A stretch of 24,000 bases of DNA from Oceanospirillaceae bacterium. GTDB taxonomy: Bacteria; Pseudomonadota; Gammaproteobacteria; Pseudomonadales; Litoribrevibacteraceae. The DNA lies in NCBI GenBank assembly GCA_015665455.1, contig JADFAD010000013.1, forward strand, positions 70,918 through 94,917. The letters run 5' to 3'. A program made the translations under genes and the position numbers. The notes below the pieces were generated by a model. The model searched no databases and was not told where the DNA came from. It saw only the letters and a list, made by a program, of their open reading frames with translations. Numbering within the stretch: position 1 is the stretch's first letter; each line of letters opens with the position of its first letter. This document shows positions 1 to 24,000 of the stretch, one piece after another.

Positions 1-204
1 GCAGACTTGCCTCTTTAGGTGGGAAGTTACTCGTTGGTTAAAACTGTATATTTCCATTGTAATTATAAGCTTAGACAGTTGAGATACAATATTTAGAAAT
101 TTTTAATTTCTAATGAAGCTCGTAACTTGGATGATTCATTAGAGCCTTAATTATTAAGAACAGTAACATTGCGCCAAAATTGCTTATTACGTTATCAAAG
201 ATAG

Positions 205-390
205 TTGTATTGGGCAAGTTTCGCAAAAGACTTCAACGGAAACAAAGTCGAACTATATGACCACTTGAGTGAAGAAACAGGTAAAACCTTCCGTGAACTG
301 GGTGGTATTGTTTATGGTGATACGCCAATCACTTATAAATGTGCTGAGAATTCATCAAGCAAATTAGCAGAGCTAAGTAACACTCAATAA
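205..390 (+). pseudogene. Chimeric gene remnant: the last codons of an N-acetylmuramidase gene fused to the last ~50 codons of its partner lipoprotein (immunity-like) gene
   Basis: 61-codon ORF starting at TTG. nt 211-229 are identical to 2592-2610 (WASFAK near the end of the muramidase gene). nt 239-390 align without gaps to 3011-3162 (NGNKVELYDH...AELSNTQ stop), with about 9 mismatches in 152 nt by hand count. Confidence 0.6.
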
Positions 391-486
391 AACAGTTAAT
401 CGATCTTAGGAGGTAGTCTTTAGCCCTCAATACTTCTATTGAAGGTATTTTTCAAACATATGTGTGCACTTATAATTTGAATTCAG
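239..486 (+). repeat. Direct repeat copy 1: 248-bp gap-free duplicate of 3011-3258 (3' end of the lipoprotein gene plus its terminator region)
   Basis: Hand alignment: about 94% identity in the coding part (239-390 vs 3011-3162) and about 84% in the downstream 96 nt (391-486 vs 3163-3258). Confidence 0.75.
424..452 (+). terminator. Degenerate copy of the rho-independent terminator found at 3194-3225
   Basis: CCCTCAATA-cttc-TATTGAAGG (one stem mismatch) followed by TATTTTT. Confidence 0.35.
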
Positions 487-575
487 AGCCAAGTTCACAA
501 CTTTTTCTTAAATAAAGCTTAATAATCAACTTGGTAACTTAAAGGAATAAAGTACGGTACTTTTCAAGGAAGATC

Positions 576-1286
576 ATGGGACGAGTGTTAAATAAAAATA
601 AAGTAGTTATTTTTACAGGCGCAGGGATAAGCGCTGAAAGTGGTATCCGCACATTCAGGGATTCAGACGGCTTATGGAATGAATATCTAGTTGAAGACGT
701 AGCCACACCCGGCGCATGGGCCAGAAACCCGGAACTGGTATTGAATTTCTATAACGATTGCCGCGATCAAATGACAAGCGCCCTACCCAATGCAGCCCAC
801 AAGGCCATTGCTGAACTGGAAGAAAAGTATGAAGTCATCGTCATCACCCAGAATATAGATGACCTGCACGAACGTGCTGGCTCATCCAATGTCATTCATC
901 TACACGGTGAAATTTCGAAAGCACGCAGCTCACTCGATGAAACACTCATTTATGACATTGGCAAGAAAAGAATGACCAAAGATGACACCTGCGAACTTAG
1001 GAGCCCTTTACGGCCGCATATAGTATGGTTTGGCGAGAACATCTTAAATTATGACGAAGCCAGAAATTACATTAAAAACGCGGCACGAGTGCTGGTCGTT
1101 GGGTCATCTTTAAGTGTTTATCCCGCCGCAGGGTTATTAAAAAAAGCCAGCTTTCATGCCGAGAAAGGCATTATTTCTTTAGAGGTCGACAAGGTGCCCT
1201 ATGGATACCAATTTAAACGGGGCAAGGCGTCAAACCTTGTACCCTGCATTGTGGAAAGTTGGTTGAACAGGGAAAGAGCGTTTTAA
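576..1286 (+). CDS. SIR2-family NAD-dependent protein deacylase (short CobB-like sirtuin without Zn-ribbon cysteines)
   Basis: Canonical sirtuin motifs are present: FTGAGISAESGIRTFRD, ITQNIDDLHERAG, HLHGE, RPHIVWFGE, VVGSSLSVYPAAG. AGGAAG RBS lies 5 nt upstream of the ATG. Confidence 0.85.
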   Translation: MGRVLNKNKVVIFTGAGISAESGIRTFRDSDGLWNEYLVEDVATPGAWARNPELVLNFYNDCRDQMTSALPNAAHKAIAELEEKYEVIVITQNIDDLHERAGSSNVIHLHGEISKARSSLDETLIYDIGKKRMTKDDTCELRSPLRPHIVWFGENILNYDEARNYIKNAARVLVVGSSLSVYPAAGLLKKASFHAEKGIISLEVDKVPYGYQFKRGKASNLVPCIVESWLNRERAF

Positions 1287-1317
1287 ACAAGGTACTTAAA
1301 AAACCGAAGGACTGGAT

Positions 1318-1605
1318 TTTGAAAATGAGAATTATACTTAGTTTAGCTAGTTTACCCGTTCTGTTAATGCTTCAAGGTTTTGGGGAGACAAAACTTGAGG
1401 CCTTACAAAAAGATGCTGTCGCATTTTGTGAGGTTCATAAGCTTAGCTCTTGGCAAACATTCTTTTCACAGCAACCTTCAAGCATAAGTGAAGTGGAATC
1501 CGGCTTGTATGATGAACTGGACAACAGGATTGAAAAAGTCATTACAACCTCTGAATTTTCCGAAGTAATAACAGAACTCAATCAGGTTCAATGGCGAAAG
1601 CAGCT
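1318..1605 (+). repeat. Paralogous repeat: 5' ~290 nt of the Cys-pair lipoprotein gene family (decayed copy A')
   Basis: Collinear with 5663-5952, roughly 85% identity by eye. The family ATG is changed to TTG at 1318, and a 3-nt deletion lies near 1378. Confidence 0.7.
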
Positions 1606-1693
1606 TTTAGAACAAACAGGATTGAGCATCTCACCAAACTCAACAGAGTCTCAATTTACCAATTATAAACAAGTGCTAACTAAGTCACTGTAA
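1325..1693 (+). CDS. Decaying paralog (A') of the repeated lipoprotein family; the lipobox Cys is lost, so it is possibly a pseudogene
   Basis: MRIILSLASLPVLLMLQG-FGETKLEALQKDAVAFCEVHKLSSWQ... aligns with the 226-aa protein at 5663-6343. The lipobox LQGC has become LQG through deletion of ctg (ggctgtttt became ggtttt). Similarity to the family stops after WRKQL. The tail (QFTNYKQVLTKS) resembles a later part of the full-length gene (EFYDSLKQVLRE), which implies an internal deletion. Confidence 0.4.
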   Translation: MRIILSLASLPVLLMLQGFGETKLEALQKDAVAFCEVHKLSSWQTFFSQQPSSISEVESGLYDELDNRIEKVITTSEFSEVITELNQVQWRKQLLEQTGLSISPNSTESQFTNYKQVLTKSL

Positions 1694-1799
1694 TTATTAA
1701 AATTTAAAGATAACATCCAGCTCAGTCCTCCTGTTCAGATAAGGACTATTTTAACAATTAATAAATAGTTGTTTAAGACCTCACGAAAAGGAAGTTCGT

Positions 1800-2696
1800 A
1801 TGGCAAGCGTTAGAATAACAGGCTCAGTGGGCCTTAATGCAAAAAATAATATTACTGACATAAAGGCAATTCAATCTTCACTTAATGACCTATTACACCT
1901 CATCCCACCAACAAAAAAATTAGCCGTAGATGGTTCTTTAGGCAGAAAACCAGAAAATTCTAAAACAGTCTCAGCAATTAAATTATACCAACAGAAAGTC
2001 GTTGGTATGGTTCGCCCAGACGCCGTTATTGACCCTAATGGACGTTCACACAGATCTATAAACCTAAAACTAACTCAAAAAGTAACTGTGAAAACAGGAA
2101 CCACACTCCCAGCTGCTAGCCCTAAAAAAGGCATCACAGAAGATGATTATAACAAAGCAGCTAAAAGCTTAGATTGCGAAGTAGCCGTAATAAAAGCAGT
2201 GGCAGAAGTCGAAACATCTGGCGACCCTTTCTTGATATCCGGAAAGCCTAAAATATTATTTGAAGCCCATATTTTCTCTAGAAATACAGGTAACAAATAC
2301 GACACCACAAAAACAAACATATCCTCTCGTAGCTGGAACCGAGCTTTATATAAAGGAGGAGAAAAAGAATATGATCGCTTAAAGGAAGCAATGGAACTAG
2401 ATCGACTAGCCGCCCTTAAATCTGCTTCATGGGGTAGATTCCAAATCATGGGGTTTAACCATAAAGCATCGGGGTTTACAGATGTTGAAAGCTTTGTAAA
2501 AGCTATGTTTAAGTCTGAGGCAGAACACCTAAATGCCTTTGTGAGTTTTATTAAATCAAACAAACTCGATAACAGTTTGAAAAATAAAGACTGGGCAAGT
2601 TTCGCAAAAGGTTACAACGGTAGCTCTTACAAAGAGAATAAATACGATACAAAACTAAAAACTGCCTACGAAAAATTTTCAAAGAAGAAAGGCTAA
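1800..2696 (+). CDS. N-acetylmuramidase family protein (DUF3380/PF11860-like C-terminal domain) with an N-terminal peptidoglycan-binding-like region; candidate cell-wall effector or endolysin-like enzyme
   Basis: C-terminal motifs typical of DUF3380 muramidases are present: AVIKAVAEVETSG, ILFEAHIFSRNTG, SWGRFQIMGFNHKASGF, EHLNAFVSFI, DWASFAKGYNGSSYKENKYDTKL. The N-terminal LAVDGSLGRK...AIKLYQQKV resembles PG_binding_1. There is no signal peptide. AAAAGGAAG RBS is present. Confidence 0.8.
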   Translation: MASVRITGSVGLNAKNNITDIKAIQSSLNDLLHLIPPTKKLAVDGSLGRKPENSKTVSAIKLYQQKVVGMVRPDAVIDPNGRSHRSINLKLTQKVTVKTGTTLPAASPKKGITEDDYNKAAKSLDCEVAVIKAVAEVETSGDPFLISGKPKILFEAHIFSRNTGNKYDTTKTNISSRSWNRALYKGGEKEYDRLKEAMELDRLAALKSASWGRFQIMGFNHKASGFTDVESFVKAMFKSEAEHLNAFVSFIKSNKLDNSLKNKDWASFAKGYNGSSYKENKYDTKLKTAYEKFSKKKG

Positions 2697-2697
2697 C

Positions 2698-3162
2698 ATG
2701 ACACGGAGCTGTCCCATGATTTTTAACTTTTATAAAATTAAACTACTAGCGTCTTTGAGCATTTTTAGTTTATCAGCTTGTGCAGCAACAAATGGCAGTT
2801 GTACAAATTCGGAAGTCTATTTTTCATGCGACTCACCAAAAATCCACGCTGAACTTTGTAAAGACGAAACACAACAATTCCTGATCACCTTAAATGAATC
2901 AAGCACGAAATCAAAAGTAGCATTATCAGGAGAAGCGGATAATCTATTTTCTAAATCAAGTTATCACCGTTTCAAAGTTACGGATCATGTAGTCACCTTC
3001 GACAATAATGGCAACAAAGTCGAACTATATGACCACTTTAGTGAAGAAACAGGTGAAACCTTCCGTGAACTGGGCGTTATTGTTTACGGTGATACACCAA
3101 TCACTTATAAATGTGCTGAGAATTCATCAAGCAAATTAGCTGAGTTAAGTAACACTCAATAA
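2698..3162 (+). CDS. Lipoprotein, putative cognate immunity protein of the muramidase
   Basis: The ATG lies 1 nt after the muramidase stop (TAACATG). A signal peptide with lipobox LSAC is present (LLASLSIFSLSAC). The gene is followed by a strong terminator. Its 3' end is duplicated at 239-390. Confidence 0.7.
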   Translation: MTRSCPMIFNFYKIKLLASLSIFSLSACAATNGSCTNSEVYFSCDSPKIHAELCKDETQQFLITLNESSTKSKVALSGEADNLFSKSSYHRFKVTDHVVTFDNNGNKVELYDHFSEETGETFRELGVIVYGDTPITYKCAENSSSKLAELSNTQ

Positions 3163-3193
3163 GAAAGTTAACCGACCTTAGAAGATAGTCTTT

Positions 3194-3225
3194 AACCCTC
3201 AATATTTCTATTGAGGGTATTTTTC
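3194..3225 (+). terminator. Rho-independent terminator
   Basis: CCCTCAATA (3196-3204), loop tttc, TATTGAGGG (3209-3217), then TATTTTT. Confidence 0.65.
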
Positions 3226-3371
3226 AATCATATTCATGCACTTCTAATTTAAATTCAGGAAGCCTCTTACCTCTCTATCGACTCTGGTTTCAAATCTGTT
3301 TTTGATCGAATCGACCAGTGATATAAATCACGTAAACTAAAGCCAAAGAAAACAAACGCAAGTAAACAATA

Positions 3372-3806
3372 ATGAAGCATCTACTCACCATTTTAATAGC
3401 AATGTTCAGCTCGTTTATTCTTGGCTGTACTTCAGAGGAAACAAGCCCTTCTGAAACGAAATCTAAACAAGCCATTCACCTTTCTGAATCTCAACAATAT
3501 TGTGATTTATACAAACCAAAACGCTGGCTTGAAATGAGAAAAACAATGACTTTTCCTGAAATGGTAGAACACCATAACAAAAGCGTTGAATCGGTCATTC
3601 AAACAAGTGAATTCAGACAGATATTAAGTGGAATTAATGACATTGAACTTTATTCAGTAGGCCATCCTAAAAGAGCCGATAATGCAGAGGCGCTTTATGG
3701 ATATACTGTAAATGAGATTTCAAAACTGACTCATTCAGACTTTTCTTGCCCGAACTTAAAAATCTATTACCAACAACTGTTTATCGACACCTCGTTATCA
3801 CTATGA
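3372..3806 (+). CDS. Lipoprotein, divergent paralog (B) of the repeated Cys-pair lipoprotein family
   Basis: Lipobox FILGC is present. It aligns with 5663-6343 at QQYCDLYKPKRW / AAFCEIHNLNSW, VESVIQTSEF / IEKVIKTSEL and EISKLTHSDFSC / KISKLIKEDWEC, so both Cys are conserved. Confidence 0.65.
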   Translation: MKHLLTILIAMFSSFILGCTSEETSPSETKSKQAIHLSESQQYCDLYKPKRWLEMRKTMTFPEMVEHHNKSVESVIQTSEFRQILSGINDIELYSVGHPKRADNAEALYGYTVNEISKLTHSDFSCPNLKIYYQQLFIDTSLSL

Positions 3807-3823
3807 AATTAACGAATTGGATT

Positions 3824-3967
3824 ATGAAAACAAAGCCTTTAATTGGTTTAATCACCTTACCCGTTCTGTTAATTCTTCAAGGCTGTTTTGGGGAGACAAA
3901 ACTTGAGCATGAACGGGCAGAGAACGCCGAATTACTTAAGAGATTACGAGATGCTGAGTTGAAGTAA
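3824..3967 (+). pseudogene. Chimeric 47-codon ORF: the 5' 84 nt of the lipoprotein family fused to a tail homologous to the 3' end of the NTase-HEPN gene
   Basis: 3824-3908 is nearly identical to 5663-5746 (MKTKPLIGLITLPVLLILQGCFGETKLE). The tail at 3909-3967 (HERAENAELLKRLRDAELK stop) aligns in frame with the minus-strand 9491-9408 (ERERAEK[EAAQKQL]EEALKKLRDAGLE stop). Confidence 0.55.
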
Positions 3968-4325
3968 ATTGATAAATATCTATATACGCTCTGCTTTCAA
4001 TCATGACGTAACAAAATAACTAACCAGTTAACACCTTCGAAACCTGACCATTGAAACACAAAAATATATAAGACTATGATGTCTAATTAAGGTTTATGGA
4101 TTAAACCTCTCTTACAAGATCAATTAGAACGCCACTTAAACACAAGGAAACGTGGAATGATCAATCAAGGTCCATTCATCCCTCTGCCACGACCAAACAA
4201 CCCCACCCCGCTTCAATTGGTTTGAACAACAAGCAAGAGAGTATCACTTCAACAAAGCATTTAGTGCTCGAAAGAATGAAAGCAAAGTAAAAAGGCAAAC
4301 TAGGCAAGAAACGTTCAATATAGAT

Positions 4326-4865
4326 ATGGAGCACCTTAAGAAAGAGCGCATTAGAATTGCGGCTATTGCCAGTTTACAGCACGACCTAGAAGACTACAGA
4401 GCAGGAAACTTAAGCGAAGATGTAGATGATATGGCTTCAGAAAAGCATCATCCAACAAAGAAGCTTGCTAATAACCTAAGAGCCGTAAACGAACCGAAGC
4501 CAAGCCTAAATCATGACCCTCACCATATAATCATGGGCAAAGGACGGTGGCAGGCAATGCAAATGATGAATGCACGATTAACATTGCACATACACGGCAT
4601 TGGTATTAATGACCCCATCAATGGAGTCTGGCTTCCTCGAAATAAAAAAGATAAAGGACACTTGACAACGCCTAAAGCCCCAGCACATAAAGTGATTCAC
4701 CGCTTTAATTATGAAACTTGGATCTCATATAATCTTGGCTCGGTAGATATTCCCGAACATGTTTTTCGAAACCGACTAAAAGCCATTAAACACGGCCTTA
4801 AATATGGTGGTTACCCACTGAAGATTATTGAGAAAAAAGATAAAAACTGGATAGGTGCTGAGTAG
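4326..4865 (+). CDS. AHH-family (HNH/Endonuclease VII fold) nuclease toxin domain protein, probably an orphan C-terminal toxin module
   Basis: The motif layout matches the AHH family: DPHHIIMG ... GIGINDPINGVWLPR ... HKVIHRFNYETW. The reading frame stays open for 55 codons upstream (from 4161) with no ATG, GTG or TTG. Confidence 0.65.
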   Translation: MEHLKKERIRIAAIASLQHDLEDYRAGNLSEDVDDMASEKHHPTKKLANNLRAVNEPKPSLNHDPHHIIMGKGRWQAMQMMNARLTLHIHGIGINDPINGVWLPRNKKDKGHLTTPKAPAHKVIHRFNYETWISYNLGSVDIPEHVFRNRLKAIKHGLKYGGYPLKIIEKKDKNWIGAE

Positions 4866-4867
4866 CA

Positions 4868-5443
4868 ATGGACGTATATCAAATTAAATTTATTCCTGAG
4901 CGTTTCAAAGCGTTTCAGCTCGACTTATTAGACCTTTCTAAACAATTAGGAAAAACAAAACAACTAAGAGAACTAATGCGTCAGCCTATCACTAACGAAT
5001 CTTGGGTTGATATATGGAATGGAGAAATTAAGGGAGACTTTAAAAAATTATCTCCAAAAAGCACTGAAATACCGGATATTTCGTGGTGGTATCACAACAA
5101 GCTAATTCTAACTGAAAAAGCGCATTCTGTTCTTAAAGACTACCTGCAACCAGACGGTGAGTTTCTACCTGTTTTTTCTGAAGGCCAGAAAATGCACGTA
5201 TTCAATTGCCTTTCATTCGCGGAAGAAGACAAAGGGCTTACAGAACAGAAATTCTTGGATGGCTACGAAGATGGACTTAAATCGCTGGCTTTCAATGAAG
5301 CTGATATTAAACCAAGAATGGTCTTTAAGTCCAAGATGGAAGGTTGTAATCGACTTTATGCCCCCCAGAAACTAAAAGACTGTTGTGAAGAGTTTGGCCT
5401 TGAAGGCTTGAGGTTTGACGCGAATTTAATTGACCCCTTTTAG
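4868..5443 (+). CDS. Putative immunity protein for the AHH nuclease (Imm11/DUF1629-like by pattern)
   Basis: It starts 2 nt after the toxin stop (TAGCAATG). There is no signal peptide. The pattern resembles DUF1629/Imm11 proteins that accompany AHH toxins: LILTEKAHSVLKDYLQPDGEFLPV ... VFN ... LKDCCEEFGLEGLRFD. Confidence 0.55.
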   Translation: MDVYQIKFIPERFKAFQLDLLDLSKQLGKTKQLRELMRQPITNESWVDIWNGEIKGDFKKLSPKSTEIPDISWWYHNKLILTEKAHSVLKDYLQPDGEFLPVFSEGQKMHVFNCLSFAEEDKGLTEQKFLDGYEDGLKSLAFNEADIKPRMVFKSKMEGCNRLYAPQKLKDCCEEFGLEGLRFDANLIDPF

Positions 5444-5662
5444 TTGTAGATTCGTTTCTTCTGGCCTAGCCAACGGTTCGTTTTACTTAATAGTCGTGCG
5501 GGGGTTAACTTTTGGGTTATTGCTCTCAGAATGTTATTTACTGAAAAGATAGAGTTTCATTTATTCAAATGAAAACAGAAGTTGGCCAGCCCCATTACAA
5601 TAAATACATGAATTAACCTAATGGCTTGAAGTAAAAACCTATAAATACTACTCGACCAAATT

Positions 5663-5952
5663 ATGAAAACAAAACCTTTAATTGGTTTAATCACCTTACC
5701 CATTCTGTTATTGCTTCAAGGCTGTTTTGGGGAGACAAAGCTAGAGTCGGTACAAAAAGATGCCGCTGCATTTTGTGAGATTCATAACCTTAACTCTTGG
5801 CAAGCGTTCTTTTCACAACAGCCTGCTGGAATCAATGAAGTGGATTCTGGCTTGTATGATGAACTGGACAGCAGAATTGAGAAAGTCATTAAAACCTCTG
5901 AACTTTCAGGAGTAATAACAGAACTCAATCAGGTTCAATGGCGAAAACAACT
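5663..5952 (+). repeat. Master copy of the repeated lipoprotein 5' segment
   Basis: It matches 3824-3908 (84 nt, a few mismatches) and 1318-1605 (about 85% identity by eye). Confidence 0.7.
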
Positions 5953-6343
5953 GTATCCAACTGCTATTGAAAAGATCAGTAAACTAATTAAAGAAGATTG
6001 GGAATGCAGTTATTATGAAGAATTTTACTCAATCAAAGCTGAGAAAGTATCCGATTTTAAACAAGCTGAAACTTTAACTATCAATATCTCGGGTGAGGGC
6101 TTAATTTCTATCGCCCTAGCTCCGCCACAACAAGTTGAGATCACAGAGTTCTACGATTCATTGAAACAAGTGCTCCGTGAACAAGCAATCTCCTCCGTCA
6201 ATATTGCCCCTCATAAAACTACTTCCGCAAAAATCATTGCAGAGATCATGAAAACGGTAGGTAAACTCGGAATTAATGATGTAAATCTGAAAGCAGAGGA
6301 TGAACAATTGGCTGAACTGCAGAACTTATTGAGCCAAGACTGA
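5663..6343 (+). CDS. Lipoprotein, full-length member (A) of the repeated Cys-pair family
   Basis: Signal peptide with lipobox LQGC is present. The gene encodes 226 aa. Its 5' end is repeated at 3824-3908 and 1318-1605. A hairpin follows the gene. Confidence 0.75.
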   Translation: MKTKPLIGLITLPILLLLQGCFGETKLESVQKDAAAFCEIHNLNSWQAFFSQQPAGINEVDSGLYDELDSRIEKVIKTSELSGVITELNQVQWRKQLYPTAIEKISKLIKEDWECSYYEEFYSIKAEKVSDFKQAETLTINISGEGLISIALAPPQQVEITEFYDSLKQVLREQAISSVNIAPHKTTSAKIIAEIMKTVGKLGINDVNLKAEDEQLAELQNLLSQD

Positions 6344-6372
6344 CACTGAAGTTTCTAGAATTTGAAATATCA

Positions 6373-6394
6373 AGGGGCAACCTAGATTGCCCCT
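6373..6394. terminator. Hairpin between convergent genes, a possible bidirectional terminator
   Basis: AGGGGCAA-cctaga-TTGCCCCT (8-bp stem); only a weak T tract follows. Confidence 0.4.
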
Positions 6395-6447
6395 ATCTGT
6401 ATTTACGGTCTTTTAACTCTGGCTGGTAATGGCTTACCTTGAGTTTT

Positions 6448-6693
6448 TTAAAGCTTTATTTCGTCAAACGGAGGCTTTAACAAATCAGCTAAAGGTATAG
6501 ATACATCACCCTTTTTTTCTTCGACCGCATAGAGTTTGCATAAACGGTTAAGTTCTACTTCATACATATACGAACTTTCTTCATGATCGTCAGCGTCTAC
6601 AGTTTCAGATTGGCTTAAGAAATCATTAAATTTAATTGCTTTTTGCAAAGCCTGTATACAAATCGCCAGCGCTTTATCATCTATGTTTAGCAT
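6448..6693 (-). CDS. Hypothetical small acidic protein (81 aa)
   Basis: The ATG directly abuts the stop of the upstream ORF (TAAATG), which suggests translational coupling. No motif was recognised. Confidence 0.5.
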   Translation of the reverse strand: MLNIDDKALAICIQALQKAIKFNDFLSQSETVDADDHEESSYMYEVELNRLCKLYAVEEKKGDVSIPLADLLKPPFDEIKL

Positions 6694-6966
6694 TTATAGG
6701 CCTTTGTTTAATACTATTACGGCCTCTATTAACAAAAATAGTAAAAACAAACCTAATATAGTATTCCTCAAAGTAAGGAATAAAATGGCTCTACCTTGGT
6801 ATTTTTCATTTACATATTCTTTAATGGAAGATCTAGTATTCAAGTAATTAAGTTTCAACATGTCATCTGAGGAAGCTTTCTTTTTACGACCAAGATGAAC
6901 AAAAACGGCCAAAGCTAAATTAAGGCAAACCCCTAACAACATTAAAGAATAAACAATAATATCCAA
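6694..6966 (-). CDS. Hypothetical small membrane protein with two predicted TM helices
   Basis: Hydrophobic segments IIVYSLMLLGVCLNLALAVFVHL and ILFLTLRNTILGLFLLFLLIEAVIVL are present. The start at 6966 is TTG; an alternative ATG lies at 6942. Confidence 0.45.
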   Translation of the reverse strand: MDIIVYSLMLLGVCLNLALAVFVHLGRKKKASSDDMLKLNYLNTRSSIKEYVNEKYQGRAILFLTLRNTILGLFLLFLLIEAVIVLNKGL

Positions 6967-7142
6967 AAATCAATTACCTTAAATTTGAGAATCAATGAAT
7001 ACGAGTAACATTGATAATAGTCCTTATTCACCTGGTATTCTTTCTTCACCCCTACTCAAAATCAAAACCGAAATTGTCTAAGGCAATATTTCGTTGTCAC
7101 CATAAACGCCTGGTGACGAAGGTAATATAAAAAACAGCTCTT

Positions 7143-7376
7143 CTACGAAAACCCCATAATCATCACAGATACTCTGTACATGAGCTTAACGAATTGAGCA
7201 TCTGGCATTTCTTCGAAAATACCAGAGCTTGGTTTATCTGAGATAGAGCCACTTGTTTTCTTATTAATTGAAAGCTCGACCGCTTTCCTAATCTGTTTCA
7301 AGTAGTCTGGATGAAGTAAATCGACTACGCCAGAGAAACCGCCATCATCCAACGTGAGCATATAAACCGAAGCCAT
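7143..7376 (-). CDS. Hypothetical protein (77 aa)
   Basis: ORF only; no motif was recognised. It lies 9 nt downstream of a mini-lipoprotein ORF. Confidence 0.4.
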   Translation of the reverse strand: MASVYMLTLDDGGFSGVVDLLHPDYLKQIRKAVELSINKKTSGSISDKPSSGIFEEMPDAQFVKLMYRVSVMIMGFS

Positions 7377-7385
7377 TGTTGCAGC

Positions 7386-7481
7386 TTAAGAGTCCCCTTT
7401 GTAGGGAGGAGTAATTTTGGTATCAACGCTTTGGCAAGCTTGTATCAAAAACAATAAGGGAATGAGTAGATAGTACTTCAT
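7386..7481 (-). CDS. Possible 31-aa mini-lipoprotein (below the ORF-track length cutoff)
   Basis: Hand translation of the minus strand gives MKYYLLIPLLFLIQACQSVDTKITPPYKGDS stop. It has a signal-like N-terminus with lipobox LIQAC. Confidence 0.3.
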   Translation of the reverse strand: MKYYLLIPLLFLIQACQSVDTKITPPYKGDS

Positions 7482-7753
7482 ATTTTCTCTTTATTTAATC
7501 GGGATAATCGACCTCATGGCGCGTTCTTCTCAAAACGCCGTGTAGTTTTACCTAAGTTTGACGAACACAAGCCAATCGGAGTCAGAGTAAGGAATCAACC
7601 ACAAACACAACTTAAAACAGAGTCGAAGCGAATATCAACTTACTATGACCCCATTGATTCTTGATCGAAAGGCCACTCCAACTCAGTTCCTCCATATGCG
7701 ATAAAAGGGATAAGAAGTGATATTAATAATGTGATTCCCATTCTCATAAAATT

Positions 7754-7825
7754 TAGCGCTGCGTTTACGGCTGATTGCTGGCTTAGAGCGCCGGGGAAAG
7801 CCAGTCCACAACAGAGGATTATCAG
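7754..7825 (+). repeat. Left copy of a degenerate direct repeat bracketing the NTase-HEPN/RT cassette
   Basis: Four collinear blocks are shared with 10589-10673: tagcgct (7754-7760), ggctgattg (7769-7777), ggcttaga (7780-7787) and gattatca (7817-7824). Confidence 0.35.
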
Positions 7826-7828
7826 AAG

Positions 7829-9349
7829 CTATGTTGTTTCGAGTACCCATGTTGCCACCCATTTATCTATCAGGAATTGTGTGCTCCCTATAGTCATTCT
7901 TAACCAGTGCGTTCGCTCATCGCTTGGTAGAATCTTTGTGGAATATAAAATCGCTCTACGCCCTCGTGAACTCGTATTATATATTTGAGACTTCATATGG
8001 CGAACCCAAGCAATATTGTTGTTAGTAACAGCAGCTATAGCCTGGTTTTCAATGTTAGCTGAAGAGTTGATTAGGTCTTGAGCATTTTGCCCTTGTAATA
8101 GAACTGCATGATGAGCGACAAACCACTCAAGCCAATATCTCGCTAAAGGATTCTTTATAGAATCTGATGCACAGATCGCCTCGATTTCACCCTGATAGTT
8201 TAGCGCACCATTCTCACCAACTATTTGACTAATATAAATCATGGCATCACTAACAACAGGTAGAAAGAATTGGAAATTAGCGAGTATAGGTGCGACTAGA
8301 ACTGAACTGTGCATTGTCCGCGCCCTGCGGATAATACCTTTGGCAAGACCAACATCTAATTTACTTTGATCTATGGCTTTATTTATAGCAACCAGAAACG
8401 CTTGTTCTGCTGCTTCATCTACATCTATTTCGACTTCGTGTTCTTCGACTTCACCAGTGTAAGGATTGAATATCTCCAAACCCTCAAAAATCTCTTCTTT
8501 TTCTAGATCATATGGATTTTGTAGGTATTCAGAAACATACTTTTCAGCTTCCATAATTTTTGTTTTTCCAGAGGCTAAAGTAAGCCGATGGTTCTCATAC
8601 AAATAAGTAGTCAAACTTCTAAGCGCACCATCCAGTTGCCCTGTGTCATTTGCGAAGACACGTATATCATCTACATATCTGGTAAAATTCAAGCCAAGCC
8701 CCTGAAGAAATTGATCTACATCTGTCATTAAGGCTTCTGACATAACAACACTGGCTGCAGGTCCAACGGGTATTCCTTGGGAAGTTTTGCCATTAATTCT
8801 AGATAAGAAGGATTCAATATCTTTAGCTTTGTTTTTTAATTCTGCATCTGCGAATTCAATAGCGTTGTTTAATCGGTGTAGATATATTTGATTGTAAAAG
8901 TCAGTTATATCTGTAGCTAAGATATACTGAAATTGGCCTGCTAGCTCTATCGTTCTTGAATCAAAGTCTGGGTAGCCACCACCTGCAGAAAAGAAACTAC
9001 CTTCATGCATTTGCAATCGATATGAGCATGCTGTTTTAGATTCTACGGGTAAACGTGCAGCCTCCACCTTCTCAGCAATTTCGTATGCCATAGCGGTATA
9101 TATAATTGCATCAACTGGCTCTAGCTGATGCACAATTCTATAGGTACCATTAGCTTTAATAGCTGGTACCGTATGCGGAGGAAAGATCCATAACTTTTCG
9201 ACATTCTTGCTGGAAAGCTCATTTTTCACTTCAGTCCAATTGTGCCAGATCGCATCAAATTCAAACGGCTTAGGAAAGAAGTCTGAATCATAGTACTTCT
9301 CAATATGTTGTTTGGCGAAATCTAAGGCCTCTTCCGTTAGTTTGCTCAT
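7829..9349 (-). CDS. Reverse transcriptase, UG/Abi-like (defence-associated type), with a ~200-aa helical C-terminal extension
   Basis: RT motifs are present: YRIVHQLEPVDAIIY (RT1/2-like), ATDITDFYNQIYLH (motif A), QGIPVGPAASVVMSE (motif B), RYVDDIRVF (motif C; YVDD is encoded at 8666-8677) and LTLASGKTKI (motif E-like). The ATG at 9349 is preceded by GAGG 8 nt upstream; the ORF track starts one codon earlier at TTG 9352. Confidence 0.9.
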   Translation of the reverse strand: MSKLTEEALDFAKQHIEKYYDSDFFPKPFEFDAIWHNWTEVKNELSSKNVEKLWIFPPHTVPAIKANGTYRIVHQLEPVDAIIYTAMAYEIAEKVEAARLPVESKTACSYRLQMHEGSFFSAGGGYPDFDSRTIELAGQFQYILATDITDFYNQIYLHRLNNAIEFADAELKNKAKDIESFLSRINGKTSQGIPVGPAASVVMSEALMTDVDQFLQGLGLNFTRYVDDIRVFANDTGQLDGALRSLTTYLYENHRLTLASGKTKIMEAEKYVSEYLQNPYDLEKEEIFEGLEIFNPYTGEVEEHEVEIDVDEAAEQAFLVAINKAIDQSKLDVGLAKGIIRRARTMHSSVLVAPILANFQFFLPVVSDAMIYISQIVGENGALNYQGEIEAICASDSIKNPLARYWLEWFVAHHAVLLQGQNAQDLINSSANIENQAIAAVTNNNIAWVRHMKSQIYNTSSRGRRAILYSTKILPSDERTHWLRMTIGSTQFLIDKWVATWVLETT

Positions 9350-9407
9350 CAAAAATACCTCTATGGTTTTACCATGATCTGGCGGACACCTAGATAAGAT
9401 TTAATAT

Positions 9408-10541
9408 TCACTCCAACCCTGCATCCCGTAATTTCTTCAACGCTTCTTCCAACTGCTTTTGAGCCGCTTCCTTCTCAGCTCTTTCACGCTCCAACTCCAC
9501 CTCTTTTTCAGCCAACAACTCTTCCTGCTGTAACACCAACACTTCTGGCAGTGGTGTGTCTTTCAGGGTATCAAGATCCAAAAAGCGATAAGGCAATTTT
9601 TGGCTGTTGGAGTAGTTTTGTTCAGGGATAAAGCCATCGATGGTGTTCAGGCTTTGTTGGTACACCCATTGCTGAAAGTTAGCCACCCAGTGGGTGAGGA
9701 TGTCCAATACCTCTTTGCTGACTTCGTAATTGGGTTTGTAGCGGGAATCAATATAGGAATCACCAAAAAAAGCGAAGTGTTTCCTATCTTCTTTTGTGTC
9801 ACTAGGGAAAATGCTTTTAATCTCTGGGGCCAGAGTGGCTACCCTACTACGTAGTTCATACAGTTTATGAGTGCGGGGTTTGTAATGGGTAGTGACCAGT
9901 AAATATAAGCCAAACAAACGCTCTGTCATTTGATGTAAGCTAAAGATGGCACCGCTTAATGCGCCTTTCTGGTAGAGGTATTCAAAGGTCTGTTGAGATT
10001 CAACGGCTTTTTGATAGAAACGCTCAAAGTAATTGATGCTGATTTCGCGGCGTTGTGCAGGGGAAAGCTGTTGCGGTTGGGCCAGCTTAACATTGTCCTC
10101 AAACAACACGACCCCTTCATTGACTACATCGAGGTAAAAGTACTCACTGCGATTGAGGCTTTTATTCAGGCTATCGAGGGTTTCATAAATAACGTGGAAG
10201 GTGGACGTCAGTTCTGGGCTCTCTTCAATCAGGCCAATGAACTTCTTATGCAGATTGGATTTCTTGGCGGATTCTTTACTCCGTAATACCACTAAAACAT
10301 CGACGTCAGAGTTATATTCCGATACCGCACCGTTACTGTCTATACGGCGGTCGTTGATAAAATCGCCACGGGCGTAACTGCCGAATAACCAGATCATGGC
10401 CACGTCTTTTTTGCACGTCTGGTGAATCAGCTTCACCGCCGTTTCAAGTTCCGCCTGAATGTTGGCCGGGACATGATCCAGTGAAGTATTAAATTCAGTG
10501 CTTGGGGCTGTCATTGCAGTGGGTAGACCTTTCCGTGTCAA
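9408..10541 (-). CDS. Fusion protein: MNT-type (pol-beta superfamily) nucleotidyltransferase domain, HEPN-like domain and C-terminal coiled coil
   Basis: NTase motifs LFGSYARGD (10362-10382) and SDVDVLVV (DVDV at 10296-10307) are present. The helical HEPN-like part reads SGAIFSLHQMTERLFGLYLL ... PRTHKLYEL ... GDSYIDSRYKPNY. The tail EELLAEKEVELERERAEKEAAQKQLEEALKKL is charged heptads. The track start is TTG 10541; the first ATG is at 10514 (MTAPSTEF). The stop lies 55 nt upstream of the RT start on the same strand. Confidence 0.8.
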   Translation of the reverse strand: MTRKGLPTAMTAPSTEFNTSLDHVPANIQAELETAVKLIHQTCKKDVAMIWLFGSYARGDFINDRRIDSNGAVSEYNSDVDVLVVLRSKESAKKSNLHKKFIGLIEESPELTSTFHVIYETLDSLNKSLNRSEYFYLDVVNEGVVLFEDNVKLAQPQQLSPAQRREISINYFERFYQKAVESQQTFEYLYQKGALSGAIFSLHQMTERLFGLYLLVTTHYKPRTHKLYELRSRVATLAPEIKSIFPSDTKEDRKHFAFFGDSYIDSRYKPNYEVSKEVLDILTHWVANFQQWVYQQSLNTIDGFIPEQNYSNSQKLPYRFLDLDTLKDTPLPEVLVLQQEELLAEKEVELERERAEKEAAQKQLEEALKKLRDAGLE

Positions 10542-10588
10542 TCGTAGTGCGGTTCACTAAAGTAAAGAACCTAAGTAGTCAACCATAG

Positions 10589-10673
10589 TAGCACTCAGGC
10601 TGATTGAAACAAACGGAAAATCGGCTTAGATATAACGGATCATTTCCTGATCGGAACACTCCCTGATTAATCA
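10589..10673 (+). repeat. Right copy of the degenerate direct repeat bracketing the cassette
   Basis: Blocks are in the same order as at 7754-7825: tagcact (10589-10595), ggctgattg (10598-10606), ggcttaga (10623-10630) and gattaatca (10665-10673). Confidence 0.35.
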
Positions 10674-10705
10674 TAAAAGTTTAACCAGAGTTCCGATTCT
10701 TTTTT

Positions 10706-10734
10706 AAAATAAGAGCCATTTGCAAAATATTCAA
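10706..10734 (-). promoter_or_regulatory. Possible sigma70-type promoter for the NTase-HEPN/RT cassette (or for a leader ncRNA)
   Basis: On the minus strand: TTGAAT (10734-10729), a 17-nt spacer, then TATTTT (10711-10706). This would give a leader of roughly 160-185 nt before the first cassette gene. Confidence 0.25.
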
Positions 10735-10752
10735 AGACAGCAATGATCTAAT

Positions 10753-10908
10753 TTATTTCGTAATTTTCGCTTTGCCTTTACTCAGTTGCGACCTTTCTTG
10801 CGCAGCAAATTTTACAGCCTTTGTACGCGCATTCTCTAAAGTAACCTCGCCTTCCAGAGGTTTAGTCTGTTTTTCATGATCCAGTAAAGGTTGTTTACTC
10901 TTCATCAT
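10753..10908 (-). CDS. Possible 51-aa lysine-rich ORF (below the track cutoff)
   Basis: Hand translation gives MMKSKQPLLDHEKQTKPLEGEVTLENARTKAVKFAAQERSQLSKGKAKITK stop. The ATGATG overlaps the stop region of the upstream ORF by 14 nt. Confidence 0.25.
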   Translation of the reverse strand: MMKSKQPLLDHEKQTKPLEGEVTLENARTKAVKFAAQERSQLSKGKAKITK

Positions 10909-11095
10909 GTTCTTCTTCCTTGAGTATGTTTTTCATATCACCACCTGACGCTAAAGAATCAGGTTCCTTTTCTGCCAGAGCTTTAAAAGCTTCTCTTTCT
11001 TCCGCTGCACGCTTTCTTATTTCTTCAATAGACCAACCAGAGTTATCTCGCTTTTCTTGTCTTGCTTCTTGAAGATCAACAACTTTCTTTTTCAT
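10895..11095 (-). CDS. Hypothetical highly charged small protein (66 aa from the ATG; 79 aa from TTG at 11134)
   Basis: MKKKVVDLQEARQEKRDNSGWSIEEIRKRAAEEREAFKAL... An AAGGG RBS lies upstream of ATG 11095. No motif was recognised. Confidence 0.45.
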   Translation of the reverse strand: MKKKVVDLQEARQEKRDNSGWSIEEIRKRAAEEREAFKALAEKEPDSLASGGDMKNILKEEEHDEE

Positions 11096-11121
11096 TACAA
11101 GACCCTTAAACACAGAGTGAT

Positions 11122-11496
11122 CTAAGAACCACAAGCCAAAATAATTCTGACACCAGAGACATCTTTAAACCCTAACTGAATATCGGATGAAAGAATAAGC
11201 GATACCTCTCTCGACTTTTTCAAAGCAAACCTGTCACTTCTTTGAACTTCATTATCAAGCATTACAGAGTAACCTGTAATTGCAGATTTACATCCGCAAT
11301 ATCCAGTGCTCTTAATGACTCTTAAATCAAGATCAAGTAACCAAAGATTGTTATGCATCGTTGTATTAGAAGACTCAATCCTCACACACTCATTCAAATT
11401 ATTTTCAATACTGACTTCATCTGAAATTGAATAAAAAGAAATACAAGACAAAAACAATACAAACAAATATTTAAAGTTCACGAACATAGGTTTCAC
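11122..11496 (-). CDS. Hypothetical secreted protein (124 aa)
   Basis: N-terminal signal-like segment FKYLFVLFLSCISFYSISDE is present, plus a Cys-containing mature part (YCGCKS, ILACGS). Confidence 0.5.
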   Translation of the reverse strand: MKPMFVNFKYLFVLFLSCISFYSISDEVSIENNLNECVRIESSNTTMHNNLWLLDLDLRVIKSTGYCGCKSAITGYSVMLDNEVQRSDRFALKKSREVSLILSSDIQLGFKDVSGVRIILACGS

Positions 11497-11514
11497 AAAT
11501 GAGACTAAGTAAAG

Positions 11515-12495
11515 TCACTCCAGTTTCCTTAATGCAAATCTGCCCCGTTCTGACACCGGGTTCGATTCATCCGATGCAAATTTTTGAGCATATGCTTTAG
11601 ACTCGTCCCCCATATTCTCAAGCTCTCGAATCAAAAATTCTGCTGATACCCTTCTTACAATGGATGAACGATCTTCAGAGGAATGTTTCAATAGTTTCAA
11701 AAACAGAGGTTTAACATCTATCTTGCGCTCAGAAACAACGGCTTTATATCTCCCCTCATTGTAACGAATGTCTGTCCACTCCCACTTTCTGCCTTCAATC
11801 CAAACTATTCGTCCTTCAAATAAGCAGCGAAAGGCTTTTGCCCTAAGTGAAGGCTGAATGGCTCGGGCTGAAATTTCTTCAATATAGTTATCGAGAATTG
11901 AAGTTCGGCCAAGTTGAGAGAATAGAGAAGTCATAGGCCCAGCGGTTGCAGTAATTAACTTAGATTTTAGAGCCTCAGCAATTTCATTTCTGGATATAAT
12001 CTGTAAAAGAACGTTTTTGTCCGCCTCTTCAATCCTTCCCCAAGAGTTCCAATTTGAAAGAGTAATACAAAGCGCTTCAACCACATGAGCGGGATCTGTT
12101 GCTATAGCAATTTCCGGAAGTTTCTCCCTAGCAGCCTCTCGAATTTGGGGCACCCAGTCATTTAATCTACGGATCGCAATCAAAAAGAAAAAAGCGTTAG
12201 GTGCTGCACCAGATAACGCCCTTAAGGTTTTCTCTCGTTTATAGCCATCCCAACTGGTCAAGTCCAGCCAAGTAAGTAGCTCACGAGACTTAGACCGAAA
12301 TATCCAATCTAGTTTTGAGGAATTATTTGAAAAACGAGAAAACTCATCTCTGATCAACCGCTCCCAATAATCTAAATTAGACAAAGGTAATTGTGAAGTT
12401 GCTTCAACAAGAGACGACATATCAGCCACTACCTTACTCCCCGAATTAATCGAGCGAGCGAAGTCTTTGACTGCTGATTTGACTTTATCTTCCAT
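11515..12495 (-). CDS. Hypothetical HEAT/ARM-like helical repeat protein (326 aa)
   Basis: Recurrent HEAT-like segments are present: GYKREKTLRALSG, NDWVPQIREAAREKLPEI, DRSSIVRRVSAEFLI, SNPVSERGRFALRKL. There is no signal peptide. Confidence 0.55.
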   Translation of the reverse strand: MEDKVKSAVKDFARSINSGSKVVADMSSLVEATSQLPLSNLDYWERLIRDEFSRFSNNSSKLDWIFRSKSRELLTWLDLTSWDGYKREKTLRALSGAAPNAFFFLIAIRRLNDWVPQIREAAREKLPEIAIATDPAHVVEALCITLSNWNSWGRIEEADKNVLLQIISRNEIAEALKSKLITATAGPMTSLFSQLGRTSILDNYIEEISARAIQPSLRAKAFRCLFEGRIVWIEGRKWEWTDIRYNEGRYKAVVSERKIDVKPLFLKLLKHSSEDRSSIVRRVSAEFLIRELENMGDESKAYAQKFASDESNPVSERGRFALRKLE

Positions 12496-12541
12496 GAGTC
12501 AAGGTTCTTGCAGATATTTCCCGAATTCAGTTATCAATTAG

Positions 12542-13258
12542 CTACTTTGCCACCCATTTTCCATTTTTTAAAACCAATCCATATTTGAGAAGAGGGTTAG
12601 GCAACTCTTTATTCAAACCTAACATATATGAACTTGCCGTTTTCACACCCTCAAGGTCTTTCGAATCAGCATAAATAAAAGTTCGTGATGCAGCCAAATA
12701 AACAATAAGATCCCCTTCAACTGATTCAGAAATTTCATTGATAAACTTTTTAGAAAGTATCAATGATGATTCATAATTCCCATCTATTAAGACTGCACCA
12801 CTTTTTGTGTTAGAAAACTGAACATTCTTTCTTTTTTTATTCTTCGAGTATTCGTATAAATTATTATCAATCAAATTCTGAAGTTCAAGCTTGGTTATCC
12901 CTAATACCTTTAAATGACTATTTGATAATATTTGAGAGAAATCACCATGATCTATGACATAAATAACAGATATGCCATCTATGAACGGCTCAACTAAAAT
13001 AGAATGATGATCTTTTGATTCTATTAATTGAGAAGGTATATCCCTATTAATAGAAGGAACAAAGTGTGTTTTACCCGATGAAGAATTCATTAAAACATAA
13101 CTATCATGCCCTTCCTGAACAGCTTCATCTAGTAATTCGTTAGTAACAAGCTTTGGATATATATTATCGATTTTTATAGACGAGGTACTCTGCACTGTGG
13201 AGCAACCAGCCATAAAAAACAATACAAACGCCAAAACTGTCATCTTCTTAAAAGCCAT
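12542..13258 (-). CDS. Hypothetical lipoprotein (238 aa)
   Basis: Signal peptide with lipobox MAGC (TVLAFVLFFMAGCSTVQ). It is the first gene of a tightly spaced minus-strand gene string. Confidence 0.6.
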   Translation of the reverse strand: MAFKKMTVLAFVLFFMAGCSTVQSTSSIKIDNIYPKLVTNELLDEAVQEGHDSYVLMNSSSGKTHFVPSINRDIPSQLIESKDHHSILVEPFIDGISVIYVIDHGDFSQILSNSHLKVLGITKLELQNLIDNNLYEYSKNKKRKNVQFSNTKSGAVLIDGNYESSLILSKKFINEISESVEGDLIVYLAASRTFIYADSKDLEGVKTASSYMLGLNKELPNPLLKYGLVLKNGKWVAK

Positions 13259-13380
13259 AGAATCTCTCTATCCAAAAAATAAAATTAAAATTTAATAATC
13301 TTCAATAACAATTGTCCCATAATTAATACATAAAGACTTCTCTGTTTCTAATGAAAAAAACCATCAATTACACTCGAACC

Positions 13381-14427
13381 CTACAACCTTCTCGCATATC
13401 GCTGCCGATATTCCGCCAGCGTCAATCCTGTAGTTTGCTTGAACAACCGCCTGAATGAGCTGATGTCTTCATAACCCACGTTGTTCACCACTTGCTCTGG
13501 GGTGAGTTGGGTTTCTGCCAGCAGCTTTTGGGAGACTTCGATTCGGGTTTGTTGCAGGTAGGCGTAGGGCGTCATGTTCAGCGCGGTTTTGAACCGGCGG
13601 ATTAGCGTGCGTTTGCTGACGTTGAATTTGGCAGCCACGGCTTCCAGCTCTAGCGTTTGGTGATAATAATCTTCAAAGTAGCATTGTATTTTAGCCACCA
13701 GCGCGTCGGTGTGGTTTTGTGCCATGCGAGATAAGCTGTAACTGAGTTGGCTTTCTCGCCGATAATCAATCACAAAGGCTTTGGAGGTTTGCAGCGCCCA
13801 GTCGTAACCAAACTCTTTCTCAATCATATAGATCGCAAGATCAAACCACGCCAAGCCCCCGCCCGCGCAAAACAGGTTGTCGTCCACGGTGATCAGTTGA
13901 TCGGTTCGTAACTGAATCTCTGGGTAACGGGCTTCAAACAGGTCTTTGTAGCCCCAGTGCGTTGTCGCGCGTTTACCCTTTAACAGCCCCGCTTCTGCCA
14001 GAAAGAAATTGCCCGTGCAGTTACCTGCAATCACTAAGTTCTGTTGGTGCCCCCATCGTAATAGCTCAAGCATGTCAGGGTTGTTAGCCAAGGTGTGTTC
14101 AATGGGGCTGCCAATGGTCGGCACGATGATGGCGAATAAATCTTCGAGCAACTCAGGGGATGCCATCACCTGATCAAAGCTCATGTGCGCGCCGATCTCC
14201 AGATGATTAAGGCAACGAATGGCTTGGCCATCGGCACTGGCAACCCAAACTTTGAATCTGGGTTCTGGCGGTTCGCCCATGATGCGTTGCCAGCTGACGC
14301 CCGTAAGCGACAAAATGTCCATCACTCCGGTAATGGTGGTGGCCAATGCCCCATGAAAGCCTGCGATGATGATGTGTTTCAACTCATTGCCCTTTTTGTT
14401 TGGGTGCTGCCTACTTTGATTTTTCAA
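13381..14427 (-). CDS. GlxA-type transcriptional regulator (DJ-1/PfpI-like N-terminal domain plus AraC-family HTH)
   Basis: The C-terminal AraC HTH reads FNVSKRTLIRRFKTALNMTPYAYLQQTRIEVSQKLL ... VGYEDISSFRRLFKQTTGLTLAEYR. The N-terminal GATase1-like region contains IIIAGFHGA ... AGNCTGNFFLAEAGLL. It is divergent from the acyl-CoA dehydrogenase operon. Confidence 0.9.
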   Translation of the reverse strand: MKNQSRQHPNKKGNELKHIIIAGFHGALATTITGVMDILSLTGVSWQRIMGEPPEPRFKVWVASADGQAIRCLNHLEIGAHMSFDQVMASPELLEDLFAIIVPTIGSPIEHTLANNPDMLELLRWGHQQNLVIAGNCTGNFFLAEAGLLKGKRATTHWGYKDLFEARYPEIQLRTDQLITVDDNLFCAGGGLAWFDLAIYMIEKEFGYDWALQTSKAFVIDYRRESQLSYSLSRMAQNHTDALVAKIQCYFEDYYHQTLELEAVAAKFNVSKRTLIRRFKTALNMTPYAYLQQTRIEVSQKLLAETQLTPEQVVNNVGYEDISSFRRLFKQTTGLTLAEYRQRYARRL

Positions 14428-14591
14428 ATATTGACACTATTCGCACCTATACCGTCAATAATGACAATCCTGTTTTTAAACCGCAAGGGACATACTGATT
14501 AGAACAACACATACATTGTTCATTCGAAGCGCATTTACTTGCGCCTTTGAACACCGTAAGAACACACAGGACATCCCCTTAGGACAGCCCC

Positions 14592-16397
14592 ATGTTAGTG
14601 AATCATAAAGATCTTAACTTCTTGCTCTACGACGTATTCAACGCAAGCGAACTGACCGAACTGCCCCACTATCAAGATCACGATCAAACCACCTTTGATG
14701 AGGTGATCAAAACCGCCAATCGCATCGCAGAAGAGTACTTCGCCCCTCATAACAGCAAAGCGGATGAGCACGAACCGCAATTCGACGGTCTCTCCGTATC
14801 GACCATTCCAGAAGTTAAAGAAGCCTACAAACACTACGCCAATGCTGGGTTATTAAACGCACGCCAACGTTATGATGAAGGCGGTATGCAACTGCCAGCA
14901 TTAGTGCATGCGGCTTACAGTGGCTTATTTGCTTCAGCCAACCCAAGCACAGCGGGCTATACGTTTTTAACCAGTGCCGCAGCCAATGTGATTCATGCCT
15001 TTGGCACCGAAGAACAGAAATCTCAGTTCTTACCCGGCATGTGGGATGGCCGCTTTGCAGGCACCATGGCCTTAACCGAACCCGATGTGGGCTCCAGCCT
15101 TGGTGATTTAGCCACCAAAGCCACAAAACAAAGCGATGGCACCTATAAACTCAAAGGCCAGAAGATGTTTATCTCTGGCGGGGATCAAGACATCACCGAG
15201 AACATCGTTCACCTCGTATTGGCTCGTGCCGAAGGTGCGCCCCAAGGCGTCAAAGGCATCAGTTTGTTCATTACACCAAAGTACTTGATGGACGAAAACG
15301 GCGAACTGGGCGAAAGAAACGACGTTCAACTCGCGGGCTTATTACACAAGATGGGGTACCGTGGCACCACATCCACAGTACTGAATTTTGGTGAGCAAGA
15401 TAATTGCACAGGCTACTTGATAGGCGAAGAAGGCAAAGGGCTTTCTTACATGTTCAAGATGATGAACGAAGCACGAATTGGCGTGGGCCTCGGCGCAGCC
15501 ATGATTGGCTATCGCGGCTACTTGGAATCATTGGAGTACGCCAAAAACCGGCCGCAAGGTCGTCATCCATCCAGCAAAGCGAATGACAGCAAGCCCATCA
15601 ACATCATTGAGCACGCCGATGTAAAGCGCATGTTATTGGCACAGAAGTCGTATGTGGAAGGTTCATTGGCCCTATGCTTATTTGCCTCCCGTTTGGTGGA
15701 TGAACAGGAAGCCGCCAACAATGAAGACAGCGCCACGTTGCTTGATTTACTGACCCCCATTGTTAAGAGCTTCCCTTCGTATTATGGCTTGAAAGCCAAT
15801 GATTTGGCGATTCAGGTGTTGGGCGGTTCAGGCTACATTCGTGAATACCCCGTGGAGCAGTGTTACCGAGATAATCGCTTAAATCCAATTCACGAAGGCA
15901 CCCACGGTATTCAATCCCTGGATTTATTAGGCCGTAAGCTTTGGATGAAAGGCGGCAAAGGCCTTCAATTGCTATTAACTCGAGTGAACAAAACGTTGAA
16001 GCGCTGCCAAACCCATGAAGTCCTAAAACCTTTGGTAGAGAGTTACAGCAAAAAATTAACCCTCTTCTCTCAAACCACCATGCAATTAGGCCAAAATTTA
16101 CAGACGGGCAAAGTGAACGAAACTTTGGCCAACAGTGCCTTGTACCTCGATATGATGGGCAAAATGGTGGTTGCTTGGTTATGGTTAGAAATGGCCGAAA
16201 AAGCATTAAGCCTAGCGGGTGAAGGTTCAAAGAAAGAACGGGCCGAAGGCTCGAATGAAGACAAACACTTCTTGGCAGGCAAGCTGCAAGCGTGTAAGTA
16301 TTTCATTGAATGGGAACTGGGCGAAGTTCATTCTCAATCTAAACTGTTAACAGAACTCAACAGCACCTGTGCAGACATGGAAGAAGCGTGGTTCTAA
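14592..16397 (+). CDS. Large (601 aa) acyl-CoA dehydrogenase with extended N- and C-terminal domains
   Basis: ACAD core motifs are present: GTMALTEPDVGSSLGD, KMFISGGD, RIGVGLGAAMIGYRG, QVLGGSGYIREYPVEQCYRDNRLNPIHEGTHGIQ. The N-terminal RDLNFLLYDV-type segment is typical of this long ACAD subfamily. Confidence 0.9.
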   Translation: MLVNHKDLNFLLYDVFNASELTELPHYQDHDQTTFDEVIKTANRIAEEYFAPHNSKADEHEPQFDGLSVSTIPEVKEAYKHYANAGLLNARQRYDEGGMQLPALVHAAYSGLFASANPSTAGYTFLTSAAANVIHAFGTEEQKSQFLPGMWDGRFAGTMALTEPDVGSSLGDLATKATKQSDGTYKLKGQKMFISGGDQDITENIVHLVLARAEGAPQGVKGISLFITPKYLMDENGELGERNDVQLAGLLHKMGYRGTTSTVLNFGEQDNCTGYLIGEEGKGLSYMFKMMNEARIGVGLGAAMIGYRGYLESLEYAKNRPQGRHPSSKANDSKPINIIEHADVKRMLLAQKSYVEGSLALCLFASRLVDEQEAANNEDSATLLDLLTPIVKSFPSYYGLKANDLAIQVLGGSGYIREYPVEQCYRDNRLNPIHEGTHGIQSLDLLGRKLWMKGGKGLQLLLTRVNKTLKRCQTHEVLKPLVESYSKKLTLFSQTTMQLGQNLQTGKVNETLANSALYLDMMGKMVVAWLWLEMAEKALSLAGEGSKKERAEGSNEDKHFLAGKLQACKYFIEWELGEVHSQSKLLTELNSTCADMEEAWF

Positions 16398-16451
16398 CCG
16401 CTTTGATTTACAACGTCATCGACCCTTTAAACACATCACGGAAGCATTGTT

Positions 16452-17276
16452 ATGAGCAACGAACACGATCATGAAAACGAGCAAGCACAATCAACGGAAC
16501 CCAAAGTAAAGGTAGAGGTAAAGGGCCACGTATTGATCATCACGTTTAATCGCCCTCATAAGTACAACGCCTTAGACCCAGAGAGCTTCAAGCTCTTGGC
16601 CAAAGCTTTTTACCGCTTGGAGCACGAGCACAATCTGAGAGTGGGCATTCTACAAGCCGCTGGCGAAAACTTCTCCAGCGGTTTGGAGTTGGATAAATGG
16701 GCGCCTATTTTTGCTAAAGGCATTGATCTGGAGTTTGAAGACGACGAGCTAGATCCATACAGCGTTGAAGGCGCGGGTTTCACCAAACCCCTTATCTGTG
16801 CCACCCAAGGTTTGTGTTACACCTCCGGTTTAGAACTGCTGTTGAACACAGACATTCGTATCGCCACTGCCGATACTAAGTTTGCCCAATTGGAAGTAAA
16901 GCGTGGCATCTATGCTTGCCGTGGCGGCACCATTCGATTGGCGAAAGAAATCGGTTGGTCCAACGCGCAACGTTATTTGCTAACGGGTGACGAGTTCACT
17001 GCCGAGCAAGCGTTGAACTGGGGCATGATTCAGGAAATCGTCGAACTGAAAGATCTGCACCAACGCGCACTGGAACTCGCAGAAAAGATTGCCAAAGCAG
17101 CGCCATTAGGCGTGCAGGCCTCCTTGCGTTCATCCAAGTTGGCTCGTAAGCACTCCCAAGAATTGGCCTTTGCCCATGTGTCGGACGACATGGCAGAACT
17201 GATGACAAGTAAAGATGCAAAAGAAGGCGTTATGTCGTTTCTTGAGCGGCGGGAGGCCAAGTTTATTGGCGAATAA
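16452..17276 (+). CDS. Enoyl-CoA hydratase/isomerase (crotonase) family protein
   Basis: LIITFNRPHKYNALD, AAGENFSSGLEL, ATQGLCYTSGLELLLNTDIRIA and KEGVMSFLERR are present. Confidence 0.9.
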   Translation: MSNEHDHENEQAQSTEPKVKVEVKGHVLIITFNRPHKYNALDPESFKLLAKAFYRLEHEHNLRVGILQAAGENFSSGLELDKWAPIFAKGIDLEFEDDELDPYSVEGAGFTKPLICATQGLCYTSGLELLLNTDIRIATADTKFAQLEVKRGIYACRGGTIRLAKEIGWSNAQRYLLTGDEFTAEQALNWGMIQEIVELKDLHQRALELAEKIAKAAPLGVQASLRSSKLARKHSQELAFAHVSDDMAELMTSKDAKEGVMSFLERREAKFIGE

Positions 17277-17461
17277 TGCATGAAAGCTACAACAACTTAT
17301 AACTGCGTTATAAATCGCCTCAAAGTGCTCATTTACGAACAGTAAACTCCGCTTTTTCGTTGATTTTTGCCTTGTTCTAAGTCGTTTCGCAATCCATGCC
17401 TAAAAGCTAACGGCATTAAAGCTGACCATTAAAAGAATTAAGTACTTTAGGAACAATTAAT

Positions 17462-18199
17462 ATGAAAAAAGTCATCATCACCGGCGCTTCTTCCGGCATT
17501 GGGGAAGCCATTGCTGAAGAGTACGCCAAAAAAGGTTATTCACTGGGTCTGATTGCCCGTCGTCTCGATCGTCTAAAAGTCATTAAACGACGTTTGAATG
17601 ATCTCGGTGTCACCGTCGCCATTCGTTCGTTGGATGTGGCCAACGATCAAGAGATTTTACCTACGATGGAGTCCATCGCCGAAGAGCTGGGCGGTGCAGA
17701 CATCATCATCGCTAATGCCGGTATCACGGCCATCAACCGCACAGGCAAAGATAATTTTGAGGTAAATCGTAATGTCATTCAAATTAATATGATCTCTGCC
17801 ATGGCCACCGTCGATGCCGCCGCAAGGATCTTCCGTGCCAATAAAACCCAAGGGCAAATTGTAGGGGTATCGTCCGTTTCCGCCTACCGAGGGATTCCAG
17901 GCAGCGCGGCCTATTCAGGTTCGAAAGCAGGCTTCTCAAACTATCTCGACGCAGTACGCATGGAGCTGAGCAACAAAGGCATCAGCGTCACCGCCGTACA
18001 CCCGGGTTTCGTGAAAACCGAATTGTCGGATAACATGGAGAAATACCCATTTGTGATCACCGCAGATAAAGCAGCAAAGGCCATCATTGCGGGCATCACG
18101 AAGAAAGAAGCCAACATCATCGTCCCTAAAATGCCGTGGTCAGCGTTGAGCAAACTCATGCAAGTGATGCCGGATAAGCTCGTGGCGAAAATGTTTTAG
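17462..18199 (+). CDS. Short-chain dehydrogenase/reductase (SDR) family oxidoreductase
   Basis: TGASSGIGEAIA (cofactor-binding motif), NAGI and the YSGSKAG catalytic motif are present. Confidence 0.9.
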   Translation: MKKVIITGASSGIGEAIAEEYAKKGYSLGLIARRLDRLKVIKRRLNDLGVTVAIRSLDVANDQEILPTMESIAEELGGADIIIANAGITAINRTGKDNFEVNRNVIQINMISAMATVDAAARIFRANKTQGQIVGVSSVSAYRGIPGSAAYSGSKAGFSNYLDAVRMELSNKGISVTAVHPGFVKTELSDNMEKYPFVITADKAAKAIIAGITKKEANIIVPKMPWSALSKLMQVMPDKLVAKMF

Positions 18200-18286
18200 C
18201 GATGATCGCTTAGGTTCATTAGCCCTTTCAAATCAAACAACCACATGCGTAAAGCTCGTAATCCAAAGACTATGACGGCCTTTGAA

Positions 18287-18697
18287 TTACGAGCTGGATG
18301 TAGGAGTCTGATTCATCTCATTAGTTCGAACGCACTTCCCTTCCGACCAAGTATCCAACAAATGCTGCTTAAACTGGACGATTTCTTCCCTCTGCTGCAT
18401 TAACCCTTTCATCATAGTTTCAACTTCGTCTAAACGAGTATCCAGCTGCTGAATCAATTTATCGTGATCAAGCCCTTCCGAAGGGTTACTCTCGGCCAGT
18501 ACGGTCAGCATGTCTTCAAGGGTAAAGCCGAGTCGTTTGGCACACGTTATCCGCCCCAGTCGTTCTAGACTTTCTTCGTTATAAACTCGATAACCGTTCA
18601 TGCCACGGGTGACTTTTGGCATGAGCCCTTTGCTTTCATAAAAACGAATGGTATGTGCCGGAACACCACTGGCTTTTGCTAATTCACCGATTTTCAT
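18287..18697 (-). CDS. MerR-family transcriptional regulator
   Basis: The N-terminal wHTH reads MKIGELAKASGVPAHTIRFYESKGLM. It is divergent from the OYE gene, with a MerR-type operator in the shared intergenic region. Confidence 0.9.
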   Translation of the reverse strand: MKIGELAKASGVPAHTIRFYESKGLMPKVTRGMNGYRVYNEESLERLGRITCAKRLGFTLEDMLTVLAESNPSEGLDHDKLIQQLDTRLDEVETMMKGLMQQREEIVQFKQHLLDTWSEGKCVRTNEMNQTPTSSS

Positions 18698-18724
18698 TGC
18701 GACCTCAAAATACGATTTAGCCTA

Positions 18725-18755
18725 TTGACCTTAAAGTTAACTTTAAGCTTATACT
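18725..18755 (+). promoter_or_regulatory. MerR-type promoter/operator for the OYE gene
   Basis: TTGACC (18725-18730), a 19-nt spacer, then TATACT (18750-18755). The spacer carries a perfect 18-bp palindrome, CTTAAAGTTAACTTTAAG (18730-18747). Confidence 0.65.
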
Positions 18756-18806
18756 CGATGAAAATCCATTTTTAATGGCCCTGTTTTAGGGGGCTTTTTA
18801 TAGGAA

Positions 18807-20060
18807 ATGATCATGAGTGCATCAGCAACCAACCCGCCCGTATTTAATTCTTTGACTCTGCCAAACGGCGCAACCCTACCTAACCGCTTGGCTAAAGCCG
18901 CAATGGAAGAAAACATGGCGGTTGCAGGTCACTTACCGGGTGAAGGCATATTTAATCTCTATAAGACGTGGTCATCCGGCGGGACGGGGTTACTCATCAC
19001 AGGCAACGTCATGGTGGATCACCGGGCGATGACGGGGCCGGGCGGCATTGCACTGGAAGCCAACACCGCCATAGCGCCTTTCAAAGAATGGGCAAAAGCA
19101 GGCACTCAAAATGGCACTCAAATGTGGATGCAGATCAACCACCCCGGTCGCCAAGTCTATGCCGCCATGGGCGGGCAAGTACTCTCCCCTTCGGACATCG
19201 CTTTAGACATGGGCAAACACAGCAAACTGTTTGGTAAACCCACCCCCATGACTGAAATGGAAATTCACGAGTTGATTGAGCGCTTTGCCATTACTGCGTC
19301 ACGTGCCATTGAAGCGGGTTTCAACGGTGTTCAAATACACGCAGCCCACGGGTATTTGATTTCACAGTTCTTATCTCCACTGACCAATCAAAGAAAAGAC
19401 GATTGGGGCGGCTCTTTGGAAAACAGAGCCCGTCTGTTGTATCAAATCATCAAAACCGTAAAAGAACGTTTACCTAAAGAAGCCGTAGTATCCGTTAAAC
19501 TGAACTCCGCTGATTTCCAACGCGGTGGCTTTGATGCCCAAGATGCCATTGAAGTGGTACAAACATTAGGCCGTTTGAACGTTGATCTCGTTGAATTATC
19601 GGGAGGCAGTTATGAGAGCCCTGCCATGCAAGGCAGCACCGCCGACGGTCGAACATTAGAACGCGAAGCGTATTTCTTAGCCTTTGCGGAAGAAATCGCA
19701 AAAGAAGCCACCATGCCAATCATGACCACAGGCGGCATTGTTCGTTTGCCCGTAGCGCAAAAGGTATTAGATGCAGGCATTGATATGGTGGGGTTAGGTC
19801 GTGCGTTGGCGTTTAGCCCTTCGCTGCCCAATCAATGGAAGATCTCACCTGAAGACAAAGCCACACTGCCCGACGTAAAGTGGAAAGACAAAACCCTCTC
19901 TGCGATTGCAACGATGGCCATAACTAAACGTCAGTTACAACGCATGGGAAAAGGTAAATCCCCCAAGTTAAATTCGTCCCCTGCCTTTTCATTGATCGCC
20001 GATCAAATACGTTTGAAAAAGCTAATAAAAGCGTATCGAAATCGTTATCCAGCGGTTTAA
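18807..20060 (+). CDS. NADH:flavin oxidoreductase, Old Yellow Enzyme family (2,4-dienoyl-CoA reductase-like N-terminal domain type)
   Basis: LPNRLAKAAMEE, LLITGNVMVD, HAAHGYLISQFLSPLTNQRKDDWGGSLENRARL and MTTGGI are present. An alternative ATG at 18813 is better spaced from the AGGA. Confidence 0.9.
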   Translation: MIMSASATNPPVFNSLTLPNGATLPNRLAKAAMEENMAVAGHLPGEGIFNLYKTWSSGGTGLLITGNVMVDHRAMTGPGGIALEANTAIAPFKEWAKAGTQNGTQMWMQINHPGRQVYAAMGGQVLSPSDIALDMGKHSKLFGKPTPMTEMEIHELIERFAITASRAIEAGFNGVQIHAAHGYLISQFLSPLTNQRKDDWGGSLENRARLLYQIIKTVKERLPKEAVVSVKLNSADFQRGGFDAQDAIEVVQTLGRLNVDLVELSGGSYESPAMQGSTADGRTLEREAYFLAFAEEIAKEATMPIMTTGGIVRLPVAQKVLDAGIDMVGLGRALAFSPSLPNQWKISPEDKATLPDVKWKDKTLSAIATMAITKRQLQRMGKGKSPKLNSSPAFSLIADQIRLKKLIKAYRNRYPAV

Positions 20061-20485
20061 TTTATGGTCGGTATAAAAAGCCAAAAAGTGTCTGATTAAA
20101 ACAATTACTATGTACTTTTTATCATATTACTATTGATTTCTGGAATGTCTCGATGCACATTAATACTTAATGACTATCTTGAATGTTAACTGGATAACAC
20201 GGATGTTAAAGCCTTTTCAATTATTCGCCCAAATTGGGCCGAAACTTCGCATCTTTAAGCCCAACAAGCTTAAAAGTTATCTATGCTATTCAAGTTCACT
20301 TTAATATTTCAATGCGCTCTTTAATCACCCGTCGTTGCACGGGTGAACAATGAAACATTCAGGTAGTAAACGTTTGCTACGTTTGATCCACAGCTCAGCA
20401 ACAATGCTCAGAACAATAATATCAGTACAGTTTTTACCAAAAGTTTTTATACCGGAACAATAATAAAGGTACGACGGACCATACT

Positions 20486-22531
20486 ATGAAAAAAGTAATC
20501 AATATTAGTTTAGGCTCTTCAGAACACGATTATCAGTTTAAGACCCATTTTCTGGATGAAGATTTCACCATTGAACGAATTGGTACAGACGGCAACGAAA
20601 CCGAAGCATGGGAGCAACTTCAGCGTCTGCAAAGCAAGTGCGATGTTATCGGTGTTGGAATGGTACCGGATGACTACAACGTCGGTGCTTATAAATTTGA
20701 AAATTCCGGTACTAAAAAATTAACTCGTGTTGTTACTCGCGTCCCTGTCACTACAGGCTCTAAACTGCGTCGTATCCTTCAATGTGCGGCCGTCCGCCAC
20801 GCTCAAAAAGAGTTAGGTAACTACTTCAATAACAACAAGGTGCTGTTCTTATCCGGCATGGCCAACTATGAAATGGCAACCTTGATGGCAGAATACACGC
20901 CAAACTTAATGTTCGCTGACCCGATCATTCAAGCCGGTTTGCCTAAAATGTTGAAATCCGTTTCAGCATTGGAGCTGTATGCTCGTGGTCGATACAACAT
21001 CAATAAACTGTCGCCATTCGATACAGAACAAAGCAACGTACCTTCGCTTCCACAGGTAAAAAGCTTACTGATTAAGAAAGCGATGAAGGACTCCCACGTT
21101 GTTGTGGGTACCTGTTCTGAAATCAGAAAGTACGCGGGTAAAGACAGTCTGGTTGATAAAACCTTGATTGCCTCTTCCGTGACCGATGCAGATCTTGCGT
21201 ACTTCAAAGAAGCCAAAGTAAATCTTGTTATCGATGTGACGCCAGACATGTTCGAGCAAGTCGTGGGCATCAATGTGATTGAAGCCATGATCATCAGCGC
21301 CATGGACATGGAAGCCGATGAACTTTCAACGGCCGACATCGAAGACATCATTAATGAATTGAAAATTAAACCGCGTTTGCTTCACCCAACGGGTGAGTTC
21401 AGAAACATTCGCCGTTTTGCGTTTGTAATCCACCCGCTTTCTCAAGAATACATTCGTAATGTGACGCCCATTCCAAAGCGTTTTGCACACACACCACTTA
21501 TGAACGCCGTTGAAAAAGCCATGGCTCACGTGCCACCGCTGGTGTATTCAGAAGTTAAAGGCATTAAATCGCCGTGTGGCGCTGAAGCAGAAGGTTGGTT
21601 AATCACTGTGGGCGGCACACCAAAAGAAATGCTGTCACACAGCCCTGAGTTTACCTATAAGCGTTTGTTAGCCGCCGCTAAAATGGCTGAAAAGCTGGGC
21701 GCTCAAATCTTAGGATTAGGTGCCTTCACCAAGGTGGTGGGTGATGCAGGTATCACCGTTGCCCGTCGTGCTGAAATCCCAATTACTACGGGTAACAGCT
21801 ACAGTGCTTCCGGTGCTCTTTGGGCCGCTGCCGATGCAATGAAACGCCTTAAGCTGGTTGAAACCGAAGAAGGCAAGCGCATTCCTGCTAAGTCTATGGT
21901 TATCGGCGCGACCGGTTCTATTGGTTCTGTATCGGCTCGTCTACTGGCCATGGCATTTGATGAAGTTTACTTAGCGGGTCGTAACGAAAAGACCTTAGAG
22001 AAGCTTAAGAAATCCATCCTTAAAGACACGCCTGATGCCAATGTATCCATCACAACCGACCCTGACGCGCACCTTGGCGACATGGACGTAGTCGTGACTT
22101 CAACTTCGGGTGCAGGTAAGAAGATTCTAGACATCACGAAAGTGAAACCTGGCTGTGTGATTACCGATGTTGCTCGACCACTGGATCTACCGGCGGAAGA
22201 AGTGGCTAAGCGCCCAGACGTATTGGTGATTGAGTCCGGAGAAATCGAAGTACCAGGCAAGTTGGACATGAAGAGTATTCAGCTGCCTGATAACGTCGTT
22301 TTTGCGTGTATGGCTGAAACCATCGTGCTAGCACTTGAAGGTCGCTTTGAAGTATTCACCATTGGTCGAAACACCGAATGGGAAAAAGTGAAAGAGATCT
22401 ATAAGCTGGGTATTAAACACGGCATGAAGTTGGCAGCCATTTCTGGGGTCAACGGTGCTTACACAGACGAAGACATTCAGAAAGTAAGAGAGCTTGCATT
22501 AGAAGCACGCAAGACCTGGAAACCTTCTTAA
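20486..22531 (+). CDS. Two-domain putative reductase: uncharacterised N-terminal ~310 aa fused to an acyl-ACP-reductase (AAR)-like NAD(P)-binding C-terminal half
   Basis: From about aa 309 (nt 21410) it parallels cyanobacterial AAR: FAFVIHPLS vs FGLIGHLTS, LGLGAFTKVVGD, TTGNSYSA, VIGATGSIGSVSARLL vs VVGATGDIGSAV, FACMAETIVLALEG vs FACFAEAMLLEFEG. The Cys codon is at 22307-22309. Confidence 0.7.
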   Translation: MKKVINISLGSSEHDYQFKTHFLDEDFTIERIGTDGNETEAWEQLQRLQSKCDVIGVGMVPDDYNVGAYKFENSGTKKLTRVVTRVPVTTGSKLRRILQCAAVRHAQKELGNYFNNNKVLFLSGMANYEMATLMAEYTPNLMFADPIIQAGLPKMLKSVSALELYARGRYNINKLSPFDTEQSNVPSLPQVKSLLIKKAMKDSHVVVGTCSEIRKYAGKDSLVDKTLIASSVTDADLAYFKEAKVNLVIDVTPDMFEQVVGINVIEAMIISAMDMEADELSTADIEDIINELKIKPRLLHPTGEFRNIRRFAFVIHPLSQEYIRNVTPIPKRFAHTPLMNAVEKAMAHVPPLVYSEVKGIKSPCGAEAEGWLITVGGTPKEMLSHSPEFTYKRLLAAAKMAEKLGAQILGLGAFTKVVGDAGITVARRAEIPITTGNSYSASGALWAAADAMKRLKLVETEEGKRIPAKSMVIGATGSIGSVSARLLAMAFDEVYLAGRNEKTLEKLKKSILKDTPDANVSITTDPDAHLGDMDVVVTSTSGAGKKILDITKVKPGCVITDVARPLDLPAEEVAKRPDVLVIESGEIEVPGKLDMKSIQLPDNVVFACMAETIVLALEGRFEVFTIGRNTEWEKVKEIYKLGIKHGMKLAAISGVNGAYTDEDIQKVRELALEARKTWKPS

Positions 22532-22555
22532 AGCCTGAATAAGCTAAGATAAATA

Positions 22556-22592
22556 AAAAGCCTTGCCCCATGTAATGGCGCAAGGCTTTTTT
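22556..22592. terminator. Bidirectional rho-independent terminator between convergent genes
   Basis: AAAAAGCCTTGCCCCA-tgtaa-TGGCGCAAGGCTTTTTT: an 11-bp stem with one mismatch, flanked by an A-run and a T-run. Confidence 0.75.
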
Positions 22593-22662
22593 ATGCGAAC
22601 GACAGAATAAATGGCAGTATAAAAATACAGATGAGTTAAACCCTAAACGCCTCATGCCCCTA

Positions 22663-23910
22663 TCAAGGCTGCGCCATGTCCTTCAAGACAAGCACAACAC
22701 CTCTGATTCGTTCTTTGGAATCTTTAATGGCATAAATCGAAGGGGTTACGAGCGACTCCTGCCCTACTCTTGAAATTAAGACGCGAGTTCCGGCGAAGTT
22801 CAATGAATGACCTTTCTCAAGTACTTCATCAACCCGCTCCAAAAGTGATGAAGAAGTACTGGTCTCCACCATATTCAAAATGGAATCCAAAGATTGGCCC
22901 TGCACGGCGGAGGTTTGATAGCCCGTCATATTTTCCGCAACCCGATTCATTCGTTCAATAACACCTTGTTCATCAAGGGTTATCACGCCATCATCAATGG
23001 AATCCAAGGTTTCTGATAAACGTTTGGTCGCTCGCTTAACCTGTTCTTTTACCACGTTGGGTTTGTTCAGGATGAGATAGCTCAACACCCCAATCAATAA
23101 GGTAATAACCACGCTAACTAACCAATAATACGCTGAGAGCATTCCGCTTTCTGGCTGATAGCCTTCTTTAAACTGAGCAACAATGTGCCAGCTGCCGGTG
23201 GGGAGCCTAACCGTTGCAGAGACCAAAGGATTCTCAAAGACATGCGCGCCGTAAAAGATCTCACCTTTTTCTCCCGTTGCGTTTTTACCGCGCAAACCTA
23301 TCTCCAGTTGCTCTTCCAGTGCGTTAAACCCTGATTCGGCTAACAAGTCAGAAAGCTCAATCAATACGGTAGAAAAGCCCCAAAACCTCTCATCACCCGT
23401 AATCGCGTTCACCGCAAAAATGGGTTCTCTGGCAACAATGGCCCAGCCGCCTTGAACCAAATCAATCGGGCCTTCAATAATATTCGAGCGTTGATCAATC
23501 GCCGCCTCAATCAAACGATGGGATCGGCTGTGAAAAAGGTTAAACCCCATCGCACGCTTGTTTTCTTCAAAATTTGTTAAAAACATAACCACGCCATCTG
23601 GCGCTAACTGCAAGCTGCGAATGCCCGTAATGTCTTTTTTTAAATACGATGCAAATCGATCAAATTCAATCGATGAAAATTCGGGTTGGCTGTGAACAAA
23701 GGCGGTTAAACTTTGAGTAAGAGCAAGACGCTCACTCATTGATTGAGTTAATGAAGAAGCGGCCTGATCGAGTTGGTGCTTGGAAGCTAAGATGTCTTGC
23801 TGAATAACGTGGGAACGAAAAACACTTTGCAAAAATGCCATGAGCGCAAAGCAAATGCCCGCAATGAAGAATGCCCCGAATAAGGATCGTCGATTAAATC
23901 TCATGAGCAC
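22663..23910 (-). CDS. Membrane sensor protein: TM, CHASE-like periplasmic domain, TM, PAS domain; no output domain
   Basis: The N-terminal TM segment is LFGAFFIAGICFALMAF. The CHASE-like region reads LQLAPDGVVMFL ... IEGPIDLVQGGWAIVAREPIF ... FWGFSTVLI. The second TM segment is YYWLVSVVITLLIGVLSYLIL. The PAS region reads LSETLDSIDDGVITLDEQGVIERMNRVAENMTGY ... GVVLVLKDM. The ORF ends 4 residues after the PAS domain. Confidence 0.8.
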   Translation of the reverse strand: MLMRFNRRSLFGAFFIAGICFALMAFLQSVFRSHVIQQDILASKHQLDQAASSLTQSMSERLALTQSLTAFVHSQPEFSSIEFDRFASYLKKDITGIRSLQLAPDGVVMFLTNFEENKRAMGFNLFHSRSHRLIEAAIDQRSNIIEGPIDLVQGGWAIVAREPIFAVNAITGDERFWGFSTVLIELSDLLAESGFNALEEQLEIGLRGKNATGEKGEIFYGAHVFENPLVSATVRLPTGSWHIVAQFKEGYQPESGMLSAYYWLVSVVITLLIGVLSYLILNKPNVVKEQVKRATKRLSETLDSIDDGVITLDEQGVIERMNRVAENMTGYQTSAVQGQSLDSILNMVETSTSSSLLERVDEVLEKGHSLNFAGTRVLISRVGQESLVTPSIYAIKDSKERIRGVVLVLKDMAQP

Positions 23911-24000
23911 TCTGCAATCATCGAAGTATCTTAATTATACGGTCCAAAGTTATAAGCATCCTACGTTGAAGCATAGATCAAATATTAATAAATGAGTTAA

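What the first reader, a model, noticed from the sequence alone, without database searches (positions are those of the whole stretch)
3824..4100. Truncated lipoprotein ORF ends in a tail homologous to the 3' end of the NTase-HEPN gene: a fossil of a second cassette copy in inverted orientation
- After the conserved family prefix (...GCFGETKLE) the ORF switches to HERAENAELLKRLRDAELK stop.
- At the nucleotide level, 3909-3967 aligns in frame, including the stop codon, with minus-strand 9491-9408.
- Hand counts: 16/21 over the first segment, then a 21-nt (7-codon, one heptad) gap, then 29/42 over the rest, with 24/30 in the last 30 nt.
- The junction falls where both genes encode similar residues (ETKLE in one, VELE in the other), which suggests microhomology-mediated recombination.
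- Past the stop, weaker collinear blocks continue: tatcta, atcatg, gtaa, aactaac, ccttNga, aaaca, actatgat. They match the NTase-RT intergenic region and the first ~100 nt of the RT gene, out to about 4090.
- Inference: a related NTase-HEPN/RT cassette once lay here on the + strand and was mostly deleted.
- If so, the system is, or was, multi-copy or mobile within this island.
Basis: seen in the sequence. Interest (0 to 1): 0.6.

Follow-up and report, generated by a model that had tools for sequence, protein, structure and literature searches.

The report
Lipoprotein stub fused to NTase-HEPN tail
The 47-codon ORF is a recombination scar: the first 28 codons of a lipoprotein gene joined in frame, at an 8-base microhomology, to the last 20 codons of a nucleotidyltransferase-HEPN gene that has five other copies in this genome. 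It is a real but ordinary fossil, and nothing shows a reverse transcriptase was ever attached to it.

Summary

**What the ORF is**
- ORF 3824-3967 consists of 87 nt of a lipoprotein gene 5' end (93% identical to 5660-5746) followed by the 3' end of an NTase-HEPN family gene.
- The genome holds five NTase-HEPN paralogs, all ending ...LLK(K/R)LRDAGLE*.
- The fossil aligns without gaps, in frame and stop-on-stop, best with a copy on another contig (46 of the last 60 nt). It matches the window's own copy less well (33/60).

**How strong the match is**
- Among 5,665 long ORF ends in the genome, the five best matches to the fossil are the five paralogs.
- A DNA profile of the paralogs finds 3897-3966 as the only extra genome-wide hit (E 3.3e-6).
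- The junction lies in an 8-nt microhomology, AACTTGAG.

**What is not supported**
- The claimed continuation into the NTase-RT spacer and the RT gene is not significant.
- The RT (DRT8) is single-copy.
- The other four NTase-HEPN copies have no RT next to them.
- 4157-4865 is a frameshifted AHH nuclease toxin gene, not RT debris.

In a same-genus genome the lipoprotein gene is intact and 3908-5659 is missing. So this is the fossil of a stand-alone NTase-HEPN paralog, left by illegitimate recombination in a variable toxin/defence island. It is real, ordinary and of low-to-moderate interest.

The parts
3821..3907 (+). 5' stub of the lipoprotein gene. ATG at 3824; 28 codons comprising the signal peptide, the LQGC lipobox and FGETKLE.
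   Evidence: 93% identical to 5660-5746. Homology to the same-genus genome G001 runs from 3260 and ends exactly at 3907.
3900..3907 (+). Junction microhomology AACTTGAG, shared by the lipoprotein gene (K-L-E) and the NTase-HEPN tail (Q-L-E).
   Evidence: The ungapped match to the C14 paralog begins at 3900, 8 nt before lipoprotein homology ends.
3897..3967 (+). Fossil 3' end of an NTase-HEPN family gene: the last ~20 codons plus the stop.
   Evidence: nhmmer profile hit at E 3.3e-6, model positions 1064-1133 of 1133. 46/60 nt identical to the C14 paralog. The five paralogs rank 1 to 5 among 5,665 ORF ends.
3968..4156 (+). Spacer of unknown origin, with a promoter-like site at 4051-4080 upstream of the AHH gene.
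   Evidence: No significant match downstream of any paralog or upstream of other AHH cassettes. Promoter-like site TTGAAA-18-TATGAT.
4157..4865 (+). AHH (HNH/EndoVII) nuclease toxin gene, interrupted by a frameshift near 4220. The annotated ORF 4326-4865 is only its 3' part.
   Evidence: Pfam AHH 5.2e-09. Full-length homologues of 232-253 aa align to two frames: residues 9-22 to 4181-4222 and residues 26-241 to 4221-4862.
4868..5443 (+). Cognate immunity-like gene of the AHH cassette (191 aa).
   Evidence: Always follows the AHH homologues as a ~190-aa gene. Two paralogous pairs occur in G000.
5660..6343 (+). Intact lipoprotein gene (226 aa), the full-length counterpart of the stub.
   Evidence: 91% identical to the G001 lipoprotein gene, which there directly follows the 145-aa gene.
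9408..10541 (-). Resident intact NTase-HEPN paralog.
   Evidence: Pfam NTP_transf_2, Polbeta and HEPN. 33/60 identical to the fossil tail.
7829..9352 (-). DRT8-type reverse transcriptase, single-copy. It is not part of the fossil.
   Evidence: PADLOC Drt8 1.9e-145. Only one tblastn hit in the genome.

Best explanation
ORF 3824-3967 is a chimeric pseudogene created by illegitimate, microhomology-mediated recombination in a variable toxin/defence island.

A DNA segment was ordered [stand-alone NTase-HEPN paralog] - 189-nt spacer - [AHH nuclease toxin + immunity] - [lipoprotein gene]. It became joined to the resident lipoprotein gene at the shared octamer AACTTGAG. That octamer lies at lipoprotein codons 26-28 and at codons -22 to -20 of the NTase-HEPN gene.

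Everything between the two octamers was lost, so only the last ~60 nt of the NTase-HEPN gene survive. They are fused in frame behind the lipoprotein signal peptide and lipobox. The intact lipoprotein gene now lies 1.75 kb downstream, at 5660-6343.

- **Shown:** the two homologies, the exact breakpoint, the microhomology, the multi-copy family, and the undisrupted lipoprotein gene (lacking 3908-5659) in a congener.
- **Inferred:** that the parent was a sixth, full-length paralog lying directly upstream of the AHH cassette.
- **Unresolved:** whether the loss happened in situ (deletion) or during import of the segment.

The chimeric ORF itself is most likely non-functional. The family-conserved ...DAGLE* end has changed to ...DAELK*.
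For: - Lipoprotein homology ends at 3907, both within the window and against G001. In G001 the 145-aa gene is followed directly by a full 228-aa lipoprotein gene.
- There are five NTase-HEPN paralogs in G000.
- The fossil matches the C14 copy at 53/67 nt, ungapped, in frame and with stops aligned.
- Fossil-to-paralog identity (53/69) equals paralog-to-paralog identity (51-56/69).
- The paralogs are the top 5 of 5,665 ORF 3' ends, and the codon shuffle gives 0/100,000.
- nhmmer gives E 3.3e-6 genome-wide, hitting only the last 70 model positions.
- The C-terminal motif LLKKLRDAG[LI]E* is also conserved in a 48%-identical homologue from another family of the same order.
- Other truncated copies of the family exist: the C14 copy lacks residues 1-157, and G001 keeps only a 5' stub at the site syntenic with the C4 copy.
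Against: - No sampled genome shows the postulated parent arrangement of NTase-HEPN followed by AHH. Twenty AHH-cassette loci contain no NTase-HEPN remnant, and the closest AHH homologue in the protein database is only 66% identical.
- The spacer 3968-4156 matches nothing, so the contiguity of tail, spacer and AHH in the parent is inferred.
- The exact microhomology in the true parent cannot be read, because the closest surviving paralog is only about 77% identical.
Confidence: 0.85

Rival explanations
1. A complete second NTase-HEPN/RT two-gene cassette once lay here on the + strand. Its remains extend past the stop through the NTase-RT spacer and the first ~100 nt of the RT gene, to about 4090.
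For: - Six short blocks after the stop are collinear with the spacer and RT start of the resident locus.
- One gap-lenient global alignment gave p about 0.03.
- The core SW alignment to the window copy runs about 20 nt past the stop.
Against: - Local alignments of the post-stop region are at chance level. The other global scoring gave p 0.11.
- tblastn of the RT finds nothing.
- The RT is single-copy.
- The other four paralogs have unrelated neighbours, and paralog homology ends at the stop codon.
- The coding tail is closer to the C14-type paralog than to the RT-linked copy.
- Two of the blocks fall in a promoter-like site for the AHH gene.
Confidence: 0.08
2. Chance resemblance. Glu/Lys/Leu-rich coiled-coil codons make two unrelated gene ends look alike.
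For: Against the window copy alone the match is only moderately significant. A shuffled query reaches the score in 6/400 whole-window searches.
Against: - A codon shuffle that preserves composition gives 0/100,000.
- Among all 5,665 long ORF ends in the genome, including other charged tails, exactly the five family members rank first.
- The profile E-value is 3.3e-6 genome-wide, with the next hit at 0.33.
Confidence: 0.02
3. Template-switch filler. Only a short piece of an NTase-HEPN paralog was copied into the junction during replication-based repair (MMBIR/FoSTeS-like), so no full gene ever lay next to the AHH cassette.
For: - The piece is short (about 68 nt) and bounded on the left by a microhomology.
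- The following spacer matches no paralog flank.
Against: - The piece ends exactly at the natural gene end, and the paralogs all have different downstream DNA anyway. A lack of flank homology is therefore expected under the simple deletion model too.
- No second microhomology junction can be identified at 3967/3968.
Confidence: 0.05

Closest known systems
Gene remnants and chimeric ORFs left by microhomology-mediated illegitimate recombination or deletion in bacterial variable regions
   Same: A sharp breakpoint inside an 8-nt shared sequence, loss of the intervening DNA, an in-frame fusion of two unrelated genes, and signs of decay at conserved residues.
   Different: Nothing essential differs. 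The only unusual point is that both partners belong to repeated families: three lipoprotein copies in the island and five NTase-HEPN copies in the genome.
Orphan or displaced module arrays of polymorphic toxin loci (Rhs/CDI 'orphan' toxin-immunity arrays)
   Same: Successive toxin/immunity modules (SIR2, muramidase, AHH) are separated by truncated copies of one conserved gene. This suggests repeated addition of modules by recombination in that gene.
   Different: The repeated stubs are 5' ends of a small lipoprotein gene lying downstream of each module, not 3' toxin tips preceded by core-repeat fragments. No Rhs, CdiA, VgrG or PAAR gene was seen in the window or in the ~25 kb upstream.
MNT-HEPN (type VII) toxin-antitoxin modules and fused NTase-HEPN proteins such as kanamycin nucleotidyltransferase-like proteins
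   Same: The parent family carries an N-terminal minimal nucleotidyltransferase domain and a HEPN domain (Pfam; PDB 4nqf matches the HEPN part).
   Different: Here the two domains are fused in one 375-390-aa protein with a conserved coiled-coil tail ending LLKKLRDAGLE*. The MntA match is far below the curated cut-off (18.6 vs 60 bits). Function was not tested.
DRT8 (UG/Abi class 1 defence reverse transcriptase)
   Same: The neighbouring gene 7829-9352(-) is a clear DRT8 member.
   Different: It is unrelated to the fossil. It is single-copy and absent beside the other NTase-HEPN paralogs.

Membership tests
NTase-HEPN gene family of this genome (fossil as a 3'-terminal remnant) | Nucleotide and protein homology to the family's conserved C-terminal end (...QLEQER.E...LLK[KR]LRDAGLE*), in frame and with the stop codon aligned | tested here: met
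   46/60 nt to the closest paralog, paralogs rank 1 to 5 of 5,665 ORF ends, nhmmer E 3.3e-6.
NTase-HEPN gene family of this genome (fossil as a 3'-terminal remnant) | Presence of the NTase and HEPN catalytic domains, i.e. a functional member | tested here: not met
   Only model positions 1064-1133 of 1133 are present. No other fragment is in the window.
   post-stop similarity is at or near chance, and tblastn of the RT finds nothing.
   The RT is single-copy. The four other paralogs, and homologues L012 and L041, have other neighbours.
Microhomology-mediated deletion or illegitimate recombination junction | A short identical sequence shared by both parents at the breakpoint | tested here: met
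   AACTTGAG at 3900-3907 is present in the lipoprotein gene (G001 and the stub) and in the C14 paralog.
Microhomology-mediated deletion or illegitimate recombination junction | An undisrupted or pre-event state observable in a relative | tested here: met
   G001 has the 145-aa gene followed directly by the intact lipoprotein gene, and 3908-5659 is absent.
Bacterial lipoprotein (5' stub) | Signal peptide followed by a lipobox Cys | tested here: met
   Read directly from the sequence: MKTKPLIGLITLPVLLILQG-C. Lipidation was not tested.
Integron gene cassette (considered for the NTase-HEPN unit) | An attC site directly after the gene | tested here: inconclusive
   Downstream sequences of the five copies share nothing, and inspection of them showed no consistent RYYYAAC...GTTRRRY pair. 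No dedicated attC model was run.

The most novel reading that the evidence does not exclude
The NTase-HEPN gene may be a self-contained, gene-sized mobile or amplifying unit. Its homology runs from its own promoter, about 100 nt upstream of the ATG, exactly to the stop codon. It has landed at six or more sites in this genome and is multi-copy in another genome of the order. The fossil would then mark one such landing directly upstream of an AHH toxin cassette. That would imply an undescribed way of spreading single defence or TA-like genes without recognisable transposase, integrase or attC.
Probability: 0.1. Interest if true: 0.6.

Novelty: new member of a known kind. Interest (0 to 1): 0.22.

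Why it matters
- It dates and orders events in a variable island. Relative to a congener, the island gained two separate blocks: the AHH block with the NTase-HEPN tail, and the DRT8 + NTase-HEPN block.
- It shows that the NTase-HEPN gene is a stand-alone family that is multi-copy and frequently truncated, rather than a dedicated partner of the DRT8 reverse transcriptase.
- For annotation, ORF 3824-3967 should be marked as a chimeric pseudogene, and the AHH gene as frameshifted with its start at 4157.
- It has no wider mechanistic consequence unless the family proves to be autonomously mobile.

Tried and rejected
- **blastn with 7-nt words** missed the tail homology entirely, because no exact 7-mer is shared. 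Only Smith-Waterman and profile searches see it.
- **Origin of the spacer 3968-4156.**
  - No match was found in the own genome or in 40 relatives.
  - No match was found upstream of the two AHH paralogs of G000 or of 12 AHH loci from other genomes and metagenomes.
  - No match was found downstream of any paralog.
- **NTase-HEPN remnants upstream of other AHH cassettes:** an nhmmer search of 20 loci found none.
- **Close relatives of the NTase-HEPN gene:** The search for related loci in genome contigs found only two. An order-wide search found the family in 4 of 401 genomes.
- **Exact insertion boundaries of the paralogs:** comparison with G001 failed because the flanks are too diverged or variable.
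- **Integron-cassette origin of the NTase-HEPN unit:** considered, but no consistent attC-like site was found.

Full report
**The object.** The ORF at 3824-3967 encodes MKTKPLIGLITLPVLLILQGCFGETKLEHERAENAELLKRLRDAELK*.
- Its first 87 nt (3821-3907) are 93% identical to 5660-5746, the start of an intact 226-aa lipoprotein gene at 5663-6343.
- They are also related to a third, decayed copy at 1316-1605.
- After 3907 the similarity to the lipoprotein gene stops abruptly.

**State in a relative.** The window is G000:C7:70918-94917.
- In the only same-genus genome held (G001), the homologue of the 144-aa gene (3372-3806) is followed directly by a full-length 228-aa lipoprotein gene. Nucleotide homology to the window runs from 3260 to exactly 3907.
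- Relative to G001, the window therefore carries an extra 3908-5659 plus a duplicated 87-nt lipoprotein start.
- The second half of the stub is identical to the G001 sequence, whereas the same stretch of the downstream full copy differs (read). The stub is therefore the resident copy, and the downstream copy's 5' end came with the extra segment.
- A second, independent extra block relative to G001 is 7166-11117, which holds the DRT8 RT and the intact NTase-HEPN gene.

- Smith-Waterman (+2/-3, gaps 5/2) of 3880-4330 against the reverse complement of 9150-9560 gives score 36 for 3938-3986 vs 9440-9394. None of 500 dinucleotide shuffles reached it.
- It is the best hit of 3905-4100 anywhere in the window, on either strand. 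The next best is 24, and the tile mean is 18.3 with SD 2.5.
- When a shuffled query is searched against the whole window, 6 of 400 shuffles reach 36. On this evidence alone the similarity is suggestive, not proven.
- blastn with 7-mers does not see it at all.

**The decisive evidence.**
- The genome contains five NTase-HEPN paralogs:

| Copy | Location | Protein identity to the window copy |
|---|---|---|
| Window copy | C7:80328-81458 | 100% |
| C4 | C4:345333-346481 | 90% |
| C7b | C7:129434-130585 | 81% |
| C8 | C8:209876-210973 | 62% |
| C14 | C14:36195-36896 | 76%; 5'-truncated, residues 158-377 only |

- All five end in ...LLK(K/R)LRDAGLE*. A 48%-identical homologue in another family of the order ends in LLKKLRDAGIE*.
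- The fossil aligns with the C14 copy without any gap, in frame and stop on stop: 53 of 67 nt, score 64, starting at 3900.
- At the protein level, KLEHERAENAELLKRLRDAELK* aligns with QLEQERAEKDKLLKRLRDAGLE*.
- Its identity to C14 (53/69) lies within the range seen among bona fide paralogs (51-56/69). Identity to the window copy is 36/69, because the window and C4 copies have a different, indel-bearing tail.
- Three nulls address the coiled-coil composition worry.
  - Permuting the fossil's 20 codons never reached the observed 46/60 in 100,000 trials.
  - Comparing the fossil, anchored at the stop, with the last 20 codons of all 5,665 long ORFs in the genome places the five paralogs at ranks 1 to 5. 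Their scores are 46, 40, 37, 35 and 33, against a background of 15.9 +/- 3.6 and a next-best of 31.
  - An nhmmer DNA profile of the five paralogs, searched against the whole 4.85-Mb genome, finds one additional hit: window 3897-3966, model positions 1064-1133 of 1133, E 3.3e-6. The next hit has E 0.33.
- The tail is therefore a true remnant of an NTase-HEPN family gene.

**The junction.**
- The match to the paralog starts 8 nt before the lipoprotein homology ends. AACTTGAG is present both in the lipoprotein gene (..ACA AAA CTT GAG) and in the paralog (..CAA CTT GAG).
- This is the signature of microhomology-mediated illegitimate recombination.
- The fusion is in frame, which has a one-in-three chance. 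This is why an ORF survives.

**What lies after the stop.**
  - Local alignment of 3986-4330 vs the RT 5' region gives z <= 0, and 3986-4100 gives z about 1.3.
  - 3968-4156 against the 400 nt downstream of each paralog is at chance.
  - A gap-lenient global alignment over 125 nt gives p about 0.03 with one scoring and 0.11 with another, uncorrected.
  - tblastn of the RT protein finds nothing.
- From 4157 the sequence is the true 5' end of the AHH nuclease gene.
  - Full-length homologues of 232-253 aa include two paralogous toxin-immunity pairs in G000, at C1:1241764-1243091 and C5:207408-208732.
  - Their N-terminus...RPSNPTPLELAIY..., aligns to MINQGPFIPLPRPNNPTPLQLV* starting at ATG 4157. 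The alignment then continues in another frame from about 4221. The gene is therefore frameshifted.

**Is the lost unit an NTase-HEPN/RT cassette?** No evidence supports this.
- The RT is a clear DRT8 member and is single-copy.
- The four other paralogs are followed by unrelated, often convergent genes.
- Two external homologues also have no RT next to them.
- Homology among the paralogs runs from a promoter-like region about 100 nt upstream of the ATG to the stop codon and no further.
- This agrees with an earlier follow-up in this scan (e1-2495759), which found the RT and the NTase-HEPN gene to be independent. I reached the same conclusion from the copy numbers and neighbourhoods above.

**Mechanism proposed.**
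- A segment [NTase-HEPN paralog]-[189-nt spacer]-[AHH + immunity]-[lipoprotein gene] was joined to the resident lipoprotein gene at AACTTGAG. All but the last ~60 nt of the NTase-HEPN gene were lost.
- This happened either by deletion in situ from a longer array or during import of the segment, with the right-hand crossover in or beyond the lipoprotein gene.
- The island already shows the same pattern once more. A 290-nt lipoprotein stub at 1316-1605 precedes the muramidase module, so modules seem to have been added repeatedly next to this gene.
- Truncation of the NTase-HEPN family is common. The C14 copy lacks its first 157 codons, and G001 retains only a 5' stub at the site syntenic with the C4 copy.
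- The fossil's changes at conserved positions (DAGLE to DAELK) fit relaxed selection.

**Limits.**
- The parent arrangement was not found in any sampled genome.
- The family is rare, present in 4 of 401 genomes of the order.

**Verdict.** This is an ordinary recombination scar, useful for annotation and for reconstructing the island's history.

Noticed in passing
window 4157-4865: The AHH nuclease toxin gene is frameshifted near 4220. Its true start is ATG 4157 (MINQGPFIPLPRPNNPTPLQLV*), and the 179-aa ORF from 4326 is only the C-terminal part. Two intact paralogous toxin+immunity pairs lie at G000:C1:1241764-1243091 and C5:207408-208732.
   Followed up: yes
G000: C4:345330-346457, C7:129434-130588, C8:209888-211060, C14:36198-36899, plus window 9408-10541: The NTase-HEPN gene is a five-copy family (62-90% aa identity). 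Its homology runs from a conserved promoter-like element (..CCGTTTGTTTCA..TGCTACTATG) about 100 nt upstream of the ATG exactly to the stop codon, and the flanks are all different. It is rare in the order (4/401 genomes) but also has four copies in G281. How it spreads is unexplained.
   Followed up: partly
G000:C8:211072-212040(-): By my own recognition of the sequence (not run through a family search), the N-terminus of an ORF looks like an integron-integrase (IntI) (..TIRQAIRLRHYSKRTESGYIYWVKRYIHFHNKRHP..). It lies convergent to, and 12 nt from, the C8 NTase-HEPN paralog, about 500 nt from the contig end.
   Followed up: no
window 7166-11117 vs G001:C12 (L039, about 14447-14818): The whole block holding the DRT8 RT, the NTase-HEPN gene and small ORFs is absent from the same-genus genome, where about 370 nt stand in its place. 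The flanking segments 7079-7165 and 11118-12497 are conserved (82% and 92%).
   Followed up: partly
window 1316-1605 and 211-486: There are further scars in the island. One is a 290-nt lipoprotein 5' stub in which the start codon has changed to TTG and a 3-nt deletion has removed the lipobox Cys. The other is a copy of the muramidase 3' end (211-239 ~ 2592-2620) joined to 235-486 ~ 3007-3258 (90%). Together they suggest repeated module addition and deletion.
   Followed up: partly
G001:C15:33787-34217 (L034): The same-genus genome keeps only a 5' stub of the NTase-HEPN gene (residues ~22-67, 80% aa identity) plus its upstream region, next to nitrate-reductase-like genes. The site is syntenic with the intact C4 copy of G000.
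   Followed up: partly

Follow-up and report, generated by a model that had tools for sequence, protein, structure and literature searches.

A DRT8/UG7-family reverse transcriptase beside a probably independent nucleotidyltransferase-HEPN gene in an Oceanospirillaceae genome

Introduction

The UG7 reverse transcriptases (RTs) were named DRT8 by Mestre et al. (2022), who validated the system against phage T5 (PMC9226505). The validated DRT8 system consists of an RT and a PD-(D/E)XK nuclease (cluster 17), both of which are needed, whereas a second UG7 variant has no associated gene and was given no experimental test in that paper; its authors speculated that such partner-less RTs may need a nuclease in trans (PMC9226505). 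More generally, UG/Abi RTs exchange effectors (UG22, for example, is paired with a HEPN protein), and a C-terminal alphaRep domain is the defining trait of their Class 1 (PMC9226505). Protein-primed random single-stranded DNA (ssDNA) is the product of AbiK, Abi-P2, AbiA, and DRT4 (PMC12783706). DRT8 is among the small number of DRT types that lack an experimentally established mechanism (PMC13213688).

Here we analyze two adjacent minus-strand genes in a 24,000-nucleotide stretch of an Oceanospirillaceae genome (hereafter, the window). A preliminary description had presented them as a two-gene cassette, in which a fused nucleotidyltransferase (NTase)-HEPN protein is partnered with an RT, in a gene architecture unlike that of any characterised DRT. 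Our analysis places the RT in the UG7/DRT8 family of Class 1 UG/Abi enzymes, which is already catalogued. In all likelihood, the two genes are independent single-gene modules, a partner-less DRT8-branch RT and a stand-alone NTase-HEPN gene, that lie next to each other by chance in this genome.

The gene pair

As the preliminary description had it, ORF calling in the window finds two intact minus-strand ORFs separated by 55 bp. The NTase-HEPN ORF spans 10541..9408. Its ATG at 10514 is the likely start, as in the database copy P0001 and the homologues, which gives a gene at 9408..10514 (minus strand) encoding 368 amino acids (aa); the upstream TTG at 10541 would give 377 aa. The RT ORF spans 9352..7829. 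Like the database copy P0054, it probably starts at the ATG at 9349; the RT gene (7829..9349, minus strand) then encodes 506 aa, or 507 aa if read from the TTG at 9352. The intergenic spacer (9350..9407, minus strand; 55 bp from stop codon to TTG) carries an RBS-like GAGG and has no terminator-like hairpin, and the ~500 bp that precede the RT show no promoter-like site. Given this short, terminator-free gap between two genes of one strand, and the lack of a promoter-like site near the RT, the two are probably co-transcribed in this genome. A second sequencing sample (L107) has this junction too, and an independent read set carries an identical RT copy.

Family and structure of the reverse transcriptase

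The RT matches the PADLOC Drt8 model (PDLC03783, UG7) from end to end (E value of 1.9e-145, 484 bits), with RT residues 4-505 aligned to model positions 1-491 of 493; the earlier statement of no match to any characterised DRT is thus not supported. The second-best PADLOC family, UG21, reaches 3e-36; UG22 reaches 2e-28, Drt4 2e-23, and AbiP2 4e-18. A Pfam RVT_1 match (E value of 3.3e-13, residues 135-268) delimits the palm/fingers core at 8549..8950 (minus strand), which holds motif A (ATDITDFY, residues 146-153), motif B (QGIPVGPAAS, residues 192-201), and motif C (YVDD, residues 226-229, at nucleotides 8666-8677, as first described). All 21 homologues compared have D148, D228, and D229.

Other classes of RT were considered and rejected. 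(i) For retrons, the NCBIfam models give 24-48 bits against cut-offs of 235-600, and there are no inverted repeats suitable for an msr/msd noncoding RNA. (ii) For group II intron RTs/maturases, TIGR04416 gives 50.6 bits against a cut-off of 300; the RT has no maturase or endonuclease domain, and an Rfam search at a permissive E value returned only chance-level matches, with no intron, retron, or other noncoding RNA around the RT. (iii) For diversity-generating retroelements (DGRs), no template/variable repeat pair was found near the RT. The region 6000-12000 has no direct repeat longer than 29 nucleotides and no DGR- or retron-like repeats. The PADLOC and NCBIfam scores, together with the fold, bear out the earlier view that this is a UG/Abi-type RT rather than one of these three.

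An AlphaFold2 (AF2) model of the RT (pLDDT of 84.8) has the Class 1 architecture, with an alpha-helical repeat placed C-terminal to the RT domain. The all-helical (alphaRep-like) domain comprises residues ~311-506 (7832..8422, minus strand) and is built of high-pLDDT helices. It is joined to the RT domain by a predicted flexible linker (residues 280-310; 8423..8515, minus strand; pLDDT of <50), in which Y281 and Y298 (FNPYTG) are invariant among the 21 homologues.

Comparison with the closest described systems

With DRT8/UG7 the window RT shares the end-to-end model match, a YVDD core followed by a C-terminal helical repeat, and a length of about 500 aa. It differs from the validated system, which has a PD-(D/E)XK nuclease, in that it groups with RTs lacking a conserved partner. 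Scans of the neighbouring genes with Pfam and PADLOC found no adjoining PD-(D/E)XK nuclease-like gene in the window, and we therefore place the RT in the partner-less UG7 variant (PMC9226505). A more distant RT (L114, 38% identical) has a PD-T4-10_B-like partner, of which the window holds no relative.

The best whole-chain structural matches in the PDB are UG15/DRT4, DRT6, Abi-P2, and AbiK (about 500 aligned columns, TM scores of 0.5-0.62). These RTs, along with AbiA, are stand-alone Class 1 genes like the window RT, and a similar protein-primed, untemplated ssDNA synthesis would be expected of it. However, their sequence identity to the RT is only ~14-16%, and their HMM scores are far lower than that of Drt8 (2e-23 for Drt4 and 4e-18 for AbiP2). 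UG22, which is uncharacterised, resembles the window in being a Class 1 UG/Abi RT that adjoins a HEPN-domain protein, but the window RT reaches only 2e-28 on the UG22 model, compared with 1.9e-145 on Drt8, and its pairing with a HEPN gene is not conserved.

The NTase-HEPN protein

The upstream gene encodes a fused MNT-type NTase, HEPN domain, and coiled coil, an architecture already proposed in the preliminary description and upheld by Pfam, an AF2 model, and PDB folds. NTP_transf_2 (E value of 3.1e-07, 31.1 bits, cut-off of 21) and Polbeta (E value of 4.5e-06) match the NTase, whose catalytic motifs (10293..10382, minus strand) are GSYARGD (residues 54-60, 10362-10382) and SDVDVL (residues 78-83, 10293-10310); G54, S55, D79, and D81 show no variation among 30 homologues. 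The helical HEPN domain of the PF05168 type (residues 173-291; 9669..10025, minus strand; E value of 6.8e-07, 29.9 bits versus a cut-off of 22) contains the motifs LHQMTERL (residues 202-209) and YIDSRYKPNY (residues 263-272). The charged C-terminal coiled coil (9411..9548, minus strand) varies in length among long-form homologues, which keep its conserved tail, LLKKLRDAGLE(P); coil and tail are both absent from short-form relatives. In the AF2 model (pLDDT of 86.7) a long C-terminal helix covers residues 323-364. The structure 4nqf matches the HEPN domain both by sequence (E value of 1.6e-21) and by fold (TM score of 0.90), and the AadA/AAD(9) folds match across both domains (Foldseek E value of ~1e-6, ~308 aligned columns).

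In total, 53 homologues were found. The long-form members of this uncharacterised NTase-HEPN-coiled-coil family number about 40, and most come from marine Gammaproteobacteria. This genome apparently carries further copies (P0003, 79% identical, and P0002, 88% identical). P0003 is recorded on a contig of equal length. P0002 was assembled from the same sequencing run; its contig ends at the P0002 stop codon, and the genes upstream on that contig differ from those of the window.

The HEPN domain had been taken for an RNase effector. However, its motif, R267-Y-K-P-N-Y272, is R-x4-Y and not the canonical R-x4-6-H, with Tyr in the place of the catalytic His; R267 and Y268 are nearly invariant among the homologues, and Y272 is invariant. 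According to Anantharaman et al. [quoted passage not shown]

Three assignments of the protein to known groups were rejected. (i) Type VII MntA/HepT toxin-antitoxin pairs have the same two superfamilies in the same order, NTase first, and a conserved Tyr beside the HEPN Arg. The window protein differs in being one fused chain, in having a PF05168-type rather than a DUF86 HEPN with Tyr for the catalytic His (R267-x4-Y272), and in its additional coiled coil and conserved tail; its MntA_antitoxin score, 18.6 bits, is far below the cut-off of 60. (ii) A CBASS CD-NTase is not indicated by SMODS (20.4 bits versus a cut-off of 26.5) or by PADLOC Cyclase (E value of 3.9e-4 over 60 residues only). (iii) For ANT(9)/aminoglycoside adenylyltransferases, NCBIfam scores are 12.6-14.8 bits against cut-offs of 193-340. 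The ANT-type enzymes (AadA/ANT(3'')(9), AAD(9), and KNTase) share with the window protein an N-terminal pol-beta NTase and a C-terminal HEPN-like substrate-binding domain, but the identity is only 9-14% and the TM score 0.4-0.5, and nothing points to an aminoglycoside substrate.

These comparisons bear on a tentative reading, which we consider rather unlikely, that the NTase-HEPN protein is a self-contained, fused toxin-antitoxin or abortive-infection module of the MntA/HepT type that works in parallel to the RT and AMPylates a HEPN Tyr in cis. The invariant NTase motifs are consistent with it, as are the apparent presence of more than one copy in the genome and the variable length of the C-terminal coil, and Y268/Y272 beside the conserved Arg recall the AMPylated Tyr of HepT (PMC3710099). 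Against it stand the absence of the canonical R-x4-6-H motif, the low MntA_antitoxin score, PADLOC matches that are weak and confined to the NTase part, and a whole-protein fold that best matches AadA and AAD(9), both adenylyltransferases of the ANT type. We favor the substrate-binding or regulatory role for the HEPN domain; the NTase active site of this stand-alone fused protein is intact by motif.

Each gene is inherited without the other

Scans with an NTase-HEPN alignment found 80 loci in genome contigs and 15 in metagenome contigs, and none in viral contigs. A tblastn search with the RT found no RT at any of 96 loci with NTase-HEPN relatives. Conversely, no NTase-HEPN gene adjoins an RT relative in any of 11 distinct contexts (38-87% identity), where the RT neighbours vary and include DUF4145, an AAA ATPase, a RES-domain protein, transposases, and housekeeping genes. 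The RT alignment matched two loci in viral contigs, neither with an NTase-HEPN gene, and tblastn of plasmids with the RT returned only distant RTs (<32% identity). An all-versus-all comparison of the ORFs around NTase-HEPN loci revealed no conserved partner; nothing recurs but the gene and its antisense shadow ORFs. The close long-form relatives with usable flanks are five (L002, L082, L083, L084, and L089). In four of these, the downstream gene is on the opposite strand, whereas L002 has an unrelated ORF there on the same strand. Because usable downstream flanks exist at only these five long-form loci, a rare recurrent pairing of the two genes may still occur.

The borders of DNA homology agree with the borders of the genes. 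Homology of the RT to other genomes spans 7777-9350 and stops exactly at the start codon, while homology of the NTase-HEPN gene to L081 (the locus of P0002, 88% identical) spans 9411-10623; the 5' flank (10515..10623, minus strand), a presumed promoter region, is thus inherited with the NTase-HEPN gene. The RT gene has a GC3 of 0.32 and the NTase-HEPN gene one of 0.53. Judged by these comparisons, the NTase-HEPN gene is a stand-alone family whose inheritance is unrelated to that of the RT, and the term two-gene cassette is better abandoned. Lack of synteny elsewhere and an existing catalogue entry had both been named in the preliminary description as findings that would speak against it. Both were found, the second for the RT (Drt8/UG7) but not for the pair as such.

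It is accordingly highly improbable that the two genes make up a single defence system, in which the HEPN or NTase domain replaces the PD-(D/E)XK nuclease of DRT8 as the effector. Such a system would fit the 55-bp gap, the shared strand, the absence of a terminator, and the recurrence of the junction in L107, as well as the need of validated DRT8 for a separate effector and the swapping of effectors among UG/Abi systems (PMC9226505). However, in the roughly 100 NTase-HEPN loci and 11 contexts of the RT, this genome is the only one with the pair, and RTs with 83-87% identity adjoin four different unrelated genes or lie between housekeeping genes. In addition, homology breaks exactly at the gene borders with a shift in GC3, the genome apparently has more NTase-HEPN copies (P0003 and P0002), the HEPN domain lacks the catalytic His, and integron cassettes mobilise the RT by itself (see below).

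The reverse transcriptase as a probable former integron gene cassette

PMC13434031 summarises the work of Darracq et al. (2025) and of Kieffer et al. (2025) on integron cassettes that encode phage defence; in the texts available to us, we found DRT8 named nowhere among the cassette-borne systems. In three other genomes (L097, L103, and L115), RT homologues with 85-87% identity are single-ORF integron cassettes, with an intact, canonical attC directly after the RT stop codon (81-87 bits) and compensatory changes in 16 of 23 attC stem pairs. At least one of them lies in an array beside a bona fide integron integrase (L097; TIGR02249, 444 bits). A covariance model built from the attC sites of the RT-homologue loci detected a decayed attC remnant in the window at 7765..7828 (minus strand), right after the RT stop codon. 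Only the inner core is matched (model positions 21-54, 16.5 bits, E value of 0.015): the inner stem, 7775-7808, is kept, but the R''/R' boxes are seen to be mutated when the remnant is aligned with the intact sites of L103, L097, and L115. Unlike the described defence cassettes, the window contains neither a further attC nor an integrase, and it has no array; regex and covariance-model searches rejected both the window as an integron array and the NTase-HEPN gene as a cassette. The best reading of these sequences is that the window RT is a former integron cassette with a decayed attC.

A very unlikely explanation is that the RT is a decaying, nonfunctional cassette remnant outside an integron and that neither gene has a current defence role. 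The degraded attC would agree with this, as would the lack of an integrase or another attC in the window, the lack of a promoter-like site of the RT's own nearby, and the lack of recognisable defence genes other than the RT in the neighbourhood in Pfam and PADLOC scans. However, the RT ORF is full length, its model is of high confidence, and an identical copy exists in the independent read set; the residues that are invariant in the 21 homologues, YVDD included, are by definition present in it. There is a slight chance that a new two-gene RT system is being born here: a partner-less DRT8 RT of integron origin would have inserted 55 bp behind an NTase-HEPN gene already in place and would now be co-transcribed with it, and the NTase/HEPN protein would supply the effector or regulatory function that the PD-(D/E)XK nuclease has in classical DRT8.

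Proposed activity and implications

Under the favored reading of two independent modules, the RT would act like the single-chain Class 1 UG/Abi enzymes AbiK, Abi-P2, AbiA, and DRT4, as an oligomeric, template-independent ssDNA synthase; by analogy with them, its probable product is untemplated ssDNA primed by protein. In AbiA, a Tyr of the linker equivalent to residues 280-310 of the RT acts as the primer (PMC12783706), so that Y281 or Y298 in the disordered RT-alphaRep linker is a candidate primer. The ssDNA may become toxic or build up on infection, and the resulting anti-phage phenotype would be abortive infection. That the partner-less branch moves as a single-ORF integron cassette argues for the RT alone being a complete functional unit. 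The autonomy of this branch is something that we infer, since the mechanism of DRT8 lacks an experimental basis and validated DRT8 needed its nuclease partner.

Our findings are mainly a correction. What looked like a novel RT-based system proves to be an RT of the named DRT8/UG7 family with an unrelated gene next to it, and is therefore not worth pursuing as a new system. Owing to its mobility as a single ORF, the partner-less branch offers a compact, testable candidate for what DRT8 RTs synthesise. The NTase-HEPN-coiled-coil family is a candidate for study as a nucleotidyltransferase of unknown substrate. As a separate observation, the neighbourhood of the two genes holds genes of the polymorphic-toxin type, encoding an AHH nuclease and a muramidase.

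Gene layout and domain content

Two intact open reading frames (ORFs) were called on the minus strand. The upstream ORF (10541..9408; 377 aa from a TTG) encodes the fused nucleotidyltransferase-HEPN-coiled-coil protein (here, NTase-HEPN); the ATG at 10514, which is the start in the database copies and in all homologs, gives a protein of 368 aa. Pfam recognizes in it NTP_transf_2 (E 3.1e-07), Polbeta (E 4.5e-06), and HEPN PF05168 (E 6.8e-07, residues 173 to 291). The second ORF (9352/9349..7829; 506 to 507 aa) encodes the reverse transcriptase (RT), which matches RVT_1 (E 3.3e-13) and carries YVDD (motif C) at nucleotides 8666-8677. The spacer between the two genes is 55 bp long and holds no terminator-like hairpin, and the roughly 500 bp preceding the RT show no promoter-like site. 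Because the ORFs, domains, motif positions, and junction were all found, the preliminary description, which had placed the two ORFs and RT motifs A, B, and C in this region, is correct as an observation. Its system-level reading, in which the two genes form one defense system, is refuted by the lack of synteny and by the membership of the RT in a named family.

The RT belongs to the DRT8 family

The PADLOC-DB model Drt8 matches the RT from end to end (E 1.9e-145; residues 4 to 505 on model positions 1 to 491 of 493), contrary to the earlier view that the gene architecture fits no characterized DRT. The runner-up PADLOC models are UG21 (3e-36), UG23 (1e-34), Drt4 (2e-23), and AbiP2 (4e-18), and all NCBIfam models, including those for Drt2-5, group II intron, retron, and AbiA, fell far under their cutoffs. 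DRT8 corresponds to UG7 of Mestre et al. 2022, a Class 1 UG/Abi RT with a C-terminal alphaRep domain that protects Escherichia coli from T5 (PMC9226505). UG7 comprises two phylogenetically congruent variants, one with a PD-(D/E)XK nuclease-like partner and the other without an associated gene; the nuclease-paired variant is the validated one and requires the nuclease active site (PMC9226505).

In an AlphaFold2 model of the RT (21 homologs; pLDDT 84.8, pTM 0.85), residues 311 to 506 form an all-helical domain behind the RT core. The whole-chain fold resembles those of Class 1 UG/Abi RTs, the top PDB matches being UG15/DRT4, DRT6, Abi-P2, AbiK (TM 0.5 to 0.62 for these four), and AbiA; no closer solved structure was found by sequence. 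All characterized members of this class (AbiK, Abi-P2, AbiA, and DRT4) are oligomers that use a tyrosine of their own as primer and synthesize random single-stranded DNA (ssDNA) with no template (PMC12783706), and in the case of DRT4 the product is stabilized by a phage ssDNA-binding protein, with cell death as the result (PMC12783706, PMC13213688). For DRT8 itself, the mechanism is given as not yet established (PMC13213688). Judging by fold and organization, the RT described here would be expected to work like these enzymes, that is, by self-primed, untemplated ssDNA synthesis. The sole low-confidence segment of the model, residues 280 to 310 (8423-8515), is a predicted disordered, acidic linker that joins the RT core to the alphaRep domain and carries the invariant residues Y281 and Y298 (FNPYTG). 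By analogy with AbiA, in which the priming tyrosine sits in the equivalent RT-alphaRep linker (PMC12783706), this linker is a candidate protein-priming site.

Genomic contexts of the two genes

The NTase-HEPN family is small (53 database clusters) and has two forms. The long form extends further at its C terminus and carries a coiled coil whose length varies and a conserved tail, LLKKLRDAGLE(P); the short form, of about 290 aa, has no such extension, coil, or tail. We collected 96 loci of NTase-HEPN relatives by genome and metagenome scans and one exact-protein lookup (L081, the locus of the homolog P0002), and tblastn detected the RT in none of them. Usable flanks were available for five long-form loci, L002, L082 (69 to 78% identical), L083, L084, and L089; in four of the five the downstream neighbor lies on the opposite strand, and L002 has an unrelated 222-aa ORF there, on the same strand. 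Comparison of the flanking genes revealed no neighbor common to the NTase-HEPN loci.

Nor was an NTase-HEPN gene present in any of the loci listed here for RT relatives. Upstream of the RT stand a DUF4145 protein at a distance of 577 bp in L097 to L102 (RT 87% identical), an AAA_15/21 ATPase (NsnB/HEC-03B-like) in L103 (85%), a RES-domain protein in L104 (83%), a 222-aa protein of unknown function in L115 (87%), and a DUF2971 protein in L113 (50%). Lone RTs occur in L116 (72%), between DUF3530 on one side and djlA-lptD-surA on the other, and in L117 (82%), between a cytochrome b gene and prfC, and the RTs of L108, L111, and L112 (about 50%) are accompanied by transposases or opposite-strand genes. 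With no RT in the 96 NTase-HEPN loci and no NTase-HEPN in the RT loci, the proposed two-gene cassette does not stand.

The two genes also differ in GC3 (0.32 for the RT versus 0.53 for NTase-HEPN). DNA homology with the RT loci spans 7777-9350, stopping at the RT start codon, and that with the P0002 locus, whose NTase-HEPN is 88% identical, spans 9411-10623. NTase-HEPN apparently has additional copies in this genome, P0002 (88%) and P0003 (79%), the latter probably on the same contig as the window. P0002 was assembled from a sequencing run that also yields the RT of the window at 100% identity; its contig, in which the upstream genes differ from those of the window, ends at a 27-nucleotide stretch common to both copies at the 3' end of the gene. 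This identical stretch encodes KKLRDAGLE and breaks short-read assemblies. We see only a small residual chance that a functional link between the RT and NTase-HEPN has arisen in this particular genome.

In L114, in which the RT is only 38% identical and still matches Drt8 with an E value of 1.8e-141, a gene 80 bp upstream encodes a 212-aa protein (4211-4849) that is hit by the PADLOC model PD-T4-10_B (E 3.5e-30) and by no Pfam family. This pair is possibly a nuclease-partnered UG7 variant, and the 212-aa protein may be a PD-(D/E)XK-like DRT8 effector, which would point to an overlap of the PD-T4-10 and DRT8 annotations. In L104, the RT adjoins a ubiquitin-like conjugation cluster (9330-12603; Multi_ubiq, ThiF/E1 with DUF6791, and BubE) resembling Bil/Bub-type antiviral systems.

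Close RT homologs are integron gene cassettes

In L097, L103, and L115, G|TTAGAAGC occurs about 25 nucleotides before the RT ATG, and the RT stop is directly followed by an imperfect palindrome of about 72 nucleotides, GCTTCTAACAAGGCGCTG...GCGGCGTTA (L097, 7523-7594; L103, 3358-3429; L115, 2312-2383). These and neighboring sites fold as a classical attC hairpin, with compensatory changes in 16 of 23 pairs. A covariance model built from six sites, which recovers those six by construction (64 to 87 bits), also detects attC sites that separate the remaining L097 genes, together with a degenerate one behind the L104 RT. L097 contains a complete integron (2140-9205), in which an integrase (TIGR02249; 444 bits versus a cutoff of 265) is divergent from an array encoding a PhzF-like protein, an Imm58-like protein, DUF4145 (HEPN clan), one ORF-less cassette, the RT, a 76-aa ORF, FlmR_OhkR_N, and a 103-aa ORF. 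In L103, the NsnB/HEC-03B-like ATPase gene is the cassette right before the RT. Close homologs of the RT exist as integron gene cassettes that comprise one ORF and a canonical attC site, and integrons are known to store phage defense cassettes (Darracq 2025 and Kieffer 2025, as summarized in PMC13434031).

The attC model has a single match in the window (16.5 bits, E 0.015), namely the inner stem at 7775-7808, just past the RT stop; the site (7765-7828, minus strand) aligns as a homologous attC with mutated R'' and R' boxes. No other attC or integrase was found in the window, and the covariance model found no attC in the NTase-HEPN loci. Because only a mutated attC core is kept after the RT stop, the RT resembles a gene cassette left outside any integron. 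A cassette origin would explain the end of homology at the start codon, the changing neighbors, and the lack of a conserved RT promoter, and, since cassettes are single mobilizable units, would support an RT that is functionally self-contained. The main by-product of our analysis is a compact, cassette-borne, partnerless DRT8 RT, which could help resolve the DRT8 mechanism.

NTase-HEPN is probably a nucleotidyltransferase

The NTase motif residues G54, S55, D79, and D81 are invariant in 30 homologs. In the structural model (pLDDT 86.7), the ANT-type adenylyltransferases AadA and AAD(9) give the best fold match across both domains and Hailong HalB a weaker one, and the HEPN domain matches 4nqf, an uncharacterized HEPN-domain protein from structural genomics, by sequence (E 1.6e-21) and by fold (TM 0.90). 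The HEPN signature position reads R267-Y-K-P-N-Y272, with an invariant Tyr; the histidine of the canonical R-x4-6-H is missing from the family, and the invariant residues H203, E207, and H225 sit away from the signature. PF05168 HEPN domains occur both alone and fused to MNT, and the MNT-fused domains typically lack the RNase residues and serve for substrate binding, a conserved Tyr being a possible nucleotidylation site (Anantharaman et al. 2013, PMC3710099). Given R-x4-Y in place of R-x4-6-H and this precedent, the HEPN RNase effector postulated earlier is not the most likely reading. NTase-HEPN is more probably an active nucleotidyltransferase; a self-regulating, toxin-antitoxin-like role is possible. 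The C-terminal coil of the long forms (9411-9548 in the window) ranges in length from about 20 residues to over 80 and ends in the near-invariant tail LL(K/Q)KLRDAGLE(P), which is absent from the short-form relatives; coil and tail look like a docking or oligomerization motif.

Gene neighborhood

GC content is low, at 0.38, in the leftmost 13.3 kb and 0.47 in the rest of the window, and core metabolic genes begin at about 13.4 kb. PADLOC gave no convincing match in the left part besides the RT. The left part encodes, on the plus strand, a SIR2-family protein (576-1286), an N-acetylmuramidase (1800-2696), and an AHH-type HNH nuclease (4326-4865), and also holds DUF2195 and DUF1444 genes and many small ORFs of unknown function. 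The SIR2, muramidase, and AHH genes are each trailed by small ORFs without a family match, and together these look like polymorphic toxin/immunity pairs. The plus-strand accessory run at 576-6343 has a GC content of 0.35 to 0.39.
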